From contig JAGXFY010000045.1 in the NCBI GenBank assembly GCA_024636985.1, positions 3,368 through 67,367 of the forward strand: 64,000 nt of DNA, written 5' to 3'. The first letter of the stretch is position 1. Every line of letters starts with the position of its first letter. Source of the stretch: Clostridiales bacterium (GTDB lineage Bacteria > Bacillota > Clostridia > Lachnospirales > Vallitaleaceae). The notes beneath the pieces are model-generated. The model was not told the origin of the DNA and did no database searches. It saw only the letters and a list, made by a program, of their open reading frames with translations. This document shows positions 1 to 64,000 of this stretch, one piece after another. The position numbers and the translations under genes were made by a program.

Positions 1-1
1 C

Positions 2-496
2 ATTGCTATGGGTCTTGGTGTGACTTTTGTGCTTTTGGCAAGTTCGATGTCAACTTCAATTATACGTAAGTTCATACCTACCAAGGTAAGAATGGTTACC
101 TATATGGTTTTGATTTCAACCTTTGTTATCGCCTTTCAGGGATTCCTACAAGCTTATTTTTTTGAATTAAGTAAAGCCTTAGGTGCTTACACGGGACTAA
201 TTATTACTAACTGTATCGTCATGGGTAGAGCAGAAGCTTTTGCTATAAAGAACCCCATACATTTTTCGGCTTTAGATGCACTTGCCAATGGCCTGGGGTA
301 TATGTTCACATTAATTGTTATATCCGTTGTAAGAGAGGTATTAGCCTTTGGAACATTACTGGGTATACAAGTAGTAGGGGACGGGTTTGTTACCTGGACG
401 GTTATGGCGATGGCACCGGGAGCATTTTTCGTTATGGCCATTTATATGTGGATTATGAGAACAATTGCTAAGCTTAATATAGAATCAGCATCCTAA
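2..496 (+). CDS. rnfE: RnfE/NqrD-family electron transport membrane subunit (5' end outside window)
   Basis: Hydrophobic ORF open from the window edge with the family motif LIITNCIVMGRAEAFA; directly upstream of an RnfA/NqrE-type gene. Confidence 0.85.
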   Translation: MAMGLGVTFVLLASSMSTSIIRKFIPTKVRMVTYMVLISTFVIAFQGFLQAYFFELSKALGAYTGLIITNCIVMGRAEAFAIKNPIHFSALDALANGLGYMFTLIVISVVREVLAFGTLLGIQVVGDGFVTWTVMAMAPGAFFVMAIYMWIMRTIAKLNIESAS

Positions 497-535
497 AAAA
501 CATCAAAGAAAGTATCTTAGAAGGGAGTTCGGCTT

Positions 536-1117
536 ATGGAAGGATTAATTAATATTTTTATGGCATCAGTATTAACCCATAACATTGCACTGACCTATAT
601 ATTGGGTATGTGCCCCTTAATTGCTATTTCAAAGAATCTAAAAACAGCAAAAGGTATGGGCGCTTCTGTCATTCTTGTTATTACTTTGACAGCAACCATC
701 AATTGGCCCATCTATCAATTGCTTAAGAATAACAATGCCGAGAGCATCAGTTTATTAATATTTATCATTACGATAGCTGCAACGGTTCAATTCCTAGAGA
801 TTTTTTTAGACAAATACTTGCCGGCGCTTTATAATGCTTTCGGGATATTTCTTCCGCTTATTACGGTAAACTGCGCAGTGCTTGCCGTTTCTTTGTTTAT
901 GGTTAACAGAACCTTCGGTTTCTTTGAAACAGTATTTTTTGGTTTTGGTTCAGGAACAGGTTGGGCGCTTGCGATTACCATCATTGCAGCTATAAGGGAA
1001 AAGATGGCATTGGTTAGCAAAGTGCCTGACGGTTTACAAGGTGCAGGTATCGTCATGATTATTGCAGGTATAATATCTCTTGGTTTCATGGGATTTATTG
1101 GCGTCGTTGGTTTTTAG
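536..1117 (+). CDS. rnfA: RnfA/NqrE-family electron transport membrane subunit
   Basis: LGMCP and FLPLITVNCAVL motifs; 193 aa, multi-pass membrane protein. Confidence 0.87.
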   Translation: MEGLINIFMASVLTHNIALTYILGMCPLIAISKNLKTAKGMGASVILVITLTATINWPIYQLLKNNNAESISLLIFIITIAATVQFLEIFLDKYLPALYNAFGIFLPLITVNCAVLAVSLFMVNRTFGFFETVFFGFGSGTGWALAITIIAAIREKMALVSKVPDGLQGAGIVMIIAGIISLGFMGFIGVVGF

Positions 1118-1138
1118 AGATAAATAAGCATTGGTATA

Positions 1139-1261
1139 ATGGTTAAGGTGTCAAAACTATATAGTTGAACTTTCGCATACAATATATAGTTATGAATGTA
1201 TCAACGTAATTTATATATTGTATGTGAACTTAGTGAAACTTAGTTTTGACCCTATAACCAT
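1139..1261. repeat. Long imperfect inverted repeat (rod-like hairpin) between rnfA and the NqrF-like gene
   Basis: GGTTAAGGTGTCAAAACTA (1141-1159) pairs with TAGTTTTGACCCTATAACC (1241-1259); inner 17-bp stem 1172-1188 with 1212-1228. Confidence 0.75.
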
Positions 1262-1298
1262 AATTGCAATATCTTAGATCAGATTGTGAGGTATAGAT

Positions 1299-2372
1299 AT
1301 GAATGTTCCGATTATTTTAGTGGTCACACTAACCATCATAGCGATTTTGATAGCACTTTTGGATGTCCTTTTAGGTAGCAAAAGTGAGAAGAAGATAATA
1401 ATAAACGATCAAAAAACCATACCAGTAACAGGTGATAATACGTTACTAAATCATCTCTCAGCCAATAAGATATTCATTCCATCTGCATGTGGTGGTAAAG
1501 CAACATGTGGACAATGTAAAGTAAAGGTAACAGAAGGTGGCGGAGAGACCCTAGCAACTGAGACTGGATTATTAAGCCTTCAAGAACGTAAGGATCAAGT
1601 ACGATTGTCGTGTCAATGTAAGGTGAAAGGGGACATAAAAATTAGTATTCCGGAAGCCTTGCTTAATGCTCAGGAATTCAAGACGGAAGTTATGGGTATT
1701 GAGGATTTGACCCATGATATTAAGCTGGTACGTTTTAAGCTGATTCAACCAACGACCATAGACTTTAAACCGGGACAATATGCACAAATTGAGGTACCTG
1801 GTCTTGAAATACAAAGAGCCTATTCTATAGCCTCAAATCCTAAAGAAACAGATTTTCTAGAATTGATTATCAGACTGGTTCCAAAAGGTGAAGCCACAAC
1901 TTTTGTTCATAGAGCATTAGAGGTTGGTGACCGGATCAGATTACTTGGTCCTTTTGGTAGTTTCTTTCTACAAGAACATTCTGACAGGGATATTATATGT
2001 ATAGCCGGCGGATCCGGAAAAGCACCTATTCGGTCTATTCTTTACTATTTAAGGGACCATGGGATGAACCGTAAAGTCAAATACTTCTTTGGTGCTAAGA
2101 CAGCTAAGGACTTATATTATACAGAAGAGTTTCAAGAGTTGGCAAAAGAATTTCCGAATTTTCAATACATTCCGGCTTTATCTGAACCGAATGAAGAAGA
2201 CCATTGGCAGGGCGAAGTAGGTTTGATTACCGATGTGGTTGACAGACATAGTAAGAATCTTGAAGAGCATGAGGCTTATCTATGTGGTTCCCCGGGCATG
2301 ATTGATGCTTGTTTTGCTGTGTTAGAACGAAATGGTATGCCATCAGAACGTATTTATTGTGATAGATTCTAG
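1299..2372 (+). CDS. NqrF-like / aromatic-monooxygenase-reductase-like 2Fe-2S + FAD + NAD(P)H oxidoreductase with N-terminal membrane anchor
   Basis: N-terminal TM helix; CGGKATCGQC...C 2Fe-2S motif; RAYS FAD motif; AGGSGKAP and YLCGSPGM NAD-binding motifs; ends in DRF. Confidence 0.85.
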   Translation: MNVPIILVVTLTIIAILIALLDVLLGSKSEKKIIINDQKTIPVTGDNTLLNHLSANKIFIPSACGGKATCGQCKVKVTEGGGETLATETGLLSLQERKDQVRLSCQCKVKGDIKISIPEALLNAQEFKTEVMGIEDLTHDIKLVRFKLIQPTTIDFKPGQYAQIEVPGLEIQRAYSIASNPKETDFLELIIRLVPKGEATTFVHRALEVGDRIRLLGPFGSFFLQEHSDRDIICIAGGSGKAPIRSILYYLRDHGMNRKVKYFFGAKTAKDLYYTEEFQELAKEFPNFQYIPALSEPNEEDHWQGEVGLITDVVDRHSKNLEEHEAYLCGSPGMIDACFAVLERNGMPSERIYCDRF

Positions 2373-2430
2373 TTTTCTTATATGTGTTTAGACATAACGT
2401 TTCAAATTATAGAATTAAGAGAGGTGTATA

Positions 2431-2613
2431 ATGGACATCAAAGTCGGGCAAGTATTGCGTCTGAAAAAAGGTCATCCTTGTGGTTCATTTGAGTGGGAAG
2501 TTCTAAGGACAGGCATTGATTTTAAGCTTAAGTGTAAGGGCTGTGGGCATCTGGTTATGATACCTAGAGTCAAGCTTGAGAAAAACATAAAAGAGATTAG
2601 AGAAACCCAATAA
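2431..2613 (+). CDS. DUF951 (YyzM-like) small protein
   Basis: LKKGHPCGSFEWEVLRTGIDFKLKCKGCGH pattern; usual position upstream of rpsF in Firmicutes. Confidence 0.85.
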   Translation: MDIKVGQVLRLKKGHPCGSFEWEVLRTGIDFKLKCKGCGHLVMIPRVKLEKNIKEIRETQ

Positions 2614-2629
2614 ACGTCAAAACTAACAG

Positions 2630-2658
2630 TTGCAAATAAGTCCTTAATATGGTATCAT
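2630..2658 (+). promoter_or_regulatory. SigA-type promoter for rpsF-ssb-rpsR
   Basis: TTGCAA (2630-2635), 17 bp, extended TGn-TATCAT (2653-2658). Confidence 0.6.
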
Positions 2659-2699
2659 GTATTCTTGTATGTGGATAGCTATGCCTATCTACAATAATA

Positions 2700-2769
2700 A
2701 AATAATATCCTTGCTCATTATAGTCATGACGACTTAGGGGTGGGCCAAAGACCAGAAGGAGGTGCCAAG
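2700..2769 (+). promoter_or_regulatory. S6:S18-type ribosomal protein leader RNA
   Basis: CCTTGCTC...GGGCCAAAGACC-AGAAGGAGG directly before rpsF, resembling the known autoregulatory rpsF leader. Confidence 0.6.
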
Positions 2770-3057
2770 ATGAATACTTATGAATTAGCATTAGTACTTA
2801 ATGGCAAATTAGAAGAAGAAGCAAAGACTGAAGCCTTTGAAAAAGTAAAAGGTTATATCGAAAAATTTGGTGGTAACGTTGTCAATGTAGACGACTGGGG
2901 TAAGCGTAAATTAGCTTATGAGATCCAAAAAATGCGTGACGGTTTTTACTACTTTATTACTTTTGAAGCAACTTCAGAAGTGCCAGCAGAAGTAGAAAAG
3001 CGTATTCGTATTATGGAATCAATTTTACGTTTCTTAATCGTTAGCAAAGTAGCATAA
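2770..3057 (+). CDS. rpsF: 30S ribosomal protein S6
   Basis: DDWGKRKLAYEIQK motif; ATG at 2770 after AGGAGG (the ORF track start at 2740 is too early). Confidence 0.97.
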   Translation: MNTYELALVLNGKLEEEAKTEAFEKVKGYIEKFGGNVVNVDDWGKRKLAYEIQKMRDGFYYFITFEATSEVPAEVEKRIRIMESILRFLIVSKVA

Positions 3058-3078
3058 AACAAAAAGGGGGTAACGACT

Positions 3079-3525
3079 ATGAACAAAGTAATTCTTATGG
3101 GGAGACTTACTAGAGATCCTGAAGTGAGATACACACAAGGTGCTGAACCTTTAGCGATTGCAAGATATTCTCTAGCGGTCAACAAACGTTTCAAAAAAGA
3201 GGGACAGCCGGACGCAGATTTTATTAACATCGTGGCATTTGGCCGCGAAGGTGAATTTGCTGAAAAGTATTTTAAAAAAGGACAAATGGTTTCCGTAGTA
3301 GGAAGACTTCAGACAGGTTCCTATACAGACAAAGACGGTGTTAAGAAATATACAACGGATGTTGTCGTAGAAGAGCAACACTTTGCAGAAAGCAAGCGTT
3401 CTTATGAAGAGCATGCAACAGCAAGTGGCGGTCAGGACGGTTCTAGCGTTAAAGCACCCACAAATAATCAATCAGAAGGATTCGTAGCAATAGATAATTT
3501 TGATGATGACGATCTACCATTCTAA
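3079..3525 (+). CDS. ssb: Single-stranded DNA-binding protein
   Basis: MNKVILMGRLTRDPEVRYT N-terminus; acidic DDDDLPF C-terminus. Confidence 0.97.
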   Translation: MNKVILMGRLTRDPEVRYTQGAEPLAIARYSLAVNKRFKKEGQPDADFINIVAFGREGEFAEKYFKKGQMVSVVGRLQTGSYTDKDGVKKYTTDVVVEEQHFAESKRSYEEHATASGGQDGSSVKAPTNNQSEGFVAIDNFDDDDLPF

Positions 3526-3555
3526 ACGATATTACTAAGCAAAGGAGGTAAGCTT

Positions 3556-3789
3556 GTGGCTTTCCAAAAAAAGAGATTTAAAAGAAAAAGACGTGTATGT
3601 GTTTTCTGTGAAGAAAAACAAAACACAATGAACTATAAAGATGTTAATAAGTTAAGAAGATTTGTATCTGAGAGAGGTAAAATACTTCCTAGAAGAATCA
3701 CAGGAAACTGTGCAAAACATCAAAGAGCTGTAACGATTGCAATCAAACAATCAAGACATGTATCCTTGATGCCTTATACTTTAGATTAA
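3556..3789 (+). CDS. rpsR: 30S ribosomal protein S18 (Zn-binding Cys form)
   Basis: CVFC...NYKDV...[23 protein letters not shown]; GTG start after AGGAGG. Confidence 0.97.
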
Positions 3790-3795
3790 TATTTT

Positions 3796-3832
3796 GGGCT
3801 TTTCATGACTTAGGTTGTGGGAGGCTCTTTTT
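3796..3832 (+). terminator. Intrinsic terminator after rpsR
   Basis: GGGCTTTTCATGAC / GTTGTGGGAGGCTC stem (G-U rich) followed by a T tract. Confidence 0.7.
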
Positions 3833-3846
3833 ATTATTAAGTAAAG

Positions 3847-3875
3847 TTGAGTTATGAACTATTAGATGATATAAT
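3847..3875 (+). promoter_or_regulatory. SigA-type promoter for gdpP-rplI-dnaB
   Basis: TTGAGT, 17 bp, TGn-TATAAT (3870-3875). Confidence 0.6.
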
Positions 3876-3934
3876 ATCTAAGTGTTAAAATGCTCAATAA
3901 AGAGCATGTGGTTTTAGAAAAAGAGGTAGACAAT

Positions 3935-6010
3935 ATGAATCAGAAGAAGCAAGTGGCTTTTAATCAGCGCATTCAGAAGTTTTTTACATGGCCCCTATTT
4001 TATATGATCGTTATAACGTTTATGACCATTGTTATGTTGATTATTGAAAGAAGTATGGGTATCTTTTTTGTTATATTATGGCTGATTGCTGGTGTGATTG
4101 GTTACTTCATGAATAGAACAACAAGAAAGCATTTGATGAGTGAGGTTATTAATTTTGCCCTTAGTTTTTCAGGTGTTCAAAAGGATTACCTTGATAAATT
4201 AGAGCTACCCAATGTTATATTAGACCCTGAAGCAAAAATTAGGTGGTGCAATGAAGCGTTTAACATATTGGTTGGTACCATGGATGATGTAGATGAAAGT
4301 AAAATCATTGAAATGAACATCAATGATATTATCCCCAGTTTGAATAGGGAAATGTTACCTTCTGAAATGGAAGGACAGATTGAAAAAATATTTGAAATCG
4401 GTGAGCGTCATTACAGGGTTATAGCCAAACATATGCGTATAGAGATGAATTCTAAAGAGCTAGATCTTGTAAACCTTACAGAAAATGAAGAGCAGTTGCT
4501 GTATACACTTTATTTTTTTGATATTTCTAAAGAACGCATGCTTGAGCAAAAAAACAATGATCAAAAAGCGGTTGCAGCCCTTATCTATATTGATAATTAT
4601 GAAGAGGTCTTAAACAGCATCGAAGATGTAAGACGTCCTCTGCTGGTAGCATTGATTGATCGAAATCTAAGCAAATTCGCCAACAAAATAGACGGTGTTC
4701 TGAAAAAATTTGAAAAAGATCAGTATATCCTTGTTTTTCAGCAAAAATATATGGAAGAGTTAAAGAATAATAAGTTTAGTATATTAGATGAAATACGCAG
4801 TATTAGTATAGGGAATGAACTTCCCGTAACTATGAGTATGGGCATCGGTATCAATGAATTTTCTTATTTACAGTCGGTGGAGTTTGGCAGAATGGCCTTA
4901 GATCTTGCCTTAGGTCGAGGTGGCGATCAAGCGGTTGTTAAGAAAAACGATAAGTTTTCTTTTTATGGTGGCAAAACCCGTGGCGTAGAAAAAAGCACCC
5001 GTGTGAAAGCAAGAATAAAGGCTTATGCCTTTAGAGAACTGATTGAAGAAAGCGATCGTGTCATCATAATGGGACACAAACGTCAAGATTTAGATTCACT
5101 GGGTGCGGCTGTGGGCATATATGCCTGTGCCAAGTTGCTGGATAAACCGGCGAATATTGTTATTAATGATGTAACTTCATCCGTCAAAACTCTTCATACG
5201 CAACTGGTTGAAAACGACCATTATCCTAAGAATCTGTTTGTAACCGGACAGGAAGCCATCAGCTATATAAAAGAAAAAACGTTATTGGTGGTTGTGGATG
5301 TTAACCGACCATCTTATACAGAACATATGGAGCTTTTAGACTATTTTAAAAACATTGTGGTCTTTGATCACCACAGAGTAAGTTCAGAACCCATTGAAAA
5401 TCCGGTTCTGAGTTATATCGAATCTTATGCTTCTTCCACATGCGAAATGGTGACAGAGATTCTAAGATATATATCCGACAAAGTGAAATTAGAACCGATT
5501 GAAGCAGACGCCTTGTTTGCAGGGATTACCGTCGATACCAAAAACTTTGTCATTAAGACGGGTGTTAAGACTTTTGAAGCAGCGGCTTTTCTTAAAAGAA
5601 GTGGTGCTGATGTTATTCGGGTTAGAGGTTTCTTTAAAAATGATATGGCCTCTTACAAAGCCAAAGCCACAGCAGTTAGGGACTGTCAGATTTATAGCGA
5701 TCATATGGCGATATCCGTTTGTCCTTCAGATGTTGAGAACCCATCTCTTGTGGCGGCACAAGCCGCAGATGAACTCCTGAATATTTCAGATATCAAAGCA
5801 TCATTTGTGTTATCGGACATTGAGGGGACCATTTATATCAGTGCAAGATCTTATGATAGTATCAACGTACAACTCATTATGGAAAAACTGGGTGGTGGTG
5901 GTCATCTTAGTGTGGCTGGTGCACAGATTCCGAATGAAACCATAGATGGTGTTATTATAAAATTAAAAGAAGCTTTGGACAATTATTCAGAGGAAGGTGA
6001 AACAACATGA
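3935..6010 (+). CDS. gdpP: c-di-AMP phosphodiesterase GdpP (YybT family)
   Basis: Two N-terminal TM helices, degenerate GGDQA, DHH motif (FDHHR), GGGGH DHHA1 motif; upstream of rplI; probable ATG 3935 after AGAGGT. Confidence 0.93.
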   Translation: MNQKKQVAFNQRIQKFFTWPLFYMIVITFMTIVMLIIERSMGIFFVILWLIAGVIGYFMNRTTRKHLMSEVINFALSFSGVQKDYLDKLELPNVILDPEAKIRWCNEAFNILVGTMDDVDESKIIEMNINDIIPSLNREMLPSEMEGQIEKIFEIGERHYRVIAKHMRIEMNSKELDLVNLTENEEQLLYTLYFFDISKERMLEQKNNDQKAVAALIYIDNYEEVLNSIEDVRRPLLVALIDRNLSKFANKIDGVLKKFEKDQYILVFQQKYMEELKNNKFSILDEIRSISIGNELPVTMSMGIGINEFSYLQSVEFGRMALDLALGRGGDQAVVKKNDKFSFYGGKTRGVEKSTRVKARIKAYAFRELIEESDRVIIMGHKRQDLDSLGAAVGIYACAKLLDKPANIVINDVTSSVKTLHTQLVENDHYPKNLFVTGQEAISYIKEKTLLVVVDVNRPSYTEHMELLDYFKNIVVFDHHRVSSEPIENPVLSYIESYASSTCEMVTEILRYISDKVKLEPIEADALFAGITVDTKNFVIKTGVKTFEAAAFLKRSGADVIRVRGFFKNDMASYKAKATAVRDCQIYSDHMAISVCPSDVENPSLVAAQAADELLNISDIKASFVLSDIEGTIYISARSYDSINVQLIMEKLGGGGHLSVAGAQIPNETIDGVIIKLKEALDNYSEEGETT

Positions 6011-6453
6011 AAATAGTATTACTAGAAGATGTAAAAAAAGTAGGTAAAAAAGGCGACATTGTAGAGGTCAGTGATGGCTATGGTAGAAACTATTTAATAG
6101 CTAGAAAATTAGGTAAAGAAGCGACCAATGCAGCTATTAATGATGTAAAGCTAAAAAAAGCTACAGAAGCAAGAAAAAAAGAAGATGAACTCAATGAAGC
6201 CAAAGAATTGGGTGTCAAAATAAAAGCATCCTCCATAACCCTAGCGATTAAAGCCGGTGAAGGTGGGAAAACATTTGGATCTGTATCGACAAAAGAGATT
6301 GCGAAAGCTATCTCCGATCAACTTGGCATAGAGGTTGACAAGAAAAAAATGGTCTTAGATGAACCCATTAAGTCCCTTGGTACCCATATTATTAAAATCA
6401 AGCTTCATCCAAAAGTGACAACAGAATTATCGGTTAAAGTTGAAGGAGAATAG
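6007..6453 (+). CDS. rplI: 50S ribosomal protein L9
   Basis: GKKGDIVEVSDGYGRNYLI motif. Confidence 0.97.
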   Translation: MKIVLLEDVKKVGKKGDIVEVSDGYGRNYLIARKLGKEATNAAINDVKLKKATEARKKEDELNEAKELGVKIKASSITLAIKAGEGGKTFGSVSTKEIAKAISDQLGIEVDKKKMVLDEPIKSLGTHIIKIKLHPKVTTELSVKVEGE

Positions 6454-6482
6454 TCTGCATTATTTGAAGCGGACATAACGGG

Positions 6483-7817
6483 GTGACCTATATGGAAGAC
6501 ATTGTAAAACGTATACCGCCACAAAGTTTAGAGGCGGAACAATCGGTTATTGGTTCAATGATTATGGACCGTGAGGCCATCGAATCGGTTAAGGATACAA
6601 TCACAGAAGATGATTTTTATCATCCGGATTTAAAGTTCATATACGAAGCCATGGTTACCTTGTACAACAGGAATAAGCCGGTCGACTTGGTGACGCTACA
6701 ATCACAGTTACAAGACCAGAAGGTCTTAGATCAGATTGGTGGTATTGAATACTTATCGAAACTGGCAATGGCAGTACCTACTTCAGCCCATGCGAAGCAT
6801 TATGCCATGATTGTCAAGGAAAAATCAACCCTTAGAAAGATTATAAAAGCCAGCCAGGAAATCACTGCGGATGCCTATGACGGCACAGTATCCATAGAAA
6901 ATGTATTAAACGGTGCTGAAGAGCGGATTTTTAATATTGTTCAGAAAAATGATTCGGGTGAGTTTACACCTATTGCTCAGCTGGTGAACCCAATGTTGAA
7001 TAAATTGGAGATGTTGACCAAAAACAAAGGCAAGGTCACAGGTATTTCTTCCGGATTTTTGGATTTGGATTACCGTACAGCCGGATTTCAGCCTTCGGAT
7101 TTGGTGTTGGTAGCGGCAAGACCCTCCATGGGTAAAACTGCATTTGCACTGAACGTCGTTCAACATGCTGCCATCAAAGAGGGTAAAGTAGCAGCTATGT
7201 TTAGTCTGGAGATGTCAAAGGATCAGTTACTGAACCGTATGGTCTGTTCTGAAGCCATGGTAGATGCACAGAAAGTAAGGACCGGAGATCTTGAGGACGA
7301 GGACTGGGCAAAAATATCAATGGGTGCAGTGATTTTAGCTGATGCACCGATTTATGTGGATGATACCCCGGGTATTACCATATCAGAAGTTAGGGCAAAA
7401 TGCCGTAAACTAAAAATGGAAAAAGGCTTAGACTTGATTATGATTGACTATTTACAGCTTATGAGTGGGTCAGGCAAGACCCAATCAAGAGAGCAGGAGA
7501 TATCAGAGATCTCAAGGGGTCTAAAAGCCCTTGCAAGAGAAATGAGTGCACCGGTTATCGCATTGTCTCAGCTGTCTCGTGCTTGCGAATCTAGAGCAGA
7601 TCACAGACCCATGTTATCCGACCTTCGAGAATCAGGTGCTATAGAGCAAGATGCCGATGTGGTTATGTTTTTATACAGGGATGAGTATTATCACCCTGAA
7701 TCAGAACTCAAAAATCAAGCAGAGTTGATCATCGCCAAGCAACGTAATGGTCCTACAGGAACCGTTAATCTGGTTTGGATCGGTCAATATACAAAATTCA
7801 AGAATATGGCACAATAA
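6483..7817 (+). CDS. dnaB: Replicative DNA helicase
   Basis: PPQSLEAEQSVIG; Walker A ARPSMGKT; IDYLQL; LRESGAIEQDAD; KQRNGP. Confidence 0.97.
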   Translation: MTYMEDIVKRIPPQSLEAEQSVIGSMIMDREAIESVKDTITEDDFYHPDLKFIYEAMVTLYNRNKPVDLVTLQSQLQDQKVLDQIGGIEYLSKLAMAVPTSAHAKHYAMIVKEKSTLRKIIKASQEITADAYDGTVSIENVLNGAEERIFNIVQKNDSGEFTPIAQLVNPMLNKLEMLTKNKGKVTGISSGFLDLDYRTAGFQPSDLVLVAARPSMGKTAFALNVVQHAAIKEGKVAAMFSLEMSKDQLLNRMVCSEAMVDAQKVRTGDLEDEDWAKISMGAVILADAPIYVDDTPGITISEVRAKCRKLKMEKGLDLIMIDYLQLMSGSGKTQSREQEISEISRGLKALAREMSAPVIALSQLSRACESRADHRPMLSDLRESGAIEQDADVVMFLYRDEYYHPESELKNQAELIIAKQRNGPTGTVNLVWIGQYTKFKNMAQ

Positions 7818-7825
7818 GAACAAAC

Positions 7826-7860
7826 AAAAAACAGAACCGTATATACGGTTCTGTTCTGTT
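7826..7860. terminator. Probable bidirectional terminator between dnaB and the tRNA
   Basis: AACAGAACCGT-ATAT-ACGGTTCTGTT, a perfect 11-bp stem flanked by A-rich and T-rich tracts. Confidence 0.75.
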
Positions 7861-7862
7861 AG

Positions 7863-7935
7863 TGCATGGTAAGGGACTCGAACCCATGACTTCTTCCACG
7901 TCAAGGAAACACTCTACCAGCTGAGTTAACCACGC
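7863..7935 (-). tRNA. tRNA-Val (anticodon GAC)
   Basis: Reverse strand folds as a cloverleaf: acceptor GCGTGGT/ACCATGC, D-arm ACTC-AGCTGGTA-GAGT, anticodon loop TT-GAC-GT, T-loop TTCGAGT; followed by CTA instead of CCA. Confidence 0.95.
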
Positions 7936-7945
7936 CTATGCAACT

Positions 7946-7974
7946 AATTTACCAAGTTTTCACCCAAATGTAAA
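7946..7974 (-). promoter_or_regulatory. SigA-type promoter for tRNA-Val
   Basis: Minus strand TTTACA, 17 bp, TAAATT, about 10 bp upstream of the tRNA 5' end. Confidence 0.55.
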
Positions 7975-8040
7975 GTCATATTTTAAAATTAATTAAAAAA
8001 CTTTGGGATAATCATAAATACGAAAAGGTGGTGTGCATAA

Positions 8041-9144
8041 ATGGATGAAAAAACTGAAATAATAAAAACCAAAAAGCATTGGAAAGAGCATCTAAAAACC
8101 AAAAGGTACTGGATTCTGATAGCGGTTGTTATTGTATTAGCACTCATTCTTTTCAAATTGCCGAATAAAAACGTTTTATCATTAATACAAAAAGAGCCGG
8201 AAAGTCACAATCTAAAAATTCATAGCCCTTTAAATGAAAGAATCATTATACCTATTATTAAGGAATTTCAGGAGACCACAGGTATACAAGTGGAATACCT
8301 GTCCGCAGGTACTATGGATCTTCTTGAATCTTTAGATAATAAGGAAGATAAATATCTCATGGACGTCATGTGGGGTGGTAGTAAGGAGTATTTGAATATC
8401 TATAAAAACTTATTTGAGCCCTATACATCCATCTATGATCATGAGATTCATCAAAGTTATAACGATAACGAGAATTACTTTTTGGGTTATAATCTATTAC
8501 CCATTGTGTTGATTTATAATACTAAGTTGGTTTCACCGGATGAAGTACCAAAATCTTGGATGGATATTCTTGATCCTAAATGGAGAGGTAAGCTGGCATT
8601 TGTAGATCCAAGTACATCCGGTTCTGCCTTTATTGCACTATCTTTTATGCTAAATCTCAATCAAACAGGGTCTGAATATAACTGGAAAAATGCTGAAAAG
8701 CTATTGGATAATTTGAATGGTAAAATATTAGCAAAGTCATCAGAAGTCTATGAAGGTGTTGCAAATGGTGATTTCGCTATTGGTATAACTATGGAGGAAG
8801 CGGCCATATCCTATCTTCATAGAGGTGAGGATGTAGGAATCGTTTATTTCGAGGAAGGTACACCGGTAATAACAGATTCTATTGCACTTATGAAAGACGC
8901 AAAAAACAAAGAAGAAGCAAAAGCTTTTATTGATTTTGTACTTAGTAAAAAGGTCCAGACATATATGGTGGATCAATTTTATTTGCGTTCAATCAGAAAA
9001 GATGTCGAGGTGCCACTGGGTCTGATGCCTATGGACGAGCTGAATATTTTTGACGCAGGGCATTTGGATACATATGAAAGAAAGTCCAGTGTATTAAGTA
9101 ATTGGCGGGACAAGGTTATTATGAGGGTACAAGATGGTGAATAA
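8041..9144 (+). CDS. Membrane-anchored extracellular solute-binding protein (Fe3+/phosphorylated-metabolite SBP superfamily; HptA/PgtC-like sensor)
   Basis: N-terminal TM anchor without a lipobox; DVMWGG, YNTKLV, PKSWMDILDPKWRGK, DPSTSGSA motifs; overlaps the kinase gene. Confidence 0.8.
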   Translation: MDEKTEIIKTKKHWKEHLKTKRYWILIAVVIVLALILFKLPNKNVLSLIQKEPESHNLKIHSPLNERIIIPIIKEFQETTGIQVEYLSAGTMDLLESLDNKEDKYLMDVMWGGSKEYLNIYKNLFEPYTSIYDHEIHQSYNDNENYFLGYNLLPIVLIYNTKLVSPDEVPKSWMDILDPKWRGKLAFVDPSTSGSAFIALSFMLNLNQTGSEYNWKNAEKLLDNLNGKILAKSSEVYEGVANGDFAIGITMEEAAISYLHRGEDVGIVYFEEGTPVITDSIALMKDAKNKEEAKAFIDFVLSKKVQTYMVDQFYLRSIRKDVEVPLGLMPMDELNIFDAGHLDTYERKSSVLSNWRDKVIMRVQDGE

Positions 9145-10888
9145 GATGAGGCATATTCGAATACCACTTTTTTATAAACTATTTGTAACATTCATTTTAT
9201 GTAGCACCATTCCATTGTTAATCATCAGTGGCTTGATGTATGGTCTATCAGTGAATTTCTTAAATAAGACCATTTACGATCAGACCTATACCAACGTGGA
9301 AGGGGCACATATTAGAATCAACGACAAGATTGTCGAATATGAAGGCATCATTCAAAGTATTATGAATAATGACGAAATCATTCAAGCCATCTCCACAGGG
9401 AATGAACAAGAGATTCATGAAAATACAGTCTATGAAATTATATATGAAGCCCTTATTGAACAAAGTACCAAACCGGTCGTACACATAACCAATCTATCAG
9501 GCAGTATTGCCTATTCCACAACCCCTTTTCCGGAAACGTACCGTGTAGGACTGAAAAATAAATGGGGTATTTTTAGAGATATTGATCGGAAAGTCAATCA
9601 AACAGTAATTTACCCACAAAAAATCACATATTCGTCTGGAAAAAGTAGTATCATTAGCTTGGGAAGTCAGATTCTTAATAGTGAAGGGAAACATGTCGGC
9701 TATATCTTGATTGATGTACCAAGAGAAGTTATTTTAGAGGAAATGAAAACAATTCACTCAGGATTATCTCTACACATTGTCTTGCTTGATAACAATGCCT
9801 ACACCTTATTGGATACACAAAACTCCAGTATGGAAGGAAAATTCCAAAGATCTTCCTACTTGGACCATGAAAAAAATTTGGAATATAAAAGTATCAAAGA
9901 GGAAATAAGTAAAGACAGTTTTTTAGTCGTGAATTTTGTAGATGAGAAGTTAGGTACCAGAACCATTGCTAATGTATCCTCAAATATTTTTCAGTCTTTT
10001 AATCGTATACTTGGGCTTATTCTATTAATAGGTGCCATTGTAAGCTTAAGCATATCCTGTATTATTTCCTATGTGTTGGCTCGGTTTATATCCCATCCTA
10101 TTAGAGAACTTATCAGCATTATGGGTGAGGTTGAGGAAGGTACATTTTCAGTCAAAGCAAATGCCAGAAGTAACGATGAGATAGGTGATCTGGCCAAGTA
10201 CTTTAACCAGATGTTAGATCGACTGAATTCATATATGAATAAGGTTATTGAAAAGCAACAGCAGCTTAGAACGACAGAAATCAAAATGCTCCAAGCCCAA
10301 GTGAACCCGCACTTTATTTACAACACCCTTGATGTTATCAAGTGGAGTGCTAAGATGGGTCAGAAAAGTGAAGTGGTAAGTGTTGTTACCAATCTAGCTA
10401 AAATACTAAGAAACAGTATTGACTGCGATGAAGAATTTGTTAGTGTCAAAAGGAGTATTAGCTTTATTGACAGTTATTTAGCCATACAAAAAATCAAATA
10501 CAATAATGCTTTTAAAATCATAAGGAACATCGATCATACAATTTTAGAATGTAAAGTTCCAAGGCTCATCATCCAACCTTTTGTCGAGAATGCAATTGTT
10601 CATGGACTTAGTAACAATTCCGGCAATGGTGAAATAAGCATTATTGGTTTTGTTGAAGCGGATACTATTAAGTTTCAGATTATAGATAACGGCATCGGAA
10701 TGACGGATGAGGAGATTAGGAAGGTATCCGATAACAAGTCAGATCAGCATATCGGAATACATAATGTGGATCAAAGAATTAAGTTATATTACGGAGAAGA
10801 CTATGGTGTTCATATAGAGAGTCAAAAATACAAAGGTACAAAAGTAGCCATAACAGTACCCTATTTATATGAAGGAGAAATCTTATGA
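9134..10888 (+). CDS. YesM-type sensor histidine kinase
   Basis: TM-extracellular-TM-HAMP layout; LQAQVNPHFIYNTL His box; IQPFVENAIVHG, IIDNGIG, HIGIHNV. Confidence 0.92.
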   Translation: MVNKMRHIRIPLFYKLFVTFILCSTIPLLIISGLMYGLSVNFLNKTIYDQTYTNVEGAHIRINDKIVEYEGIIQSIMNNDEIIQAISTGNEQEIHENTVYEIIYEALIEQSTKPVVHITNLSGSIAYSTTPFPETYRVGLKNKWGIFRDIDRKVNQTVIYPQKITYSSGKSSIISLGSQILNSEGKHVGYILIDVPREVILEEMKTIHSGLSLHIVLLDNNAYTLLDTQNSSMEGKFQRSSYLDHEKNLEYKSIKEEISKDSFLVVNFVDEKLGTRTIANVSSNIFQSFNRILGLILLIGAIVSLSISCIISYVLARFISHPIRELISIMGEVEEGTFSVKANARSNDEIGDLAKYFNQMLDRLNSYMNKVIEKQQQLRTTEIKMLQAQVNPHFIYNTLDVIKWSAKMGQKSEVVSVVTNLAKILRNSIDCDEEFVSVKRSISFIDSYLAIQKIKYNNAFKIIRNIDHTILECKVPRLIIQPFVENAIVHGLSNNSGNGEISIIGFVEADTIKFQIIDNGIGMTDEEIRKVSDNKSDQHIGIHNVDQRIKLYYGEDYGVHIESQKYKGTKVAITVPYLYEGEIL

Positions 10889-11715
10889 TTGGAATTGTAA
10901 TAGTTGAAGATGAGGCCTATATTAGAAAAGGTATGGTTTTGACGACACCCTGGCAGGAGTTTGGTTGTGAAGTCATAGGTGAAGCTAAGGACGGCTTAGA
11001 AGGTTACAATCTCATTAAAAAGCTTAAGCCCGATATCATTATAACGGATGTTAGTATGCCGGTTATGGATGGTATTGAAATGATTAGAAAACTAGATGAT
11101 CAATTAGAAGCGGAGTTTATTATCATATCTGGATTTAATGACTTTAATTATGCTCAACAAGCTATCAAATTAGGCGTTAAGGATTATCTATTAAAGCCCA
11201 TTGATGACGAGGACTTTTATTTCACACTCAAAAAGGTTGTAAAAGTCATAGAAGAAAGAAAGGAACAGATCAAACAATTAGAAAGACAAGTACTGATAGA
11301 AGAGGGTAAAACCGAACTTTTCTATGAAGAAAGTTATGATAATAATTATGATGGTAGAAAAAGATATGTTACCAAAGCGGTTAAGTGGATTGAAGAACAT
11401 TATCAAGAAGGTATTGCTATTGGAGAAGTAGCAGAAGCCTTGGAGATTAGTGAAAGCTATTTGAGTAGGTTATTTAAAAAATATACAGATTACACATTTG
11501 TTGAATTCTTAACAGACTATCGGCTCAAAATGGCAATACAACTCTTGAGGGATCATACCATAAAAGTTTATGAGGTTTCTGAGAAAGTGGGTTACAATGA
11601 CCCCAAATATTTCAGCATATTGTTTAAAAAGAAAATAGGTGTTACACCTATGGAGTTTAAAAACAACCTATCTGGGGAACTGGACAAAAAACAAAAAGAT
11701 GAGTATAATGAATGA
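10885..11715 (+). CDS. YesN-type response regulator (REC + AraC HTH)
   Basis: IVEDE...TDVSMPVMDG receiver; SESYLSRLFKK and VGYNDPKYFSILFKK AraC motifs. Confidence 0.92.
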   Translation: MIGIVIVEDEAYIRKGMVLTTPWQEFGCEVIGEAKDGLEGYNLIKKLKPDIIITDVSMPVMDGIEMIRKLDDQLEAEFIIISGFNDFNYAQQAIKLGVKDYLLKPIDDEDFYFTLKKVVKVIEERKEQIKQLERQVLIEEGKTELFYEESYDNNYDGRKRYVTKAVKWIEEHYQEGIAIGEVAEALEISESYLSRLFKKYTDYTFVEFLTDYRLKMAIQLLRDHTIKVYEVSEKVGYNDPKYFSILFKKKIGVTPMEFKNNLSGELDKKQKDEYNE

Positions 11716-11767
11716 AAAACAGAACTAAGTAGCGATAAATATATACAAAAACACCGGTAAAATCAAG

Positions 11768-11816
11768 AAAAAAGAAGTGAGTTCATATTATTCAACAAAA
11801 AAACAGGATAGTTCAT
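11768..11816 (+). promoter_or_regulatory. Direct repeat, candidate binding site for the AraC-type response regulator
   Basis: AAAAAAGAAGTGAGTTCAT (11768) and AAAAAACAGGATAGTTCAT (11798): 15/19 identical, 30-bp period. Confidence 0.4.
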
Positions 11817-11821
11817 TGATG

Positions 11822-11868
11822 TATATATAAAAAAGCTATATAGTCTCTATATAGCTTTTTTATATATA
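11822..11868. repeat. Perfect 22-bp-arm inverted repeat upstream of the DUF47 gene
   Basis: TATATATAAAAAAGCTATATAG-TCT-CTATATAGCTTTTTTATATATA. Confidence 0.85.
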
Positions 11869-11910
11869 AGAACCTTTAATTTAGCATATCGGCAAAGAAG
11901 GAGAAAAGAC

Positions 11911-12561
11911 ATGAACATATTTCAAGACAGAAATAGAGAATTAGAGATTGAAATCGATTTATACCTCAACTGTCTTCAAAAAGGTGCGATGACTTTTTAT
12001 GAAGGTATCAAGGACTATATGACAAATAATTGCCAACAATTTGAGGAGCGTATTAAAGTCGTCGTAGAACAGGAAAGTGAAGCGGATGAACATCTAAAAA
12101 ATCTAAAATTTATCTTATACAGATATAATTTGTTACCGGATTTAAGTGCAGACATATTAGAGCTTATGGATTCCATGGACGATATTGGTGATATTTCCAA
12201 ACAAATGCTTTTAGACCTACAAGTTGAGCAACCTAAAATAGGAGAGGACTTTAAAGAAGACTTTATTCTGATTGCAAAAACGTCACTCAAAGCAGTCGAA
12301 ACACTAATTCGTGGTGTTAGAGTTTATTTTACCGAGTACAAGACCATAGAAGACTATATTAGTAAAGTATATTTTTATGAATCAGAAGTGGATAAATTGG
12401 AGCACAAACTGAAGATCAAAATTTTTGCAGACAAAGACCATTTAAAACTTAGTGAGAAAATGCATCAACGCTATTTTGCGCAAAAAACAGCAAGACTTTC
12501 AGACATAGCAGAAGAAATGGCTATTAAACTATCCGTGTTTAGATTTAAGAGAGGCATATAA
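11911..12561 (+). CDS. DUF47 / PhoU-like phosphate transport regulator
   Basis: Helical protein with repeated ESEAD / ESEVD...SDIAEE motifs; directly upstream of a PiT gene. Confidence 0.85.
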   Translation: MNIFQDRNRELEIEIDLYLNCLQKGAMTFYEGIKDYMTNNCQQFEERIKVVVEQESEADEHLKNLKFILYRYNLLPDLSADILELMDSMDDIGDISKQMLLDLQVEQPKIGEDFKEDFILIAKTSLKAVETLIRGVRVYFTEYKTIEDYISKVYFYESEVDKLEHKLKIKIFADKDHLKLSEKMHQRYFAQKTARLSDIAEEMAIKLSVFRFKRGI

Positions 12562-12588
12562 TGGAAGTGACGACAGCAGAGGGAGGCG

Positions 12589-13659
12589 TTGAGTGAAATG
12601 AATTTTACAATGGCAACAGGCATATTTTTGTCTGCAGGATTGTTCATGGGATGGTCTCTTGGTGGCAATGATGCAGCCAATATTTTTGGAACTGCGGTAG
12701 GTACCAGAATGGTCAAATTTTCTACAGCTGCCATCATCTGTAGCATATTTGTTATCTTAGGCGCTGTATTAAGCGGAACAGGCGCTTCTCATACGCTTGG
12801 CCAACTGGGTGCCATCAATGCTATAGGCGGTTCATTTGCCGTGTCGGCTTCAGCTGCTTTTACAGTCATGGTGATGACCGGAAAAGGACTACCTGTATCC
12901 ACATCTCAAGCAGTTGTTGGCGCAATTATCGGATGGAATATTTTTGGAGGTATAAAGACAGAAATGGCAGTGGTCTATAAAATCGTAGGCACATGGGTCT
13001 TCACTCCAATATTAGCAGCACTATTTGCAGTCATTTTTTATTGGATTATTAAATATATGGTAGAACACACTAAAATACATATTGTCAAAATGGATAAATA
13101 TACAAGATATGCCTTAATGATAGCCGGTGCTTTTGGAGCGTATAGCTTAGGTGCCAACAATATTGCCAATGTCATGGGTGTTTTTATAAATGTATCTCCA
13201 TTTGCAACCGTAAGGATTTCTGAAAACATTACCATAACCAGTACCCAACAGCTCTTTTTTCTAGGTGCATTGGCAATCTCCCTTGGCGTATTCACTTACT
13301 CCAAGAAAGTAATGTTAACTGTAGGAAAAAGCATCTTTAAGCTCTCACCGATAAGTGCTTTCATAGTGGTTTTGGCCACCTCTACGGTCCTATTTCTATT
13401 TTCCTCGGAGTCTTTAAGCATTTGGCTGACATCAAGGAACCTTCCTGCATTTCCACTGGTACCTGTATCCCAGTCTCAAGCAGTTGTTGGCGCCATTATG
13501 GGCATCGGTTTGGCAAAAGGCGGTAGAAACATTAACATGAAAGAGCTTGGAAGAATTGGATCAGGATGGATCATGACACCCCTTATATCCATGATGATTT
13601 CTTTACTTTCACTATATATTCTTCAAAATGTATTTATGCAAACAGTCATAAATTACTAA
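12589..13659 (+). CDS. pit: PiT-family inorganic phosphate transporter
   Basis: GGNDAANIFGTAVG and GANNIANVMG signature repeats; PVSTSQAVVG / PVSQSQAVVG. Confidence 0.9.
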   Translation: MSEMNFTMATGIFLSAGLFMGWSLGGNDAANIFGTAVGTRMVKFSTAAIICSIFVILGAVLSGTGASHTLGQLGAINAIGGSFAVSASAAFTVMVMTGKGLPVSTSQAVVGAIIGWNIFGGIKTEMAVVYKIVGTWVFTPILAALFAVIFYWIIKYMVEHTKIHIVKMDKYTRYALMIAGAFGAYSLGANNIANVMGVFINVSPFATVRISENITITSTQQLFFLGALAISLGVFTYSKKVMLTVGKSIFKLSPISAFIVVLATSTVLFLFSSESLSIWLTSRNLPAFPLVPVSQSQAVVGAIMGIGLAKGGRNINMKELGRIGSGWIMTPLISMMISLLSLYILQNVFMQTVINY

Positions 13660-13668
13660 TTTACGCCC

Positions 13669-13808
13669 CTCTCCTTTATCTCCCAGAAGATAAAGGATAT
13701 AGCTAAGTTTCACAAATCAGTCATAGATATATAGATTCCGTTGAAGCATTCGGAACTATATACCTCTGACTGAAGCTCAACTAATAGCTCTCTCCTTTAT
13801 CTCCCAGA
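13669..13808. repeat. 19-bp direct repeat enclosing a ~115-nt rod-like inverted repeat
   Basis: CTCTCCTTTATCTCCCAGA at 13669-13687 and 13790-13808; AGATAAAGGA (13688-13697) can pair with either copy. Confidence 0.7.
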
Positions 13809-13818
13809 TTAAAGTTAT

Positions 13819-13875
13819 AAAAGGACTTTGTAAGCCATTTTGCAATATATGCAGATGGCGTGCAAAGTTCTTTTT
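13819..13875 (+). terminator. Long hairpin terminator ending the pit transcript
   Basis: AAAAGGACTTTGTA...TGCAAAGTTCTTTTT with an inner GCCAT/ATGGC stem. Confidence 0.6.
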
Positions 13876-13927
13876 ATTGTTCAAAAGACAGATTTCAAGG
13901 ATTTTCAATGAAATGAGCTATAAGATA

Positions 13928-13955
13928 TTGACATATGAGCGTCTTCTGTTATAAT
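13928..13955 (+). promoter_or_regulatory. SigA promoter of thrS
   Basis: TTGACA, 16 bp, TGn-TATAAT. Confidence 0.75.
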
Positions 13956-13974
13956 TATGCTATTACATATCAAT

Positions 13975-14190
13975 AAATCGTTGAAGAGACAAGTAGAATG
14001 AAGTACGGATTAACAGAGAGAAAATCATAGTTGAGAGATTTTTATTCCTATTCATTTGAAGACTACCTCTGAGAGATTCTAATACAATCCGTTGACTACG
14101 TTATCGTCGAATGAAGTGATAGGAAACTATTATTAGGGTGGAACCGCGGGTTGACTCGTCCCTTGCTAATGCAAGCGATGGGTCTTTTTT
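13975..14190 (+). promoter_or_regulatory. T-box riboswitch (Thr)
   Basis: AGAGA and GTTGAGAG stem I motifs; specifier GAAG-ACT-A (Thr codon at 14062-14064); T-box TAGGGTGGAACCGCG at 14134-14148; terminator hairpin + T tract. Confidence 0.92.
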
Positions 14191-14258
14191 GTTTTGTATA
14201 AAGTGCACCAATTTGACCATAACGCGTATCAAGTAAATTGAAGAAAGAAGGAGAAAAA

Positions 14259-16145
14259 ATGATTATAACATTGAAAGATGGCAATACATTAGAATTTGAA
14301 CAAAAAGTAAGTGTACTGGATATAGCAAAAACCATTAGTGAAGGCCTAGCAAGACAAGCTTTGGTCGGTGAGGTTGATGGAGCAATAGCAGACTTAAGAG
14401 ATGAAGTAAGTGAAGATGCCCAAGTAAATATACTTACCTTCAATGACAAAGCCGGCAAAAAAGCTTTTTGGCATTCAGCATCCCATTTGCTGGCCCATGC
14501 AGTAAAAAGACTTTATCCGGAAACAAAACTAGCTATAGGACCGGCAATAGACAATGGTTTCTATTATGATTTAGATCGCGCGACACCTTTTTCAGTAGAA
14601 GAATTGGCACTTATTGAAGGTGAAATGAAGAAAATCGCATCTGAGAACTTGGAGATTACCAGATTTGAGTTACCAAGAGAAGCGGCTATCGAACTCATGC
14701 AGGAGAAATCAGAAGACTATAAAGTTGAGTTGATTCAGGATTTACCTGAGGATGCTAAGATCTCCTTTTATCAACAAGGTGACTTTGTTGACTTATGTGC
14801 AGGTCCTCATATTGTTAGAACCAAAGACATTAAGGCATTTAAGTTGACCAGTGTTGCGGGCGCCTATTGGCGTGGTTCTGAAGACAACAAGATGTTAACG
14901 AGAATCTATGGTACAGCTTTTCCTAAGGCGAAGGATCTGAAGGAATATCTAGATATGATTGAAGAAGCCAAAAAAAGAGATCATCGTAAACTAGGAAAAG
15001 AACTTGAACTCTTCACAATGTATGATGAAGGCCCAGGATTCCCTGTATTTTTAAACAAAGGTATTATTCTCAAGGATATATTGATTAAATACTGGAAAGA
15101 AATACATAAGAAAAATGGCTATGAAGAAGTGTCAACGCCGATTATCTTAAACAAAAGTCTGTGGGAAACTTCGGGACATTGGGATCATTATAGGGATAAC
15201 ATGTACACAACTCAAATAGATGATGAAGATTTTGCGGTTAAACCAATGAACTGTCCAGGTGGCATGCTGGCTTTTAAAACAAAGCAACATTCCTATAGAG
15301 ATCTACCTCTTAGAATGGGCGAACTAGGTTTGGTTCACCGTCATGAAATGAGTGGGGCTCTGCATGGTCTTATGCGTGTACGAAGCTTTACCCAAGATGA
15401 TGCCCATATATTTATGACCAGATCACAGGTAACAGAAGAGATCATAAACGTTATTAATCTGATTGATGAAGTTTATGCAAAATTCGGTTTCAGTTATCAT
15501 GTGGAATTATCCACCAAGCCGGAAGGCAGTATTGGGGTACAAGAAGATTGGGATATGGCAGAAGCATCTTTAAAAGAAGCCTTAGATCAAAAAGGGATGG
15601 CCTATATCTTAAATGAAGGCGATGGAGCCTTCTATGGTCCTAAGATTGACTTCCATTTAAGAGACTGTATTGGACGTACTTGGCAATGTGGCACCATTCA
15701 ACTCGACTTCCAATTGCCTCAGAGATTTGAGCTTGAGTATATTGAGCATGATAACTCTAAGCAAAGGCCCATCATGTTACACCGTGTTGTTTATGGATCT
15801 ATTGAGCGTTTTATCGGAATCTTGATAGAACACTTTGCAGGTGCATTCCCTTACTGGTTAGCACCGGTACAAGTGAAAGTACTACCAATATCACCAGAAT
15901 TTGATGATTATGCCAAAGAAGTAATGGCTAAACTCGATGAACAAGGTGTTCGAGTAGAGGGTGACCTTAGAAACGAACGTATCGGCTACAAGATCCGAGA
16001 AGGTGGTATGGAGAAAATCCCATTCCTATTAATCGTAGGCGAGAATGAGCGAAACGCCGAATCCGTCTCAATACGACCCTTTGGTCAACAAAAAAATGAT
16101 GAAATGTCCTTAGTTGACTTCATAGAAAAAGTCAAAGAACTATAA
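14259..16145 (+). CDS. thrS: Threonyl-tRNA synthetase
   Basis: TGS domain; WHSASHLLA; DLCAGPH; RDHRKLG; KPMNCP; GAFYGPKID; probable ATG at 14259. Confidence 0.98.
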   Translation: MIITLKDGNTLEFEQKVSVLDIAKTISEGLARQALVGEVDGAIADLRDEVSEDAQVNILTFNDKAGKKAFWHSASHLLAHAVKRLYPETKLAIGPAIDNGFYYDLDRATPFSVEELALIEGEMKKIASENLEITRFELPREAAIELMQEKSEDYKVELIQDLPEDAKISFYQQGDFVDLCAGPHIVRTKDIKAFKLTSVAGAYWRGSEDNKMLTRIYGTAFPKAKDLKEYLDMIEEAKKRDHRKLGKELELFTMYDEGPGFPVFLNKGIILKDILIKYWKEIHKKNGYEEVSTPIILNKSLWETSGHWDHYRDNMYTTQIDDEDFAVKPMNCPGGMLAFKTKQHSYRDLPLRMGELGLVHRHEMSGALHGLMRVRSFTQDDAHIFMTRSQVTEEIINVINLIDEVYAKFGFSYHVELSTKPEGSIGVQEDWDMAEASLKEALDQKGMAYILNEGDGAFYGPKIDFHLRDCIGRTWQCGTIQLDFQLPQRFELEYIEHDNSKQRPIMLHRVVYGSIERFIGILIEHFAGAFPYWLAPVQVKVLPISPEFDDYAKEVMAKLDEQGVRVEGDLRNERIGYKIREGGMEKIPFLLIVGENERNAESVSIRPFGQQKNDEMSLVDFIEKVKEL

Positions 16146-16149
16146 AAAA

Positions 16150-16187
16150 GTTAAAGTGTCAAACTCAGTCTGACACTTTAACCATAA
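16150..16187. repeat. Short hairpin whose ends resemble those of the 1139-1261 element
   Basis: GTTAAAGTGTCA-(9 nt)-TGACACTTTAAC, then CATAA. Confidence 0.6.
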
Positions 16188-16207
16188 AAACAAATTAATC
16201 CTATAAT

Positions 16208-16245
16208 AAATGTTGAAGTGATATTCACTCAACATTTATTTTTTT
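16208..16245 (+). terminator. Intrinsic terminator after thrS
   Basis: AAATGTTG-A-AGTGA-TAT-TCACT-CAACATTT followed by a T tract. Confidence 0.6.
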
Positions 16246-16403
16246 GCGAAAATTTAAGAGAAAAAAAACGTTTATATAATCAAGTCACTATTACAATCAT
16301 CAAACAAACAACATAAAGTATGCGTAATTTTAATAAGTAAAATCGTAAGAGCTATATGATGAGCTAAGAGTGACTAATAATACCATAATAGCCAATATCG
16401 ATC

Positions 16404-16525
16404 ATGAAGTTCCTGGAACAGTGTGTATGACTTAAGCTAGTCTGCATGGATGCAGACCGCCGACTTTTGGTGCAGGACGCACCAATCGGAGGCCGTAGTT
16501 ATATACACTGTGGAAGGGTTTTCAT
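16404..16525 (+). ncRNA. Candidate structured non-coding RNA with GGA-containing loops
   Basis: 15-bp stem (16418-16432 with 16497-16511) closes two hairpins with loops AUGGAU and AGGAC; outer stem 16404-16413 with 16516-16525; G-U pairs favour the + strand. Confidence 0.5.
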
Positions 16526-16557
16526 GGGACCTCTTTAGAAACATATTCATTTTATCC

Positions 16558-17919
16558 CTAACCCCTAACTCTCCTAACCAAATCAACTGCAGTCTTATGG
16601 GCATCTTTAGCCATTTGCTCCGTATCAATCTTCTGTAGCACACCGTCTTTAGAGACAATCTCACCTGCGACAATGGTCATCTTAGTATAAGAATGATTAC
16701 CAAGACATACAAGTGAAACCAAAGGATCGTGACAACCGGCATACTCAATCCCGGACAAATCAAAGAGATTAAGATCTGCTGCCATACCTGGCGCTAGATA
16801 TCCGGTGTCGGTTCTTCCAAGAACCTGTGCGCCACCTCTTGTAGATATTTTTAGAATATTATAGGCATCTAGACCTTCTGTACCGTACTTAAGATGATTG
16901 AGCAAATAAGCCCGTCTAACTTCCTCCCACATATTTGAACCATCATTACTAGCACTTCCATCCACAGCAATACTGATGTTGGCACCTATATTATGAAGTT
17001 CTGACGTTCTGCAGATACCACTGTTAAGCTTCATATTGCTAGAAGGACAATGGGCAATACCGGAGCCATTGAGACGATGTATTTCATGATCATCTAGGAA
17101 AATGCCATGGGCGTACCAAACATCTTTTCCGACCCAACCCAGATCCTCCATGAGCTCAAAAGGCCTACGTCCATATTTTTCTAGGCAGAAGGCTTCTTCA
17201 TCTAAGGTCTCAGCTAAATGGGTATGCATCATGACCTTATGTTCTCTGGCAAGTAGGGCTGTGTTTTTCATTAGGTCAGTCGTTACTGAAAAAGGTGAGC
17301 AAGGTGCCAGTGCAATTCTAGTCATAGCATAGTCGGATGGGTCATGATACGTCTGAATGAGTCTAAGAGAATCTTCAAGAATAAGAGACTCTTCTTGAAC
17401 AACCGTCATGGGCGGCAAGCCACCATGATCTCTCCCAAGAGACATAGAACCTCTTGTGGCATGGAACCGCATACCAATGTCTTTTGCAGCTTGAATCTGT
17501 TCATCAATTAAAGTAGAAGGCTGCCCATTTGGAAAAACATAATGATGATCGGCAGTTAAGGTGCAACCGGTGCGTAATAATTCTGAGAAACCAACCATGG
17601 CACCATGATACACAGCTGTTGGAGTCAGATGTTGCCAGAATTCATAAAGACCAATCAGCCAAGGGAAAAGCGGTTTTTCTTGAACTTCTTTAAGACCTCT
17701 AAACAAGGTTTGATAAAGATGATGATGGGTGTTAACAAATCCGGGTAAGGCAACAAGACCTTTACAGTCGATAATCTTAGTATCTGTAGCTGAAGGTAGG
17801 TCGTGGCCGATAGCGGTTATAACACCATTTACAATGAGTAGGTCCTGATGCTCCAAGTGTTCTTCCTGATTATTAAACGTATAGATGTGGTCAATGTTCT
17901 TTAACAATAACGATGACAT
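16558..17919 (-). CDS. 8-oxoguanine deaminase / AtzB-like amidohydrolase
   Basis: PGFVNTHHHLYQT, HTHLAE, WYAHG, AHCPSSNMKL and VDGSASND metal-site motifs; ATG at 17919 after AGGAGG. Confidence 0.87.
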   Translation of the reverse strand: MSSLLLKNIDHIYTFNNQEEHLEHQDLLIVNGVITAIGHDLPSATDTKIIDCKGLVALPGFVNTHHHLYQTLFRGLKEVQEKPLFPWLIGLYEFWQHLTPTAVYHGAMVGFSELLRTGCTLTADHHYVFPNGQPSTLIDEQIQAAKDIGMRFHATRGSMSLGRDHGGLPPMTVVQEESLILEDSLRLIQTYHDPSDYAMTRIALAPCSPFSVTTDLMKNTALLAREHKVMMHTHLAETLDEEAFCLEKYGRRPFELMEDLGWVGKDVWYAHGIFLDDHEIHRLNGSGIAHCPSSNMKLNSGICRTSELHNIGANISIAVDGSASNDGSNMWEEVRRAYLLNHLKYGTEGLDAYNILKISTRGGAQVLGRTDTGYLAPGMAADLNLFDLSGIEYAGCHDPLVSLVCLGNHSYTKMTIVAGEIVSKDGVLQKIDTEQMAKDAHKTAVDLVRRVRG

Positions 17920-17931
17920 AGAAACCTCCTT

Positions 17932-18017
17932 AAATAAAAAAACCACAAAATATCTGCATCAATAAAACAGAGTATTTTTTGTGGTTAACTCAACACAGGT
18001 GTTTAGTTCTTTGGTCT
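17932..18017 (-). promoter_or_regulatory. 5' leader with an intrinsic terminator and a competing pseudoknot (riboswitch-like attenuator)
   Basis: Terminator AACCACAAAA / UUUUGUGGUU + U tract lies upstream of the SD; UGUG/CACA and GAGU/ACUC pairings overlap its 5' arm. Confidence 0.6.
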
Positions 18018-18023
18018 AAGATA

Positions 18024-18052
18024 ATTATACAACAGACTACCTTTTGGTGCAA
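18024..18052 (-). promoter_or_regulatory. SigA promoter of the deaminase gene
   Basis: Minus strand TTGCAC, 17 bp, TGn-TATAAT. Confidence 0.7.
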
Positions 18053-18172
18053 TCCATTAGATCTTTGCTTATGTGACAAAACGATAGAGTTTAACGAATG
18101 AAATTGGAAGTCTTTGCCATTTTTAGGATTATATGTAAATATAGACAATAAAAACTATGGAAATAACAATAT

Positions 18173-18227
18173 ATTTGTTTAAAATAAACAAATTATACTT
18201 TACAATTAAATATCTGTTCAGTATAAT
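18173..18227 (+). promoter_or_regulatory. SigA promoter of the tad locus with an upstream palindrome
   Basis: TTTACA (18199), 17 bp, TATAAT (18222); ATTTGTTTA-AAA-TAAACAAAT at 18173-18193. Confidence 0.65.
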
Positions 18228-18254
18228 TAGGAGGTCATGTAAAGGGAGGCAATT

Positions 18255-19328
18255 ATGCGTTGTAGAATATTAATCGGTGGGGGCGATCAAGAGTATAATG
18301 TTCAATTGATAGAAAACCTAGTTCTGTCTAGAGAGAACCAGTTTGAATTAACACTACTTAAAAAAAAGGACAATCTTGAAGAAGACTTGAATTCGAATCA
18401 TTATGATCTCATCTTATTAAGTGAGGAACTCATGGCACTGGCGTGTGGCATGATTCCAGAAGATAAGGAAGCGCGTATGGTGTTAATGGTTGAAGGTCAT
18501 ACGGGGTATCACCTTCAAGGGATGCACACCCTATTTAAATACCAAAAAGTAAAAGAGATTGAGTCAACCATCAATGATCTGTTTCTTAAAGTAACAGCCA
18601 AAGAATGGGTCAACAAAAAAAACGGAAACCTGAAATTAATAGGCTGTTACAGCCCGGCAGGAGGCTCCGGGAATACGACAATTGCTCAAATCATTTCAGC
18701 TTCCAAGGCGAATCAAGGTTACAAAGTACTTTTTTTAAGCTTAGAATCCTTTCCGAGTTATGATATGACCTATCAAGGCACTTCAGCAGATAACTTATCG
18801 GATTATATGATGCATATCATGTCAAAAAGTAATTGGATGATGGGACTTGAGAAGATGAAGTGTGTAGATTCGGTATCAGGCATCCATTATCTGATGCCTG
18901 CCATTAGCGAAGGTGACTTATCCGGCTTTGAACAAAAGATGTGGTTGACATGGATCGACTATATGATTGAAAAAAGTGACTATGACTATATGGTTATAGA
19001 TTTTGCCCAAGACTTTTTAGGAAAAACTCTTGAGCTAATTAAAAAATGTCATCACAAAGTATTTAATGTACGTGGTGACGTTAAGGGATATAAAAAGTGG
19101 TTGGTATTTTTAGAAGACCTAAATAGACTAAGTGAGGAAGAAATCTTAAAGGATAAGACCGTGATTATCAATCAAGTCTTTCCATCATCCAAATTATTTG
19201 TAACAGAGGGTGATATAACGTTGAGTTTTGATGATAGGTTAATAGAAGAAACGGTTGATGGCAGAATTATATTCAACAACCAATCCATAGCTTATGAAAA
19301 AATCGAAAGGCTGATGCGTCATGTTTGA
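18255..19328 (+). CDS. CpaE/TadZ-like pilus localisation protein (degenerate receiver + ParA/MinD-like domain)
   Basis: YSPAGGSGNTT deviant Walker A; VLFLSLE and DYMVID motifs; first gene before tadA. Confidence 0.75.
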   Translation: MRCRILIGGGDQEYNVQLIENLVLSRENQFELTLLKKKDNLEEDLNSNHYDLILLSEELMALACGMIPEDKEARMVLMVEGHTGYHLQGMHTLFKYQKVKEIESTINDLFLKVTAKEWVNKKNGNLKLIGCYSPAGGSGNTTIAQIISASKANQGYKVLFLSLESFPSYDMTYQGTSADNLSDYMMHIMSKSNWMMGLEKMKCVDSVSGIHYLMPAISEGDLSGFEQKMWLTWIDYMIEKSDYDYMVIDFAQDFLGKTLELIKKCHHKVFNVRGDVKGYKKWLVFLEDLNRLSEEEILKDKTVIINQVFPSSKLFVTEGDITLSFDDRLIEETVDGRIIFNNQSIAYEKIERLMRHV

Positions 19329-20571
19329 TCAAAAGACAACCCGTGATCATCATTATTATGATTTAATAAGTGAAGTGCGTAATGAAATGGGACTCATGGA
19401 TGATTTGCCGGATGAGCAAGTTGAAGCCCTTATCGAAACGGCTTTAAAAAAAATGACCCAGAGAACCTATCTACCTCTTAAAACGAGACTACACCTAAAA
19501 GAGAAAGTATTTAATGCTCTAAGGCGGTTGGACATTCTTCAACCTCTTGTAGATGACAAAAGCATAACTGAAATCATGGTAAATGGGGTTAAAGATATTT
19601 TTATCGAAAGAAACGGTCACGTAACGCGCTTGGATTATACTTTTGATTCACAAGAACAACTTGAAAACATTATTCAGATGATTGTATCAAAGGTAAATAG
19701 AGTTGTGAATGAATCCTCTCCCATTTGTGACGCCAGATTGGCAGATGGATCAAGAATCAATGTAGTACTACCACCAATTGCGTTAAAGGGCCCAACGTTA
19801 ACGATTAGAAAATTCCCACAAAAACCGATTGATATGTCAGATTTGGTGACTTGGGAAAGTATTTCATCAGAAGTTGCCTTGGTGCTTCAAACACTTGTCA
19901 AAGCCAAATATAATATTTTCATTTGTGGCGGAACGGGTTCGGGTAAGACAACTTTTCTTAATGTCTTGTCAAACGCTATACCGGATGATGAAAGAATCAT
20001 TACCATAGAAGATTCAGCAGAATTGCAGATTAACAAAGTGTCAAATCTAGTCAGTCTTGAGACGAGAAATGCCAATGTTGAAGGGCGAGGTACAATTACC
20101 ATTAAAGACTTAATAAAATCATCTCTTCGAATGCGACCGGATAGAATTGTTGTAGGGGAAGTTAGGGGACACGAAGCGTTGGACATGCTCCAAGCCATGA
20201 ATACCGGTCATGACGGTTCTTTGTCTACCGGACACGGGAATTCTACCACAGACATGCTAAGCCGCCTTGAAACCATGGTTCTGACAGGTTCGGCAATGCC
20301 CCTTGAGGCGATTAGGCAGCAGATAGCTTCAGCTGTTGAAGTCATGGTGCATCTGGGCAGACTGAGAGATAAATCAAGAAAAGTTTTGGAAGTGGTGGAG
20401 ATTGTAACCTACAAGGAGGGAGAAGTCGTTATGAACCCCTTATATGCTTTTCAAGAAGATGAGCAATCAACCGATGAAAAAGTACATGGTCAATTAGTTA
20501 GAAGTGGTAATCAGCTTCAAAACCGTGAAAAATTACTCTTATCTAATATGAAGGAGTGTTTACCGATATGA
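19321..20571 (+). CDS. tadA: CpaF/TadA pilus assembly ATPase
   Basis: GGTGSGKTT, ITIEDSAEL, LRMRPDRIVVGEVRG, AMNTGHDGS. Confidence 0.95.
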   Translation: MFDQKTTRDHHYYDLISEVRNEMGLMDDLPDEQVEALIETALKKMTQRTYLPLKTRLHLKEKVFNALRRLDILQPLVDDKSITEIMVNGVKDIFIERNGHVTRLDYTFDSQEQLENIIQMIVSKVNRVVNESSPICDARLADGSRINVVLPPIALKGPTLTIRKFPQKPIDMSDLVTWESISSEVALVLQTLVKAKYNIFICGGTGSGKTTFLNVLSNAIPDDERIITIEDSAELQINKVSNLVSLETRNANVEGRGTITIKDLIKSSLRMRPDRIVVGEVRGHEALDMLQAMNTGHDGSLSTGHGNSTTDMLSRLETMVLTGSAMPLEAIRQQIASAVEVMVHLGRLRDKSRKVLEVVEIVTYKEGEVVMNPLYAFQEDEQSTDEKVHGQLVRSGNQLQNREKLLLSNMKECLPI

Positions 20572-21323
20572 CTTTGCAAAGCAACATCTATTATAATAGA
20601 TGTTATTATACTAAAAAAGAATGGACCTGGCATGTAATTTGGGGTATGGCATATTACTTTATTATGGGCATGATTTTTTTTAATCATCTAATCCTTGCAA
20701 GCATTGCATGCTTAGGTGTTTACTTTCATATAAAAGCACAAAAAGCATTATCCATAAAAAAAAGAAAACATAGATTGAGAGAGCAATTTCGTGAAGCCAT
20801 GTATACCCTGTCTTCCTCTTTGTCAGCTGGAAGATCAGCAGAGCAGGCTTGCATACAGACATTAGCAGATCTTCAGATTCTTTATGATCACCAAACCGAT
20901 ATCATTATAGAATGGTCACTCATCGTGAAAAAGCTCAACATGAACGAGACCTTAGAGTCTGCGCTTGAGGATTTAGCGCTACGAGCAGGCGTTGAAGATA
21001 TTCATAATTTTACAGGTGTTTTTATTATGGCAAAAAGAACTGGTGGTGATTTAATAAGGATAATAAGAGAGACAACGCACATGATTAATGAAAAAATAGA
21101 GATTCAAAAGGAAATAGATCTATTGGTTGTGCAAAAACAATTTGAACAAAAAATACTTTCATACATTATTCCGGGCATGATCGTGTTTTTTCAATTAACA
21201 TCACCGGAATTCCTAGGTCCTTTGTATACGACACTGATAGGTAGAATGGTAATGGTCTTTGCACTATTTTTGTATATGCTCAGCCGTAAAATCGGAGAAA
21301 AGATTGTTAGTATAGAGGTGTGA
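20568..21323 (+). CDS. tadB: TadB-like membrane platform protein
   Basis: T2SSF-type segment LSSSLSAGRS...RTGGDL; ATGA overlap with the tadA stop. Confidence 0.85.
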   Translation: MTLQSNIYYNRCYYTKKEWTWHVIWGMAYYFIMGMIFFNHLILASIACLGVYFHIKAQKALSIKKRKHRLREQFREAMYTLSSSLSAGRSAEQACIQTLADLQILYDHQTDIIIEWSLIVKKLNMNETLESALEDLALRAGVEDIHNFTGVFIMAKRTGGDLIRIIRETTHMINEKIEIQKEIDLLVVQKQFEQKILSYIIPGMIVFFQLTSPEFLGPLYTTLIGRMVMVFALFLYMLSRKIGEKIVSIEV

Positions 21324-21324
21324 T

Positions 21325-22758
21325 ATGTATGAAATTGTAATTATTCTTTTTTTGGTTATTCATTTGGTCTACTTTATTTATGCTAAGCGTACACTAGATG
21401 GCAGTGAAGATGCAAAGGACTTTCTGTATATTTTAGGGGCTCCTGTTATAAAGCATCTGTCTTTTGATAAGGTAAAAAGCTTGTTAACCAATCAAGAATT
21501 AGAGAAGTTAACTAAAATCTATCGTCCCATGCATTTTAAACAAGGCGTCTGCCGCTATCAAGGCAACCGAATTGGTTTGGTATTGGTTGTACTCTTCCTT
21601 GGAGGACTTTTTGCCTTAGCAATTGGAAATGACCATGAAATCTCAAGAGAGATGAATCCAGTCATTGAACGACCATCATTTGACCAGGATCCGGTTGAAT
21701 ATGATCTGAATTACAAAATAGAAGATGAGGAAAGCCTGGTCGGTCGATTGCCGGTTAGGGTCGAACCTAAGTTACCGGAAAGAAAAGTAGCGGTTGAGCT
21801 ATTAAAAGCCAGATTTTCAGAGTTAGAACCACTCATGTTAAAAGGGATGAACCCCAATGATGTCTATGAGGATCTTCATCTTCCAAAGAAACCTTTTGGA
21901 GAAGAAGTCACAGTACGTTACACTTCACTTACAACAGATTATCTCAGTCATGAGGGCGTTTTGAAAAGAGATAATATGGAAGAGGCAACACCATATGACG
22001 TCTCATTATTGGTGAATCTAAGTCTTGGAGAGGTGTCTATGCCTTATGTCTACGATTTTCGGATTATGCTCAAGGAAATGAATGCAGTAGATTTTGCAGA
22101 AGCAATTGAAGACCATGTGGTCAAAACGGAGGATAGAATCATTCTACCAAAAACAACAGGTAAAAACGGAATCCCCATACTTTGGTCAACACAGGAAGTA
22201 GGGGTCTCCGGGTATAGAATTTATTTAGTGGCAGTATTAATGGCGATCTTATTTTATGTTCTAAAAAAAGGAGATTTAGATAAGACTTTGATAGCAAGAA
22301 AAGATGAGATTTTGTACGATTTCCCGACAGTAGTGAATAAGTTGACGATGTTAATCAATGCCGGTATGACCTTCAGCCATGCATGGCAAAAAATCGTTGT
22401 CGATCATCAGCAAAACAAGATCGCCAAAGGGATACTCTATGAAGAGATGATGCTGGTCAGTCAAGACATCAAAAATGGCATACCAGAAATTGAGGCTTTG
22501 GAAAATTTTGGAAAAAGAACACAATGTAAAGAGATTATTAGATTTGTCGCAGTTATTACTCAAAATCTGAAACGAGGCAGTCAATCCATGACCATAGCCT
22601 TAAAGCAACTGAGTAGAGAAGCATGGACAATTAGAACAACAACAGCACGAAGGCTCGGTGAGAAGGCAAGTACCAAACTGCTACTGCCTATGGGAATCAG
22701 CTTGATTACAGTACTCATCATAGTTATGGTACCTACGTTCATGGCTATGAAATTATAG
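21325..22758 (+). CDS. tadC: TadC-like membrane platform protein with a large extracytoplasmic insert
   Basis: C-terminal LTMLINAGMT...GEKASTKLLLPM T2SSF segment; ~230-aa soluble region between TM segments. Confidence 0.8.
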   Translation: MYEIVIILFLVIHLVYFIYAKRTLDGSEDAKDFLYILGAPVIKHLSFDKVKSLLTNQELEKLTKIYRPMHFKQGVCRYQGNRIGLVLVVLFLGGLFALAIGNDHEISREMNPVIERPSFDQDPVEYDLNYKIEDEESLVGRLPVRVEPKLPERKVAVELLKARFSELEPLMLKGMNPNDVYEDLHLPKKPFGEEVTVRYTSLTTDYLSHEGVLKRDNMEEATPYDVSLLVNLSLGEVSMPYVYDFRIMLKEMNAVDFAEAIEDHVVKTEDRIILPKTTGKNGIPILWSTQEVGVSGYRIYLVAVLMAILFYVLKKGDLDKTLIARKDEILYDFPTVVNKLTMLINAGMTFSHAWQKIVVDHQQNKIAKGILYEEMMLVSQDIKNGIPEIEALENFGKRTQCKEIIRFVAVITQNLKRGSQSMTIALKQLSREAWTIRTTTARRLGEKASTKLLLPMGISLITVLIIVMVPTFMAMKL

Positions 22759-22767
22759 GAGGGTGTT

Positions 22768-22968
22768 ATGCGTATATTATTTTTCAAAGGAATATGGTTA
22801 AGAAATAAAATGATAAATGCCATTAGAAACGAAGATGGTATGGGGGTGATTGAGATTGCTATCATTATCCTTGTGCTAATTGCTATTGGCTTTTTATTCA
22901 AAGAAAAGATTATGCAGCTGGTAAATGAGTTATTGGATAAAATGAATGTTGATGGAATAACTTCGTAA
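22768..22968 (+). CDS. flp: Flp1-type type IVc pilin
   Basis: Prepilin site EDG|MGVIE (E at +5) followed by a hydrophobic helix; SD AGGAGG. Confidence 0.88.
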   Translation: MRILFFKGIWLRNKMINAIRNEDGMGVIEIAIIILVLIAIGFLFKEKIMQLVNELLDKMNVDGITS

Positions 22969-23013
22969 ATTATTCTGAAGGTTGGATTAGAGAAAGAGAA
23001 AGAGGGAGAGCAA

Positions 23014-23538
23014 TTGATAGAAATCTATCCACTGGAAAAATGTATCTATTATCAAATAAAAATGTGTCAACACAATCAGATTCCAAGTTTGGTTCCATTT
23101 GATTTTAGCTACGAAGATAATGATGTTAAGATTTACTGGAAACTAAAAGGCTTTGAAGCACTTCATAAAAAAGAAAAACATACCCATTTGTCGAAAAGAA
23201 AAATGGAAAAATTATTGTTACATCTTAAAAAAGCATTGATAGATTGTATGGATTATATGCTAGAACCTTGTCAATTGAAGTTAGAGTGGGAAGCTATTTA
23301 TGTTGACGAAAAAGATGACTATAGGTTTATCTACTTACCGGTCCGCAAGGAAGAAAAAATGGATATTGCTGTGATTCTTAAAGGATTTTTTGGTCAACTC
23401 CAACCCTATATTAACCTAGGTGATGAAGGTGTGATGATAAAAATGCATCAGCTACGTTTAGGCCTTGAAGCAGAGAATTTTAACTTAGAGACTTATATTA
23501 ATGATGTGATGACGACAAGCATGGGTTTATTAGAATGA
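23014..23538 (+). CDS. DUF6382-like tad-associated protein
   Basis: NQIPSLVPF...CMDYML...YRFIYLP pattern typical of the N-terminal domain of clostridial tad-associated proteins. Confidence 0.55.
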   Translation: MIEIYPLEKCIYYQIKMCQHNQIPSLVPFDFSYEDNDVKIYWKLKGFEALHKKEKHTHLSKRKMEKLLLHLKKALIDCMDYMLEPCQLKLEWEAIYVDEKDDYRFIYLPVRKEEKMDIAVILKGFFGQLQPYINLGDEGVMIKMHQLRLGLEAENFNLETYINDVMTTSMGLLE

Positions 23539-24269
23539 AGACTCTAAATAAGTATAAGTCAGCCATCATGATCGGGGTCGTGATGTTCGTATATATTTTG
23601 GTGATAAACGGACTTCCCTTTAATCATAAGGGAAATACAACCGACTTGTACAAAAGTATAGAAAAAATCATGGAAGAGGGACCTTATCTCATTGAAGGAG
23701 AAGGTATGCTCATTTTACCGAATAAAACGATGTCAACGATGAACCAAACGATGACCATACACTTTGGTATAGATGGTCATTTGGATTTTGTGAAAAAAGA
23801 CCATGAGATACAAATGTCATTAAAAGATACTTTTGGATATGAAGAAGTACCACTAGGGCGTTACCGCGGACTTGGCAATACACATCTCATCTATTCGGAA
23901 ATCGGAACAAGTGAAACGATCGATATAAGTGCGTTCATAGCCCAAGCTTCTTCCAAAGACGAGATGACCCACCAAGAATGGCAGAACTTTGAAAAAGGCA
24001 TAGAAGTCAACCGTTCATGGGTTAAAAATACCAAAAAAGGGTATAATCCGATTAAAACAGAAGTAACAACTTACTCTATAGATTTAAGCTTATTATTATC
24101 ACAGGCAATAATGGAAGCACTGAGCCATTCAATCATGACATCCTTAGTATTTGAAGAGGCTCTAGTAAGCTATCATATAGATCGAAATGGAAATCCGACA
24201 GCTCTTGATTTTGATATCAGAACCCAAGAAATGGCTTTAGAAGTGTCATTAAACATAATAATGCCATAA
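23535..24269 (+). CDS. Hypothetical membrane-anchored protein
   Basis: 244-aa ORF with one N-terminal TM helix; ATGA-coupled to the upstream gene. Confidence 0.65.
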   Translation: MKTLNKYKSAIMIGVVMFVYILVINGLPFNHKGNTTDLYKSIEKIMEEGPYLIEGEGMLILPNKTMSTMNQTMTIHFGIDGHLDFVKKDHEIQMSLKDTFGYEEVPLGRYRGLGNTHLIYSEIGTSETIDISAFIAQASSKDEMTHQEWQNFEKGIEVNRSWVKNTKKGYNPIKTEVTTYSIDLSLLLSQAIMEALSHSIMTSLVFEEALVSYHIDRNGNPTALDFDIRTQEMALEVSLNIIMP

Positions 24270-24532
24270 GTGACTAAAGTCATCTAAACGAATGACTTAG
24301 GATACTACCAAGTAAGCCATTTGACCTGTAAAATAGAGAGTGAGTCGGGCAATAAACCCGAAATATAAAAATCAAACCCATAAAAAGAAGAACGAGGTTT
24401 GTAAAGGATGCATGGGAGAAATAGACGTGAGTAATCACGTCTATTATTTTGCGTATTATTATTTGAAAAGTTTTGAAGCATATAGATTGTTAAAATATTG
24501 TCTTTTCAGGTGGATTATGGTTTAATAAATAT

Positions 24533-25918
24533 ATGAGTAAGGGGGTAGGCGCTATGGAAGGCATTGAACTTTATAAAAACACAATGATTACATTTGCGTT
24601 GATATTTTCAGCTGCCTATATGATTGTACTTGGTATTGTTATAAGGGTTAAGAGTCAAGGTGGTGCTATCGTAAGATGGTTTTTATGTATTGTCTTTGTT
24701 ATGTGGCTATGGACAACTTTTTATATTTTTGAACGTGTGGCACCGAGTGTTGATATTAGATGGATCATATGTTGTGTAGAGTATGTGGCGATATGTTATC
24801 TGGGTTTTTTTGCCTATATGTTTTCCAGATCCTACCGTGGATTGAAAGCGCCTAGTAGATTAAAGCTAATTGCATTGCTGACCCCACCAACCTTCTTTTA
24901 CCTTAGTGTCTTGACCAATCCTTTGCATCATCAGTTTTATCGAAGCTTCACAGTACAAACAGAAGTCTATGGTCCCCTTTGCTGGGCTTTGATTTATGTC
25001 ACTTTGCTCTATTATCTGGGCGGGGTCTATCATTTTATCAGAAAATCAAGATATCGATCTATATATAGAAGACGACAAATGGTTTACTTCACTGCGGCAA
25101 TCATAGTACCCATTATGATACATATACTAAATACGATTGGGATTATTAATCTGGACTTTAATATATCCTTAGTGGTTATGCCCTATTCACTTTTTTTGAT
25201 TACGATATCTGTTCTAAAACACAAGTTCTTAGACATACTACCCCATGCTTTGTTGGATGTTGTTGAATTCATTGATGATGGCTTTATGGTTATTAATGTG
25301 GAGTATCATTTAGAAGACTATAATGCTTTGTTCTTTAATCGTTTCATTGACATGAACCATTGTGAAAAAATGGAAGATGTAATGGATGTCTTTGCTAATA
25401 TTGTAAAGGACTCAGAAGATCTTGATAACCTAATGGTTGCATTAAAAGTGAGCAAGGAAGACCATATTAGCGGTGAAATATCATTCAAAAAAAAGCAGTC
25501 CGAAACATTCTTGAATATCCAATATACGGCTAAAGCAATTAATGATCTATATGGATCAAAGATAGCCACCATCATAACCTTTCACGATATTACAGAAATT
25601 CAGAACTTGTATCTGGCTCTAGAAAGTAAAAAGGAAGAGTTAATGCAGGCTAAAGAGCGCTTAGAAGAGCATATTGCTTCAATTCATCAGTTGACCATAG
25701 AGCAGGAACGTAATAAATTGATGTCGGAGGTCCATGATACATTGGGCCATTCTATGACGGAAGTTCTGGCACTGCTGGAAAAATGCGATTTAGTTCTAGA
25801 GCAAGACCCCTTACAATTTGAAGTGGTACTTGAAGAGACCATTGTTAGGGCAAGAAAAGGACTTTCTGAAATACGAAGTGCGGTTAGTCGATTCAAAAAA
25901 ATGGGGGTAGAGATATGA
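24533..25918 (+). CDS. 7TM sensor histidine-kinase-like protein ending after the HisKA_3 phosphoacceptor domain (no ATPase domain)
   Basis: About seven TM segments; ERNKLMSEVHDTLGHS H-box; stop codon ~50 aa later, with no N/G boxes. Confidence 0.8.
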   Translation: MSKGVGAMEGIELYKNTMITFALIFSAAYMIVLGIVIRVKSQGGAIVRWFLCIVFVMWLWTTFYIFERVAPSVDIRWIICCVEYVAICYLGFFAYMFSRSYRGLKAPSRLKLIALLTPPTFFYLSVLTNPLHHQFYRSFTVQTEVYGPLCWALIYVTLLYYLGGVYHFIRKSRYRSIYRRRQMVYFTAAIIVPIMIHILNTIGIINLDFNISLVVMPYSLFLITISVLKHKFLDILPHALLDVVEFIDDGFMVINVEYHLEDYNALFFNRFIDMNHCEKMEDVMDVFANIVKDSEDLDNLMVALKVSKEDHISGEISFKKKQSETFLNIQYTAKAINDLYGSKIATIITFHDITEIQNLYLALESKKEELMQAKERLEEHIASIHQLTIEQERNKLMSEVHDTLGHSMTEVLALLEKCDLVLEQDPLQFEVVLEETIVRARKGLSEIRSAVSRFKKMGVEI

Positions 25919-26565
25919 TAAAAGTCATGTGCGTAGATGATCAGCTGTTACTTAAAGAAACCATGATCTATATGCTTAAACAAGATCCGGATATTGAGGC
26001 AGTCGATGGGGGTAATGATGGGTATGAAGCATTAAATATTTGTGAGAGCTATCGGCCCCATGTAATATTAATGGATCTAAGAATGCCGAGGCTTGGTGGA
26101 ATAGAGACGACAACAAAGATTAAAGCTCTATACCCATCCATAAAAATCATCATTCTAACGACCTTTGAAGATCAAAAAAGTATTTTCGACTCAATAGAAC
26201 ATGGTGCTGACGGTTATATTGTTAAAGATATTAAACCGGAGGAGCTCGTACTAGCTGTAAAAAGCGTCTATCATAATTTATATGTGATGCACAAAAATGT
26301 GGTCAACATTGTAAAAGAAGAAATTATTGATGTACATATCAAAAAAAAGGATCAACAAGAAACATTAAAAAATTATGATTTAACACCAATGGAAATAAAG
26401 ATTATAAAACTAATGGTCGATGGAAAAAATAACAAAGAGATTGCATACAGTCTGAAATTCACAGAAGGAACTGTTAAGAATAAGGTGTCTAAGATACTGA
26501 GCAAGCTGGGACTCAAAGATAGGACTCAAATTGCAGTCTTTGCTATCAAGCACAATCTGACTTAG
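25915..26565 (+). CDS. NarL/LuxR-family response regulator
   Basis: VDDQ...LMDLRMP receiver; LTPME...NKEIA...EGTVKNKVSKILSKL HTH. Confidence 0.93.
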   Translation: MIKVMCVDDQLLLKETMIYMLKQDPDIEAVDGGNDGYEALNICESYRPHVILMDLRMPRLGGIETTTKIKALYPSIKIIILTTFEDQKSIFDSIEHGADGYIVKDIKPEELVLAVKSVYHNLYVMHKNVVNIVKEEIIDVHIKKKDQQETLKNYDLTPMEIKIIKLMVDGKNNKEIAYSLKFTEGTVKNKVSKILSKLGLKDRTQIAVFAIKHNLT

Positions 26566-26577
26566 GGGAACGCATAC

Positions 26578-28305
26578 ATGAGCCATGAGATTTTTTATGC
26601 AACATTTTTTTATACTTTATCAGCCTTTATATCTATCGCAATCAACGCAATTTTTTATTTAAAGGCAAGAAAAAGTAATCTATTATTCATGTTTTTAAAA
26701 GCGCAAGGACTGATGCTACTTTGGCTGTTTGCCAAAGTTATGACAAAGACGGTACCAAGCAATGAAGATGCTTGGATATGGGTAATCATCCAATACATCG
26801 GTGTTTGTTATTTTGGTACAGTATTTTTTGAATTTATATATTATTATAAGAAATTCAAAATGCCATCACATAATATCAGAATCCTGATATATGGCCTACC
26901 AACCATTAATTTTCTGATGGTGTTGACCAATAAATATCATTATTTATTTTTTACATCGGTCACCATATACCAGAACAGCTATGGATTCTGGTTCTATATT
27001 CATACTGCCTTCAGTTACATAATGGTAGCAATTTCTTATTATCTTTTGATTCGAATACTAATAGACAGAAAAAATGAGATCTCATGGATACAGAATATCC
27101 TTTTCAATCTAGGTCTGCTATTACCAATTGTAGCGAATATTATTCATGTTTTCCGCTTGATAGAGATTGGATTTGATATCACGCCAATCATGTTTAACAT
27201 TACTTTGGCAATTTTTGGATATGTTGCCTATCGCTATCGGTTTTTGGATATAAAAATGGTAACAAGATCCATGATCCTAGGAAATATTCATGAAGGTATT
27301 ATTATTATGGACAACGACCGAAGAATCGTTGAGAAAAACAACATTATTGAGGATATTACCCAAAGTCACGAAAAACTTAAGCTTATTGAAACGATCGACG
27401 ATTTCATTGAAATTGTACGTCCTAAAATAGAAGATTTTGAAATCTTGCATCAAGATATAAGCAGGTGTCTTGATACCAATGAAAACAGATTATCTACAGA
27501 ATTTAGAATGTTAGTTCATAATGAATGGCATTGTTATATTCTAAAGCTTGAGAAAATTATAGACCATTCTAAAGACACCATCGGCTATGTGTTTAGAATT
27601 ATTGATATCACCAAATACAAATCATTACTGATGAGCTTAGAAGCCAAAAACAAGGATCTACAAGTGGTCAATCGGCAACTTTCCGATTACCTTACCATAA
27701 CGAAGCAATTAGCAATTGCGAAAGAAAGAAATAGAATATCTAAAGAAGTCCATGATATTTTAGGTCACTCCGTTACCCTAGTCATTTCACTTCTGGAAAG
27801 TTGTAAGTATAACATTGGTAGAAATACAGATTTCCTCAAAGAGAAAACCACTCAAAGCAAAGCCATTATCAGAGGTGGTTTTCTAGAATTGAAAAAATCC
27901 ATGAACAGTCAATTAAAAGACGACATAGATATCAACAGTCTTATTGATGATTTACAGCGGCTCATCGATGATTATGAAAAATCCGGCGTAAACGTTGATT
28001 TTTACTACAAGCGAGCAGATTTTAAGTTGACAATGCAAGTCTATGATGGCTTGTATAGAATATGCCAAGAAGCGCTGACCAATGCATTAAAACATGGGAA
28101 TGCAAAAAACATAACCATACGTATCAAATATATAGCTAGAACGATGGACTTGGTCATCATTGATGATGGAACTGGATCGCCGAAGGTTATAAAAGGTAAT
28201 GGGTTAAAAGGCATGGAAACGAGGGTGGCGGATTTGTCTGGATTCTTATCTTTTGGGTCACCGGATGGTGAGGGCTTTAATATTCATGCAGTTTTGCCGA
28301 TATAA
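26578..28305 (+). CDS. 7TM sensor histidine kinase (HisKA_3 + HATPase)
   Basis: ERNRISKEVHDILGHS; EALTNALKHG, IDDGTG, GNGLKGM boxes. Confidence 0.92.
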   Translation: MSHEIFYATFFYTLSAFISIAINAIFYLKARKSNLLFMFLKAQGLMLLWLFAKVMTKTVPSNEDAWIWVIIQYIGVCYFGTVFFEFIYYYKKFKMPSHNIRILIYGLPTINFLMVLTNKYHYLFFTSVTIYQNSYGFWFYIHTAFSYIMVAISYYLLIRILIDRKNEISWIQNILFNLGLLLPIVANIIHVFRLIEIGFDITPIMFNITLAIFGYVAYRYRFLDIKMVTRSMILGNIHEGIIIMDNDRRIVEKNNIIEDITQSHEKLKLIETIDDFIEIVRPKIEDFEILHQDISRCLDTNENRLSTEFRMLVHNEWHCYILKLEKIIDHSKDTIGYVFRIIDITKYKSLLMSLEAKNKDLQVVNRQLSDYLTITKQLAIAKERNRISKEVHDILGHSVTLVISLLESCKYNIGRNTDFLKEKTTQSKAIIRGGFLELKKSMNSQLKDDIDINSLIDDLQRLIDDYEKSGVNVDFYYKRADFKLTMQVYDGLYRICQEALTNALKHGNAKNITIRIKYIARTMDLVIIDDGTGSPKVIKGNGLKGMETRVADLSGFLSFGSPDGEGFNIHAVLPI

Positions 28306-28393
28306 TATAGAGTTTTTGTGTTCGGACAACAGTGGCATATAAGAATATAAGGCATTAAGCCTAGTATAAGTAAATAGTACTAGTTTATTGCGG

Positions 28394-28422
28394 TTGTACT
28401 ACCATCTTATCTGTACTATAAT
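28394..28422 (+). promoter_or_regulatory. SigA-type promoter for the 28524-31266 module
   Basis: TTGTAC, 17 bp, TATAAT; overlapped by an imperfect inverted repeat CCATCTTATCT...AGATAGGCAAGATGG. Confidence 0.55.
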
Positions 28423-28523
28423 TTAGATAGGCAAGATGGGAAACTATTCCAGTACTGAAGCAAGGCAAGATTTTATTGTTTTTGCAGGAACTGGAATGAC
28501 GTTTATTGAGTTAGGGGAGAAAT

Positions 28524-29153
28524 ATGAATATAGAATCTATAGAAAGATATCTGCAAAAAGTTCAATCCGTTCTTGGCTGTAAGATTACATTAGATCAAGA
28601 GGATAAAATCAGTGAGATCCATATTGTATCTGATCTTAGGCGAAGTCCTAAGCAAATCCTTCGTGATATTGAAGCCATCATGATTTCCGAATTCGATATT
28701 AATATTGATTATAAAAAGGTATCCATCGCTCAGATACAGAGCGGTTCTCTTAAGTTGGACCAAGATCCTAGGCTCAAGCTTAAGTTGATAGAGTATAATA
28801 ACAACGGTTCCAATGTCACCGTAAAAGTTGCTTTGGAAAAACAAGGAGAAATCTACGAAAGTGAGTTATTAGGTGTACATACGGCCAACAATTTTAAAAG
28901 GTTGATTGGTGCAGTGGTACTTAAGGCGGTAGAGAAATATTGTGATGCTACCGATGTATTTGTTTTCGAAGATGTTAAGAAAGTACACTTGGCCAACATG
29001 GAGGTGATGGTCGTTGCCATGACCTCAGTCTTTAATGGTTCGGAAGAGATATTCACCGGAACGGCCAAGATTCAAAACGACAGCAATGAAGCCATTGCTA
29101 GAGCCACCCTAGATGCGGTGAACCGTCATATTTTGCATCTGGATTTAATTTAA
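28524..29153 (+). CDS. Conserved hypothetical cytoplasmic protein; C-terminal part resembles the LeuA allosteric domain
   Basis: 209 aa, SD GGGGAG; repeated alpha/beta units ending GTAKIQNDSNEAIARATLDAVNR. Confidence 0.7.
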   Translation: MNIESIERYLQKVQSVLGCKITLDQEDKISEIHIVSDLRRSPKQILRDIEAIMISEFDINIDYKKVSIAQIQSGSLKLDQDPRLKLKLIEYNNNGSNVTVKVALEKQGEIYESELLGVHTANNFKRLIGAVVLKAVEKYCDATDVFVFEDVKKVHLANMEVMVVAMTSVFNGSEEIFTGTAKIQNDSNEAIARATLDAVNRHILHLDLI

Positions 29154-29264
29154 TTAATAGCCGACTAAATCATACAGCAACAACTTTTTTATCTAGAGGA
29201 GCGGAATATAGCCTGCTATTCATAGTGGATATAGCAGAGATCATAAAATGGAGGCTATATTTCA

Positions 29265-29357
29265 ATGAAAAATATAAAAGTTAGAGCAATGGCTACTATC
29301 GTTAGTTTAGTATCATTCCTTCTTGCATCAGGTGCACTTTGGAGCGTGACTAAATAA
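29265..29357 (+). CDS. Unannotated 30-aa signal-peptide-like ORF (MKNIKVRAMATIVSLVSFLLASGALWSVTK)
   Basis: SD GGAGG at 29250-29254, ATG 29265, TAA 29355-29357; basic N-region, hydrophobic core, short Trp-containing tail; too short for the ORF track. Confidence 0.75.
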   Translation: MKNIKVRAMATIVSLVSFLLASGALWSVTK

Positions 29358-29419
29358 TACAGTACAGCAAATGATAAAGTAATGGGTTTAGTCGGCTTTT
29401 AATAGTTTTGGAGGCAATA

Positions 29420-30724
29420 ATGAATAAGCTAAAAGGCTTTATTTTAATAGTATCAGCAATTGCCCTTCTCATATACTTTTACATGTTTGGAAGGTATGAG
29501 ATCTCTTATGAGGGTCTTATTTTTTGGGGTCTTTTGGCGATTGTTTCAGAGACGTTTGTAATTGTATTACCTAATGGTGCTTCAACTTCTGTGGGTATGG
29601 CTGTTTACTTAGCCACACTTATAACAATTAATCCCCTTGTAGCCGTCATGGTTTCGGGAATTGCTTTCATATTACGCTTACCAACAGTAGATGGGAAGCG
29701 TAAACATGTAATTAATATGGGTCTAGGAATCACTGCTTATAATATTGCTAGTCATACTATCTTTATCGGAATGATGGGAGCAGCCTATAATTATTTGGTT
29801 CATGAAAATACATCGTTCAATATGATTGCAATTATTGCATTGGTGCTTCTAAGCTTGACGGAATTGGTTAGTATTATATTCATTTCTTTATATTTCCGCT
29901 TTGATGAATCTCCAAGAAATATTCAGTTGATAAAAAGCTTTCTAGGCGCTTTACCAAGTACTTTTGCTGTAGGTTCCTTAGGTATTTTGTTGGCTTTTGC
30001 AGAACTAAACTATGGTAAGGTGATTGTTGCCCTGTTCTTCATACCTCTACTCCTCGCAAGATATTCTTTTAAACTTTATTTTGATTCCCAGAAGATGAGC
30101 ATGGAAACCATTCAAGCCTTGAATGAAGCACTATTAATGCGAGATGCTTATACAAGTGGACACGCCACAAGGGTGGAGCGGTATTCTGCTATCTTGGCGA
30201 AAGCTTTAAAATATTTACCAAATGAAATGGAAAACCTTCAAAAAGCAGCCAAACTCCATGATATAGGCAAGATTGGCATACCCGATGAAATCCTAAACAA
30301 AAGCGGTAAGTTATCAGAGGATGAATATAGTAAAATAAAGGATCATTCTGCCATGGGTGCCCAGATTCTTAGTAATGTGGATGCACTTAAAAAGATTTCT
30401 GAAGCAGTAAAATACCATCACGAAAGACCGGACGGAAAAGGCTATCCTGAAGGCTTAATTGGCGATACTATTCCAAGGGATGCTGCCATCCTTTCTATCG
30501 CAGACACCTTTGACGCCATGACGACTGACCGACCTTATCGTAAAGCACTAACACTAGACGAAGCTGTTGAGGAATTGATTCTTTATCGTGGTACTCAGTT
30601 TAACGCCAGTCTTGTAGGTATTGTCTTAGAACATATAGAAGAATTCAGAGTAATCCTTGAGGAAAGCCAAGAGGATGTACGGGATATTTATTATAACGAA
30701 GCCTTAAGTGAGGTTAGTGTATGA
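29420..30724 (+). CDS. Membrane-bound HD-GYP phosphodiesterase (probable c-di-GMP)
   Basis: Multi-TM N-terminal half; RDAYTSGH, LHDIGK, HHERPDGKGYP, IADTFDAMTTDRPYR; ATG 29420 after GGAGG. Confidence 0.92.
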   Translation: MNKLKGFILIVSAIALLIYFYMFGRYEISYEGLIFWGLLAIVSETFVIVLPNGASTSVGMAVYLATLITINPLVAVMVSGIAFILRLPTVDGKRKHVINMGLGITAYNIASHTIFIGMMGAAYNYLVHENTSFNMIAIIALVLLSLTELVSIIFISLYFRFDESPRNIQLIKSFLGALPSTFAVGSLGILLAFAELNYGKVIVALFFIPLLLARYSFKLYFDSQKMSMETIQALNEALLMRDAYTSGHATRVERYSAILAKALKYLPNEMENLQKAAKLHDIGKIGIPDEILNKSGKLSEDEYSKIKDHSAMGAQILSNVDALKKISEAVKYHHERPDGKGYPEGLIGDTIPRDAAILSIADTFDAMTTDRPYRKALTLDEAVEELILYRGTQFNASLVGIVLEHIEEFRVILEESQEDVRDIYYNEALSEVSV

Positions 30725-31266
30725 TTATTGAAAGCATCGTTCTCTCAATCCTTATAGGGTGGATTCGAAAAGGCAAATTGAGATATTTGGGCTCAATTGA
30801 GATTAAAGGCATTTACCTGTTTTTTATAGGTGGCTTATTTCAAATATTACTTTTTGCTATGGCGGATGAACAAGGAAGCGGCATCGTACGTATGCTCTAT
30901 GACCATTTTTATGTTTTACATTTATTAACTTATGTCATTATCATGGTACCGATTTTTCTCAACTTGAAGTGGCGAGGTCTGAATCTAATGGGTCTTGGAA
31001 CATTACTTAATCTAATACCTATTGCAGCCAACCAAGGAAGAATGCCGGTAGCACTTCCGGCACCCTATACGCCCAACTTTGATCTGGGCCATGTGTTGCT
31101 TGAGTCCGGCACCAGATTCAAGATGTTATCGGATGTTATTTTTATAGGTCCCCCTTACCCGATGCCAAAGATTATGAGTGTCGGCGATTTACTGATTATG
31201 GCAGGTGTATTTTGGCTTATACAAAGTGCAATGATGCTAGAAAAACCAAATCAAAAATCAATGTAG
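30721..31266 (+). CDS. DUF5317-like membrane protein with LspA-like aspartate motifs
   Basis: GTLLNL...NQGRMPV, LSD138VI and SVGD156LLIMAG; ATGA-coupled to the HD-GYP gene. Confidence 0.75.
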   Translation: MIIESIVLSILIGWIRKGKLRYLGSIEIKGIYLFFIGGLFQILLFAMADEQGSGIVRMLYDHFYVLHLLTYVIIMVPIFLNLKWRGLNLMGLGTLLNLIPIAANQGRMPVALPAPYTPNFDLGHVLLESGTRFKMLSDVIFIGPPYPMPKIMSVGDLLIMAGVFWLIQSAMMLEKPNQKSM

Positions 31267-31300
31267 AATCAGGTAATGAATCCATATAGAATAAAATCTA

Positions 31301-31330
31301 AAGACCGACAGAAAAAAGTCAGGTCTTTTT
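31301..31330 (+). terminator. Terminator closing the peptide/HD-GYP module
   Basis: AGACC-GAC...GTC-A-GGTCT followed by TTTT. Confidence 0.6.
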
Positions 31331-31395
31331 AATTGTTTTGTAATAAAGTATGGTGCAAGATATGATAGAATAAGTTTTAAGTGAGGAGTGATGGC

Positions 31396-33129
31396 TTGTT
31401 AAAACTTTTAAGAGTAACAGCTTTGATTATTGTATTTCTTTTGGTTGGTTTTGGAACCAACTTTTTTATAATGAAAAATGTCGATGAGACATATTTAATA
31501 GCGCCCAATATGACCATGGAGCCGGTTGAGAACCTGATGACCGGCCTAAGTGAGGAAGAAACCCTAGTCATTATGGAAAATAAGATGATTGAGCTTGACC
31601 ATTATCCTAGATATGTGGATGATGTTGTTTATGTTCCAATCACATTTGTTATGGACTATTTTAATGATGGCTTCTACTGGGACAATGAGGAAAAAATACT
31701 AACCTATACCACATTAAAAGACGTTATTCGTATGGAAACAAACGCCTTAACCTACTTTGTGAACAAAGACCCCATCTCCCTTGAGATTCCTATCAGAGAG
31801 TTGGTGGCAGACATTCCGTTTATGCCATTGGAACTGGTTAAAAAATTTGCCCACCACGACTTTTATTACGATGGTACAATTGATACTTTGACCATTGAAG
31901 ATAAGAGCTTAGATGGGACTTATGGTATCGTGTCCCCAAGTACTCAAGAATATGGTGTTATCCGTTCTTGGAAAGATAAGAAGAGTACAGTGGTCAAAAA
32001 AGCAGCAAGAGGAGAAGAAGTAAAGATTTATGAGGATGACGGCATATGGCAACAAGTGCGAACCAAAGAAGGCTTAATTGGGTATATCCGTAAAGATGAA
32101 ATGGGAGAAGAGCGACATATTGCAGGAGAGCCTGTGGTCAGAGAAATCTATAATTATGATACAAGACCAACTTTTGACGGGGCCCTAAACCTAGCATGGC
32201 ATCAGGTGACCAATTCAACAGCCAACCGCTACTTAGAGGATGTGCTTGAAGGTGTACATGGTCTGAATGTCATATCACCGACCTGGCTTCATATAAAAGA
32301 CTCAGAAGGTAATATAACCAATATTGCTGACCTGGATTATGTGAATAAAGCCCATGCCAGGGGCATACAAGTTTGGGCTTTATTTTCAAATCAGTTTGAT
32401 CGTAAGTTGACCCATGAGGTATTAAGCAGCACAACTAAAAGAGAAAAATTGATTAGGGAGTTACTGGCTTTATCCGCTCTTTATAACCTTGATGGTATCA
32501 ATGTAGACTTTGAAAATGTCGGACAGGAAGATGGAATCTACTTTATTCAGTTTATCAAAGAATTAACCCCTTATCTTAAAAACCAAGGCTTGGTGGTCTC
32601 GGTGGATATGTATGTACCTTCACAATGGACGGCTCACTATGGACGAAAAGAAATTGGTGAGATTGTAGATTATGTTATGATTATGGCTTATGATGAGCAT
32701 TGGTCGACTTCACCGGATAGTGGTTCAGTTGCCAGTATTGGATTTGTAGAAAAGGGTATTATTGATACACTTAAAGAAGTACCAAAAGAGAAGACGGTAC
32801 TTGGACTGCCTTACTATACGAGACGGTGGACAGAAGAAGTTGTCGACGGCGAGATAAAAGTATCATCAAGGGCTTATGGTATGGACACAGCTTATAAAAT
32901 CATGACTGAAGAAGGTGTGACATTCAGATGGTTAGATGACATTAAGCAATACTATGGAGAATATGAAAAAGATGGTAAGACCTATAAAATGTGGTTGGAA
33001 GAAGAACAATCCATTGAAGAAAAAGTAAAGTTGCTTTCCAAGCATCAATTAGTGGGTGTGGCCGGATGGAAGATTGGCTTAGAAAAAGAGGCCATTTGGG
33101 ATGTTCTAAGAAAACACCTTGTACCATAA
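31396..33129 (+). CDS. GH18 glycosyl hydrolase with N-terminal membrane anchor and SH3b-like domain (cell-wall/chitin hydrolase type)
   Basis: LDGINVDFE catalytic motif; IMAYDEHW; WQQVRTKEGLIGYI SH3-like segment; TTG at 31396 fits the SD better than GTG at 31381. Confidence 0.85.
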   Translation: MLKLLRVTALIIVFLLVGFGTNFFIMKNVDETYLIAPNMTMEPVENLMTGLSEEETLVIMENKMIELDHYPRYVDDVVYVPITFVMDYFNDGFYWDNEEKILTYTTLKDVIRMETNALTYFVNKDPISLEIPIRELVADIPFMPLELVKKFAHHDFYYDGTIDTLTIEDKSLDGTYGIVSPSTQEYGVIRSWKDKKSTVVKKAARGEEVKIYEDDGIWQQVRTKEGLIGYIRKDEMGEERHIAGEPVVREIYNYDTRPTFDGALNLAWHQVTNSTANRYLEDVLEGVHGLNVISPTWLHIKDSEGNITNIADLDYVNKAHARGIQVWALFSNQFDRKLTHEVLSSTTKREKLIRELLALSALYNLDGINVDFENVGQEDGIYFIQFIKELTPYLKNQGLVVSVDMYVPSQWTAHYGRKEIGEIVDYVMIMAYDEHWSTSPDSGSVASIGFVEKGIIDTLKEVPKEKTVLGLPYYTRRWTEEVVDGEIKVSSRAYGMDTAYKIMTEEGVTFRWLDDIKQYYGEYEKDGKTYKMWLEEEQSIEEKVKLLSKHQLVGVAGWKIGLEKEAIWDVLRKHLVP

Positions 33130-33209
33130 ATAAATCAAGCAACCAGCCAAAGTATTCTAAGCATAAGAGGTACGATGGGATAAAGTTGTGTGAAAAATAG
33201 GCGGGCGGT

Positions 33210-34049
33210 ATGAAACAATTAAGGGCTATTATGGAGTGTATACTACTTCTGGGTATTGTATATCTCATATATGAAATCATGTATTTTGCATACAACTATA
33301 TTATTTTTTACGGCTTACAACAAGAGTGGGTATGGATTCCCATTGAAGCTTATGCACATCTAGGAGACATAGAAAGTATGACCTTAGAATATGTAAGCGA
33401 CCATCCTCTGGAATATACCCTAATAAGTTGGTTGATGGTTGCATGTTTTTTTCTAAGCGTCGTCATTTTTTCAAAACAAAAATTAAGTCAAACATTTGCT
33501 ATAAGACATATGAGCATAAAAAACAGCTTAACAAGTATGGTAACAGGCATTGGCTTGGTTTTTTTGATGAACGGCTTGATTAGATTTATTAGCGCAGCGA
33601 CAGATATTGAATTTTCATATTTAAGTTCTTCAACATTCCGAGTTTATAATTTGTGGTTTCTCATGGTGGTGGTTGGTATATTAACACCAATTTTTGAAGA
33701 GCTATTCTTTAGAGGCGTGGTACTGAGCAGATTGTCACATGGATTTGGTCCATTGGTTAGCATCTTATTGTCAAGTGTGATGTTCTCCCTTAGTCATATG
33801 AATCCGGTTCAGAGCATCTATGTTTTCCCGGTGGGGCTACTAGCGGCCTACTTGGTTTATAAAACCGGTTCCATTTTTTCGGCGATTTGGTTACATACGC
33901 TATACAATATTTTGAATATTTATCTTGCTAAGATTGATTTTTTTCAGTACAATAGTGTACAGCTTTTAGTCTTAATGCTTATAGGAATATGTCTCCTTGG
34001 AATTGGACTTTATCAATCAGAAGCGCAAAATGCTATAGAAAATCCTTAA
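33210..34049 (+). CDS. CPBP (CAAX/Abi) intramembrane metalloprotease
   Basis: EELFFRG, FSLSH and HTLYN motifs. Confidence 0.9.
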   Translation: MKQLRAIMECILLLGIVYLIYEIMYFAYNYIIFYGLQQEWVWIPIEAYAHLGDIESMTLEYVSDHPLEYTLISWLMVACFFLSVVIFSKQKLSQTFAIRHMSIKNSLTSMVTGIGLVFLMNGLIRFISAATDIEFSYLSSSTFRVYNLWFLMVVVGILTPIFEELFFRGVVLSRLSHGFGPLVSILLSSVMFSLSHMNPVQSIYVFPVGLLAAYLVYKTGSIFSAIWLHTLYNILNIYLAKIDFFQYNSVQLLVLMLIGICLLGIGLYQSEAQNAIENP

Positions 34050-34122
34050 TGGATTTATTTTTCCCAAAAGTATGTTATAATTATACAGGACAATAATCCG
34101 AGTGCATAGAATACGGTGACCA

Positions 34123-35169
34123 ATGGATACAAGAATACTGCATATAACACTAGAAAATCAAATTGACCTAATCAGAGAAGCAGCAATGACCTTGAAAATT
34201 GGTGGTCTAGTTGCTTTTCCTACTGAAACGGTTTATGGGATTGGTGCAAATGCCTTAGACGCATCTATTGTTAGAAAAATATATGAAGCTAAGGGACGAC
34301 CTTCGGATAATCCTTTAATTGTCCATATTGGTGACGCCATAGAGGTCGAAAAATATGTAGCCGATATTCCGGAGATTGCCATACCCTTAATGAAAGCTTT
34401 TTGGCCCGGTCCGTTGACGTTGATTTTCAAGAAGAATCATGTGATTCCTTATGAAATTACAGGCGGTTTAGATACCGTAGCTATTCGAGTACCTGCTCAT
34501 CCGCTAGCAAGGGATATCATAAAACAATCCGGTTTGCCTATTGCTGCGCCCAGCGCTAATATATCAGGAAAACCGAGCCCAACCAACGCAGCCCATGTCA
34601 TTTTGGATTTAAGTGGACGTGTGGATATGATTGTGGATGGTGGAGATGCTAATATTGGTCTTGAATCTACAGTGCTGGATGTAACATCTGAACCGGCAAC
34701 AATATTAAGGCCGGGTGGCATTACAAAAGCAATGATTGAAGAAGTTATAGGGCCAGTGGCTCAGAACCCAAGCAATCTTGGCCTACCGGAGGATGACACA
34801 CCAAAAGCACCGGGAATGAAGTATAAACATTATGCACCAAAAGGTAGATTGGTTATCTATTATGGCAGCAAAGCAAAAGCAATAGAGGCCATGAATATTT
34901 CAGTCCAAAAAAGCTTGAATAATCATGAAAAAGTCGGTATTATTGCAACGAATGAAGATCGTGAGGCTTATAACTGTCCAACGATTTTAACGATTGGTTC
35001 AGAACATGATGCCCATGAAATTGCATCAAACCTTTTTAAGGTGTTAAGGCAAATGGATGACTTGGGTATTGAAAAAATATTGACGCAAGCCTTTCATGAA
35101 AAGGAGATTGGTGTAGCCACCATGAACCGATTATTAAAAGCAGCAAATAATGAGCAACGCTTCGTTTAG
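34123..35169 (+). CDS. tsaC: Threonylcarbamoyl-AMP synthase (Sua5/YwlC)
   Basis: VAFPTETVYG, KGRPSDNPLIVH, AAPSANISGKPSPT, PGMKYKHYAP. Confidence 0.95.
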   Translation: MDTRILHITLENQIDLIREAAMTLKIGGLVAFPTETVYGIGANALDASIVRKIYEAKGRPSDNPLIVHIGDAIEVEKYVADIPEIAIPLMKAFWPGPLTLIFKKNHVIPYEITGGLDTVAIRVPAHPLARDIIKQSGLPIAAPSANISGKPSPTNAAHVILDLSGRVDMIVDGGDANIGLESTVLDVTSEPATILRPGGITKAMIEEVIGPVAQNPSNLGLPEDDTPKAPGMKYKHYAPKGRLVIYYGSKAKAIEAMNISVQKSLNNHEKVGIIATNEDREAYNCPTILTIGSEHDAHEIASNLFKVLRQMDDLGIEKILTQAFHEKEIGVATMNRLLKAANNEQRFV

Positions 35170-35178
35170 AGGAGTATT

Positions 35179-35619
35179 ATGAAGGATTTAATGTTTGTTT
35201 GTACAGGGAACACCTGCAGATCTCCGATTGCAGAAGGTTTGGCAAAACATATGTTAGGTAATAAAAAGGCGATTATACTATCCAGGGGTATTTCCGTCAA
35301 TTTAGAAGCGCCTGCGAATATGAATGCTGTAGAGGCCATGGATAAGAAACATATTTCCATTAAGGACCATAAATCAAAACGCTTTGACCCGAAAGAAATA
35401 ACGGATGATATGCTCATATTGACCATGACATCCAGACATGAAACCTATCTAAAATACCACTATCCAATGTTGGAAGATAAAATACATACTTTGTTGGCAT
35501 ATGTTGATATGACTGGTGATGTGGAAGATCCTTTTGGTCTGGATCAAGAAGTTTATGATCAATGTGCCAATCAATTAGAGACTGCCATCAGTAAGCTGAT
35601 GGAACAATTAGAAGCATAA
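35179..35619 (+). CDS. ywlE: Low-molecular-weight protein arginine/tyrosine phosphatase (YwlE-like)
   Basis: VCTGNTCRS P-loop; DVEDPFG. Confidence 0.85.
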   Translation: MKDLMFVCTGNTCRSPIAEGLAKHMLGNKKAIILSRGISVNLEAPANMNAVEAMDKKHISIKDHKSKRFDPKEITDDMLILTMTSRHETYLKYHYPMLEDKIHTLLAYVDMTGDVEDPFGLDQEVYDQCANQLETAISKLMEQLEA

Positions 35620-35663
35620 TACAGAAATCGTGTCAAAGGACACGATGCACAAGGAGGAAAAGA

Positions 35664-36092
35664 ATGATAGCAATAGGTTGCGATCATGGCGGTTACGCCC
35701 TCAAACAGGAAATCATTAAAGAATTTGATGAAAAAGGCATTTCCTACATAGATTTTGGGACTCATGACGAAGCATCAGTAGATTACCCAGATTATGCAAA
35801 ACAGGTGTGTCATTATGTACTTGAACATGAAAAAGCCCAAGGTATCTTGATATGTGGAACAGGTATCGGTATTTCGATAGCAGCCAATAGACATGTCGGT
35901 ATTAGAGCCGCTTTATGTCATGATTGTTTTTCAGCAGAAGCGACCAAACTTCATAACGATGCAAATGTGTTATGTCTTGGAGGACGTGTTGTAGGGCCTG
36001 GACTGGCTTTAAAAATTGTGGATACTTTTATCCATACGGATTTTTCAAACGAGGAACGCCACAGAAGACGTGTGGAAAAAATAGAAGATTAG
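35664..36092 (+). CDS. rpiB: Ribose-5-phosphate isomerase B
   Basis: GCDHGG, DYPDYA, CGTGIG, HNDANVL, RHRRRV. Confidence 0.95.
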
Positions 36093-36132
36093 TTATAAAT
36101 CAAATAAAAGACGATCCTATAGGAGGGCAAAA

Positions 36133-36762
36133 ATGTCAAATGTATTTGTAATGGACCATCCACTCATTCAACACAAAGTAGGTGTCCTAAGAAGAGAAGA
36201 AACGGGTTCCAAAGAATTTAGAGAACTGGTTAATGAAATAGCTATGCTCATGTGCTATGAAGCGACAAGAAACCTTCCTTTACGTGATGAAATTGTTCAG
36301 ACACCTGTGGCACAGGCTACCGTAAAACAAATAGCAGGCAAGAACCTTGGTATTGTACCAATATTAAGAGCCGGACTTGGTATGGTAGATGGCATGCTTA
36401 CCTTGGTTCCAACAGCAAAGGTCGGTCATATTGGCTTGTATCGTGATCCGGAAACCCTTAATCCTGTTGAGTACTACTGTAAGTTACCTTATGATGCTGC
36501 AGAACGAGATATATTTGTACTTGACCCGATGCTGGCAACAGGTGGATCTGCAGTAGCAGCCATTCAATTCATTAAAGACAAAGGCGTTAGCCGTATCCAT
36601 TTTATGTGCTTAATTGCAGCACCGGAAGGTGTGAAAAAAGTACAAGATGCCCATCCGGATGTAGACATATACATTGCAGCACTTGACGAGCGATTAAATG
36701 ACCATGGCTATATCATTCCCGGACTTGGTGATGCCGGTGACCGTTTATATGGAACGAAATAA
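36133..36762 (+). CDS. upp: Uracil phosphoribosyltransferase
   Basis: [37 protein letters not shown]. Confidence 0.97.
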
Positions 36763-36800
36763 GCAATAAAGAAGTCGGAAAATTTGGAGATGATGGAATA

Positions 36801-37871
36801 ATGGAATTACTAAGAAGCATGAATATCAATATCATCTATATCATTGCCTTTTCTATGGCATTTGGTATCACTGTGCTGGCAACACCTTTCAGCAAAAAAT
36901 TAGCCATAAAAGTCGGAGCGATTGACCATCCCAAAGCATTAGGCGTTCATGATAAGCCTATGCCCCTTGCAGGAGGTTCGGCTATTGTGACCGGTTTCAT
37001 TGTAACCTCTCTTTTAATTGCACCATTGGTTGGTGGTTTTATCTCGATGGAATTTTTCGGACTCATCATAGGTAGCATCATCATAACCATTGTTGGCTTC
37101 TTAGATGATATCTATCAGCTTAGCCCTAAGCTCAGAATATTTTTTCAGATTCTAGCTGCTTTGATTGTCGTTTTTTCAGGAACCAGTATAGAGATTCTAT
37201 CATGGCCATGGGCCAATGGTGGTGTTATACAAGTAGGTTCGATTGGTAATGTTCTAACCGTTTTATGGATTGTCGGCCTTACCAATGCAGTAAACTTTCT
37301 AGATGGTCTGGATGGTCTAGCAACAGGTGTGGCATCCATAGCATCACTGAGTTTTATGATTATATCTTTTATTTTTGGTCCTCCGGTTATCGTTGTACTA
37401 GCAGCTGCACTTGCAGGTTCCTGTTTAGGGTTTCTACCTCATAATTTTAACCCGGCTAAGATTTTCATGGGTGACACAGGATCTACATTCTTAGGCTATA
37501 CCTTAGCCGTCATATCAATCCAAGGTTTAACAAAAAGTTATACTGTGGTTACAGTCATTGTAGGGGCCATTGTACTTGGGTTACCAATATTTGACACATC
37601 TTTCGCTATTATACGACGTTTAGTCAACAAGCAATCCATATATAAAGGTGACCGAGGTCATCTTCATCACAGACTTGTGGACAAAGGCATTAGCCACAAA
37701 AGAGCTGTTTTAACCATGTACGGCGTTAGTGGTTGCTTTGGTATAGCTGGCATTCTTTTTGCCCTAAAAGATTTTTTCTTTGCTTCTTTAATAATAGGCA
37801 TCATTATGACGGTATGGTTAGGTGACATTTTATACACCAATCATCAGAACAAAAAGATTAAGAGTGATTAA
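36801..37871 (+). CDS. tagO: Undecaprenyl-phosphate GlcNAc-1-phosphate transferase (TagO/WecA)
   Basis: GFLDD, NAVNFLDGLDGL, FMGDTG, DRGHLHHRL. Confidence 0.92.
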   Translation: MELLRSMNINIIYIIAFSMAFGITVLATPFSKKLAIKVGAIDHPKALGVHDKPMPLAGGSAIVTGFIVTSLLIAPLVGGFISMEFFGLIIGSIIITIVGFLDDIYQLSPKLRIFFQILAALIVVFSGTSIEILSWPWANGGVIQVGSIGNVLTVLWIVGLTNAVNFLDGLDGLATGVASIASLSFMIISFIFGPPVIVVLAAALAGSCLGFLPHNFNPAKIFMGDTGSTFLGYTLAVISIQGLTKSYTVVTVIVGAIVLGLPIFDTSFAIIRRLVNKQSIYKGDRGHLHHRLVDKGISHKRAVLTMYGVSGCFGIAGILFALKDFFFASLIIGIIMTVWLGDILYTNHQNKKIKSD

Positions 37872-37919
37872 TCATCTGGGAAAGTTGAGAAAATTATAAT
37901 CAACATCAGGAGGAACACT

Positions 37920-39029
37920 ATGAAAGTCATGAGCATATTTGGAACGAGACCGGAGGCCATTAAGATGGGACCGGTTGTAAAAGCCTTGGAAAAAGAAGAA
38001 GGCATAGAGAGTATTGTATGTGTAACAGCTCAGCATAGAGAAATGTTGGATCAGGTCCTTGAAGTGTTTGATATAAAACCGGACTACGATTTAGATATCA
38101 TGCAACAACATCAAACATTAACGGACATTACAACAAGAGCCATCAAAGGACTAGAAAAGGTTATGGAAGAGGCTAAACCGGATGTTGTACTTGTTCATGG
38201 TGACACAACCACCACATTTGCAGGTTCACTTGCAGCATTTTACCATCAAATCGCTGTAGGCCATGTAGAAGCTGGCCTTCGTACCTATGACAAATATCAA
38301 CCTTTTCCTGAAGAAATGAACCGAAAACTGACAGGAAGTATTGCAGACTATCACTTTGCACCTACTGAAACAGCCAAAAACCATTTGCTACTGGAAAATG
38401 TTGATGAAGCTTGTATTACTGTTACAGGCAATACAGTCATTGATGCTCTATCATCTACCATCAACGATGACTATCGTTTTACTGTTGATGCCCTAAACCA
38501 TATTGACTATAAGAACAAAAAAATAATAGCCATGACAGCGCACCGTCGTGAAAACTTAGGACAGCCACTAGAAAACATATGTGAAGCCGTATTAGAAGTG
38601 GTTAATCGTAGACCGGAGGTTGAGATTGTATATGCAGTCCACCTTAATCCTAAGGTTATGGATGTGGTCAATCGAATTTTAGGTAATCATGATCGCATTC
38701 ACCTTTTGCCGCCACTTGAATTAAAAGATATGCATAACTTATTAGCAAGATCTTATCTGGTATTAACAGATTCAGGTGGATTACAAGAAGAAGTACCTTC
38801 TTTAGGTAAACCGGTGCTTGTTCTTAGGGATGTAACAGAGAGACCGGAAGGTGTAGAAGCGGGAACACTTAAGCTTGTAGGAACGGACAAATCGACGATT
38901 GTAGATACAACCTTAGAGTTACTTATGAATAAGGACAGCTACAATAAGATGGCAACCGCCACGAATCCATACGGAGACGGACATGCATCAGAACGCATTG
39001 TAGCATGGTTAAAGGCTAATCATAAGTAG
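37920..39029 (+). CDS. wecB: UDP-GlcNAc 2-epimerase (non-hydrolysing)
   Basis: FGTRPEAIK, VHGDTTT, HVEAGLR, TDSGGLQEE, NPYGDG. Confidence 0.95.
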   Translation: MKVMSIFGTRPEAIKMGPVVKALEKEEGIESIVCVTAQHREMLDQVLEVFDIKPDYDLDIMQQHQTLTDITTRAIKGLEKVMEEAKPDVVLVHGDTTTTFAGSLAAFYHQIAVGHVEAGLRTYDKYQPFPEEMNRKLTGSIADYHFAPTETAKNHLLLENVDEACITVTGNTVIDALSSTINDDYRFTVDALNHIDYKNKKIIAMTAHRRENLGQPLENICEAVLEVVNRRPEVEIVYAVHLNPKVMDVVNRILGNHDRIHLLPPLELKDMHNLLARSYLVLTDSGGLQEEVPSLGKPVLVLRDVTERPEGVEAGTLKLVGTDKSTIVDTTLELLMNKDSYNKMATATNPYGDGHASERIVAWLKANHK

Positions 39030-39055
39030 ATAATTATTTCAAAATGGACAAAATA

Positions 39056-39128
39056 TCGTGAAAATCATAACAATTATTCGTGAATCTTGTGAAATTATAT
39101 TTACATTCACCTTATTTACAGGTATAAT
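39056..39128 (+). promoter_or_regulatory. atp operon promoter with a possible Rex-type operator
   Basis: TTTACA (39100), 17 bp, TATAAT (39123); TCGTGAA-AATC-ATAACAA (39056-39073) resembles TTGTGAA-N4-TTCACAA. Confidence 0.5.
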
Positions 39129-39157
39129 ACTATCTTGTAGAAGGGTTGTGAGAAGTC

Positions 39158-39397
39158 ATGAAATTTGATTATCTAAAGAATTTGGCCCTTGTCAGTCAGA
39201 TTGGTCTATTGATGGCAATACCCATTTTTCTTTGTATCTTCATTGGACACTGGTTAGATGGGAAGTTTGGAACTAATGGATTATTTCTAATCATATTTTT
39301 AATCCTTGGTGTTTTAGCAGCTTTTAGAAACCTATTCGTTACCGTTCTAAATAGAGTTGATTCGGGAAAGAAGGATTCTAAGCATGATAGAAAATAA
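39158..39397 (+). CDS. AtpZ/AtpQ-type ATP synthase accessory protein
   Basis: IGHWLDGKFGT and two TM helices; first gene of the atp operon. Confidence 0.85.
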   Translation: MKFDYLKNLALVSQIGLLMAIPIFLCIFIGHWLDGKFGTNGLFLIIFLILGVLAAFRNLFVTVLNRVDSGKKDSKHDRK

Positions 39398-39812
39398 GTC
39401 GATTGTTTGGCCTCTTTCTTGGAAAGTCCTGATTATATTGTCAATTACTTTTGGTATAGGTGTTTTACTTGTAGACGATGTAGCCACCTATGCTCGGGGT
39501 ATACTACTAGGTGGCTCTGTCACCTTGTTAAAAATTAAACTATTAGAAATCACATTGAAAAGAGCAATAAAGAAACCACCTAGTGCAGCTAAGAGCTATA
39601 TGAGTATGCATTACATGTTACGCTATGTGGTTACATTTATCGTTCTTTTTGTGGGTATAGCCATACCGACCATAAGTGGTGTGGCAGTTATTCTGGCACT
39701 TCTAAGTCTGAAATTAGCAGCATATTGGCAAGGCGCTCTTGAACCAAAGGTGCCGGTCGATGGTTCTGTTGAATTCTTGGAGTGGGAGGATGATGAAGAA
39801 ACTGACTTTTAA
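39384..39812 (+). CDS. atpI: ATP synthase protein I
   Basis: Four-TM protein with YMLRY, between atpZ and atpB. Confidence 0.8.
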   Translation: MIENKSIVWPLSWKVLIILSITFGIGVLLVDDVATYARGILLGGSVTLLKIKLLEITLKRAIKKPPSAAKSYMSMHYMLRYVVTFIVLFVGIAIPTISGVAVILALLSLKLAAYWQGALEPKVPVDGSVEFLEWEDDEETDF

Positions 39813-39855
39813 GTCTAAGCAGTCTCAAATGTCTAGCAAAAGGAGATGATCACAG

Positions 39856-40587
39856 ATGGATTTTAGCATTCATGTTGCCAAAGTAGTCCGAATCGGCAGC
39901 TTTGAGCTCTGGATCACAGAATCAATGATTAACTCATGGATCATTTGTGGCGTCCTAATTTTAATTGCCTTGATTGTGAGAAACGCAATTAAAAATCCCC
40001 AAAAAGTACCTGAAGGCGTTCAAAATGTTGTCGAGTTTCTGGTGGATGCACTGGATAACTTTGCCGAAACCACCATGGGCAAGCACGGCAGGAAATTTGG
40101 ATCTTTCTATGGTTCTATGATTATTTACATATTACTATGTAATTTATCGGGATTGTTTTTAGGACCAAACATTGGCACACCCGTAGCAGGGGAACCAAAA
40201 GTATTAATTGATTTCATGAGACCCCCAACCGCTGACTTTGCAGTAACATTTGCGTTAGCTATGATTACGTTTATCATGGTCCAAGGTTTTGCCATCAAGG
40301 AAAAGGGTCCCTTTACCTGGTTGAAAGGCTTAACCGAACCGATGTGGCCTCTAACGCCCCTTAATGTTATTGGAGAGTTGGCCAACCCCATATCCCTTAG
40401 CTTCCGTCTTTTTGGTAATATACTCGGTGGAACAATCATCATGGGATTGTACTACAATCTGCCCTGGTTTGCCCTAGTAGGTATTCCTGTAGCGTTACAT
40501 GCATATTTTGACATATTTGCAGGTGTGCTACAAGCTTTCATATTTGTTATGCTCAGCATGACATTTGTTGCCAGTGCGATGGATTAG
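39856..40587 (+). CDS. atpB: ATP synthase subunit a
   Basis: PPTAD, ELANPISLSFRLFGN, LQAFIFVML. Confidence 0.96.
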   Translation: MDFSIHVAKVVRIGSFELWITESMINSWIICGVLILIALIVRNAIKNPQKVPEGVQNVVEFLVDALDNFAETTMGKHGRKFGSFYGSMIIYILLCNLSGLFLGPNIGTPVAGEPKVLIDFMRPPTADFAVTFALAMITFIMVQGFAIKEKGPFTWLKGLTEPMWPLTPLNVIGELANPISLSFRLFGNILGGTIIMGLYYNLPWFALVGIPVALHAYFDIFAGVLQAFIFVMLSMTFVASAMD

Positions 40588-40610
40588 AATTGTCACATTC
40601 AGTAAAGTGA

Positions 40611-41159
<549 letters not shown>

Positions 41160-41202
41160 ATTTTTGAATATAGAAGAAGTCAATTATAACAAAAATCATT
41201 AA

Positions 41203-41520
<318 letters not shown>

Positions 41521-41563
41521 TCTGGTATAACTTTTACCCTTTAACGAAAGGAGGAAAGGTGAA

Positions 41564-42145
41564 TTGAATGGTTTAAATATGGTATTGCAAAATCTTTCGA
41601 CTTCCTTACCACAACTTAATGCACTTCCAGAGCCCTATGTTATCTTTTTTACAGAACAAACCATTATTCAAGTCATAGCACATATAATTACTGTATTGGC
41701 TTTATTCTATGTACTCGGAAAGCTACTTTTCAAACCTGTAAGAAATATTTTGCAAAAAAGAAAAGAAGAGATTGCAGATGAATATAAGCGTATAGATGAA
41801 GATACTGAAGCTTTGGCAGCCCTTAAGACGGATTATGAGAATAAGCTACTTAACATCCATCAAGAGGCAGAAAAAATACTTGCGCATGCAAGAAAAAGAG
41901 CAATTGAACGTGAAGATGAGATTATAAAAGAAGCAAAAGATGAGGCAGATCGACTCATTAAAAGAGCACACCTTGACATTGAGCGTGAGAAAGAACAGAG
42001 CAAAGACGAGATGCGCCGTGAGATTATCGGAGTTGCAACTGTAATGGCAAGCAAATTTGTTGCAGCATCCATCAGCGATGAGTTGAAAAATCAACTTGTA
42101 GATGAGACCCTTGCAAGTATTGGAGAATCCACATGGTTGAGTTAG
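41564..42145 (+). CDS. atpF: ATP synthase subunit b
   Basis: TM helix, LLFKPVRNILQKRK, then a coiled coil; exact start uncertain. Confidence 0.93.
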   Translation: MNGLNMVLQNLSTSLPQLNALPEPYVIFFTEQTIIQVIAHIITVLALFYVLGKLLFKPVRNILQKRKEEIADEYKRIDEDTEALAALKTDYENKLLNIHQEAEKILAHARKRAIEREDEIIKEAKDEADRLIKRAHLDIEREKEQSKDEMRREIIGVATVMASKFVAASISDELKNQLVDETLASIGESTWLS

Positions 42146-42681
42146 TAGCTAAGCGTTATGGTTCAGCAATCTTTCAGCTTGCCGAAGAAAAAGATGCTGT
42201 AAATGATTTGCAAAAAGATATCCTTTTAATCCAAGAAAGTTTCTTAGATAAGGATTTGATTGAATTTCTCAGCCATCCTAAGGTCCCCTTGTCAGATAAG
42301 ATCAAAATGCTAGAAGACACTTTGTCAGAGAGGGTTGGTCAAGATCTATTAGGTCTTTTGGTACTGATCTTAAAAAAGAACAGACAACACTACATCTCTG
42401 AAATCTTGAAGGAAGTTCTAGAAATGATAGACGCTTATCAAGGTAAAGTGAAGGCTTACATTGAGTCTGTGGATGAATTGAGCAATGAGAAGAAAAAGCA
42501 GATTATCGATCAATTGGAAAAATCAACGGACAAAAAGATCATTCCGGAATATAGAATTGACAAAACACTTATTGGTGGCTTGTTCATTCGAATAGGTGAT
42601 CGTGTTATTGATAACAGCATCAAAGGACATATGCATACAATGTCAAAAAAGCTGTTAGAGACTAAAATTAATTTTTCGTAG
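42133..42681 (+). CDS. atpH: ATP synthase subunit delta
   Basis: [10 protein letters not shown]; [18 protein letters not shown]. Confidence 0.94.
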
Positions 42682-42701
42682 AAAGGCGGTGTGACCTCGG
42701 T

Positions 42702-44225
42702 ATGAATTTGAAACCAGAAGAAATCAGCTCAGTGATCAAAGAGCAGATTAAACGCTACAAAACTGAATTAGAAGTTGCCGATGTAGGAACTGTAATTCAG
42801 GTTGCCGATGGTATTGCCCGTATACATGGCTTAGAAAACGCTATGGCAGGAGAGCTACTAGAGTTTCCTGGTGACGTTTATGGTATGGTTCTTAACCTTG
42901 AACAAGACAATGTTGGTGCCGTGTTAATGGGATCAGATAAGGGTATTGGTGAAGGTGATATTGTAAAAGCCACAGGACGGGTTGTTGAAGTACCAGTCGG
43001 TGATGCATTAATGGGACGTGTTGTTAATGCAATTGGTCAGCCAATTGATGGTAAAGGTCCAATTAGCACAGACAAATTTAGACAAGTTGAAAGAGTTGCA
43101 CCTGGTGTTATCGAACGTAAGTCCGTGGACACCCCACTTCAGACAGGTCTTAAGGCGATAGATGCCATGGTACCGATCGGACGTGGACAAAGGGAGCTCA
43201 TCATTGGAGACAGACAAACAGGAAAGACAGCTATAGCCATTGATACAATTATGAATCAAAAGGATTCAGGCGTACTATGTATCTATGTAGCCATAGGTCA
43301 AAAAGCTTCAACAGTTGCACAATTGGTTAAAAAGTTGGAAGAAAACGGCGCAATGGATTATACGACCGTAGTTGCGGCCAACGCCTCTGAACCAGCGCCA
43401 CTTCAATTTATCGCGCCTTTTGCAGGTTGTGCGATTGGTGAAGAATGGATGGAAGAAGGTAAAGAAGTCTTAATCATATATGATGATTTATCTAAGCATG
43501 CTGTTGCCTACAGAGCCATGTCATTGTTGCTTCGTAGACCACCAGGACGTGAGGCATATCCGGGAGATGTATTCTACTTACATTCCAGATTGTTAGAACG
43601 TGCCGCTAAGCTTTCTGATGAGCGTGGTGGTGGATCCATAACTGCATTGCCTATTATCGAAACACAAGCAGGTGATATATCAGCCTATATCCCAACGAAT
43701 GTTATCTCCATCACAGATGGTCAGATCTTCCTTGAGACTGAGATGTTCAACTCAGGTATTAGACCTGCGATTAATCCAGGTTTATCTGTATCAAGGGTTG
43801 GTGGTGCCGCTCAAATCAAGGCTATGAAAAAGATTGCCGGACCTATTCGTGTTGAGCTTGCTCAGTACAGAGAGTTAGCAGCATTTGCTCAGTTTGGTTC
43901 AGACCTTGATAAAGAAACAAGAGACCGATTAACACAAGGTGAGCGTATCATAGAAGTACTAAAACAAGCTCAATATAAGCCATTAAAAGTAGCAGAGCAA
44001 ATCGTTATTCTATACGCTGCGACTCGAAAATTCTTAATGGATATTGAGTTAGATGACATACATAAATTCGAAACTGGACTAATTGAATTTGTTGAAACCA
44101 TGTATCCGGACATATTAACAGACTTGGTTAAAGATTCAGGTTTGACAGATGAATTGGATAAGCGTCTAGAAGATGCGATTGGTGAATTCAAAACAGACTT
44201 CATGAAGAAGAGTGAAGAGGTGTAA
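42702..44225 (+). CDS. atpA: ATP synthase subunit alpha
   Basis: GDRQTGKT; [21 protein letters not shown]. Confidence 0.98.
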
Positions 44226-44232
44226 TTAATCG

Positions 44233-46501
<2,269 letters not shown>

Positions 46502-46512
46502 TAGGTGATTTT

Positions 46513-46947
46513 ATGGCGACAAACAAAATCGAATTACATATTGTAACACCGGATCGCGAGTTTTTTACCGCGGAAGTGGATGCTTTGTCTTTTAAGACAA
46601 CAGAAGGTTTCATAGGTGTACTATATGACCATATTCCTTTGATAACGACACTGACCAGTGGTAAAGCCGTGTTCAAAAATGATAAAGATACATTTGAAGC
46701 GGTATTGCACAATGGCTTCGCAGAAATCGGCGAAGAAAAAGTGACTATATTGACCGATGCTGCCGAATGGGCAGATGAGATTGATATGGACAGAGCCTTG
46801 TCCGCAAGACAGCGCGCCGAGAAGAAGCTTGAAGAAATGACCCATCATGATGAAAAACACAAAGATGAAGTCGTAATTCAAGCCCAGGCATCACTTCATA
46901 GAGCTTTAGCTAGAATTGAAATGGCACAAGCAAGACAAGATAAGTAG
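46513..46947 (+). CDS. atpC: ATP synthase subunit epsilon
   Basis: LHIVTPD; GVLYDHIP; RALSARQRAE. Confidence 0.95.
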   Translation: MATNKIELHIVTPDREFFTAEVDALSFKTTEGFIGVLYDHIPLITTLTSGKAVFKNDKDTFEAVLHNGFAEIGEEKVTILTDAAEWADEIDMDRALSARQRAEKKLEEMTHHDEKHKDEVVIQAQASLHRALARIEMAQARQDK

Positions 46948-46970
46948 TAAAATATGAACGAAGAAATGAT

Positions 46971-47003
46971 AAGAGGCTGTCCGGATGGATGGCTTCTTTT
47001 TTT
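46971..47003 (+). terminator. atp operon terminator
   Basis: AAGAGGCTGTCC-GGAT-GGATGGCTTCTT followed by a T tract. Confidence 0.8.
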
Positions 47004-47059
47004 CTTGCTTTTTCTTCTTTTGTTACAACTTTGTAATGAAAGATATTCGTTAATTTCAG

Positions 47060-47087
47060 TAATCATATTTGGATCCTTTGCCGATAT
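47060..47087 (+). promoter_or_regulatory. Candidate sigma-28 (SigD/FliA) promoter
   Basis: TAAT, 16 bp, GCCGATAT; ~60 bp upstream of the giant-protein operon and just after the atp terminator. Confidence 0.45.
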
Positions 47088-47146
47088 ACATAAGAGTCTT
47101 TCTAAACATAATTTGATGACGGAACATAGAAAAGGTGGAGTTTCAT

Positions 47147-50100
47147 ATGAAAACGTTAAAATATAGGCGCATAATTATAGGCATTTTGATCATAACCTTA
47201 GTAGCTGCACTTGGTATCGTGCCCATGGAGCTTGAAGCAGCCGATGGTTCTTTGATATGGAGAAAACTTGACACCATGGATACCAACTTCACCATAATTA
47301 ATAATAAGGCCGGCGCTAACGAAATCTTACTAGAGTTAGATTTGGTTGCTACAGGTAGCTATGCTTTGTTTTATCACCTAGAAGACGGACGTCAAACTGA
47401 AATTCGGTTTCAACAAGCCTATGAGAAAGTAGATGTGAAGTATTTTGTCAGAGAAGATCTAGGCGCAACCAATGTCACCCAAGACCTTGTCTCTAGTTCT
47501 TATCTCCAGATGGATTATAATCTTACGGTACCGGATTGGCGCTATGATGGTGCTAAGCTTGTGGGTGCATCTGGTGGCTTGGAATTTAGTATACCAAGAT
47601 CAGCCAGTTCTCAGTACCCTGGTGTTGCCTTTGAAGTGGACAACAAAAGAGTCTATATTAAGTGGGATTTTCAACTTGGGAAAGCCTTTGTACTTATAAG
47701 GAATTACAACAATGGATTTATCATGCCAGTAAGTTATGAAAAGCCAAACGGTTCTACCGAGAACATAAAAGTTCTCAAAGGATTGGAAGGCTTTACAGTT
47801 ACGCCTACCCATTTAAGAGAAAATGAAGCAGGAACAGCCAACATTGAGATCAAACCCATAACACAGCCCACAGATACAGGTAATAAACCGGGGAACAGAC
47901 CCGGACTGGATATTAAGTTCAAACAACCAAAAGAACTGGAAGTTGGTACATGGACCTATGATTATGATCTAACCAATCTAAGTGATATTAGTGCCATATT
48001 AGAACTTGATGATATTGGCTCTGAATCCTACCTAGATTTTAATTTCAGACTAAAAGACTTTGGTGATCCGGATAATAGCAATCCGGTATACGAGCTGGAT
48101 GCAGATGATGCAGCTGCCAACGTGGATGTTGGCTATGACTACGACCCTCTTACCCATGAATATAGGGTTAGACTTGTCAAAGATAACTCGGACTTATTTG
48201 ATGACGGTAAGACCATCCAGTGGTCAGAGCTTGAAGCCAGTCGTATTTACAATGTCAATATTGGCTTTCAGGTAGATCTAGATGCGGTCGGTTTTGAGAC
48301 GTATGGCTTTACCGGTTATAGACCCATCAATGGTTTTGGTTATACATTCATGGCTTATGAATTAAAACGTGCCAATGCAAAAGAAGCTTATCTGGATATC
48401 GTACCTTATGACATTGGTAGTCAGGGAGATGTGGAGTATATTATCCTCTATAGCAAAGTCATTAAACCTGAGCTGGACCCAAATGGTGATTTGTGGCTTA
48501 AGAATTATCATTCTACATCCGGGGATAATGATCAGATTTTTATTCCTGTGCCTTTTCAAAGCACATCTTCACAAGATGCCTATCAGGTATTTGTGAATTT
48601 TGCTGGGGTGCAGATACGATCTCAAGTTCTGAATTATAAGGCAATCGAGGACCAGAATGTACCTCCAACCACACCGGCAATTAGGACCATAGAGAATCTA
48701 ATTGTAGTCCCTCCTCTTGATGATACCGACAACCCAACGAAGGTAGAGATGGACTTGGTATGGGATGCACCAACCAACAAAACAGTTAAAGAATTGGATG
48801 AAATATTCCAGGATGGCGGATCACTTTACTATGAATTATCTGTAAATGAAGTGCCGACCAATAGTATAGACAATCCATATCAAGTCATTAAAGTCTTTGA
48901 GGTCATAAAAGATGGTGCGCTATATAAACTGAAGCAGCATGATGATGTACCTGGAACCTTACCGACACCATCTGAACAACTCAACTATGATTTTGGATAC
49001 AATAGTACCGATGAACGTCTCAGACTGGATAAGATTGTGCTCTATGAAAATGGGTCATGGATTAATACTCTAGACACCCTAATTGATGAAGAGGCCGTGA
49101 TACCTTATGAAGTATCAGATTCGGGAACCCCTTATGATTTTGAGTTTCCTGGGGTCAATTATTTAAGAATAAAAGCCATAACTGTAATAGACGACGTTGT
49201 ATCTGAGTCTCAGATGTCCATACCGGCCAGTCTTTCACTTAGCATGATTACATATGATGTTCCTGTTGTGGATACATTGACCTACGACCCACTATATGGC
49301 AATGTGGAAGATCGTTCAACAGGTGTCACTCTAAAATGGCATACAGTGGATGTTGCCAACTATGAGAACAATATGCTAAGCCCCATTAACAAAGGGATAG
49401 AAAGTGTTGATTATAAAATCTATATCTCAGAAGTATTGGACCAAGTTTTACCATTAAACGAGGATGACTTAGATTATACATTACTGAATATGACGAATGA
49501 AGGATTAACCGTCATCGATGACGATGCCATAAGCGAACTAAGAAATGGTGAAGTGGTTTACTTTGTCCGTTCTACACCAAATGGTATCAATACTGATTTA
49601 AGTGTAGACGTTCAGGGTCTAGATGCCAACAAAACCTACTATGTACGTGTGGTAACACAGCTTGAGATTACCGATGATGAACCCAGAGTATCGGAACCCT
49701 CCAGTGTATTAAGTGCTACAGTACCACAGACCCCGATACCACCGGGAGATGAAGAGATTTTTCCATTAGCGCCTGAAGGCTTTACAGTTGATTATGCCGA
49801 TGAAGGTTTGTTAAATGCAGGCTTAACTTGGTATATACCAAATGCAATGGTATTTGATGATGACATGAATGGCTTTGAAGTTTTGGCGATAGAAGATAGG
49901 GCACTTCCTGAGAATCTATCATCAAAGGCCATTAGTATAACAGATATATTAGAGGGGACTACGCTTAGTGATGATGTTGTCGAAGGGTGGCGTATCTATA
50001 AACATGAGGGCACAACTTACTTAAAAAAATATAACCGACAGACAGGTCTATGGGAAGATAAAGATCTGGCTTTGCTTGTCATTGAAAATAATCGATTCTA

Positions 50101-52009
50101 TATGATTGATGCTGCCAATGCACCTAATAAAGTGAATTACTACTACATAAGGTCAACAAAAATGGAAGATGAATTGATTACCAATACGTCACCTTGGGTA
50201 CCGGGTACCCTAACCACTGCACCTGTAAAAGGCCCCATTAATCTCATTATTGATTATGAATCCGGTTATACTTACGAACCAAAGACAGAGTTGGTTGTTC
50301 GTTTTGATGCGCCAATATCAGATTTGGACCAGATTGGTACAGATTACCGAATTGAAGTATTTGTAAAAGGTGAAGACGATGTGGATTATAGCACGATTAA
50401 GTACCCCTCCATACTGCTTGGAGACACAACTGGTGGCCCTGTAGGTTATACGAGACTCCATTATAAAGTAACGGAACTAAAGCCGGGCAAAACCTATAGC
50501 ATCAAAGTGCGTATCGAGGACAGAACAAAACCGGAGGAAATACTACCGGATGGATCTAGGGTTTATCCGAAATCGCCCTATTCCGAAATCGTTGTCTCAA
50601 GAACAGAATTTGACCAAGAGGATTATGATAAGGAAAATAAATACTATGAATATATTGATTATTACTTAAGAAAAGCGGAAGCTTTAAAACAACTCATTTA
50701 TTTCAAGATGATTGACACCAGTAGAGAAACAGCGGTAAAATATCGTGAAAATTATGGTGAAGGTATTATAAAAAGAACCATGAATGGTGAGCTTACGCTA
50801 TATTCAGATAATAAAGCCACCAACACCTATTATTTGCCATCCAACTCACTTGAGTCGATCAACGGATACAATGTAACCATAAAAATCCAGAGTAAAAATC
50901 AAGTGGTAGGTATAAGACCAAGAACCATTGGCGTAAACATCACAAAAGAAGTAGGTGAGATGGTAGAAGAGATTAGACGCTACAATAGCACCTATAAAGA
51001 TTATTACTTAAGAATCAAGATACATACAGACACCTTCACCGGAAAGATCAATAACATTACCCCTTCGAGTGAATTGGTACAAGTTGAGCTGGCTTTGGTC
51101 GGTAGTTTACAATTAGAAGAAGAGATTGATCGGCTTATGGTCAGTTCACTAGATAGCATTATTGCGGGCAATAAAGCTGAGTTGATACTAGATATCGAAA
51201 ATGAACTAAAGAAAGGTATTAATGATACACAACTTATCGGTATCGTCGATCAGAGGGTTAAAATGGTGGAAGAAGACTATATTGATCGAGCATCAGATCT
51301 ATATTTTGACAACATCAGCGCCAATGTTACAACCATTAGCCAGCCAACGAAAGCTATATATATGGCCTTAGCCCCAATAAAAAGTCCTGCTAATAACGAA
51401 ATGTACACCCGAGAGAATAACACATGGAAAAAGGTAAATAGTACATACTTTAATAACAGACATTATGTAGATACCGTAAAGCTTAATCCTTATATACTGT
51501 TACCATCATCCAATACATCTGTTGATTTGGTTCAGCTCTACGCTCAGGATGGTATTGATGTCATCAATTATTATAATCTGTCCAGTATTTTTACGGCCAA
51601 TGATTTTCAAAGTCCGACAAAAACAATTCAGAAATACCAGTGGATCTCTGCACTTGCAAGACTCCTAGGTGCACCTGAAGGCCAGGATACGGCGGATTAC
51701 TTGAGAACCAGAGGCATTAATGCAACAACACTCAACAATTATCAACCACTTAGAAACGATCAAGCCCTAGGCTTGTATATTGACACATATGCCTATCGCC
51801 ATAAGATTAATCTAAGCAGGGTGGCTATTACCAACTACAATATCATAACAGACATTGGAGAAGCAGATGTAGCACTTAGACAAAAGCTCATTATCGGTGC
51901 AAATTTGGGCATCATTAAGCCGGTAAACGGTAGAATAAGTCCAAGTCAAAGCATTAACATGAAAGACACAATGAAACTATTGATTACATTACATAAGGGC
52001 TTGAATTAA
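47147..52009 (+). CDS. ~1620-aa secreted beta-rich (FN3-like) surface protein with a degenerate SLH-like C-terminus
   Basis: Signal peptide ending ELEA|A; FN3-like strands (LVWDAP, LTWY, GLDANKTYYVRV, ELKPGKTYSIKV); SLH-like tail GANLGIIKP...ISPSQSINMKD. Confidence 0.75.
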   Translation: MKTLKYRRIIIGILIITLVAALGIVPMELEAADGSLIWRKLDTMDTNFTIINNKAGANEILLELDLVATGSYALFYHLEDGRQTEIRFQQAYEKVDVKYFVREDLGATNVTQDLVSSSYLQMDYNLTVPDWRYDGAKLVGASGGLEFSIPRSASSQYPGVAFEVDNKRVYIKWDFQLGKAFVLIRNYNNGFIMPVSYEKPNGSTENIKVLKGLEGFTVTPTHLRENEAGTANIEIKPITQPTDTGNKPGNRPGLDIKFKQPKELEVGTWTYDYDLTNLSDISAILELDDIGSESYLDFNFRLKDFGDPDNSNPVYELDADDAAANVDVGYDYDPLTHEYRVRLVKDNSDLFDDGKTIQWSELEASRIYNVNIGFQVDLDAVGFETYGFTGYRPINGFGYTFMAYELKRANAKEAYLDIVPYDIGSQGDVEYIILYSKVIKPELDPNGDLWLKNYHSTSGDNDQIFIPVPFQSTSSQDAYQVFVNFAGVQIRSQVLNYKAIEDQNVPPTTPAIRTIENLIVVPPLDDTDNPTKVEMDLVWDAPTNKTVKELDEIFQDGGSLYYELSVNEVPTNSIDNPYQVIKVFEVIKDGALYKLKQHDDVPGTLPTPSEQLNYDFGYNSTDERLRLDKIVLYENGSWINTLDTLIDEEAVIPYEVSDSGTPYDFEFPGVNYLRIKAITVIDDVVSESQMSIPASLSLSMITYDVPVVDTLTYDPLYGNVEDRSTGVTLKWHTVDVANYENNMLSPINKGIESVDYKIYISEVLDQVLPLNEDDLDYTLLNMTNEGLTVIDDDAISELRNGEVVYFVRSTPNGINTDLSVDVQGLDANKTYYVRVVTQLEITDDEPRVSEPSSVLSATVPQTPIPPGDEEIFPLAPEGFTVDYADEGLLNAGLTWYIPNAMVFDDDMNGFEVLAIEDRALPENLSSKAISITDILEGTTLSDDVVEGWRIYKHEGTTYLKKYNRQTGLWEDKDLALLVIENNRFYMIDAANAPNKVNYYYIRSTKMEDELITNTSPWVPGTLTTAPVKGPINLIIDYESGYTYEPKTELVVRFDAPISDLDQIGTDYRIEVFVKGEDDVDYSTIKYPSILLGDTTGGPVGYTRLHYKVTELKPGKTYSIKVRIEDRTKPEEILPDGSRVYPKSPYSEIVVSRTEFDQEDYDKENKYYEYIDYYLRKAEALKQLIYFKMIDTSRETAVKYRENYGEGIIKRTMNGELTLYSDNKATNTYYLPSNSLESINGYNVTIKIQSKNQVVGIRPRTIGVNITKEVGEMVEEIRRYNSTYKDYYLRIKIHTDTFTGKINNITPSSELVQVELALVGSLQLEEEIDRLMVSSLDSIIAGNKAELILDIENELKKGINDTQLIGIVDQRVKMVEEDYIDRASDLYFDNISANVTTISQPTKAIYMALAPIKSPANNEMYTRENNTWKKVNSTYFNNRHYVDTVKLNPYILLPSSNTSVDLVQLYAQDGIDVINYYNLSSIFTANDFQSPTKTIQKYQWISALARLLGAPEGQDTADYLRTRGINATTLNNYQPLRNDQALGLYIDTYAYRHKINLSRVAITNYNIITDIGEADVALRQKLIIGANLGIIKPVNGRISPSQSINMKDTMKLLITLHKGLN

Positions 52010-52023
52010 TGGGAGGTACCTAT

Positions 52024-55000
52024 ATGAAAAAAATAGTGGTATGGACACTGATAGTAGCCATAATGATGAGTACCATGAACATGAGTTATGCTAATATCCA
52101 GTTGCCTGTAGAGCGACTTAACATTGATAATATCTTTTTTGTGGTTGGTGAAAACATCATTACAGGGGATCCGATTATTAATCCAACCATGAACATCAGT
52201 TGGGAAGATCCGGATGAATGGGCAGATGGTGATATTGTTCATACGCCTGAATTTTATGAAGTCATAGTAAAGAATATAACCTTAGGAACCAGCACCACCA
52301 TTCGTGTGAATGCCGGATCTCAGGAATTTATTAACAAGACGATGGAGGTTCACAACAAGATGAATCTTCAGACAGGCTGTTTTTATGAGATCAACATTCA
52401 ACCCTATCATTATCATATTGTTGATAACAACGGTACGGACGTTTATGTCCTAGCGCCTTTAGCCCAAGCACCTGTTAAAGCTTATGGGATTACTGACATG
52501 CAAGTTGACTTTGAGAGCAATGAAGATTCTATACAAGTCATCTGGGATGACTTAGGTTTACCTGAGTTTCAGTACCGTATAGTATATGCAATAGGGGATT
52601 ATTCCAGTCGTACCAAGCAAGAACTGTTAAATAACAAAGAAGGGGAAATAACCGGTTTATCCATTGATAGGGACGATGTAACCTCTTTCTACGATCCTGT
52701 AGCAAGACGACAAAAGTTATCTTATACCATTAGTAATAACATTTATCCGGGACAAGTTTATTCAGTTATGGTTGAACCGATGGTAGATTATTATAATGGT
52801 GATACCATTGTCAGAAACCGTAATTTCCCACTTATTAAGAGTCTATCCACGAATGTAGAACTTTCTTTGGTGGAAGATGGGGATTACTTACGTCTCCAAT
52901 GGGAGATTCCGGCTAGCTTTAGAGTAGGACAAGCACAAGAAGAGTATGCTCTCGTTGAGGCAGTCCTCATGGAATATCAAGGTGGTAGGGGGCGTAATTT
53001 GGTCATTTTTGATGGCGAGGCAGCTTCCATCGGTTACTACCGATTACAAAAACCCATTATCGAAACAGAATATGAATTGAAACTTACTTACAAGGCGGTA
53101 GCAGATGCATCAAAACCTCCAATAGAGCCCATTTCCAATCGTCTACGTTATGTACCTTCTGAATTTTTAATCAAGCCGACAAAACCCTATGTCCCAAGTG
53201 TGATATCACCGAGTATCATACAAGATCTGAAGCAAGGTAATACATTGGATCAGATTAGGACCATATTATCAGACAAATACTTGATACCCGGTTATAGCTA
53301 TACAGGCAGTGTGGATGATCTTATCAGTCAGAACGTTACCTATCATGTTGATGCTTACAACACAGCCATTAACTTTACTTGGGGCGCGTTTCAAAGAATC
53401 GATGTCAATCCGGCATCCGGTACCTATGGTGAAAATATTTACGATACGAATGTGTATTATGATATCTGGGTGACAGACGAACTCAGTACGATGGCTTATG
53501 CAACACCAATCGTGAATGAAGTACGTTATAATTCACCAACAGACAACCATGTACTCCTAAATTCAGAAAACCAAATCATCGGCTTTAGAGAGCCACTTAA
53601 TTTTTATTATGATACGAGTCAAAACGAGATTATTGAAATCAAACCTAACGAAATATACTATATTAAGGTGCAGGCGAAAAAAATAACGTCTCAAGGCACC
53701 TTGGTTTCTGACCCTACGATTACGGCCATTTATTATACCTATGGTGGAGATGCTTTTGAACCACCTACCATAGCTAAGCCACCACTTAAGGTCAAAGACA
53801 GTGAAACCACACAGACCGGAATAACTTTGAATTGGAAAGAATCCTGGTATGAAGTTATTGGGAAAAATGTTGATGTGGACAACCCTCTTAATACTTGGCA
53901 GCATCAAGTATGGGTAGAAGCCGATGGTAGCATTCATACCACACCTAAAACAGGCGCTGAGTATTTTCCTGTATACTTGGGCAACGAAGAGATAGTGAAG
54001 CTACAAAACTATCTTGACGGCATAGTAGGGCTAGATCCGATCGAGCTTATTCAAAGGAAGGTAGACCTTGGTACCGATGACTTTGGTGTTTCAGACGTTA
54101 AATATAAGTTTATAAAAATACCCTATCAACAAGTTTTAGAAACCATCACAACCAGACAAAATGTGAATTCGTCATTTACTTTTGAAGATTACTATAACGA
54201 ACTGATAGAAAATGATAAGGATGGGAGTGTGCCATTATCATGGACCGACATCGTACCTTATTCCGATACTACCGACAATACCTATTTGGCCTATAGAGAG
54301 AATGGTTTAATGGCGAACACATCATACCTATTCATCTTATATCCATATAGAGAGATGTTTGGTGATGCGTTGTTATATGCTCATTACCCAACGCCTATTG
54401 TTGTGTCCACCAACCCTGAAACCGTTATTATTAATCCGGATCCAACAGTACCGTCGGTTTATGTAACCAATTACACTTCCTCCGATATAACTGTTACATG
54501 GAAGTATAATTTAGACTTTGAGTATGAGTTGGTATATGGTCGATCCGATGATATTACAAAAGCAAAACCTGTACCGATTACATTACCGACCAATCAATTG
54601 GATCCGGCTTACCCACAAGACGGGGCTTACTATGACGTTGTAGTTGATGATTTGTTCCCACTAACCAGTTACTATTTCTGGGTAAGGGCAAAACAGACCA
54701 GTAACAGTAAGGTATCACAGTGGAGCAATCCGGTTGTCGGACAAACAAGGGATGCGACTGCACCTGTACCACCAAGAGGTGTTGGTATAGCCCCCAAATC
54801 CAGAACAGAAGTCCATGGCTATGATGCCGGTGTAACTGAAAATTATATCATTATAGATTGGCTCAAAGACCTAAATGATGTACCACAAAACACAGATCTA
54901 AAAGTAAAAACCAACTATACCTATATCATGGAAGTGGCAGACAATCCAAAGTTCATCGACCCAATCTATATTGAAAGCGCCGGTGGAAATGGAGACGTTA

Positions 55001-56421
55001 TACCGGATGATGTAGAGATCCTTGAGAAGAATTTGGTTAAAATCAATAATTTAATTCCTAATCGTAACTACTACGTACGTATGAAGACGCGCTTAACGAT
55101 TACAGGTAGTGAACAAGGTCAATTGCTTATAAAAGAATCACCATCTTATACCATACCCATTAGGGTCATCACTTTAGCATCCGGGACTGAATACGATGGT
55201 TACATAGACCCCGGGACATCCATATTGCCGACAGAAGATTTTGAATGGATTTATAATCCGGCTCAAGAATCTTTGGAATACCGTTTTAGAGACGAAGGCA
55301 CAGATACTTCAGGTGCAGCAGATAACTATGTCAATCAACGTCTGATTTCAAAGTTGATTCGTGATAAAGCATATGAATATGTTATAGATTTGAATCGGTT
55401 TGAAGGCAAAAAAATTAGCAGTCGTAAAATCACCATACCTTATACCATTATGGAGGCCTTCTCCAAGTATCAGATTAAGGTTAAGATAGAAGCAGATGAT
55501 CTTACTATTGAAATGCCCGCAAAGGCCATTATGGGGATTATTAACAAGCAGGTTGATGCCCATGGTGTAGCGCCACACGTTATTGTGAATATAGAGAATC
55601 TAGACCAGGCAGCAACCATAGCTCAGATTCAAGATGTATCTTTAACAACCATAGCTAACCCGAAACAAGTGTCAATGTCCGTTACAAGTAATAGACAAGT
55701 GGATACCGTTCGTTACTTGGATCAACCCATGACGCTTGGACTCAAAACAACATCGGTTTATGATTTGAATCTTTCGGATACGGCATTATATATTAAAGAT
55801 GCCAATGCGGATTGGTCAAAAACCGACAATGGTCGATATAGCACGGCAACCGGTATGATGTCTTTTGAAACCGCTGATGTCGGTAGCTATGGCCTCTTCG
55901 CTGTCAGTCGTCCAACCAATATACCTGGAATTCATGTGGCTCCTGCCCACTGGTCAGAGCCTTATAGACGTGATCTTTATAGTCGCTATACCATAAATGG
56001 TATACAAAATTATGACCCAAATGGGAAGATCAGTGAAAAAAATCTGGTACAAGCGGTTTATGGCTCTGTAACAGATGCGGATACGATTGATTTATCTGCA
56101 TTACTTTCGGATCAAAACATGACAACTTTGCTCCGCTCAGGTATCAAGACGAACGAAAGTCAGACCAAGGCAACCGTCACAAGAGAAGAAGCATTGAGTG
56201 TATTTGTGCGTGGTTATGAGATTATGAACAATACCGTTATTGAGTTGGATAACACCATCTATAACAGAATTAGAAATGATCGTAACATTAACTCGGCCTA
56301 CTACACCAATCTAACGAAGGCTGCAACACTGGGTCTCATATCAGATACAAGTACCATAAGACCCAAGGATACCATGACTTATGGTGAGTTCTACACGATT
56401 TGGTCAAGGACCCTTAGATAA
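52024..56421 (+). CDS. ~1465-aa secreted FN3-like surface protein with a degenerate SLH-like C-terminus
   Basis: Signal peptide ending SYA|N; DLFPLTSYYFWVRA and NLIPNRNYYVRM FN3 motifs; TREEA and LGLISD...IRPKDTMTYGE SLH-like segments. Confidence 0.75.
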   Translation: MKKIVVWTLIVAIMMSTMNMSYANIQLPVERLNIDNIFFVVGENIITGDPIINPTMNISWEDPDEWADGDIVHTPEFYEVIVKNITLGTSTTIRVNAGSQEFINKTMEVHNKMNLQTGCFYEINIQPYHYHIVDNNGTDVYVLAPLAQAPVKAYGITDMQVDFESNEDSIQVIWDDLGLPEFQYRIVYAIGDYSSRTKQELLNNKEGEITGLSIDRDDVTSFYDPVARRQKLSYTISNNIYPGQVYSVMVEPMVDYYNGDTIVRNRNFPLIKSLSTNVELSLVEDGDYLRLQWEIPASFRVGQAQEEYALVEAVLMEYQGGRGRNLVIFDGEAASIGYYRLQKPIIETEYELKLTYKAVADASKPPIEPISNRLRYVPSEFLIKPTKPYVPSVISPSIIQDLKQGNTLDQIRTILSDKYLIPGYSYTGSVDDLISQNVTYHVDAYNTAINFTWGAFQRIDVNPASGTYGENIYDTNVYYDIWVTDELSTMAYATPIVNEVRYNSPTDNHVLLNSENQIIGFREPLNFYYDTSQNEIIEIKPNEIYYIKVQAKKITSQGTLVSDPTITAIYYTYGGDAFEPPTIAKPPLKVKDSETTQTGITLNWKESWYEVIGKNVDVDNPLNTWQHQVWVEADGSIHTTPKTGAEYFPVYLGNEEIVKLQNYLDGIVGLDPIELIQRKVDLGTDDFGVSDVKYKFIKIPYQQVLETITTRQNVNSSFTFEDYYNELIENDKDGSVPLSWTDIVPYSDTTDNTYLAYRENGLMANTSYLFILYPYREMFGDALLYAHYPTPIVVSTNPETVIINPDPTVPSVYVTNYTSSDITVTWKYNLDFEYELVYGRSDDITKAKPVPITLPTNQLDPAYPQDGAYYDVVVDDLFPLTSYYFWVRAKQTSNSKVSQWSNPVVGQTRDATAPVPPRGVGIAPKSRTEVHGYDAGVTENYIIIDWLKDLNDVPQNTDLKVKTNYTYIMEVADNPKFIDPIYIESAGGNGDVIPDDVEILEKNLVKINNLIPNRNYYVRMKTRLTITGSEQGQLLIKESPSYTIPIRVITLASGTEYDGYIDPGTSILPTEDFEWIYNPAQESLEYRFRDEGTDTSGAADNYVNQRLISKLIRDKAYEYVIDLNRFEGKKISSRKITIPYTIMEAFSKYQIKVKIEADDLTIEMPAKAIMGIINKQVDAHGVAPHVIVNIENLDQAATIAQIQDVSLTTIANPKQVSMSVTSNRQVDTVRYLDQPMTLGLKTTSVYDLNLSDTALYIKDANADWSKTDNGRYSTATGMMSFETADVGSYGLFAVSRPTNIPGIHVAPAHWSEPYRRDLYSRYTINGIQNYDPNGKISEKNLVQAVYGSVTDADTIDLSALLSDQNMTTLLRSGIKTNESQTKATVTREEALSVFVRGYEIMNNTVIELDNTIYNRIRNDRNINSAYYTNLTKAATLGLISDTSTIRPKDTMTYGEFYTIWSRTLR

Positions 56422-56432
56422 TGGGAGGACTT

Positions 56433-57311
56433 ATGATAGGATTTAAGAGAAGTTTTAAGAGAAGTCTCATAGGCATAGTTGTAATAGCCATGATCTGGGT
56501 GATGCCGGTTATGGGCGCACCTCGAGTTATAAGTGAGGTACAAGTCTTATCCGATCACAGTGCAGGAATCAAACTCTTTTGGTCAGATGAAGTTACAAAT
56601 ACGCCCATCGTTATAACAACATGGCGTTTTACAGACAGCCGAACGCTAGAAGTATATTATAGGTTAGAAAACAAAGAAGGGCAAAACTGGGATGAGAGAC
56701 AGATCAGTCATCCCACCTATACCTTTCCTATGAAAGTATATGTGTTACATGAAACAACAGGACAATTAGAGATGCCGGACATAGCAACCGGACAGAAATC
56801 TTATGAAGCTATTATGAACCTTTATCATAGAGGTATTATTAATGGTTATCCAGATGGTACTTTCAAACCTTTGAATCCGGTTACGAGAGCAGAGTTTTCA
56901 AAAATGCTTCTGATGACAGCAGGTTATAATGTGGATACCACCCTACCATCTCATTTTAGTGATGTTGGTCAGGATCATTGGTCCAGAAGCTTTGTCATGA
57001 CTTTAGCAGCCAGGGGTATCATAGAAGGTAAAGGCGATCAAATTTTTGACCCTCAAGGGCATATTACCATGGGTCAATTGCTGACGATTCTAAGTCGAAC
57101 CTTCAGAACCTATGAAACCAACACGCCTTACCCCTATAGTTTATCGAATCATTGGAGCAATACCTATTTTTTGGACGTGGTGAACCAAGGTCTGATACAA
57201 CCACAAGACACCTATTATTATCCCTATACACCGGATCGTAAAGCCACTCGGGAAGACTGTGCCGTTTTACTTTCCAGAGTTTTGGAACAATTACATGATG
57301 TTACAAAATAA
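56433..57311 (+). CDS. S-layer homology (SLH) domain protein
   Basis: GIINGYPDGTFKPLNPVTRAE, FSDV...HWS and ATRED SLH repeats after a short secreted domain. Confidence 0.88.
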   Translation: MIGFKRSFKRSLIGIVVIAMIWVMPVMGAPRVISEVQVLSDHSAGIKLFWSDEVTNTPIVITTWRFTDSRTLEVYYRLENKEGQNWDERQISHPTYTFPMKVYVLHETTGQLEMPDIATGQKSYEAIMNLYHRGIINGYPDGTFKPLNPVTRAEFSKMLLMTAGYNVDTTLPSHFSDVGQDHWSRSFVMTLAARGIIEGKGDQIFDPQGHITMGQLLTILSRTFRTYETNTPYPYSLSNHWSNTYFLDVVNQGLIQPQDTYYYPYTPDRKATREDCAVLLSRVLEQLHDVTK

Positions 57312-57343
57312 GGATGGTTACAAAAACAATGACGAAATCTAAG

Positions 57344-58483
57344 CTATAATTTCCGGATGGTTAGATCACTACCAAGATAATCTTGAAGCGTATCAAAACC
57401 GGATAAATCCATAGTACCAACCTTCTTAGAATCTGCTTTGATACCACGTATCAGCAGATTCTTTGGCGTATGGGTCATATCAATAAACTCAAGAATTTGC
57501 ACCTCATAACCATTGGCCTTTAACCAATTGGCACGCATAGCATCCGTGAACAGGGCAGCCACTCTTTCTTTGATGATGCCATATGACAATAAATCTTTTA
57601 GAGGCTCTATATGTATTTGTTGATTAAGTTCATGTTGACAACAGGGCACGGATAGAATAACTTGAGCATTCCAGTCTACGGCTTTTTTAAGCGCCAGGTC
57701 TGTAGCTGTATTACAAGCATGTAGTGTGACCATCATGTCGATGTCATGACTGGACTCATAATCAACAATATCCCCTTGCTCGAAACGAAGATGATCATAT
57801 TGACATGCCCTTGCCAGAGCATTACAATCTTCTATGACTTTTTCCTTTAGATCCAGGCCGATGATATCAACAGACTTACCTTTAATGGCGGTGAGATAAT
57901 GGTATAGTGCAAAAGTTAGATAGGATTTACCACAACCAAAATCAATAATTTTAATACGTTCTTTATGGTCTAAGACATAGAGCACATCCTCAACCATCTC
58001 AAGAAAACGGTTAATCTGCCTGAACTTGTCATATTTCTTTTTATGGACCTGACCGGCCTCAGTCATGACCCCTAATTTTACCAAATATGGGATTGGTATG
58101 CCCTCAGGAAGCAGGTATTGTTTCTGGCGGTCGTGGCTCAAATCGGGTTCTTTTTCAAAACTTGCCTGAGATTTCTTTAAGGTCATATGCCCCTTTTTAT
58201 TGATAAGCGCATGCCAAGTCAAATCACTTGAAAAACCATCTATTTGTTTAAAAAGATTCTGATCCAAATACCCATTAAGCACAATTAAAGCATCTTCAAA
58301 ACCATAATTTTTATGAAATACTTGAGTAGCAGAGTAGGATTGGAATTGGAATAATAACTGGTCGCTTTTTAAATAAGGTTTTATAACTACTTTTTTGATA
58401 GGGTGTTTTTTGAGCCTTGGGTGGCTAATGATGATCTGATGTAATTTCACGTTGAATTGTTTCTCTATAAAATCTCTATACAT
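57344..58483 (-). CDS. Class I SAM-dependent methyltransferase (Methyltransf_32-like)
   Basis: IIDFGCGKSYLTF, LHACNTATD, SVPCCQHE, HTPKNLLI. Confidence 0.88.
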   Translation of the reverse strand: MYRDFIEKQFNVKLHQIIISHPRLKKHPIKKVVIKPYLKSDQLLFQFQSYSATQVFHKNYGFEDALIVLNGYLDQNLFKQIDGFSSDLTWHALINKKGHMTLKKSQASFEKEPDLSHDRQKQYLLPEGIPIPYLVKLGVMTEAGQVHKKKYDKFRQINRFLEMVEDVLYVLDHKERIKIIDFGCGKSYLTFALYHYLTAIKGKSVDIIGLDLKEKVIEDCNALARACQYDHLRFEQGDIVDYESSHDIDMMVTLHACNTATDLALKKAVDWNAQVILSVPCCQHELNQQIHIEPLKDLLSYGIIKERVAALFTDAMRANWLKANGYEVQILEFIDMTHTPKNLLIRGIKADSKKVGTMDLSGFDTLQDYLGSDLTIRKL

Positions 58484-58725
58484 AATAGACCTCCTAGTAT
58501 TAATTTCCTAGATACATGATATGTATACATAATTTCCAAGTATACCAGCTTTTAGCTCTATTATAGTCTAGTAATACGGTACTGGCAATGTGGCAGATTG
58601 ATGGCAAGGTGAGGTCATTGTGATGACAGTTTGTTAAAATGGTTGATTTATACTAGGAATTCCGATAAAATAGAGTAGCTAGTCTAGAAAATGAAGGCCA
58701 AAAATAGGTAAACAAGGAGCTTAAA

Positions 58726-59757
58726 ATGAAAAAAATTGTGTCATTAATTGTAGCAAGTATATTAATATTAAGTCTTATGACGGCTTGTACGTCAGAGGAT
58801 TCAGTCATGACTGTTAATGGGGAGTCTGTACCGGTTGGTGAAGCTATATTTGTTTTGAGAGAATTAGAAGCAATGTATGAGTCTCAATATGGGCCAACTG
58901 TATGGGAGCAAGGGTTTGAAGGCAAGACCTTTGACGAGATTGCCAAAGAAGCGGCGCTAGACTCTTTATCAAGACTGCACATATCAGCATTAATTGCTGA
59001 GGAGCGTGGTATTGAATTAACAGAGGAAGAAATGACGGTTATCGATACGAGAATGGATGAATATCTCGTTACAAAATCAGAAGAAGTCTTAAAAGAAGAT
59101 GGTATCAGTTTAGAGAACGTTAAGGCAATTTTTGTCAATAACGCATTAGGTGAAAAATTAATGGATTTGGAACTTGAAGATTTTACGGTCAATGAAGAAG
59201 AACTTACCTTAAGTTTACAAGGTGATGTTTCTTACCAACAGATCTTAAAGTATGGGTATGATGGTGTTTTGGAGCAAGTTCAAGCGCAGCATATTTTAAT
59301 TGCCAGCAAAAATGAAGACGGAACAGAAAAAGAAGGGGCATTAGAATTGGCCAATGAAGTCTTAGCCAAAGTTAATGCAGGTGAAGATTTTACAGAGCTT
59401 GTAGAAATGTATTCTGAAGACCCTGGAAAAGTAGAAAATGACGGTATTTATACCTTCTATCAAGGTGAGATGGTACCTGAATTCGATGCGGCGGCGTTTT
59501 TAATGGAAAACGGGGAGATTAGTGACTTGGTTGCCAGCGACTTCGGTTATCATATCATTAAGAAAATGGACCACATATACCCATCAGAAGAAGAAATAAT
59601 GAGTGTTAAAGAATACGAAGGCTATATTAAAGATCAATACGCCAGAAATCAGAAGCAAGGTGAATTTGATCAACTTTTTGAAGTCTGGAAAGAAGACTAC
59701 AAGGTAGAAACCAACCAGAAAGTATGGGATAAGGTTGTTACCACCAACCAAAAGTAA
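58726..59757 (+). CDS. prsA: PrsA-type parvulin foldase lipoprotein
   Basis: Lipobox LMTA|C; AQHILI, YSED, MVPEFDAAAF and SDFGYHIIK parvulin motifs. Confidence 0.88.
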   Translation: MKKIVSLIVASILILSLMTACTSEDSVMTVNGESVPVGEAIFVLRELEAMYESQYGPTVWEQGFEGKTFDEIAKEAALDSLSRLHISALIAEERGIELTEEEMTVIDTRMDEYLVTKSEEVLKEDGISLENVKAIFVNNALGEKLMDLELEDFTVNEEELTLSLQGDVSYQQILKYGYDGVLEQVQAQHILIASKNEDGTEKEGALELANEVLAKVNAGEDFTELVEMYSEDPGKVENDGIYTFYQGEMVPEFDAAAFLMENGEISDLVASDFGYHIIKKMDHIYPSEEEIMSVKEYEGYIKDQYARNQKQGEFDQLFEVWKEDYKVETNQKVWDKVVTTNQK

Positions 59758-59801
59758 AACCGCAGTTTTCCTACCGTAATAAAACTGTAATATAATATAA
59801 G

Positions 59802-59830
59802 TTGACAATTATATTATAAGGAATTATACT
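59802..59830 (+). promoter_or_regulatory. Near-consensus SigA promoter
   Basis: TTGACA, 17 bp, TATACT. Confidence 0.75.
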
Positions 59831-59899
59831 AAGTAAGAATTAAATATTAAAGGCAACGTAACTTAACTAAAAAATAAGAAAGAAAAGGAGGTAGAATTC

Positions 59900-59980
59900 A
59901 TGAAAACTTTAAAGAGCACACCGAAAAAAGACAACAGAATAATATTTAGACCCTACCTCACTTTTACGAGCATCTCGTGA
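59900..59980 (+). CDS. 26-aa leader peptide (MKTLKSTPKKDNRIIFRPYLTFTSIS)
   Basis: Strong SD AAAGGAGGT, ATG 59900, TGA 59978-59980; lies between the promoter and two terminators. Confidence 0.6.
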   Translation: MKTLKSTPKKDNRIIFRPYLTFTSIS

Positions 59981-60064
59981 TATTGTCATAAGACAATGAA
60001 CAAATTGCCAAGTTGCAACCAATAGGTTGAACGATGCAATCAACAAGATGAATCATAGATAATG

Positions 60065-60100
60065 AGCCATGGGCCTATAACCCATGGCTTTTTCATTTTT
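60065..60100 (+). terminator. Leader terminator 1
   Basis: AGCCATGGG-CCTATAA-CCCATGGCT followed by TTTTCATTTTT. Confidence 0.75.
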
Positions 60101-60165
60101 AAATGAAAAACAAACGCAAGGAAGCAATAGGTCATCAGTAGACCTATACCCATAGCGATAAAAAG

Positions 60166-60199
60166 GCCATGGTATCTAACGAGATACTATGGCTTTTTT
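60166..60199 (+). terminator. Leader terminator 2
   Basis: GCCATGGTATCT-AACG-AGATACTATGGC followed by TTTTTT. Confidence 0.75.
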
Positions 60200-60297
60200 A
60201 TATATAAAAAGCAACCCCATGAATAAGCAAGCAGTTTTTTTAAGGCATTATAACCGCAAGAAATACATAAGGTTATGAGCCAAGAGGAGGAAGAACC

Positions 60298-60516
60298 ATG
60301 AAACATGATATTCAGAGTTATTGTAAAACAGAAGGCATGAACAGTACCCACTTGATGTATGAAATCGATCAAGCAAACCGAAATGACAGAAAAGAAAAAG
60401 TTAGAATCCTACTTATGAAGATTTCCAAAGTCTTTGGACACATTTTCAAACAACCAAGTAAAGATCTAACAAAAAGCTTAAGGAGAAAAGAAAATGAAAA
60501 CTATGAGCGTGTTTAG
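60298..60516 (+). CDS. 72-aa hypothetical protein
   Basis: SD GAGGAGG 7 nt before the ATG; no recognisable family. Confidence 0.5.
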   Translation: MKHDIQSYCKTEGMNSTHLMYEIDQANRNDRKEKVRILLMKISKVFGHIFKQPSKDLTKSLRRKENENYERV

Positions 60517-60586
60517 AATCTAAGAACAGTTTGAGCAATTAAGTAGCGATTAAGTCCTAAGGACTTGATATAAAGAGGTGAAGCAT

Positions 60587-62305
60587 ATGAAAAGAACAAT
60601 CAAATATATGATAAAATATTGGCACTTTTACCTTATAGGTACATTGACGATGGTATTAGCCATAGCACTTGATATGAACAGCCCTATCATCACAGGAAGA
60701 ATTATTGACGAAGTCATTATAGGCGGTGAAGTATCCATGTTTCAGACATTGATACTTCTACTCCTAATGATCAGTCTGGGACGTGCTTTCTTTGGCTATT
60801 TTAAGGAATTAACCTTTGATATTGCCGGTGCGAATATTATCAAAGCACTTAGAAAAGATCTATTTGATCATATACAAAGTCTTTCACAGAACTTTTTTGA
60901 AGAAAAAAACACCGGAGAACTCATGTCAAGACTCAAGGATGATGGCGATAAAATATGGCATGGAATCTCTTTTGGTATTATGTTGGTCGTTGAGATGCTG
61001 ATTGTACTTGTGGTAGCTTGCATACTGATGTTGAACATAAGCGTCAAACTATCTTTAATCACTTTTATCGGTTTACCATTTATTGGCTACTTCGCCTACA
61101 AACTTGAGCGAGAGATAGATGGTGTTTATGAGAACATCAGTGAAAAAAATGCAGAGCTAAACACAACCGCTCAAGAGAACATAGCAGGTGTTCGTCTGGT
61201 AAAAGCTTTTGCCAGAGAAAAACACGAAATCAAGAAATTTCTAAGCCAGAATAAAGCCTATTATGATTTGAACATGGATTATGCTAAAAGCATGAGCAGA
61301 AGATTCCCGAACATTCAATTCATATCAGATATCATACCTATTTTGGTAGTGGTACTTGGTGGTATTTTTGTCATCGATGAAACACTCACGGTTGGAACCT
61401 TGGCAAAATTCATGGGCTATTCCTACATGATTGTATGGCCAATGCGTATGATTGGTTGGATTAGCAGTATTATGGCCGAAGCATTCAGTGCGATGAAGCA
61501 GATTGATAAAGTATTTGATCAACAACCGGAGATTACAGACAGTCCGGATGCTATATCAGTAGAACATTGCTTAGGTACCATTACCTTTGACCATGTTCAC
61601 CTGTCTTTTAAAGATCAGGAAGTTTTAAAAGACATCAACTTCACAGTAAAGCCAGGGCAGACCTTGGCCATTATGGGGACAACCGGTTCTGGCAAGACCT
61701 CTATCATCAACCTACTGGAGCGGTTTTATGAACCTACCAAAGGTCAGGTCAAGTTAGATGGCAGGGACATCAGAGGGTTAACATTAGACAGCTTGAGAAG
61801 CAAGATCGCAGTGGTGATGCAGGAAGTATTCTTGTTTTCGGATTCTATACTTAATAACATCCATTTTGGTAACAAGAAGTTTTTGGCTATGGATAACATC
61901 ATGGCATCAGCCAGTGCAGCAGAGGCTCATGACTTTATTAACCGTATGGAAGATAGCTATGACACCGTTATAGGTGAAAGAGGCATCGGTTTGTCCGGTG
62001 GTCAAAAGCAAAGAATCAGTATAGCAAGAGCTTTTTCAAAAGAAGCTAAGATTCTAGTGATGGATGATGCCACCTCTGCGCTTGACATGGAAACCGAGCA
62101 TGAGATACAAAAAGAAGTCAATAAATTAAAAGGTGTGACGAAAATTATCGTTGCCCACAGAATATCTGCAGTCAAAGAAGCGGATGAGATTATTATTTTA
62201 GATCATGGTGAGATTGTAGAACGAGGCACCCATGCATCATTACTAAAACAAAAAGGTCGATATTTTAATACTTTCAATGAACAATACGAAGGTTATATGG
62301 GATAA
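60587..62305 (+). CDS. Heterodimeric ABC exporter, subunit with degenerate Walker B (BmrC/TM287 type)
   Basis: Six-TM domain plus NBD; GTTGSGKT, LSGGQKQR, Walker B ILVMDD (D replaces the catalytic E). Confidence 0.92.
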   Translation: MKRTIKYMIKYWHFYLIGTLTMVLAIALDMNSPIITGRIIDEVIIGGEVSMFQTLILLLLMISLGRAFFGYFKELTFDIAGANIIKALRKDLFDHIQSLSQNFFEEKNTGELMSRLKDDGDKIWHGISFGIMLVVEMLIVLVVACILMLNISVKLSLITFIGLPFIGYFAYKLEREIDGVYENISEKNAELNTTAQENIAGVRLVKAFAREKHEIKKFLSQNKAYYDLNMDYAKSMSRRFPNIQFISDIIPILVVVLGGIFVIDETLTVGTLAKFMGYSYMIVWPMRMIGWISSIMAEAFSAMKQIDKVFDQQPEITDSPDAISVEHCLGTITFDHVHLSFKDQEVLKDINFTVKPGQTLAIMGTTGSGKTSIINLLERFYEPTKGQVKLDGRDIRGLTLDSLRSKIAVVMQEVFLFSDSILNNIHFGNKKFLAMDNIMASASAAEAHDFINRMEDSYDTVIGERGIGLSGGQKQRISIARAFSKEAKILVMDDATSALDMETEHEIQKEVNKLKGVTKIIVAHRISAVKEADEIIILDHGEIVERGTHASLLKQKGRYFNTFNEQYEGYMG

Positions 62306-62321
62306 AAGGGGAGGTGACATC

Positions 62322-64000
62322 ATGGCGCTAGATAGCATAAGGGAAGATGAACATTCAGAAGAAAGTCTTAAACTAGCAACAATTAAACGTTTGTTCGGAC
62401 GACTGGTAGGATACAAAAAAGAAGTCATCAAGGTCTTGATGTTGATGATTTTAATTATTGGTGTGAGTGTGGTGAATCCTATATTCATAAAGATTGCCAT
62501 TGATACATACGTGGTTGCAGGCGATATAAGAGGTCTACTCATGTTGGCAGGGATCACAATCATTATCAATTTCTTGAGTAAGATCGCCATCAAATGGCGG
62601 ATCGTCATTATGTCAAGAGTGGCGAATGATGTCCTTATGAAGATACGCCAAGAGCTCTATACGCATATTCAGAAACTGTCTTTTAATTTCTTTGATAAAA
62701 GACCGGCAGGGAAGATTCTGGCAAGAGTTGTTGGTGATGTTAATTCACTTAAAGATGTATTAATTAATGGTGTTGTAACGCTAATACCGGATTTTCTACA
62801 GATTATGATTACCTTAGTCATCATGTTTTTACTAAACGCCAGATTGGCCATTTCAGCTATTATTTTGCTACCGCTTCTAATAGGTTTGATGTATATCAGT
62901 GAGATTAGAGCTCATAAAAGATGGCGTATTTTCAGGAAGAAAAATTCAACAATGAATGCCTTCATTCACGAGGATTTCTCAGGCATTAAAGTAGTACAAA
63001 GCTATACAGCACAGAAGAAAACCTCAGAGGATTTTGGAGAAATACTTGAGGAACATAAGCAATCCTTTATTTCCGCAATTGTCCTCAACGACTTGTTTTG
63101 GCCGATTGTGGAAATATCTTGGGGTGCAGGAACAGCCCTAGTATTCTATATCGGGGTCTCTCTAAGCAGCGCAGGTACTTTAGAAGTGGGTACTTTAATT
63201 GCTTTTACAGCTTACATCACCATGTTCTGGAATCCGATTATGAATCTAAGTAATTTTTACAACCAGCTCATTATGAATCTAGCCGGTGCAGAAAGGATCT
63301 TTGAGATTATGGATATGGTGCCGGATGTTATGGATGAGACAGAAGCGGTAATAATGCCGCCTATAAAAGGCCATGTAGAATTCGAAGACGTTACTTTTGG
63401 TTATGAAGAAGAGACAGTGGTACTTAAGAATGTCAGCTTTAAGGTTGAAGCTGGCGAAACCATCGCTATGGTAGGGGCAACCGGAGGCGGAAAGTCCACC
63501 ATTATTAACTTGATGAGTCGTTTTTACAATATTCAGGAAGGCAGAATTCTTATTGATCGTCTGGATATTGCTAAGGTGAACATAGAAAGTCTAAGAAGTC
63601 AGATGGGTATCATGACTCAAGATACTTTTCTATTCTCAGGTTCCATCAAAGAGAACATTCGTTATGGTAAGTTGGATGCAACCGATGAGGAAATTATTGA
63701 AGCAGCAAAAAGTGTCAGTGCCCATTCATTTATCATGGCCTGTGAAAATGACTACGATACCAAACTGAATGAAAGAGGAACAAAACTATCGGTAGGTCAA
63801 AGACAACTGATTGCGTTTGCCAGAACCATGTTATCTAGGCCTAAGATCTTAATCTTAGATGAAGCAACCTCCAGCATTGATACCCATACTGAAAAATTGG
63901 TGCAAAAAGGGATTGAGGCCTTATTAAAAGGTCGAACCTCCTTTGTCATTGCGCATAGGTTATCGACTATAAAAAATGCAGATCGTATCTTCGTTGTTGA
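62322..64000 (+). CDS. Heterodimeric ABC exporter, second subunit (BmrD/TM288 type); runs off the window
   Basis: ATG 62322 after GGGAGGTG; GATGGGKST, non-canonical signature SVGQRQ, Walker B ILILDE, AHR; not in the ORF track because no stop lies in the window. Confidence 0.9.
   Translation, partial: MALDSIREDEHSEESLKLATIKRLFGRLVGYKKEVIKVLMLMILIIGVSVVNPIFIKIAIDTYVVAGDIRGLLMLAGITIIINFLSKIAIKWRIVIMSRVANDVLMKIRQELYTHIQKLSFNFFDKRPAGKILARVVGDVNSLKDVLINGVVTLIPDFLQIMITLVIMFLLNARLAISAIILLPLLIGLMYISEIRAHKRWRIFRKKNSTMNAFIHEDFSGIKVVQSYTAQKKTSEDFGEILEEHKQSFISAIVLNDLFWPIVEISWGAGTALVFYIGVSLSSAGTLEVGTLIAFTAYITMFWNPIMNLSNFYNQLIMNLAGAERIFEIMDMVPDVMDETEAVIMPPIKGHVEFEDVTFGYEEETVVLKNVSFKVEAGETIAMVGATGGGKSTIINLMSRFYNIQEGRILIDRLDIAKVNIESLRSQMGIMTQDTFLFSGSIKENIRYGKLDATDEEIIEAAKSVSAHSFIMACENDYDTKLNERGTKLSVGQRQLIAFARTMLSRPKILILDEATSSIDTHTEKLVQKGIEALLKGRTSFVIAHRLSTIKNADRIFVV

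Follow-up and report, generated by a model that had tools for sequence, protein, structure and literature searches.

A predicted early-branching member of the NQR lineage with an iron-sulfur first subunit in a Petrocella-like clostridium

Main finding and background

A six-gene operon (denoted here A-B-C-D-E-F) of a Petrocella-like clostridium (Vallitaleaceae), which also carries an ordinary Rnf, combines an NqrF-type reductase gene with a gene for an RnfC/NqrA-fold protein that retains two [4Fe-4S] sites. The best explanation for this combination, to which we assign a probability of about 0.6, is that the operon specifies an NADH-driven Rnf/NQR redox pump from an early branch of the NQR lineage; electrons would pass through its iron-sulfur subunit A to (demethyl)menaquinone. 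According to the current view, duplication of an rnf operon gave rise to NQR via the loss of RnfB, the gain of an oxygenase-type reductase and the loss of the RnfC cofactors (PMC4014512, PMC12174285); no living intermediate is named in these reviews, of which the study from 2014 describes Firmicutes as lacking nqr. Our literature search returned only genome notes on clusters without the A gene, and no paper describing an Fe-S NqrA or a pump of this kind.

Gene organization and selection

The window, that is, the whole stretch of 64,000 nucleotides of contig JAGXFY010000045.1 that was analyzed, begins inside the operon, such that window positions 2-2372 cover its 3' half, and the start of the operon is located upstream on the same contig. 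The upstream genes, given in contig positions (window position equals contig position minus 3367), encode the RnfC/NqrA-fold first subunit A (490-1635; 381 aa), subunit B (1640-2644; 334 aa), which starts 4 bp after the A gene, and subunit C (2657-3232; 191 aa). Subunit D, of the NqrD/RnfE type (contig 3234-3863; window 2-496, forward strand), has 164 of its 209 aa inside the window and is followed, on the same strand, by subunit E of the NqrE/RnfA type (536-1117; 193 aa) and by subunit F, the short NqrF-type reductase (1299-2372; 357 aa). The succession of rnfE/rnfA-type genes and a 357-aa membrane-anchored 2Fe-2S/FAD/NAD reductase reported in an earlier note on this DNA was thus recovered, with open reading frames and domains as described there. 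Downstream of F, we detected a DUF951 gene that served as a synteny marker (2431-2613, forward strand; PF06107), rpsF, ssb and rpsR, and no RnfB-like gene beside the operon, as that note had stated for the region after E; inspection upstream revealed neither a standard nqrABC set nor rnfB, so that neither of the upstream arrangements that would have contradicted its interpretation is present. The second, canonical rnf operon that it had suggested looking for was found on a separate contig (C69) as a complete rnfCDGEAB set that contains the only rnfB of the source genome above the cut-off. We found no operon-linked acceptor gene at this locus, where two tRNA genes lie upstream and DUF951 and the ribosomal protein genes downstream, and Rfam matching of the leader and the E-F gap gave no known RNA or riboswitch.

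All six reading frames are intact and free of indels across four genomes, with dS values reaching 1.4. The dN/dS values (four genomes, dS > 0.3) are 0.15-0.23 for A and 0.005-0.08 for B-F, including 0.005-0.015 for E and 0.02-0.025 for F; all six genes are under purifying selection.

Membrane subunits

All six proteins score below the curated Nqr equivalog cut-offs (NCBIfam nqrA-F). Subunits D and E belong to the Rnf-Nqr family (PF02508, E-values 4e-39 and 2e-51, respectively), in agreement with the original assignment; the RnfE and RnfA labels needed correction, given that the nqrD profile yields 213 bits for the whole D protein (also given as 204; cut-off 245) versus 178 for RnfE, and the nqrE profile 204 bits for E (cut-off 248) versus 178 for rnfA. 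BLAST identities (44% for D with the RnfE of the same genome, 40-42% with NqrD) are insufficient to place the subunits, and rooted trees were therefore built. Subunit B scores below the nqrB cut-off (246 vs 350 bits) and above that of rnfD, with RnfD as its best match among solved structures, and possesses an NqrB-like N-terminal extension that is missing in the A-less forms; subunit C yields 83 bits with a cut-off of 144 for nqrC.

Alignment with Prevotellaceae NqrB-E and with RnfD, RnfG, RnfE and RnfA of the source genome showed that the cofactor ligands are all present, namely the FMN-attachment threonines in B and C and the cysteine pairs in D (GICSALAV and ITNCIVMGR, both cysteines being cluster ligands) and in E (LGMCPLIAIS and TVNCAVLAV). 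The NQR-specific inserts are missing in B, C, D, E (two NqrE-specific inserts) and F, which accounts for the shorter B, C and F.

The reductase subunit and the E-F gap

Subunit F consists of a hydrophobic N-terminus that forms a TM anchor, followed by Fer2 ([2Fe-2S]), FAD_binding_6 and NAD_binding_1 domains, with the motifs C-x5-C-x2-C...C, RAYS and GGSGKAP. Profile comparison yielded 279.5 bits for TIGR01941 (nqrF; cut-off 295) versus 212 for MmoC, and the best solved relative is NqrF of Vibrio cholerae (190 bits, compared with 139 for carbazole reductase). The protein was described previously as shorter than a canonical NqrF; the difference amounts to 50-65 aa relative to the NqrF proteins compared (408 aa in V. 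cholerae, 423-424 aa in Prevotellaceae) and results from the absence of three NqrF-specific inserts (36, 16 and 7 aa).

The E-F gap is 181 bp long rather than a tight junction because an imperfect, MITE/REP-like palindromic repeat of about 122 bp (1139-1262, no strand assigned) is inserted there. This repeat has 69 matches in the source genome (both strands counted) and is predicted to form a hairpin of -58 kcal/mol (z -7.75) that is not followed by a T-run; promoter-like matches in the gap are no more frequent than in shuffled sequences. The closest genome lacks the repeat and has a gap of 51 bp; in two further loci (L019 and L020) the gap is 181-194 bp, and in most other relatives it is about 10-30 bp. 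Separate transcription of F is conceivable here in view of the inserted repeat, but given the short gaps in the closest genome and in most relatives it appears unlikely.

The RnfC/NqrA-fold subunit

Subunit A scores far below both relevant cut-offs (125 vs 246 bits for rnfC; 33 vs 321 bits for nqrA). For the AF2 model (pLDDT 89), the best structural matches are to RnfC (E-values of about 1e-21 to 1e-22), followed by NqrA (about 1e-15). The protein retains eight cysteines in two CxxCxxCxxxCP motifs, corresponding to two [4Fe-4S] sites; these cysteines do not vary among 62 aligned homologues, and Segatella NqrA has other residues in their place. The glycine-rich NADH/FMN loop GMGGATFP, present in RnfC of the same genome, is missing in A and in 120 of the 120 homologues checked, and the respective region of A resembles the cofactor-free NqrA.

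The longer A homologues contain an insert of about 30 aa after 'ALPE' that is common to NqrA and not found in RnfC. Petrocella A lacks this insert as well as the N-terminal barrel-sandwich domain of NqrA, and the Petrocella clade has the shortest A (381 aa here, 417-500 aa in relatives), of the same length in four genomes; the evolutionary rate of this A is also 3-10 times that of the remaining subunits. Members of the A family occur additionally with a NuoE/NuoF-type module.

Phylogeny

A pattern-based locus search retrieved mostly canonical Prevotella NQR and five useful relatives of the operon. In trees of D and E rooted on each other as paralogs, in which the named canonical NQR come from Bacteroidota only and the wider sample carries no taxon labels, the hybrid forms join NQR in a grouping from which Rnf is excluded (support 100/98 and 95/99). 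When 20 further representatives of NqrD-like clusters were included, the clade of the source genome remained outside the canonical-like NqrD clade. The concatenated tree was built without subunit C, whose divergence from NqrC is too great for a safe alignment. In that tree, the Vallitaleaceae six-gene group has as its sister the A-less group (100/99), in which A was lost entirely, and the AU test rejects the six-gene forms as monophyletic (p 0.0017).

Link to quinone genes

In five of the seven NqrF-type operons that include an Fe-S A, the operon is directly followed by genes for a polyprenyl synthase and a MenA-like UbiA protein, sometimes joined by an ABC importer or UbiE; in one relative (G441), the operon-linked UbiA is the only one in the genome. 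This association suggests that NADH:menaquinone reduction came before the loss of the clusters.

The linked MenA-like and polyprenyl-synthase genes were lost at this locus in the Petrocella clade. A gene order comparison of locus L114 with the locus of the present operon (L009), L127, L019 and L020 centered on DUF951, which follows the MenA-like gene in one relative (G003) and follows F directly here, and hence marks the loss of five quinone-related genes. The source genome still encodes a MenA above the curated cut-off (334.5 vs 289 bits) and a single ApbE. This remaining MenA is located in a locus of its own, together with genes for an Ndh2-like protein, a heptaprenyl synthase and a small FMN-binding protein, and the same locus is present in the closest genome (G005). 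We did not find menB in the source genome (97% complete), so that a naphthoquinone head group, if any, would need salvage. We considered de novo menaquinone synthesis and rejected it: apart from the missing menB, there is just a weak PF02621 match, and Thermotoga maritima gives one too.

Predicted function and alternatives

In the predicted path, NADH would be oxidized at the FAD of F, and electrons would proceed via the [2Fe-2S] cluster of F to an intramembrane cluster held by the cysteine pairs of D and E, and then to the covalent FMN on C, outside the membrane. From there, they would pass to the FMN on B (and riboflavin on B, by analogy) and finally to the two [4Fe-4S] clusters in the cut-down RnfC/NqrA-fold A, which has no NADH/FMN site, with export of Na+ or H+ by the pump. 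The likeliest final acceptor is (demethyl)menaquinone, prenylated by the MenA and heptaprenyl-synthase pair of the genome. In canonical NQR the quinone is reduced at B; were this the case here too, the invariance of the clusters in A would find no explanation in quinone reduction.

A serious if less probable contender keeps the same pump core, close to the A-less nqrBCDEF, and sends electrons, via the A clusters or directly from B or C, to a soluble or extracytoplasmic acceptor that is not a quinone. The sister relationship with the A-less group and the rejected monophyly of the six-gene forms are in line with this possibility, as are the loss of the linked quinone genes in Petrocella, the organism with the shortest A, the absence of a UbiA match in an A-less Mariniplasma genome, and the fact that papers on A-less clusters call the acceptor unknown (PMC4148951, PMC5924567). 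Against it, A is intact and under purifying selection, with a conserved length and all eight cysteines, B retains its N-terminal extension, the genome retains a bona fide MenA, and the neighborhood contains no candidate acceptor gene. Still, the loss of the linked quinone genes, the reduced and fast-evolving A, and a sister group that has no A and includes a genome without UbiA suggest that the acceptor may have changed in the Petrocella branch. Even more tentatively, we propose that the size series of A (about 500, 417 and 381 aa in Petrocella, and none in the sister clade) together with the loss of the MenA-like gene reflects a change of acceptor within one pump lineage, with the minimal A of Petrocella serving as an exit to a non-quinone acceptor; if so, the Petrocella complex would act as an NADH:X ion pump, with a chemistry that has yet to be described in any member of the Rnf/NQR family.

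Other alternatives fare worse. A could exchange electrons with ferredoxin or flavodoxin, making the complex a second Rnf-like NAD(P)H:ferredoxin oxidoreductase in which an NqrF-type nucleotide site replaces that of RnfC. In favor of this, two [4Fe-4S] clusters such as those of A are typical of modules that face ferredoxin, the organism ferments and its metabolism depends on ferredoxin (PMC6647913), and the A family is found also with a NuoE/NuoF-type module. The proposal is nevertheless improbable: the NADH site is at the D/E, or input, end, so that with ferredoxin at the A end forward pumping would run uphill, judging from the established Rnf/NQR path (PMC12174285); furthermore, the genome already has a complete Rnf, and the relatives are linked to MenA-like rather than ferredoxin genes. 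The earlier note had raised the possibility of pyridine-nucleotide sites at both ends of the complex, which would imply an ion-coupled, NADH:NADP+ transhydrogenase-like enzyme. Apart from the RnfC-like fold, the hint at such a site in A is a weak match to Complex1_51K (27.2 bits, below the Pfam cut-off of 31.2), and the consistent lack of the NADH/FMN loop in A and its homologues, set against its presence in the RnfC of the same genome, and the NqrA-like character of the region contradict this option, and we rejected it as very improbable. The intermediate type of complex envisaged in the same note fared better: Rnf-like and NQR-like characters are indeed mixed, and an A that keeps the eight cysteines and lacks the loop supports an intermediate of this kind, not nucleotide sites at both ends. 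Least probable of all is a decaying operon devoid of function; the faster evolution of A, the repeat between E and F and the lost neighboring genes could be taken as signs of decay, but the frames remain intact in all four genomes, with dN/dS of 0.005-0.23, and every cofactor ligand is kept. The NADH-driven, quinone-reducing pump of the NQR lineage remains our preferred reading.

Comparison with known systems and the origin of NQR

The operon shares with Na+-NQR (V. cholerae, PDB 7xk3 and 8a1t; the menaquinone-reducing NQR of Segatella bryantii) the six genes in the same order, the NqrF-type input subunit (TM, 2Fe-2S, FAD, NADH), the absence of RnfB, the D/E cysteine pairs, the FMN-attachment threonines in B and C, an A without the NADH/FMN loop and the placement of D and E in rooted trees. 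It differs in that A has two [4Fe-4S] sites, whereas NqrA is cofactor-free, and lacks the barrel-sandwich domain, with the NqrA-type insert absent as well in Petrocella; B-F are devoid of NQR-specific inserts, with B and C close to RnfD and RnfG in length. With Rnf (RnfCDGEAB; Clostridium tetanomorphum 7zc6, Acetobacterium woodii 9eri), it shares the RnfC fold and both [4Fe-4S] motifs of the first subunit, the RnfD affinity of B and compact membrane subunits; unlike Rnf, it includes an NqrF-type subunit, lacks RnfB and the NADH/FMN site on the RnfC-like subunit, and has D and E that branch with NQR, the true Rnf of the genome being a separate operon.

The A-less nqrBCDEF clusters reported in Thermotoga thermarum and Pseudothermotoga lettingae (PMC4148951), Clostridium ultunense (PMC5924567) and 'Ca. 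Izimaplasma' ZiA1 (PMC6256511) have in common with the present operon compact B-E and a short F, which in Cellulosilyticum, Acholeplasma and Mariniplasma is about 65-67% identical to the F described here; those clusters represent the A-less sister group and have no A gene and no N-terminal extension of B, whereas here an Fe-S A is maintained by selection.

The operon and its clade display the character set predicted for an intermediate between Rnf and NQR: NqrF gained and RnfB lost, the NADH/FMN loop lost and, in the longer A forms, the NqrA-type insert gained, with the Fe-S clusters still there and the NQR-specific inserts not yet present. It thereby becomes possible to test in which order the steps from Rnf to NQR took place, and a mechanistic question arises as to what two [4Fe-4S] clusters do where electrons leave an NQR-type pump; the cultured Petrocella, with A at its smallest, is a tractable organism.

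Two further systems invite comparison. One of them, named 'NQR/RNF-like' by Meheust et al. (PMC8238504), comprises two subunits and is distinct from the complex considered here. The flavin-based extracellular electron transfer locus of Listeria monocytogenes (ndh2, dmkA, dmkB, pplA) resembles the Ndh2-like/heptaprenyl synthase/FMN-binding protein/MenA locus of the source genome and G005, and any link between the latter and the operon would be conjectural; in relatives, genes for a MenA-like protein and a polyprenyl synthase directly adjoin the NQR-like operon, whose NADH dehydrogenase is of a different type from that of the Listeria locus.

Operon organization

Its nearest relatives mark the source organism as a Petrocella-like bacterium within the Vallitaleaceae; the genome measures 3.03 Mb and is 97% complete, and the window covers positions 3368-67367 of its contig C73. 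The window opens within the gene for subunit D (window 2-496, the C-terminal portion of a 209-aa Rnf-Nqr family protein), which is followed by the genes for subunit E (536-1117; 193 aa, same family) and subunit F (1299-2372; 357 aa, a hydrophobic N-terminus and then Fer2, FAD_binding_6 and NAD_binding_1 domains), and by DUF951, rpsF, ssb and rpsR. We retrieved the 3.4 kb of the contig upstream of the window and found that D is preceded by genes for subunits A (381 aa, RnfC-like with Fe-S motifs), B (334 aa, NQR2_RnfD_RnfE domain) and C (191 aa, FMN_bind domain); tRNA-Cys and tRNA-Met genes and an AT-rich gap precede A. All six genes, A through F, lie on the same strand with intergenic gaps of 1-39 bp, except for 181 bp between E and F. 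Open reading frames and domain matches bear out the layout described in the earlier note, with no RnfB after the reductase, and the upstream genes likewise lack rnfB. The label "Rnf-type" needs qualifying: curated NqrD/NqrE models outscore RnfE/RnfA for D and E, every score being below the cut-offs. The separate canonical operon for which that note had suggested a search is present and complete (rnfCDGEAB on contig C69, with a 266-aa RnfB), so the six-gene operon encodes an additional complex and not the Rnf of this organism.

The E-F gap contains a 122-bp imperfect palindromic repeat (MITE/REP-like; window 1139-1262) with 69 genome-wide matches at 80-98% identity, both strands counted (other copies include C6:13492-13624, C13:2208-2339 and C28:60682-60822). 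Its predicted structure is a long hairpin without a T-run (-58 kcal/mol, z -7.75). In the closest complete genome, G005, the E-F gap lacks this repeat and measures 51 bp; two other members of the Petrocella clade have a likewise enlarged gap (181-194 bp). Given that purifying selection on F is very strong in each of the four Petrocella-clade genomes, the insertion has not disabled this gene.

Subunit A as an NqrA-like protein with Rnf clusters

The match of subunit A to RnfC begins only at RnfC residue 152: compared with the RnfC of the same genome, the N-terminal barrel-sandwich domain is absent and unrelated residues occupy the place of the GMGGATFP loop. Both CxxCxxCxxxCP motifs are retained (C296/299/302/306 and C336/339/342/346), and their eight cysteines are invariant in an alignment of 62 homologues. 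Among 120 homologues, 112 contain two strict cluster motifs and none has the G.GG..FP loop. These observations rule out a second pyridine-nucleotide site on the upstream RnfC-like subunit, which the earlier note had considered. A structure search with the confident AlphaFold model of A (pLDDT 89, pTM 0.89) retrieved RnfC chains at the top (E about 1e-21 to 1e-22), followed by Vibrio cholerae NqrA (E about 1e-15). Longer A homologues (417-500 aa) carry, after an "ALPE" motif, an insert of approximately 30 residues that is common to NqrA but not RnfC and that the Petrocella form has lost again. The loss of the loop, the kept clusters, the RnfC/NqrA fold and the NqrA-shared insert of the longer forms together identify A as NqrA-like, but with the Rnf clusters retained throughout its history.

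In alignments of the other subunits, the FMN-attachment threonine is present in B (TSATPL) and C (TGATGTS), two intramembrane-cluster cysteines are found in each of D and E, and F contains the four [2Fe-2S] cysteines and the RAYS and GGSGKAP motifs. B lacks the NQR-specific loop that follows the first helix, and NQR-specific inserts are likewise missing from D, from E (two) and from F (36, 16 and 7 aa); their absence accounts for the short F. Among solved structures, B matches RnfD best (203 bits, vs 172 for NqrB), and its N-terminal extension is NqrB-like, with no counterpart in RnfD or the A-less relatives; F matches NqrF best (190 bits, vs 139 for an oxygenase reductase).

Phylogeny and distribution

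Because the D-type subunits are paralogous to the E-type ones, each half of a joint tree roots the other. In both halves, the Rnf/NQR hybrid operons and canonical NQR form one clade excluding Rnf (support 100/98 and 95/99); Bacteroidota NQR is monophyletic. Extending the tree with the 20 full-length representatives nearest Segatella NqrD, from a 1.8-billion-protein library, gave an agreeing result, with the clade of the genome under study (98/95) outside a clade of all canonical-like sequences (95/89), where the added sequences carry no taxon names and named canonical NQR comes from Bacteroidota only. We consider it highly probable (roughly 85-90%) that the complex encoded by the six-gene operon belongs to the NQR lineage and has an Fe-S A.

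Orthologs of A are patchily distributed: they are found in the genus and one further genus of the family and, beyond these, in just 2 of the 400 genomes sampled from the phylum, with database matches also from several other phyla. A tree from concatenated B, D, E and F (1098 columns) has a basal grade made up of the operons whose A measures 467-500 aa. The five-gene, A-less group of Cellulosilyticum, Acholeplasma and Mariniplasma is the sister (100/99) of the Vallitaleaceae group, in which A measures 417-422 aa, or 381 aa in Petrocella. A single clade of six-gene forms is rejected (AU p 0.0017), which implies secondary loss of A in the five-gene group. In the Petrocella clade, each of the six genes is intact and keeps the same length, and dN/dS is 0.15-0.23 for A and 0.005-0.08 for B-F (comparisons with dS above 0.3); A is functional, though under weaker constraint than the other subunits.

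In the literature searched, we came across no account of an NqrA carrying Fe-S clusters. Firmicutes were reported not to harbor nqr (Reyes-Prieto et al. 2014, PMC4014512), genome papers describe A-less nqrBCDEF clusters only (PMC4148951, PMC5924567, PMC6256511), Meheust et al. counted any NqrF-containing cluster as NQR (PMC8238504), and a 2025 review gives NqrA as cofactor-free, mentioning no intermediate (PMC12174285). New in the present analysis are the reduced 381-aa A, the series of ever shorter A subunits that ends in an A-less clade, and the acquisition and later loss of operon-linked MenA-like genes.

Quinone genes and the electron acceptor

If the complex works like the Rnf and NQR complexes of known structure (PMC12174285), electrons would pass from NADH to the FAD and [2Fe-2S] cluster of F, then to the D/E cluster, the FMN of C, the flavins of B and, finally, the two clusters of A. 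Directly downstream of five of the seven NqrF-type operons whose A is an Fe-S protein lie genes for a polyprenyl synthase and a UbiA protein; the best-matching families of the linked UbiA genes are MenA, and an ABC importer or UbiE is also present at some loci. In one 4.2-Mb genome (G441, locus L112), the sole UbiA gene found is the one attached to the operon. An A-less Mariniplasma genome (G443, locus L022) yielded no UbiA-family match. In the relative G003, F is followed by the synthase, a three-gene importer, a MenA-like gene and DUF951, but in the genome under study, G005 and two further Petrocella-clade genomes DUF951 directly follows F, indicating that five genes were lost in this clade. 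Because quinone genes are linked in relatives and MenA (above the curated cut-off) is encoded in the genome under study, (demethyl)menaquinone is our tentative choice of acceptor in the Petrocella branch, at somewhat under even odds since this branch no longer has the linked genes, its A is becoming smaller and A is missing from the sister clade. That the acceptor is not a quinone appears unlikely, though by no means far-fetched. menB was not found in this 97%-complete genome; ApbE is present in one copy.

In the genome under study, MenA has as neighbors the genes for a small FMN-binding protein and a heptaprenyl-type synthase; the complete genome G005 shows a 637-aa Ndh2-like gene ahead of these genes. 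The locus (C52:389-4956, L118; in G005, L134:3690-11900) encompasses the Ndh2-like flavoprotein (seen in G005), the synthase, the 129-aa FMN-binding protein, a Cache sensor kinase, a response regulator and a bona fide MenA, with an IS110-family transposase between the last two in G005, and resembles in layout the Listeria extracellular electron-transfer locus. In two distant genomes, the polyprenyl synthase and MenA-like genes of the NQR-like operon are separated by genes for a permease, an ATPase and a binding protein of SsuA/NMT1 type (L112:15403-17813, L114:15046-17440); this system may import a quinone head-group precursor such as DHNA.

Variant operons and a weak additional RnfC-like match

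A third, weak RnfC-like match besides RnfC and A (C3:37451-38140; 25% identity, 453-aa open frame) may represent a PduS-type protein. Four operons, P0185, P0195 (L150:2835-11134), P0232 (L151:9001-16876) and P0237, encode an approximately 495-aa Fe-S A with B-C-D-E but no NqrF, which is replaced by a small Fer2 protein together with NuoE-like, NuoF-like (Complex1_51K, NADH_4Fe-4S) and NuoG-N-terminal-like subunits; multihaem cytochrome genes lie near two of the four.

Follow-up and report, generated by a model that had tools for sequence, protein, structure and literature searches.

Which signal, if any, is read by the leader of a purine deaminase gene in a clostridial genome of the family Vallitaleaceae? 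The gene lies on the minus strand of a 64,000-nt stretch of DNA from a Clostridiales bacterium (contig JAGXFY010000045.1 of assembly GCA_024636985.1), referred to here as the window; positions without a further label are those of the window. An initial annotation, made from the sequence alone, proposed that the leader folds into a pseudoknot resembling class I preQ1 (preQ1-I) aptamers, positioned as an ON switch before an orphan purine-type deaminase. In this leader and its relatives, we observe a conserved element that is associated with the deaminase gene, has the potential to pair as a pseudoknot, and takes part in mutually exclusive structures. We consider it probable that the leader is a new preQ1-I-like ON riboswitch for the deaminase, with 8-oxoguanine as its most likely ligand; the binding of a ligand, its identity, and the three-dimensional fold of the RNA are inferred.

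The deaminase gene and its leader

Among named organisms, Petrocella sp. FN5 (Vallitaleaceae) is the closest relative, and its deaminase is 98% identical to that of the window. The gene and the elements preceding it are arranged as follows.

18052–18024, minus strand: promoter, recognised from sequence (-35 TTGCAC at 18052–18047, 17-nt spacer, -10 TATAAT at 18029–18024)
18017–17920, minus strand: 5′ leader of the deaminase mRNA, about 98 nt, from sequence and fold (transcription start site inferred)
17986–17936, minus strand: intrinsic terminator, with a AACCACAAA.../...UUUGUGGUU stem, an inner UCUG/CAGA stem, then U7 (17942–17936)
17930–17925, minus strand: Shine-Dalgarno (SD) sequence AGGAGG, from sequence
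17919–17917, minus strand: ATG start codon of the deaminase, from sequence
17919–16558, minus strand: 8-oxoguanine deaminase gene, 453 aa, monocistronic

The gene product passes the cut-off of the NCBIfam equivalog NF006055 (8-oxoguanine deaminase) with 581.5 bits against 532; among solved structures it is closest to 3HPA and 7WW2 (E about 1e-125), and all three contain the active-site stretch APCSPFSV. Judged by its sequence, the enzyme is a well-supported 8-oxoguanine deaminase: its description as a purine-type deaminase holds, while the term orphan has to be dropped given the equivalog match and the two close structures. This identity narrows the likely ligand of the leader. N2,N2-dimethylguanine hydrolases, recently described from the same cluster, carry a CQ..N signature at the active-site stretch (PMC13054789); such an activity is unlikely for the window enzyme, which has CSPFS like 3HPA and 7WW2, not CQ..N.

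The promoter has a perfect -10 hexamer, and its -35 hexamer agrees with the consensus TTGACA at TTG only (3/6), which is why it is missing from the list of a consensus scan. The arrangement of TTGCAC or TTGCAT, a 17-nt spacer, and TATAAT is also present in the close relatives L001–L003, bearing out the promoter that had been placed before the leader. A 52-codon ORF (18148–17990, minus strand) that ends within the motif was set aside; its start lies upstream of the promoter.

The deaminase gene is flanked by a divergent Tad-type pilus operon and a convergent thrS gene. The pilus operon (Tad/Flp-type; 18255–22758, plus strand) encodes an AAA_31 protein, a TadA/CpaF-like ATPase (T2SSE), an unannotated 255-aa ORF, and a T2SSF-domain protein. 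Directly 5′ of thrS (14238–16145) lies a T-box leader (RF00230, 106.5 bits; 13972–14166, plus strand), which is an ordinary, known arrangement. The gap between the convergent deaminase and thrS genes is 412 nt (16146–16557), and a 16-bp terminator-like hairpin is found at 16183–16149 (minus strand); the deaminase mRNA may therefore carry a 3′ UTR of about 400 nt.

A conserved pseudoknot core

The segment UGUG-UU-GAGU-UAAC-CACA-AAAAAU-ACUC, at 17997–17970 on the minus strand, contains the P1 and P2 helices and the A-rich L3 of an H-type pseudoknot exactly as the initial annotation had claimed. Its parts are listed below.

18000–17968, minus strand: conserved core, 33 nt (covariance model R1, 45.7 bits, E 2.7e-8)
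17997–17994, minus strand: P1 5′ strand, UGUG; GUG is invariant and the outer pair covaries
17993–17992, minus strand: L1, UU; an invariant U (equivalent of U6 in preQ1-I, PMC11625349) and one variable nucleotide
17991–17988, minus strand: P2 5′ strand, GAGU; ACGU/ACGU in L005 and L163
17987–17984, minus strand: L2, UAAC; invariant, its final C being the candidate ligand-pairing "specificity" base
17983–17980, minus strand: P1 3′ strand, CACA; doubles as the base of the terminator 5′ arm
17979–17974, minus strand: L3, AAAAAU; A-rich, with an invariant U at its end, directly 5′ of the P2 3′ strand
17973–17970, minus strand: P2 3′ strand, ACUC; located inside the terminator hairpin

A pseudoknot of 4 + 4 bp in a single leader is not significant alone; its significance comes from conservation. 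The consensus core reads GUGU-N-GAGU-UAAC-CAC-N(2-5)-AAU-(0-2 nt)-ACUC. The U after the P1 5′ strand and the C before the P1 3′ strand, both pointed out in advance as preQ1-I features, are present, and the U and the AC are invariant in 37/37 sequences. The deviations that had been named alongside them, a short P1 and a U in L3, are likewise real and invariant. To our knowledge, a P1 of 3–4 bp is shorter than that of any validated riboswitch.

The pseudoknot pairing is formed in 96.2% of cells over 26 distinct sequences, a value equalled by 0/500 shuffles, and slid controls reach 27–51%. Related sequences can exceed such shuffles without any structure. Two-sided changes are found in three of the eight pairs; the other five never vary and say nothing for or against the fold. 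The outer P1 pair occurs as AU, UA, CG or UG, so that a fourth P1 pair is formed in 22 of the 26 sequences and a non-pair is left in 4. In L005 and L163, P2 reads ACGU/ACGU instead of GAGU/ACUC, a double compensatory substitution that probably arose once; P2 is imperfect in L022 and in L028/L029. In the alignment of orthologous leaders, P1/P2 pairing is thus maintained with some compensatory changes, and we regard this covariation, read from aligned sequences, as real but thin. That GUG/CAC never varies would fit tertiary contacts that depend on sequence, by analogy with the docking of L3 on P1 in preQ1-I; this is an inference. A fifth P1 or P2 pair and other extended helices were sought by eye in the alignment, and none was consistent.

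Distribution and association with the deaminase gene

For comparison of leaders, 80 orthologous deaminase loci were retrieved, and 23 of these have the core 35–76 nt 5′ of the start codon. Its hosts are Petrocella/Vallitaleaceae, many Clostridium species (including C. ljungdahlii, C. ragsdalei, C. beijerinckii, C. tyrobutyricum, and C. arbusti), Desulfosporosinus, unclassified Bacillota, and metagenomes. The pseudoknot, about 30 nt long and almost invariant, is present in the deaminase leaders of about 40 clostridial genomes and metagenome contigs. Eighteen core positions do not vary at all, while the flanks cannot be aligned and the proteins are only 68–75% identical to that of the window.

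In the pooled loci, model R1 gives 37 carrier matches (38.8–51.7 bits) and none in 16 non-carrier deaminase loci. The initial annotation had named a lack of conserved P1/P2 in orthologous leaders as grounds for its refutation; with the core conserved in 37 loci, this did not occur. R1 also finds a single strong match (40–51 bits) per genome in 7/7 carrier genomes, namely the window's own and six more. Matches are found in 12 of 299 Clostridiaceae genomes and in 3 of 103 genomes from the order of Desulfosporosinus, and in a class-wide sample of 399 Clostridia genomes the only strong match is in the window's own genome. The genome sets searched are subsamples, and the E-values of R1 are rough.

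All motif matches checked by tblastn (L151 left out) are located just 5′ of a deaminase homologue, in most cases at 35–76 nt and in L038 and L119 at about 190–260 nt. An independent exact-pattern scan of metagenomes, in which the outer two P2 pairs were left free, returned 45 matches, 12 of them ahead of a deaminase. The outer P2 pairs are complementary in all 12 deaminase-linked matches versus 7 of the 33 others, the latter being close to chance. In a maximum-likelihood tree of the deaminases, all 23 motif rows fall within one 37-row clade (100/99 support), and 0/500 label shuffles are as clustered; the non-carriers within this clade are mostly genes absorbed into purine-catabolic operons. 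No conserved regulator gene adjoins the deaminase in the three carrier loci examined (the window, L006, and L030): the neighbours are MFS and GGDEF genes in L006 and beta-lactamase-fold and NAGPA genes in L030, unrelated to those of the window.

Several other features were noted in these loci. The two Clostridium contigs with the longer distance (L038 1222–1500, L119 2911–3140) carry an extra ~140–210 nt between the motif and terminator and the deaminase SD; the insert lies within the T-rich post-terminator tract (TTTTTTATT...TTTTTTTATTTTAAGGAGG) and resembles a small insertion element. The class-wide sample also gave just two weak R1 matches, at L082 1501–1533 and L083 1501–1533 (minus strand; 26–28 bits; two genomes of one genus), which were rejected as a different mini-hairpin, UUAAG-UUAACCC-CUUAA-AAAACUA, which has a preQ1-I-like 3′ tail. 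Desulfosporosinus deaminases outside the motif clade (L053, L056, L061, L062, and L066) have a strong hairpin in common, AGAGGCAGCGGUUCUUGCACAGGAACCACUGCCUCUUUUU, about 30–140 nt 5′ of the deaminase start, just before the SD in most and further upstream in L056; it could be the terminator of the upstream gene or a different attenuator. Finally, an unrelated fluoride riboswitch (RF01734, 38.8 bits) is found 3′ of the deaminase locus of Clostridium brassicae (L036 2235–2323, plus strand).

Two expression platforms with the same ON logic

In the window, the terminator (CCACAAAA.../...UUUUGUGG plus U7, folded over 17984–17936) is predicted at -11.6 kcal/mol (z -3.4, with 0/200 shuffles as stable) and dominates the minimum free energy structure of the whole leader. 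This matches the earlier description of a leader of about 95 nt with a strong terminator ahead of the SD, the leader measuring about 98 nt. The 5′ arm of the terminator consists of the AAC of L2 (including the specificity C), the P1 3′ strand, and L3, and therefore the pseudoknot and the terminator are mutually exclusive. That the pseudoknot occupies the terminator's 5′ arm had been claimed for the window; across relatives, the 3′ half of the aptamer is the strand captured by either a terminator or the SD.

The terminator class comprises the window, L001–L009, L012, L016, L017, L022, L028, L029, L031, L096, L102, L163, and others. Here, the hairpin begins at (A)ACCAC, runs through a lineage-specific L3, and is followed by a U-tract, with covariation between L3 and the 3′ arm. 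The SD-sequestering class (L011, L013, L020, L025, L030, L088, L091, L092, L098, and L101) has no U-tract. In these leaders, GUUAACCAC(UU) of the aptamer pairs with the SD, for example with GGUUAAU, GGGGGUAAC or AAGGUGGUU; as an alternative, ACUC...GAG pairs into GAGGAGG. When the aptamer nucleotides are blocked in folding, the alternative fold drops from between -7 and -20 to about 0 to -6 kcal/mol in nearly all leaders, the exception being L004, which retains -9.3 kcal/mol.

Both platforms compete for the 3′ half of the aptamer, and therefore a folded aptamer corresponds to an expressed gene. The aptamer core is the only thing that the two classes have in common, and one aptamer on differing platforms without a conserved neighbouring regulator (in three loci) is a classic riboswitch signature. 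The ON-switch architecture proposed for this deaminase gene is supported by every computational test that was run; a response to ligand is inferred only. An upstream AACUAAACA/UGUUGAGUU hairpin, reported as compatible with termination, does exist, but it was not retained as part of the mechanism: it is weak (-1.9 kcal/mol) and not conserved, being missing from the nearest relatives, L001 and L003.

Relation to preQ1-I riboswitches

preQ1-I aptamers are H-type pseudoknots in which the C directly 5′ of the P1 3′ strand pairs with the ligand, in the context AC in types II and III and UC in type I (PMC11625349). The U after the P1 5′ strand reads N9-H, an adenine in L3 reads N3/N2, and the G of the P1 closing pair contacts the 7-aminomethyl group; according to a 2024 review, all class I types bind preQ1 (PMC11625349). 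The motif is most readily compared with type II (RF00522; T. tengcongensis, B. subtilis): it is a small H-type pseudoknot in which P1 is closed by a G-C pair and P2 has 4 bp. L1 has 2 nt, the first being U, the 4-nt L2 ends in an AC that abuts the P1 3′ strand, and L3 is A-rich. Its stem-loop GUGUCGAGUUAACCAC is identical to GGGUCGCAGUAACCCC of T. tengcongensis at 11 of 16 positions, including UC in L1 and UAAC in L2 (PMC10639078).

The motif differs from preQ1-I in other respects. Its P1 consists of 3 invariant pairs and 1 variable pair, whereas P1 of preQ1-I has 5 bp; the P2-proximal pair is U-A instead of G-C; and the last nucleotide of L3 is an invariant U where preQ1-I has a ligand-contacting A (A29/A30), an equivalence of position that is inferred from secondary structure. 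In all matches checked, the motif precedes an 8-oxoguanine deaminase gene and never a que gene. It is furthermore wired as an ON switch: the SD is distinct from the P2 3′ strand, and folding of the aptamer competes with a terminator or an anti-SD.

Searches with RF00522 at E<=10 on 601 nt and 51 nt of the leader gave no match (gathering threshold 39 bits), and over seven carrier genomes the motif leaders are absent among matches of about 13 bits or more; non-detection thus means below about 9–13 bits. Model R1, in turn, found nothing on the canonical-looking preQ1-I loci of carrier genomes. The designation preQ1-I-like can therefore be kept, and demonstrable membership in preQ1-I cannot, since the RNA fails the Rfam preQ1 model. 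The searches proposed with Rfam preQ1 and purine models gave no match.

Five carrier genomes each contain, by eye, a separate canonical-looking type I preQ1-I element, scoring 23.5–31 bits and thus under the Rfam 39-bit cut-off. The one in the window's genome, CAGUCAG-UUCGUAACCAUC-CUGACU-AUAAACAAAACUAGGAGG, is found at L129 1501–1548 (G000:C12:4702–4749, plus strand; 25.9 bits), and its P2 3′ strand is located within the SD of a gene for the transporter QueT (PF06177). The gene downstream of such an element was checked in the window's genome only.

Proposed mechanism and ligand

In the mechanism that we propose, a metabolite-sensing RNA of about 28–31 nt within the leader would turn the deaminase gene ON. 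It would fold as an H-type pseudoknot with P1 (N)GUG/CAC(N), L1 U-N, P2 GAGU/ACUC, L2 UAAC, and an A-rich L3 with a terminal U. In the absence of ligand, the aptamer's 3′ half (AAC of L2, the P1 3′ strand, and L3) would pair with a downstream complement. In the window and most relatives, the intrinsic terminator would then form and transcription would stop ahead of the gene; in the other relatives, the same aptamer nucleotides would pair with the SD, thereby blocking translation. A bound guanine-like base is proposed to form a pair with the invariant C just ahead of the P1 3′ strand while stacking between the P1 and P2 helices. This would lock the pseudoknot and withhold the terminator 5′ arm or the anti-SD, resulting in expression.

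As to the ligand, inference alone ranks 8-oxoguanine as most likely and guanine second. 8-Oxoguanine is favoured because the controlled gene is always an 8-oxoguanine deaminase gene and because an 8-oxoguanine ON riboswitch of Paenibacillaceae provides a precedent (PMC10556655). Guanine remains possible because the window's genome yielded no amidohydrolase-type guanine deaminase above cut-off, so that the enzyme could function in guanine catabolism. A 7-deazaguanine (preQ1 or preQ0) remains possible because of the preQ1-I-like scaffold. The host genera of the motif are known as strict anaerobes; 8-oxoguanine may be scarce in such hosts, which counts against it as the ligand.

Alternative explanations

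The same fold and ON logic would be expected if the ligand were a 7-deazaguanine such as preQ1, preQ0 or a related base. The motif would then be a functional relative of preQ1-I, and the deaminase that it induces would act on bases resembling queuosine precursors or protect against them. Such a ligand would account for the similarity of the stem-loop to the type II aptamer (11/16 identical) and for the kept ligand contacts, namely the U of L1, the AC of L2, and the G-C pair closing P1. We nevertheless regard it as unlikely: the position equivalent to A29/A30 is an invariant U, RF00522 and R1 detect none of each other's members, the motif does not occur ahead of any que gene, the enzyme has the signature of characterised 8-oxoguanine deaminases, and each of five carrier genomes already contains a separate canonical-looking type I preQ1-I element (24–31 bits, under the 39-bit cut-off). 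Rather than sensing a metabolite directly, the core might be recognised by an RNA-binding protein that acts in trans, as an antiterminator or translational activator like PyrR, HutP or LicT. Near-invariant primary sequence with little covariation is equally expected of protein recognition, and helices this short might require a protein for stability. This explanation, which we also judge unlikely, has to contend with the absence of a conserved gene beside the deaminase in the three carrier loci examined, the lack of any match to an Rfam antiterminator motif, and the presence of the element in at least three bacterial families, where it apparently moves with the gene alone. Its layout, moreover, matches a known ligand-binding pseudoknot precisely in the ligand-contacting loops.

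It is also conceivable that no ligand is involved, the leader being a constitutive attenuator, RNA thermosensor or stability element in which the pseudoknot pairing is a by-product of a conserved terminator or anti-SD. Pairings of the terminator and with the SD are indeed the best-supported structures and covary with the variable L3, and covariation in the pseudoknot is limited. What this leaves unexplained is the invariant GUGU, GAGU, and UAAC located 5′ of the terminator or anti-SD, the ACUC in the terminator loop, and the 12/12 versus 7/33 complementarity of P2; nor does it fit that two different platforms have only the aptamer in common. We therefore consider a ligand-independent element quite improbable. 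We give very little credence to the idea that a transcription factor uses the conserved 33 bp as a DNA operator. The stretch does lie downstream of the promoter and contains the palindrome GTTAAC as well as GTG...CAC, but it is not palindromic beyond these, its distance from the -10 varies between about 13 nt and more than 50 nt, it is fused strand-specifically to a terminator 5′ arm or anti-SD whose partner covaries, and no conserved regulator is found nearby in the carrier loci examined. A ligand-responsive preQ1-I-like ON riboswitch thus remains our preferred reading of the leader.

Comparison with known systems and implications

The pseudoknot element appears to be undescribed, as no Rfam 15 family and no paper in the literature searched was found for it. 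The leader was compared with Rfam 15 at permissive thresholds, and the window and 40 loci at gathering thresholds; no preQ1, purine, xanthine or other riboswitch family was returned for the element. A literature search for a second 8-oxoguanine class, a preQ1-I variant or a candidate associated with deaminases or chlorohydrolases yielded only the guanine-I variant of Paenibacillaceae and the NMT1 motif.

A more specific proposal is that the motif constitutes a new riboswitch class with the smallest natural aptamer (about 28–31 nt), having descended from the type II preQ1-I scaffold or arrived at it by convergence, and having been re-tuned to 8-oxoguanine through the A-to-U change in L3, the U-A P2-proximal pair, and the shortened P1. 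We put this forward tentatively, as a possibility that we hold with less than even confidence. If true, it would be the first preQ1-I relative with altered specificity and would give strict anaerobes an RNA that senses oxidised guanine. Validation would reset the lower size limit for natural aptamers, provide the first natural preQ1-I pseudoknot scaffold with a different gene set and ON logic, and offer a handle on when strict anaerobes meet 8-oxoguanine. An ON switch of about 30 nt would also be useful for synthetic biology in the carriers C. ljungdahlii, C. beijerinckii, and C. tyrobutyricum.

Among known systems, the Xanthine-I (NMT1) motif also controls purine-catabolic amidohydrolases, related to isoxanthopterin and 8-oxoguanine deaminases (PMC5737381). 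Its targets are thus similar to those of our motif, but it has a different fold, is found in other taxa, and has no Rfam match in the window. The closest functional counterpart is the 8-oxoguanine riboswitch of Paenibacillaceae, a variant of guanine-I that controls 8-oxoguanine deaminase genes as an ON switch; both elements are associated exclusively with 8-oxoguanine deaminases and turn expression ON by disruption of a terminator (PMC10556655). No match to RF00167 or the purine clan was found in the window or in 12 carrier loci, and the element thus lacks the three-stem-junction purine aptamer without U47 that defines this variant. The guanine-I variant is a three-stem junction of about 70 nt in Paenibacillaceae, whereas the motif described here is a pseudoknot of about 30 nt in Clostridium, Desulfosporosinus, and Vallitaleaceae. 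If validated, the latter would represent a second, structurally independent riboswitch class for 8-oxoguanine (or a guanine analogue), supporting the sensing of oxidised guanine as a recurrent need met by RNA.

Follow-up and report, generated by a model that had tools for sequence, protein, structure and literature searches.

A conserved micro-protein encoded upstream of MASE9 sensor genes: a candidate membrane partner whose gene lies within a conserved RNA

Organization of the locus

The locus lies in a window of 64,000 nucleotides (the whole stretch of DNA analyzed) whose host belongs to the genus Petrocella (Vallitaleaceae), and it comprises four genes on the + strand that an earlier, sequence-only reading had delineated correctly, with every ORF recovered at its given position in the ORF listing of the window. 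The genes encode p209, a 209-aa cytoplasmic protein (28524–29153, from the ORF); a 30-aa signal-peptide-like micro-protein, MKNIKVRAMATIVSLVSFLLASGALWSVTK (29265–29357, from the ORF, its conservation and a genome-unique pattern); a multi-TM protein in which a MASE9-type sensor domain is fused to an HD-GYP domain with intact motifs (29420–30724, from an HD_5 match and hydropathy); and a DUF5317 membrane protein (30721–31266, from a PF17248 match), the ATG of which overlaps the HD-GYP TGA (ATGA), an arrangement of translational coupling.

The flanking control signals proposed by the same reading fare less evenly. A candidate promoter can be read from the sequence at 28394–28422 on the + strand (TTGTAC, 17-nt spacer, TATAAT) and has a perfect −10 element (TATAAT, 28417–28422), but its −35 element is weak, and because only three of the six −35 positions match, the promoter is missing from the list produced by a consensus scan. 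The proposed terminator at 31301–31330 does hold a hairpin of terminator type (AAGACCGAC / GTCaGGTCTT) flanked on each side by a T-run, read from the sequence with no strand assigned, but the scan places it on the minus strand (31322–31305); the hairpin can act in both directions.

A micro-protein under coding selection

The micro-ORF has a GGAGG Shine–Dalgarno (SD) sequence 10 nt 5′ of it, and its product in the window is made up of a basic N-terminus, a hydrophobic span, an invariant A-S-G-A motif and the tail LWSVTK. When the 79,969 small ORFs of the 3.03-Mb genome were searched with a strict peptide pattern plus SD, the window micro-ORF was the one match. Orthologues of 24–31 aa occur at the same position and in the same frame in every Vallitaleaceae locus, all built from a basic N-terminus and a hydrophobic span followed by the small-residue motif and an aromatic/basic tail, and the same features recur in Tissierellia, Thermincola and Oscillospiraceae. 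Across a sample of 40 families of the phylum, an orthologue is found at the equivalent position in 30 of the 31 loci with the same gene order and in all five loci with the order DUF5317–peptide–HD-GYP; orthologues are also present in a second phylum, the Actinomycetota. The conservation of the short ORF in homologous loci, on which the sequence-only reading had staked its proposal, therefore reaches beyond the family and the class into a second phylum. Among codon differences, synonymous changes occur at least as often as non-synonymous ones. On these comparisons, we consider the micro-ORF to be real, conserved as a protein and under coding selection.

The C-terminal tail deserves separate attention, as it had been proposed to yield a pheromone of 7–8 aa. 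A product of that length is not a conserved feature: the tail that follows the invariant small-residue motif is usually 3–6 residues long, of the type x-[FYW]-[KRS]-[WFY], and the protein ends 3–10 residues past the hydrophobic core without an acidic tail. Among the orthologous peptides, no Cys follows the small-residue motif, except for a C-terminal Cys at a single locus (L076). Because the tail is identical in four Vallitalea species whose enzymes differ, there is no sign of pheromone-type diversification; judged by its sequence, the tail looks structural, short and of interfacial type. Several loci carry tandem duplicated peptide genes.

The MASE9–HD-GYP enzyme and its tie to the micro-protein

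The output domain of the window enzyme matches HD_5 (PF13487) with an E-value of 2.8e-40, and its motifs LHDIGK, HHERPDGKGYP and DTFDAMTTDRPYR are intact; c-di-GMP phosphodiesterase activity is predicted from these features. The TTG listed as its start codon (29408) lies over the gene's own GGAGG, so that the ATG at 29420 is probably the true start. Ahead of the output domain, approximately residues 1–225 form a sensor domain with 7–8 hydrophobic segments by hydropathy, and conserved intramembrane N112, N155 and E48, an FN..Q motif and aromatic residues are those of a MASE9-type domain. The MASE9 profile (PF20972) is matched by 19 of 20 aligned orthologous N-domains (best E 2.6e-13); the window's own N-domain gives no PF20972 match at E ≤ 0.1 or at E ≤ 1, and the window protein aligns over its full length with the orthologues that match MASE9. 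By the identity of its orthologues, then, the sensor domain is assigned to MASE9.

Gene order ties the micro-protein to this domain, since the peptide gene is always directly 5′ of the MASE9 gene, whatever the position of the DUF5317 gene or the nature of the output domain. Outputs found behind MASE9 include HD-GYP, GGDEF-HD-GYP (locus L054) and a histidine kinase (locus L106). Thus, c-di-GMP output, which had been taken as the defining feature of the system, is not one, as the core of peptide, MASE9 and DUF5317 also drives a kinase. Sequence divergence tells a similar story. The sequence-only reading had called for co-variation of peptide and receptor, and in partial Mantel tests with the HD domain controlled, distances between peptide tails and between peptide TM segments do follow those of the HD-GYP protein's membrane domain (r 0.23 and 0.25, respectively, p ~0.001), in a set of 35 related loci that is prone to phylogenetic artefacts and in which MASE9 evolves faster than the HD control. 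In the same partial tests, peptide distances show no correlation with those of DUF5317. From order and divergence together, the peptide's partner appears to be MASE9, a domain whose ligand has been predicted to bind within the membrane (Galperin and Chou, 10.1101/2021.11.05.467447).

A structured RNA around the micro-ORF, and p209

The micro-ORF sits inside a conserved RNA that we describe here for the first time, one that combines a covarying long-range helix with AGCGR repeats whose occurrence tracks that of p209. In the minimum-free-energy (MFE) fold, the 5′ arm of the helix (AGCCGACTAAATC, 29159–29171, + strand) starts 5 nt past the p209 stop codon, and the 3′ arm (GGTTTAGTCGGCT, 29385–29397, + strand, supported by both the fold and covariation), which is followed by TTT..TTTT, lies 27 nt past the micro-ORF stop codon and just before the HD-GYP SD. 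Across loci, the 3′ arm begins a median of ~9 nt past the stop codon, and in many a U-rich tract comes after it. The helix is kept with compensatory changes in 29 loci: 16 of 18 pairs of this outer helix are changed on both sides, none of 500 shuffles reached the observed score, and 80.8% of cells are paired, a fraction inflated by an alignment that takes the best helix per locus.

Between the 5′ arm and the micro-ORF lies a structured leader (29199–29260, + strand, from alignment and RNAalifold) composed of GAGCGGA (29199–29205), a helix P1 (29206–29212 with 29254–29260) that overlaps the SD GGAGG (29250–29254), and a hairpin P2 (29213–29219 with 29231–29237) with the loop UAGUGGA (29223–29229). 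For P1 and P2, 99.4% of cells are paired, three pairs are changed on both sides, and the observed score was reached by 0 of 500 shuffles. The leader element is the sole one of its type in the genome, and the region 28200–31500 has no match in Rfam 15 at E ≤ 1, c-di-GMP-I and -II riboswitches included. The leader RNA carries 3–5 AGCGR repeats, one of them in the hairpin loop, and the density of these repeats per 120 nt is 2.83 at loci with p209 versus 0.6 at loci without it (background 0.25; p = 2e-5).

What might read such repeats? The p209 protein has no Pfam or NCBIfam match, and its family is large (3217 clusters at 50% identity) and syntenic in 15 of the 18 relatives' loci tested and in 28 of 40 loci of the phylum. 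An AlphaFold2 (AF2) model (pLDDT 88.9) shows an N-terminal alpha-beta-beta-alpha-beta domain followed by two beta-beta-beta-alpha units. Foldseek aligns the model with the LiCMS/LeuA regulatory domain 3f6g (probability 1.0, TMt 0.61) and, with low TM scores, with tandem dsRBDs (probability 0.9–0.98). Residues 95–208 also align with LeuA_dimer (PF08502) over 102 columns by hhalign (47%, E 1.9e-4), a moderate score for a protein that has no Pfam match of its own. Based on the model, the C-terminal half of p209 resembles the allosteric domain of LeuA, a regulatory domain of the amino-acid-binding type, and p209 probably senses a ligand and regulates the leader RNA that lies downstream. The co-occurrence suggests that the AGCGR repeats are probably what p209 binds.

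DUF5317, a conserved companion

The last gene product matches PF17248 over profile positions 2–151 of 151 (E 1.8e-31, 109.6 bits against a cut-off of 25), and an AF2 model (pLDDT 93.2, pTM 0.86) shows five TM helices and a conserved extracytoplasmic beta region. The two aspartates that had been noted as LspA-like motifs, D138 and D156, are 18 residues apart and are indeed invariant in 21 DUF5317 homologues, as are N97, N104, M108-P-V110, S153 and G155; His124 and Lys150 are near-invariant. By the positive-inside rule, this conserved Asp/Ser/Asn cluster is predicted to be on the extracytoplasmic face. The LspA part of the earlier description is not borne out. Comparison by hhalign with LspA proteins from the same genomes returned a probability of 1.3%, the best of the 20 PDB matches listed by Foldseek had an E of 2.2 and none of the 20 was an LspA, no PF01252 match was found, and an HMM search of the PDB yielded no LspA. 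The genome carries two genuine LspA genes. Judging from these searches, DUF5317 has no LspA homology.

The co-occurrence expected of DUF5317 with peptide ORFs and membrane HD-GYP genes is borne out: in 37 of the 40 families sampled, DUF5317 is adjacent to the MASE9 gene, together with the micro-ORF and a membrane HD-GYP. In the two phyla, 101 of 301 and 59 of 151 genomes sampled carry DUF5317, and in some Actinomycetota it is fused to a further polytopic domain of ~390 aa that has no Pfam match. A literature search returned no paper that mentions DUF5317.

Proposed mechanism and alternatives

On the sequence evidence, micro-protein, MASE9 sensor protein and DUF5317 make up a widespread and previously unstudied module, of which we located no published description. 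Our preferred reading, to which we assign a probability of about one half, is that the micro-protein is a membrane-resident partner of MASE9 whose synthesis is gated by RNA and p209. The micro-protein would be a single-pass protein with its N-terminus inside and its short C-terminal tail outside, and it would stay in the membrane, where it would serve the MASE9 domain as a partner or ligand. We infer a physical complex, and a direction of regulation in which the micro-protein sets the activity of the output domain, such that c-di-GMP degradation would depend on the amount of micro-protein. The ATGA overlap would cause DUF5317 to be made in a fixed ratio with the enzyme, and DUF5317 would serve as a third, obligate subunit by which the micro-protein is held, matured or removed, by means of its outer-face Asp/Ser/Asn cluster. 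Control over how much micro-protein is made would be post-transcriptional, the ORF being within a structured RNA that is closed by the long-range helix and that has, in this family, a leader helix over the SD, and p209, with its LeuA-type small-molecule-binding domain, would bind the AGCGR repeats of the leader RNA.

Some features sit less easily with a membrane-resident protein. The micro-protein looks exactly like a signal peptide, with an n-region, an h-region of 11–16 residues and small residues at −3 and −1, and therefore cleavage and release are plausible. Between charges, the hydrophobic stretch of many orthologues is only 14–17 residues long, on the short side for a stable TM helix. 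Additionally, a hydrolase would account for the invariant Asp/Ser/(His/Lys) set at the outer leaflet in DUF5317 just as well as a binding site would.

The strongest competitor builds on this resemblance: the micro-protein would be a precursor cut after small-x-small (between ASGA and LWSVTK), either by DUF5317 as a membrane peptidase of a new kind or by ordinary signal peptidase I, releasing a 4–7-residue extracellular signal sensed by MASE9, and quorum-type c-di-GMP control would result. Small residues do precede the tail at −3 and −1 in all orthologues, even in those found without that criterion; the h-region is short; and Asp138, Asp156, Ser153, Asn97/104, His124 and Lys150 of DUF5317 are predicted, by the positive-inside rule, to face the place where the peptide motif would be. 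The fusion of DUF5317 to the ~390-aa polytopic domain recalls peptidase–exporter fusions, and the tandem gene duplicates and the tail divergence that follows MASE9 likewise count in its favour. However, no relation of DUF5317 to LspA or to any solved peptidase fold could be detected, the tail is under purifying rather than diversifying selection and has a generic interfacial aromatic/basic pattern, and at 24–30 aa the protein lacks the length needed for co-translational Sec export. Neither an exporter nor an Opp-type importer is encoded in the operon, which also has no component of RRNPP or Agr systems, and the outer loops of MASE9 are short and poorly conserved, with the ligand predicted to be intramembrane. 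We regard a released signal as unlikely, while taking it seriously.

Two further readings assign the micro-protein another role, and we consider both improbable. The micro-ORF could act mainly in cis, as a leader peptide whose product has no function in trans, in which case a ribosome at the end of the ORF would melt the 3′ arm and so control read-through into, or translation of, HD-GYP and DUF5317. The short median distance from stop codon to 3′ arm, often with a U-rich tract behind it, is suggestive of such an arrangement, as are the closeness of the 5′ arm to the p209 stop in the window, the leader helix over the SD, and conserved Trp/aromatic residues beside the stop codon, which are seen in some regulatory nascent peptides. 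But hydrophobic periodicity, basic N-terminus and small-residue motif are kept while the nucleotides diverge across phyla, which is typical of a functional membrane peptide and not of a translated spacer, and peptide divergence correlates with MASE9. Moreover, in the window the 3′ arm is outside the footprint of a terminating ribosome, and at DUF5317–peptide–HD-GYP loci the peptide gene begins 18–74 nt past the DUF5317 stop codon with only 0–1 AGCGR per 120 nt upstream. No better are the chances that the micro-protein is a structural subunit of a DUF5317 machine (a channel, a transporter or a lipid-handling device) whose state the MASE9 enzyme only monitors. Co-occurrence of peptide and DUF5317 in two phyla, including loci with no HMM-detected HD-GYP nearby, and the DUF5317 fusions with a larger polytopic domain seen in certain genomes would suit such a machine; yet when gene order varies, it is the MASE9 gene and not DUF5317 that the peptide gene precedes, and peptide and DUF5317 divergence show no partial correlation.

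Implications

Taken to its full extent, our proposal is that p209, as a member of a new class of RNA-binding proteins that sense a ligand, reads AGCGR in the new RNA and thereby releases translation of the micro-protein, and that the micro-protein, or a 4–7-residue tail cut from it by DUF5317 as a membrane peptidase of a new type, is the MASE9 ligand that directly switches c-di-GMP hydrolysis or, in other lineages, a kinase. We hold this complete chain only tentatively, and the odds are against its being right in every link. If true, it would amount to a self-contained, unrecognised signalling system in about a third of Clostridia-type genomes and many actinobacterial ones. MASE9 is one of many orphan membrane sensor domains of c-di-GMP enzymes with no known signal, and the micro-protein encoded upstream represents a concrete candidate ligand or partner. 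The module brings together two families of unknown function, one family without a Pfam model and an RNA element absent from Rfam, and its micro-protein family is mostly below gene-calling length. Its solution would give second-messenger control in anaerobic Firmicutes and Actinomycetota a new layer, in which a micro-protein is combined with RNA/protein gating, and would reveal the extent of signalling biology hidden in ORFs of fewer than 30 codons.

Comparison with known systems

MASE9–HD-GYP proteins, defined as such by Galperin and Chou, include TM1467 of T. maritima and HdgA/HdgB of S. venezuelae (10.1101/2021.11.05.467447). Mutants in HdgA/HdgB had no phenotype, for which the authors suspected missing activating signals (PMC6205966); presumably, the absence of a signal is indeed the cause. 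Like these proteins, the window's orthologues have a multi-TM MASE9 domain fused to HD-GYP, and actinobacterial loci place an hdgA–hdgB-like pair beside p209 and DUF5317. Unlike them, the window N-domain is too divergent for a direct PF20972 match. The small ORF, DUF5317, p209 and the RNA leader are mentioned in neither report (10.1101/2021.11.05.467447; PMC6205966).

Several better-known systems resemble individual parts of the module. With signal peptidase II (LspA, peptidase A8), DUF5317 shares small size, a polytopic build and two conserved Asp residues ~18 apart, the second of which opens the last TM helix; between the two, hhalign matches nothing but SIGD with NVAD. DUF5317 differs in helix number and order from LspA, a fold of 4 TM helices plus a beta-cradle, and the peptide has no lipobox Cys. 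Agr (AgrD/AgrB/AgrC), Rgg/SHP and Phr are peptide pheromone systems of Gram-positive bacteria, and the module is like them in setting a short peptide with a basic N-terminus and a hydrophobic core beside a polytopic protein and a candidate membrane receptor; the micro-protein tails are comparable in length with Phr or SHP products. Unlike in these systems, the candidate receptor has HD-GYP as its output, in place of a kinase or a transcription factor, and the tail is not diversified between species. Identity with Agr was rejected (no AgrB or AgrD family match, no acidic C-terminal tail, no thiolactone Cys/Ser), as was identity with RRNPP/Rgg–SHP (p209 has no TPR or Pfam domain, and there are no Opp genes in the unit and no PptAB).

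TRAP, HutP and PyrR are attenuation proteins that respond to a ligand and bind RNA at short motifs present in several copies. Like them, p209 is encoded beside a leader with a repeated motif, AGCGR, and the two co-occur; p209 has no sequence relation to these proteins, and its RNA binding and ligand are predicted. Finally, MgrB and SafA are small single-pass membrane proteins that modulate the membrane sensor PhoQ. Similarly, the micro-protein is shorter than 50 aa, has a single hydrophobic span and is linked by gene position to a membrane sensor, whose membrane or periplasmic part it may bind so as to set the sensor's output, and its level is again the proposed regulated variable. It differs in having no sequence relation to MgrB or SafA and in its predicted target, an enzyme whose sensor domain is polytopic and whose output is a c-di-GMP phosphodiesterase or, at other loci, a kinase, and the module adds DUF5317 and a dedicated RNA/protein control layer.

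A conserved module with a micro-protein

The ORF listing and the raw sequence of the window confirm the four co-directional genes that the sequence-only reading had described. On the forward strand, these genes encode p209, a 209-residue cytoplasmic protein (28524–29153); a 30-residue signal-peptide-like micro-protein, MKNIKVRAMATIVSLVSFLLASGALWSVTK (29265–29357), with GGAGG 10 nt upstream of its start; a membrane HD-GYP protein of 434 or 438 residues, starting at an ATG at 29420 or a TTG at 29408; and a 181-residue DUF5317 protein (30721–31266), whose own ATG overlaps the HD-GYP stop codon (ATGA). Translation of HD-GYP probably begins at the ATG, which has GGAGG 5 nt upstream of it, since the listed TTG falls within that Shine–Dalgarno (SD) sequence. 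Pfam matches HD_5 to residues 238–401 of the HD-GYP protein (2.8e-40) and DUF5317 to the 181-residue protein (1.8e-31), with no match for p209, the micro-protein or the N-terminal 230 residues of the HD-GYP protein, and NCBIfam adds nothing further for the four proteins. As to the unit's proposed ends, a terminator-like hairpin is indeed present at 31301–31330, both in the sequence and in the scan, whereas the promoter claim holds in part: the −10 element is perfect, but the −35 element is poor and the promoter scan does not list it. Downstream, a GH18/Cu_amine_oxidN1/SH3 protein (31381–33129) is conserved beside the module across Vallitaleaceae (12 loci). Upstream lies a HisKA_7TM/HisKA_3/HATPase sensor kinase (26578–28305). 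Outside Petrocella and a few of its relatives, it is not conserved next to the module, to which it thus probably does not belong.

The synteny of p209, HD-GYP and DUF5317 holds in the loci of 17 relatives, down to 34% identity, and in each of these loci an ORF of 25–31 residues sits between p209 and the HD-GYP gene (for example, MKKIIVALVSLLSLVLSAGAWISVW, MKKLVNILLGLVTMLLASGAVWTATDRITL and MKTKAIALLMTILSLLLASGATHSWR). The peptide ORF is likewise found in Brassicibacter, in Thermincola and in an Oscillospiraceae MAG, and as two tandem copies in a Thermoleophilia MAG. A survey of the phylum recovered DUF5317 in 101 of 301 genomes, and 40 loci were examined from 40 sampled families. The sequence-only reading had expected short ORFs and membrane HD-GYP genes to accompany DUF5317, and both do: a gene of the HD-GYP type with a homologous membrane domain adjoins DUF5317 in 37 of the 40 loci (p209 is present in 28), and of the 31 loci arranged as in the window, 30 contain the peptide, as do all five that are ordered DUF5317–peptide–long HD-GYP. 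The peptide consensus, MK..TLVK(V/I)LLAL.AL(V/I)LAGGA-x-[FYW]-[KRS]-[WFY], combined with an SD, has one match among the 79,969 small ORFs of the whole 3.03-Mb genome, and that match is the window's micro-ORF. Within genera, synonymous codon differences in the peptide gene equal or exceed non-synonymous ones, and four Vallitalea species have an identical peptide despite 1–4 silent changes. Some pipelines already annotate the 30-residue Petrocella peptide, unnamed; nine shorter orthologues are absent from a collection of 15 billion proteins. We regard the gene set as an established conserved module, and translation and function of the micro-protein are strongly implied.

Variations on the arrangement are also seen. 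Tandem micro-protein genes with near-identical tails occur at several Firmicutes and Actinomycetota loci (L087, L106, L108 and L051), and at three actinobacterial loci (L119, L122 and L123) a family-like peptide ORF runs in the opposite direction to the flanking MASE9-like genes, either because the genes are arranged divergently or because ORFs are miscalled in high-GC DNA.

The proposed MASE9 partner and its outputs

The N-terminal region of the HD-GYP protein has 7–8 hydrophobic segments, with Glu, Asn, Gln and aromatic residues conserved within the membrane. The window's own N-domain falls below the Pfam threshold for MASE9 (PF20972), and 19 of 20 orthologous N-domains match this model (best E 2.6e-13). 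MASE9 was defined on T. maritima TM1467, and its ligand was predicted to bind within the membrane (Galperin and Chou, 10.1101/2021.11.05.467447). What follows MASE9 differs from locus to locus; for example, we find MASE9-GGDEF-HD-GYP (L054), a MASE9 protein with an added HATPase_c_2 (L061), an extra MASE9-PAS-HisKA kinase (L090) and, immediately after two tandem peptide genes, an actinobacterial MASE9-GAF-HisKA-HATPase protein (L106). Because the output domain varies, the conserved core is peptide, MASE9 and DUF5317, with c-di-GMP as the probable output at this locus; in other words, the c-di-GMP output originally proposed fits the HD-GYP domain here but does not define the module, whose core is joined to a kinase or to GGDEF-HD-GYP at other loci.

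DUF5317 is also present in 59 of 151 Actinomycetota genomes, where clusters hold p209, an HD-GYP pair like hdgA/hdgB, DUF5317 and peptides such as MSKRLLVAMSSLAALVLSAGANVSWIR. For hdgA/hdgB of S. venezuelae, mutants were without phenotype and a neighbouring peptide was not reported (PMC6205966). A second HD-GYP gene, often degenerate or split, lies between the first and DUF5317 at ten loci (L049, L058, L078, L081, L105, L110, L112, L114, L117 and L121), an arrangement that recalls the hdgA–hdgB pair. A DUF5317 match was seen in a control genome as well.

Which protein does the peptide track? In Mantel tests over 35 loci, distances of the peptide tail and of its TM segment correlate best with those of the MASE9 domain, and with the catalytic domain controlled for, the partial r is 0.23 and 0.25, respectively (p about 0.001), values that are only suggestive of the peptide/receptor co-variation anticipated from the sequence, given the relatedness of the loci compared and the liberal nature of Mantel tests. 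Between peptide and DUF5317, the same 35 loci show no partial correlation. Gene order agrees with this pattern: the position of DUF5317 shifts between loci, and the peptide gene remains immediately upstream of the MASE9 gene.

DUF5317

Among 21 DUF5317 homologues, N97, N104, M108-P-V110, D138, S153, G155 and D156 never vary, and H124 and K150 rarely do; by the positive-inside rule, this cluster should lie on the outer face of the membrane. The AlphaFold2 (AF2) model (pLDDT 93.2, pTM 0.86) has five long helices, the fourth and fifth of which are separated by a small beta region. The sequence-only reading had taken the protein for an LspA-like protease, a relationship that does not survive comparison: Pfam gives no support, the best Foldseek match in the PDB has an E of 2.2 with LspA not among the 20 matches, and an hhalign comparison with the LspA proteins from these genomes reaches a probability of 1.3%, its sole local match, SIGD/NVAD, being the likeness noticed at first. 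Genuine LspA (Peptidase_A8) is encoded twice in the genome, by paralogues on contigs C69 (1304–1720) and C83 (40894–41298). A profile search against PDB sequences also returned nothing useful, and from the absence of a match the modelled fold is new among the structures solved so far. Judging from the conserved residues, DUF5317 may be catalytic, through Asp/Asp, Ser/His or Ser/Lys. Additionally, in an open frame at the actinobacterial locus L051 (5764–7512) and in others of ∼310–740 residues, repeatedly in Actinomycetota, DUF5317 has a second polytopic membrane region, ∼390 residues long, fused to it; Pfam has no match for the C-terminal 390 residues of the L051 fusion.

p209 and the RNA around the micro-ORF

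In the MFE fold, a long-range helix (29159–29171 with 29385–29397, forward strand) encloses the micro-ORF, with a GNCCGRC/GYCGGNC core and compensatory flanks. RNAduplex on long flanks gave over-extended helices and weak z-scores; the arms were instead located by searching for ungapped helices around the CCGRC core. Across 29 loci, 80.8% of cells are paired and both partners have changed in 16 of 18 pairs, figures to be read with the caveat that the arms are the best helix per locus; none of 500 shuffles reaches the score, and slid controls drop to 25–42%. The 3′ arm, often followed by a U-tract, begins a median of ∼9 nt past the stop codon across loci and 27 nt past it in the window. Inside the long-range helix, also on the forward strand, are a leader helix, P1 (29206–12 with 29254–60), which overlaps the SD, and a leader hairpin, P2 (29213–19 with 29231–37); in the two together, 99.4% of cells are paired and there is some covariation. 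AGCGR motifs precede P1 and recur in the P2 loop, at 2.83 per 120 nt in loci with p209 (n=35) versus 0.6 in loci without it (n=10), over a background of 0.25 (Mann–Whitney p = 2e-5). No Rfam family matches anywhere in 28200–31500 (E ≤ 1), and the genome holds no second copy of the element. To us, the RNA at 29159–29400 looks like a new class of cis-regulatory RNA tied to p209. The terminator stem at 31301–31330 holds GACCGAC, a core shared with the closing helix (AGCCGAC), possibly by coincidence.

The p209 family comprises 3217 representative clusters at 50% identity, nearly all of 205–230 residues, with no Pfam model; a profile search against PDB sequences was unproductive, and fusions of p209 (L065 and L073) carry no informative extra domains. 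Its AF2 model (pLDDT 88.9) consists of an alpha-beta-beta-alpha-beta domain followed by two beta-beta-beta-alpha units. Foldseek retrieves the LiCMS/LeuA regulatory domain 3f6g (probability 1.0, TMt 0.61) and also tandem dsRBDs, with high probability and low TM. Additionally, when aligned by hhalign with the LeuA_dimer domains that the same genomes encode, p209 scores 47% (E 1.9e-4) across the entire two-repeat domain, and the two have a common ending, G.G.D.N..A..A...A(V/I)NR. The C-terminal half of p209 thus resembles the LeuA/CimA allosteric (LeuA_dimer) domain, and we infer that p209 is a putative ligand-sensing regulator reading the AGCGR leader.

Mechanism and relation to known systems

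As to molecular mechanism, the micro-protein may stay in the membrane or may be cut and released. We put a probability of roughly 0.5 on the micro-protein staying in the membrane, where it would act as a partner of MASE9. Its tail is short, conserved and interfacial and does not diversify, the MASE9 ligand site is predicted to be intramembrane, no export or import genes are found, and the peptide is too small for Sec targeting. These same points weigh against the release of a signal by cleavage, the pheromone model first put forward, which we consider unlikely even though the peptide is built exactly like a signal peptide, with small amino acids at positions −3 and −1 and a short hydrophobic core, and the invariant outer-face residues of DUF5317 are hydrolase-like. 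Improbable still, and clearly more so than release, is a micro-ORF that serves purely as a cis-acting leader peptide; we would give a machine centred on DUF5317 similarly long odds.

The earlier impression that no system of this architecture had been characterised holds for the literature searched, in which the module is undescribed: DUF5317 has no mention there, and the peptide is absent from the papers on MASE9. By analogy, the module would be akin to the control of membrane sensors by micro-proteins, to which it would add an RNA element that is new and protein families that are as yet uncharacterised.

Follow-up and report, generated by a model that had tools for sequence, protein, structure and literature searches.

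The last gene of a short operon within a 64,000-nucleotide stretch of DNA from a Clostridiales bacterium (the window) encodes a small membrane protein carrying two aspartates spaced much as in lipoprotein signal peptidase II (LspA; peptidase family A8). The question that this locus raises is whether the protein is a peptidase and, if so, whether it descends from LspA and what it might cut. The original prediction was that it is a remote LspA homologue adapted to an adjacent, Cys-less, lipobox-like peptide. The features discussed below are collected in Table 1.

Table 1. Features of the DUF5317 locus (positions are those of the window)
Feature	Position	Strand	Evidence or remark
209-aa soluble protein, first cassette gene	28524..29153	+	Present in 42/60 loci
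Unannotated 30-aa micropeptide gene, MKNIKVRAMATIVSLVSFLLASGALWSVTK	29265..29357	+	GGAGG Shine-Dalgarno; signal-peptide-like
Multi-TM MASE9-type HD-GYP c-di-GMP phosphodiesterase, 438 aa	29408..30724	+	HD_5 E 2.8e-40; upstream partner of DUF5317
DUF5317 protein, 181 aa	30721..31266	+	PF17248 match, AlphaFold2 model, covariation
N97 codon, G93-x3-N97 motif of TM4	31009-31011	+	149/149; counterpart by type of LspA TM3 G-x-x-G-N
N104-x-G106-x-M108-P109-V110, TM4 exit	31030..31050	+	N104 and P109 149/149; without positional counterpart in LspA
D138 codon, start of beta-strand 138-142	31132-31134	+	148/149; paired by hhalign with LspA strand Asp (V-x-D)
S153-V-G155-D156	31177..31188	+	S, G and D each 149/149; aligns with LspA N-x-A-D
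D156 codon	31186-31188	+	Third residue of last TM helix (H154-171)
Terminator-like hairpin, then U run	31300..31328	+	34 nt past the DUF5317 stop; -11 kcal/mol, z -3.3 (folding)

The operon and its micropeptide

The gene in question belongs to family DUF5317 (Pfam PF17248) and is the last in an operon whose order is conserved: the 209-aa protein, the micropeptide, the MASE9-type HD-GYP protein and DUF5317. In the window, a micro-ORF of the expected size (23-34 aa), the HD-GYP gene and the DUF5317 gene follow each other at 29265-29357, 29408-30724 and 30721-31266, and the ATG of DUF5317 overlaps the HD-GYP stop codon (ATGA). The hairpin that follows was missed by a simple consensus terminator scan because of a bulge, and an Rfam search of 28200-31500 gave no match. 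No Pfam family was found for the 209-aa protein, the relatives of which show weak matches to the LeuA allosteric domain.

The HD-GYP gene adjoins DUF5317 in 53 of 60 loci. In all four cases in which DUF5317 is unlinked, the peptide cassette lies elsewhere in the same genome, and at the genome level DUF5317 occurs together with the micropeptide/HD-GYP cassette in 57/60. Both DUF5317 and MASE9 are present in the control genomes of Thermus thermophilus and Thermotoga maritima. Other neighbors of DUF5317 include GGDEF-HD-GYP, HD-GYP-HATPase and soluble HD proteins and CdaA. For three divergent members (one beside cdaA, one beside agrB, one alone), no MASE9 cassette was detected in the genome, and the invariant residues described below are kept. 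The MASE9 paper (Galperin & Chou, bioRxiv 10.1101/2021.11.05.467447) covers the sensor domain only, contains 0 occurrences of DUF5317, and includes neither the micropeptide nor the 209-aa protein; a literature search for DUF5317 or PF17248, covering 8.4 million papers, found none. The four-gene module appears to be undescribed.

Routine gene calling is unlikely to pick up the micropeptide gene, which is present upstream of 51 of 53 HD-GYP genes. It always lies directly before the HD-GYP gene, including loci with the order DUF5317-peptide-HD-GYP. The peptide is composed of an n-region, a short h-region, and the ending L-A-G-G-A-x-F-(K/R)-W-stop. Its lipobox-like motif is devoid of Cys, reading L-A-S-G in the window and L-A-G-G in most relatives. 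Among 52 sequences, position -3 is L in 42, -2 is A in 48 and -1 is G in 42, while position +1 is G (45), A (4) or S (3) and never C. In four genomes that lack DUF5317, the micropeptides are shortened and have lost L-A-G, with the tail kept. The micropeptide is the candidate substrate or partner of DUF5317. The peptide named in the original prediction is real, conserved and upstream; however, it is not literally adjacent, since it lies 1.36 kb upstream, before the HD-GYP gene.

Two apparent fusions were considered and rejected. In genome L082, in which the HD-GYP ortholog matches MASE9, a 604-aa MASE9-HD-GYP-DUF5317 frame could be taken for a Rosetta-stone fusion. It differs from a sister genome by a single base within the A-run that immediately precedes the usual stop. 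In addition, the Shine-Dalgarno sequence and ATG of DUF5317 itself are retained, and the fusion would place an outside N-terminus directly after a cytoplasmic domain. The 308-aa protein P0153, which resembled a DUF5317 fusion, is chimeric and contains a sequence well known as an assembly artefact.

Fold, topology and invariant residues of DUF5317

The ORF at 30721..31266 matches PF17248 at E 1.8e-31 (109.6 bits, against a gathering score of 25 bits), with residues 26-168 covered, and all 149 aligned relatives also match; by this measure it is a genuine DUF5317 member. The family comprises 1306 clusters at 50 % identity and occurs in roughly one third of the sampled genomes of the source phylum as well as in Thermus and Thermotoga.

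The AlphaFold2 model (mean pLDDT 96.2, pTM 0.89) contains five helices of transmembrane (TM) length, in agreement with the "small multi-TM protein" of the original prediction, with the N-terminus outside and the C-terminus inside. Its elements include H85-103, strands 138-142 and 150-152, and H154-171, and residues 104-153, an extracytoplasmic loop, fold into a four-strand sheet. Covariation indicates that TM1 runs parallel to TM5, and the pairs 140-152, 141-151 and 143-149 fix the register of the hairpin, thus placing D138 opposite residue 154, two residues from D156, which makes it plausible that the two carboxylates lie close together. Given the positive-inside rule and the parallel covariation of TM1 with TM5, the polar site is assigned to the outer face of the membrane.

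Conservation was assessed in 149 diverse members drawn from the 1306 clusters, mostly 28-59 % identical to the window protein. The motifs that had been read by eye are all present at the residues given for them (G93-T-L-L-N97-L, G106-R-M-P-V110, L136-S-D138-V-I-F and M152-S-V-G-D156-L-L-I-M-A-G162), and the order of LspA-like motifs, with 18 residues from D138 to D156, is borne out. Conservation of N97, D138 and D156, on which the prediction depended, holds across the family. Seven residues (G93, N97, N104, P109, S153, G155 and D156) occur in every member, D138 in all except one, M108 in 145, N81 in 141 and H124 in 129, and the same residues are invariant across members with different gene contexts. 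Judged from this alignment, such conservation is far beyond chance. N97, N104, D138, S153 and D156 form a predicted cluster of invariant polar residues at the outer-leaflet face, to which E4 and H124 contribute as usually conserved members.

The fold itself is without close precedent in the databases searched. Foldseek of the model against the PDB gave 19 matches, all at E>4, with no structure at E<1, and a search of viral structures gave none. HMMER searches of PDB sequences, queried with the window protein alone or with the profile of its family, yielded no match at E<=10.

Likeness to LspA and its extent

When the DUF5317 profile was aligned by hhalign with a 32-sequence LspA profile, the score was 27.1 (P 0.0016) over 47 aligned columns, in a register that sets D138 on the Asp of V-x-D and D156 on that of FNxAD. 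The similarity is limited to the catalytic C-terminal module, about 50 residues. A reversed LspA profile scored 15.1, and 60 block-permuted LspA profiles gave a mean of 14.5 (sd 2.6, maximum 23.6); among control membrane families, A24 scored 14.0, PlsY 11.6, rhomboid 14.5 and MASE9 19.4. The similarity thus lies above every control run and seems to be specific, if statistically weak. When DUF5317 members were scanned with 24,736 Pfam models, Peptidase_A8 came fifth in recurrence among their sub-threshold matches, with only 3 of 149 members giving it (best E 0.036). One family member aligns its GtllN with the GAlGN of LspA, and alignments of single members can take in all three motifs.

A model of the LspA of the source genome provides a structural counterpart, with H84-110, a strand at 113-119 that carries D115, a bridge at 127 and H129-147. 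D131 is the third residue of its helix, as is D156 in the DUF5317 model. In sequence and secondary structure, DUF5317 thus shows an Asp-dyad layout of strand Asp, hairpin, and helix with Asp at position 3, and its last ~50 residues specifically resemble the LspA catalytic module. More broadly, both are small polytopic proteins whose two invariant aspartates, 16-19 residues apart, lie at the outer-leaflet face: a short strand bears the first, and the second is third in the last TM helix. Both carry G-x3-N on the preceding helix and a four-strand sheet on the outer surface, and the second Asp has the common context [N/S]-x-[A/G]-D-x5-G.

The two families differ in their overall construction. DUF5317 has five TM helices and an N-out orientation, whereas LspA has four and is N-in; all four strands of DUF5317 come from one loop, unlike those of LspA, and an insertion of 30-40 residues lies after the G-x3-N helix, ahead of the first Asp. 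Two LspA elements that are invariant in 16 LspA sequences, D-Q-x-x-K in TM1 and N-x-G-A-A-F in the TM1-TM2 loop, are absent from the counterpart regions of DUF5317, which has an invariant N104-x-G106, but after TM4. Of the LspA G-x-x-G-N-x-x-D-R motif, DUF5317 has only the invariant G93-x3-N97, with hydrophobic residues at the positions of D-R, and S-x-G-D stands in place of N-x-A-D. LspA needs a lipobox substrate that ends in diacylglyceryl-cysteine. The micropeptide resembles such a substrate in its n-region, its short h-region and its L-A-G (-3 to -1); however, it presents Gly or Ser where LspA requires the diacylglyceryl-Cys. The source genome carries two canonical LspA genes.

Searches beyond the profile comparison did not single out LspA. 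Pfam PF01252 gave no match to the DUF5317 protein at E<=1, and in a single-sequence hhalign of the family against 314 TM proteins of the source genome, LspA1 ranked 33rd and LspA2 fell outside the set; it is only profile-profile comparison that sets LspA apart. The original prediction had staked homology on superposition of the predicted fold on LspA, and here it failed: Foldseek found no LspA match for DUF5317 at E<=10. As a positive control, the model of the source genome's LspA readily retrieved 6RYP, 6RYO and 5DIR, structures of LspA (lipoprotein signal peptidase II, MEROPS A8, Pfam PF01252), at E 4e-10 to 2e-8 and TM 0.74-0.85.

DUF5317 could still be a true, highly diverged LspA homologue, a clan-level relative of A8 in which the N-terminal half was remodelled and the strands of the beta-cradle moved into the TM4-TM5 loop. 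In line with such descent, the invariant G-x3-N, hydrophobic-x-D and S-x-G-D of DUF5317 are of the same types as the LspA motifs G-x-x-G-N, V-x-D and N-x-A-D, respectively, and in both families a G follows the second Asp at +6. Moreover, an N-x-G motif is present as in the LspA cradle loop, hhalign sets both aspartates in register and aligns all three motifs in individual members, and the C-terminal halves share their membrane orientation. Even so, the HHalign probability is only 9-16 %, significance is reached by no sequence method, Foldseek fails where the control easily finds LspA, the helix numbers differ, and such descent calls for a sequence permutation of the N-x-G/strand element, an uncommon event in evolution. 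It is plausible that convergence placed an Asp, after small residues, at the N-terminus of a helix. We consider true homology very unlikely; it is unproven because fold, helix number, orientation and A8 motifs differ and significance is absent. The original prediction is thus partly borne out: the motif order, spacing and conservation, the upstream peptide and the likeness of the catalytic module in profile-profile comparison and in secondary structure stand, and membership of A8 does not. DUF5317 is a distinct family of five-helix membrane proteins outside the LspA/A8 family, and the window protein is not a lipoprotein signal peptidase. That it may work like LspA is a fairly attractive hypothesis.

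A possible peptide-processing module

DUF5317 is a candidate new peptide-processing membrane protease because of its two-aspartate layout and its inheritance with the micropeptide and HD-GYP genes. Our preferred reading, to which we tentatively assign a probability of roughly 0.4, is that it is an outward-facing Asp-dyad intramembrane peptidase acting on the co-transcribed micropeptide. From the features above, we infer that it is catalytic, what it cuts and where, and how cleavage acts on the phosphodiesterase. The micropeptide would mimic a lipoprotein signal peptide minus the cysteine and in this way serve as the substrate of DUF5317. The Asp dyad (D138 on the strand, D156 on the helix) would then cut at L-A-G↓G, parting a tail of ~6 residues from a membrane-retained helix, and the MASE9-type HD-GYP c-di-GMP phosphodiesterase, whose gene lies between those of the micropeptide and DUF5317, would have its activity set by this cleavage. 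A more specific proposal, that DUF5317 founds a new intramembrane aspartyl peptidase family beside A8, A22 and A24, cuts at L-A-G↓G, and yields the MASE9 ligand as either the G-A-x-F-(K/R)-W hexapeptide or the retained helix, is rather unlikely.

The main rival takes DUF5317 to be a non-catalytic membrane co-sensor or accessory subunit, assembled with the MASE9 domain and the uncleaved micropeptide (elsewhere with a soluble HD protein or CdaA as its partner), in which the Asn/Asp/Ser cluster binds a cation, a lipid head group or the peptide tail and signals to the nucleotide enzyme. Such a role is quite possible, if not what we expect. It would suit the translational coupling (ATGA) and adjacency with the HD-GYP gene, the presence of DUF5317 beside other second-messenger enzymes, and the lack of a match of its fold among known enzymes. 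In addition, in loci with a changed order the micropeptide tracks the HD-GYP gene, not DUF5317; it may be no more than a subunit of the MASE9 domain, for which intramembrane ligand binding has been predicted (bioRxiv 10.1101/2021.11.05.467447). A cut, if there is one, could also be made by type I signal peptidase at the G-A end of the micropeptide (G-G-A↓x). However, two acidic and three polar residues that hardly vary at ~30 % cluster identity are more what is expected of catalysis or ion coordination than of a surface that binds proteins or senses ligands, the co-sensor role leaves both the likeness to the LspA module and the lipobox-like peptide to coincidence, and the sole gene fusion found, that of L082, is probably a homopolymer frameshift artefact.

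It is distinctly unlikely that DUF5317 has an activity apart from peptide cleavage, as a small transporter or channel or as an enzyme of outer-leaflet lipid-linked substrates, with the LspA likeness and the lipobox again coincidental. Such an activity would accord with sub-threshold Pfam matches that include Wzy_C, YfhO and EpsG-type families, which handle lipid-linked substrates, and with retention of the site in members that have no micropeptide. Since the best non-self match of the DUF5317 HMM in the source genome is an A24 prepilin-type peptidase, over the N-terminal half (E 0.0018), weak matches to assorted membrane enzymes do occur. Kinship with GxGD proteases, which that match might suggest, was rejected: profile-profile comparison with 30 A24 proteins is null (14.0, P 0.31), while LspA stands out. 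Moreover, co-occurrence with the cassette in 57 of 60 would be unexpected for a housekeeping lipid enzyme or a transporter.

If the more specific proposal, with a cleavage product as the MASE9 ligand, is true, Bacillota, Thermus and Thermotoga would share a widespread peptide-to-c-di-GMP circuit. A catalytic Asp pair would make DUF5317 a new class of intramembrane protease and would provide MASE9-type HD-GYP phosphodiesterases with their first proposed input signal.

Parts of the module have counterparts in known systems. MASE9-HD-GYP phosphodiesterases include Thermotoga maritima TM1467 and Streptomyces venezuelae HdgA, and the gene upstream of DUF5317 has full-length orthologs matching MASE9 + HD_5. 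Like MgrB and SafA (with PhoQ), CydX and KdpF, the micropeptide is a single-helix peptide of ~25-30 residues whose gene directly precedes that of a putative membrane partner. However, those peptides have no lipobox-like motif, and their systems have no third conserved polytopic protein bearing an enzyme-like pair of invariant aspartates. The agr system (AgrD precursor, AgrB and AgrC) likewise unites in one operon a peptide precursor, a polytopic protein that is a possible processor, and a membrane receptor enzyme. AgrB, in contrast, is a cysteine peptidase of unrelated sequence, and the agr peptides have diversified into specificity groups, whereas the tail of the micropeptide is conserved across phyla. 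The output also differs, being a histidine kinase in agr and c-di-GMP hydrolysis in the DUF5317 module.

The DUF5317 cassette and its micropeptide

The DUF5317 (PF17248) gene follows genes for a 209-aa protein, a micropeptide and an HD-GYP protein on the same strand (Table). Its start overlaps the stop codon of the HD-GYP gene (ATGA), and it is followed by a terminator-like hairpin (-11 kcal/mol, z -3.3). The MASE9 sensor domain is matched by a full-length ortholog of this HD-GYP protein from another genome. Galperin & Chou, who defined that domain and predicted ligand binding within the membrane, make no mention of DUF5317 (bioRxiv 10.1101/2021.11.05.467447), and a literature search found no paper that names it. 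In a survey of 60 DUF5317 loci, each from a different genome of the phylum, a MASE9-type HD-GYP gene adjoins DUF5317 in 53, and a homolog of the 209-aa protein is also present in 42, at the head of the cassette. Weak matches to the LeuA allosteric (dimerisation) domain in 8 of 14 relatives of the 209-aa protein (best E 1.4e-4) suggest a small-molecule-binding regulatory fold.

Directly 5' of 51 of the 53 HD-GYP genes lies a micro-ORF (23-34 codons) that has a strong Shine-Dalgarno sequence and belongs to a family with the consensus ...LVLAGGAxF(K/R)W-stop. Among 52 micropeptides, the counts are L 42 at -3, A 48 at -2, G 42 at -1, G 45 at +1, A 39 at +2, F/Y/W 34 at +4, K/R 26 at +5 and W 33 at +6, with the stop codon immediately after +6 in 25. 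The motif is that of a lipobox with Gly for Cys, ending a short h-region after a basic n-region. Thus, the Cys-less, lipobox-like peptide of the original prediction is borne out as a motif; its gene, however, sits directly before the HD-GYP gene rather than DUF5317. In the micropeptide of the window clade (the window protein together with the 11 sequences nearest to it in the DUF5317 alignment), A-S-G-A replaces A-G-G-A.

The association between DUF5317 and the micropeptide holds at the genome level as well as the operon level. All four genomes in which DUF5317 is alone or beside a soluble HD protein (including those of L069 and L074) carry the 209-aa/peptide/HD-GYP cassette elsewhere; therefore, genome-level co-occurrence is 57/60. 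No DUF5317 match is found in 21 of 89 genomes with a MASE9 match. Among those inspected, four DUF5317-less genomes, which represent three families, encode peptides of reduced length or hydrophobicity that have lost L-A-G and kept a G-x-x-K-W-type tail (e.g., MKKMVNVLTRLMGVAGVWKW), and one incomplete genome without a DUF5317 match retains a normal micropeptide. This pattern, based on few independent events, fits a functional connection of DUF5317 with the anchor/lipobox part of the peptide. At one of these DUF5317-less loci (L127) secA lies directly 3' of the cassette; at another (L123) the contig ends just past the HD-GYP gene.

Two unusual DUF5317 proteins were set aside. An apparent 604-aa MASE9-HD-GYP-DUF5317 fusion (L082:3742-5553) is probably a frameshift artefact of sequencing or assembly rather than genuine: it differs from its sister genome (L115:2727-4543) by one A in a homopolymer before the stop. 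A 308-aa "DUF5317" library representative (P0153) is a chimera that carries, in its C-terminal part, a sequence common as an assembly contaminant.

Locations of the features discussed (unprefixed, positions in the window; C, contigs of this genome; L, loci from other genomes; G, genomes)
Feature	Location	Strand	Remarks
7TM-type histidine kinase	26578-28305		HisKA_7TM, HisKA_3, HATPase_c
209-aa protein, soluble, conserved	28524-29153	+	no Pfam family
Unannotated micropeptide gene, 30 codons	29265-29357	+	GGAGG Shine-Dalgarno; product MKNIKVRAMATIVSLVSFLLASGALWSVTK
Multi-TM HD-GYP protein	29408-30724	+	HD_5, E 2.8e-40
DUF5317 gene	30721-31266	+	181 residues; Pfam DUF5317 109.6 bits, E 1.8e-31
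GH18 protein with SH3 and Cu_amine_oxidN1 domains	31381-33129
CPBP/Rce1-like intramembrane protease	33210-34049
LspA paralogs	C69:1247-1744; C83:40876-41322		165 and 149 aa; complete A8 motifs in both
A24 (prepilin-type) peptidase family protein	C48:71015-71593	-	193 aa; DUF5317 HMM match
20-aa, poorly hydrophobic micropeptides	L123:1781-1843; L127:1795-1857		G037, G160; no DUF5317; MKWLFNFMSLFLGRGGNYKW, MKKMVNVLTRLMGVAGVWKW
Divergent DUF5317 gene overlapping cdaA start	L080:4991-5527; 5523-6368		same-class genome
DUF5317 beside ~220-aa soluble HD-domain protein	L069:1809-2465; L074:5697-6365		near secD, tgt, queA
Helices of window protein	residues 2-15, 31-47, 63-80, 85-103, 154-171		AlphaFold2 model
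Short strands of window protein	residues 108-110, 124-126, 138/140-142, 150-152		AlphaFold2 model

Conserved residues and topology of DUF5317

No NCBIfam model matches the window protein, and its nearest relatives, one from Petrocella sp., are annotated solely as hypothetical or "DUF5317 domain-containing". The family is large (1306 clusters at 50 % identity, E<=0.001, by exhaustive HMMER search). In an alignment of 149 full-length representatives, mostly 28-45 % identical to the window protein, G93, N97, N104, P109, S153, G155 and D156 are invariant, and D138 is kept in 148. Also strongly conserved are M108 (145), N81 (141) and H124 (129), and position 4 is acidic in 117. The motif strings that were first noticed by eye are all present at the residue numbers assigned to them, with D138 and D156 18 residues apart, and the conservation of N97, D138 and D156 is confirmed far beyond chance. 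The loop at residues 111-123, between the M-P-V strand and H124, is 11 residues shorter in the window clade than in the three most distant members of the alignment.

The AlphaFold2 model built from the DUF5317 alignment (mean pLDDT 96.2, pTM 0.89) agrees in topology with residue covariation (MI-APC, 200 non-redundant sequences), which is independent of the model. Pairs 5-160, 9-164, 13-171 and 16-168 place helix 1 parallel to helix 5; pairs 140-152, 141-151 and 143-149 set the register of a hairpin between the two aspartates, and therefore place D138 opposite residue 154, which is two positions away from D156. A further covarying pair is E4 and K150. Since Lys/Arg-rich stretches occur after helix 1, after helix 3 and throughout the C-terminal tail, the N-terminus and the 104-153 loop are assigned to the outside and the C-terminus to the inside. 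Thus, the invariant polar residues gather at the outer-leaflet face.

Relationship to signal peptidase II

The original prediction held that DUF5317 is a remote homologue of LspA (signal peptidase II, family A8). The fold does not bear this out: it fails to superimpose on that of LspA, an outcome that the prediction itself had named as refuting. Neither the window protein nor the DUF5317 profile finds anything among PDB sequences at E<=10, and PF01252 (the A8 family) does not match the window protein. A Foldseek search of the model against 350,542 PDB chains yields 19 matches, all with E>4 and TM<=0.30, with LspA absent, and a viral structure library yields nothing. This genome encodes two canonical LspA proteins; when one was modelled as a positive control (pLDDT 89.2), Foldseek recovered LspA structures 6RYP, 6RYO and 5DIR (E 4e-10 to 2e-8, TM 0.74-0.85). 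DUF5317 is therefore outside family A8; it is a separate family with a fold lacking a representative in the PDB.

In our reading, the local likeness to LspA is nevertheless real, and it is specific to LspA. An hhalign comparison with 32 LspA sequences pairs T-x-L-x-f-L-a-D138-I-I...S-I-G-D156-x-x-I-x-x-G-v-F with i-r-x-G-y-V-v-D-F...F-N-v-A-D-x-x-I-v-v-G-v over 47 columns (score 27.1, P 0.0016, probability 16 %); a second comparison, with a 16-sequence LspA alignment, covers the last helix only (P 0.0037). Because these values are below HH-suite significance, they were calibrated against controls. Against DUF5317, the reversed LspA profile scores 15.1, 60 block-permuted LspA profiles average 14.5 (sd 2.6, maximum 23.6), and real membrane families in the same build score 14.0 (A24), 11.6 (PlsY), 14.5 (rhomboid) and 19.4 (MASE9); LspA scores 12-18 against the latter four. 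When the 149 members are scanned, Peptidase_A8 is the fifth most recurrent sub-threshold Pfam family (3 members). An LspA HMM pairs GAlGN/GtllN, VvD/LaD and FNvAD/FSiGD motif by motif in differing members. As single sequences against the DUF5317 profile, LspA1 ranks 33rd among 314 TM proteins of this genome and LspA2 falls outside the set; thus, the signal is confined to the profile level. Within this genome, the DUF5317 HMM has its best non-self match in an A24-family protein (E 0.0018, N-terminal 100 residues); an A24 relationship was rejected, as the family-level profile comparison is null.

The Asp pair of DUF5317 is outward-facing and essentially invariant, its arrangement locally mimics that of LspA, and the protein is co-inherited with the Cys-less lipobox micropeptide and the MASE9-HD-GYP phosphodiesterase. 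Our leading, tentative reading, with a probability of about 0.4, is that DUF5317 is an Asp-dyad peptidase that cuts the micropeptide, whose C-terminal tail would share a membrane side with the Asp pair. Against a dedicated enzyme-substrate pair, however, the micropeptide is tied to the HD-GYP gene even where the order changes to DUF5317-peptide-HD-GYP, and three divergent DUF5317 members, one overlapping cdaA, one beside agrB and one alone, keep every invariant residue in genomes where no MASE9 cassette was detected. The cdaA product is a diadenylate cyclase with DAC and CdaA_N domains, and the micropeptide is absent at that locus; the overlap means that DUF5317 may also be a partner of c-di-AMP synthesis. 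That DUF5317 is instead a non-catalytic co-sensor is somewhat less probable than the peptidase reading, and an unrelated activity is improbable. Least probable is true, divergent A8 homology, which overlaps with the Asp-dyad peptidase reading and for which the local likeness and the missing fold match pull in opposite directions; this likeness could reflect either divergence or convergence.

Of the proposed LspA match, the local layout survives, with the Asp pair in hhalign register; the D-R and the fold do not. In 16 LspA sequences, D16, Q17, K20, N47, G49, G99, G102, N103, D106, R107, V113, D115, N128, A130 and D131 are invariant. DUF5317 has no counterpart to the TM1 motif, to D-R or, at the place where LspA carries it, to the cradle-loop motif. 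Helix number and orientation also differ: four in LspA, its N-terminus inside, and five in DUF5317, its N-terminus outside; in DUF5317 an insertion of 30-40 residues (N104 to T131) adds two strands. Yet both models share a long G-x3-N helix followed by the strand of the first Asp, a hairpin and a short second strand, with the second Asp as the third residue of the last helix; here, DUF5317 has S-x-G-D where LspA shows N-x-A-D.
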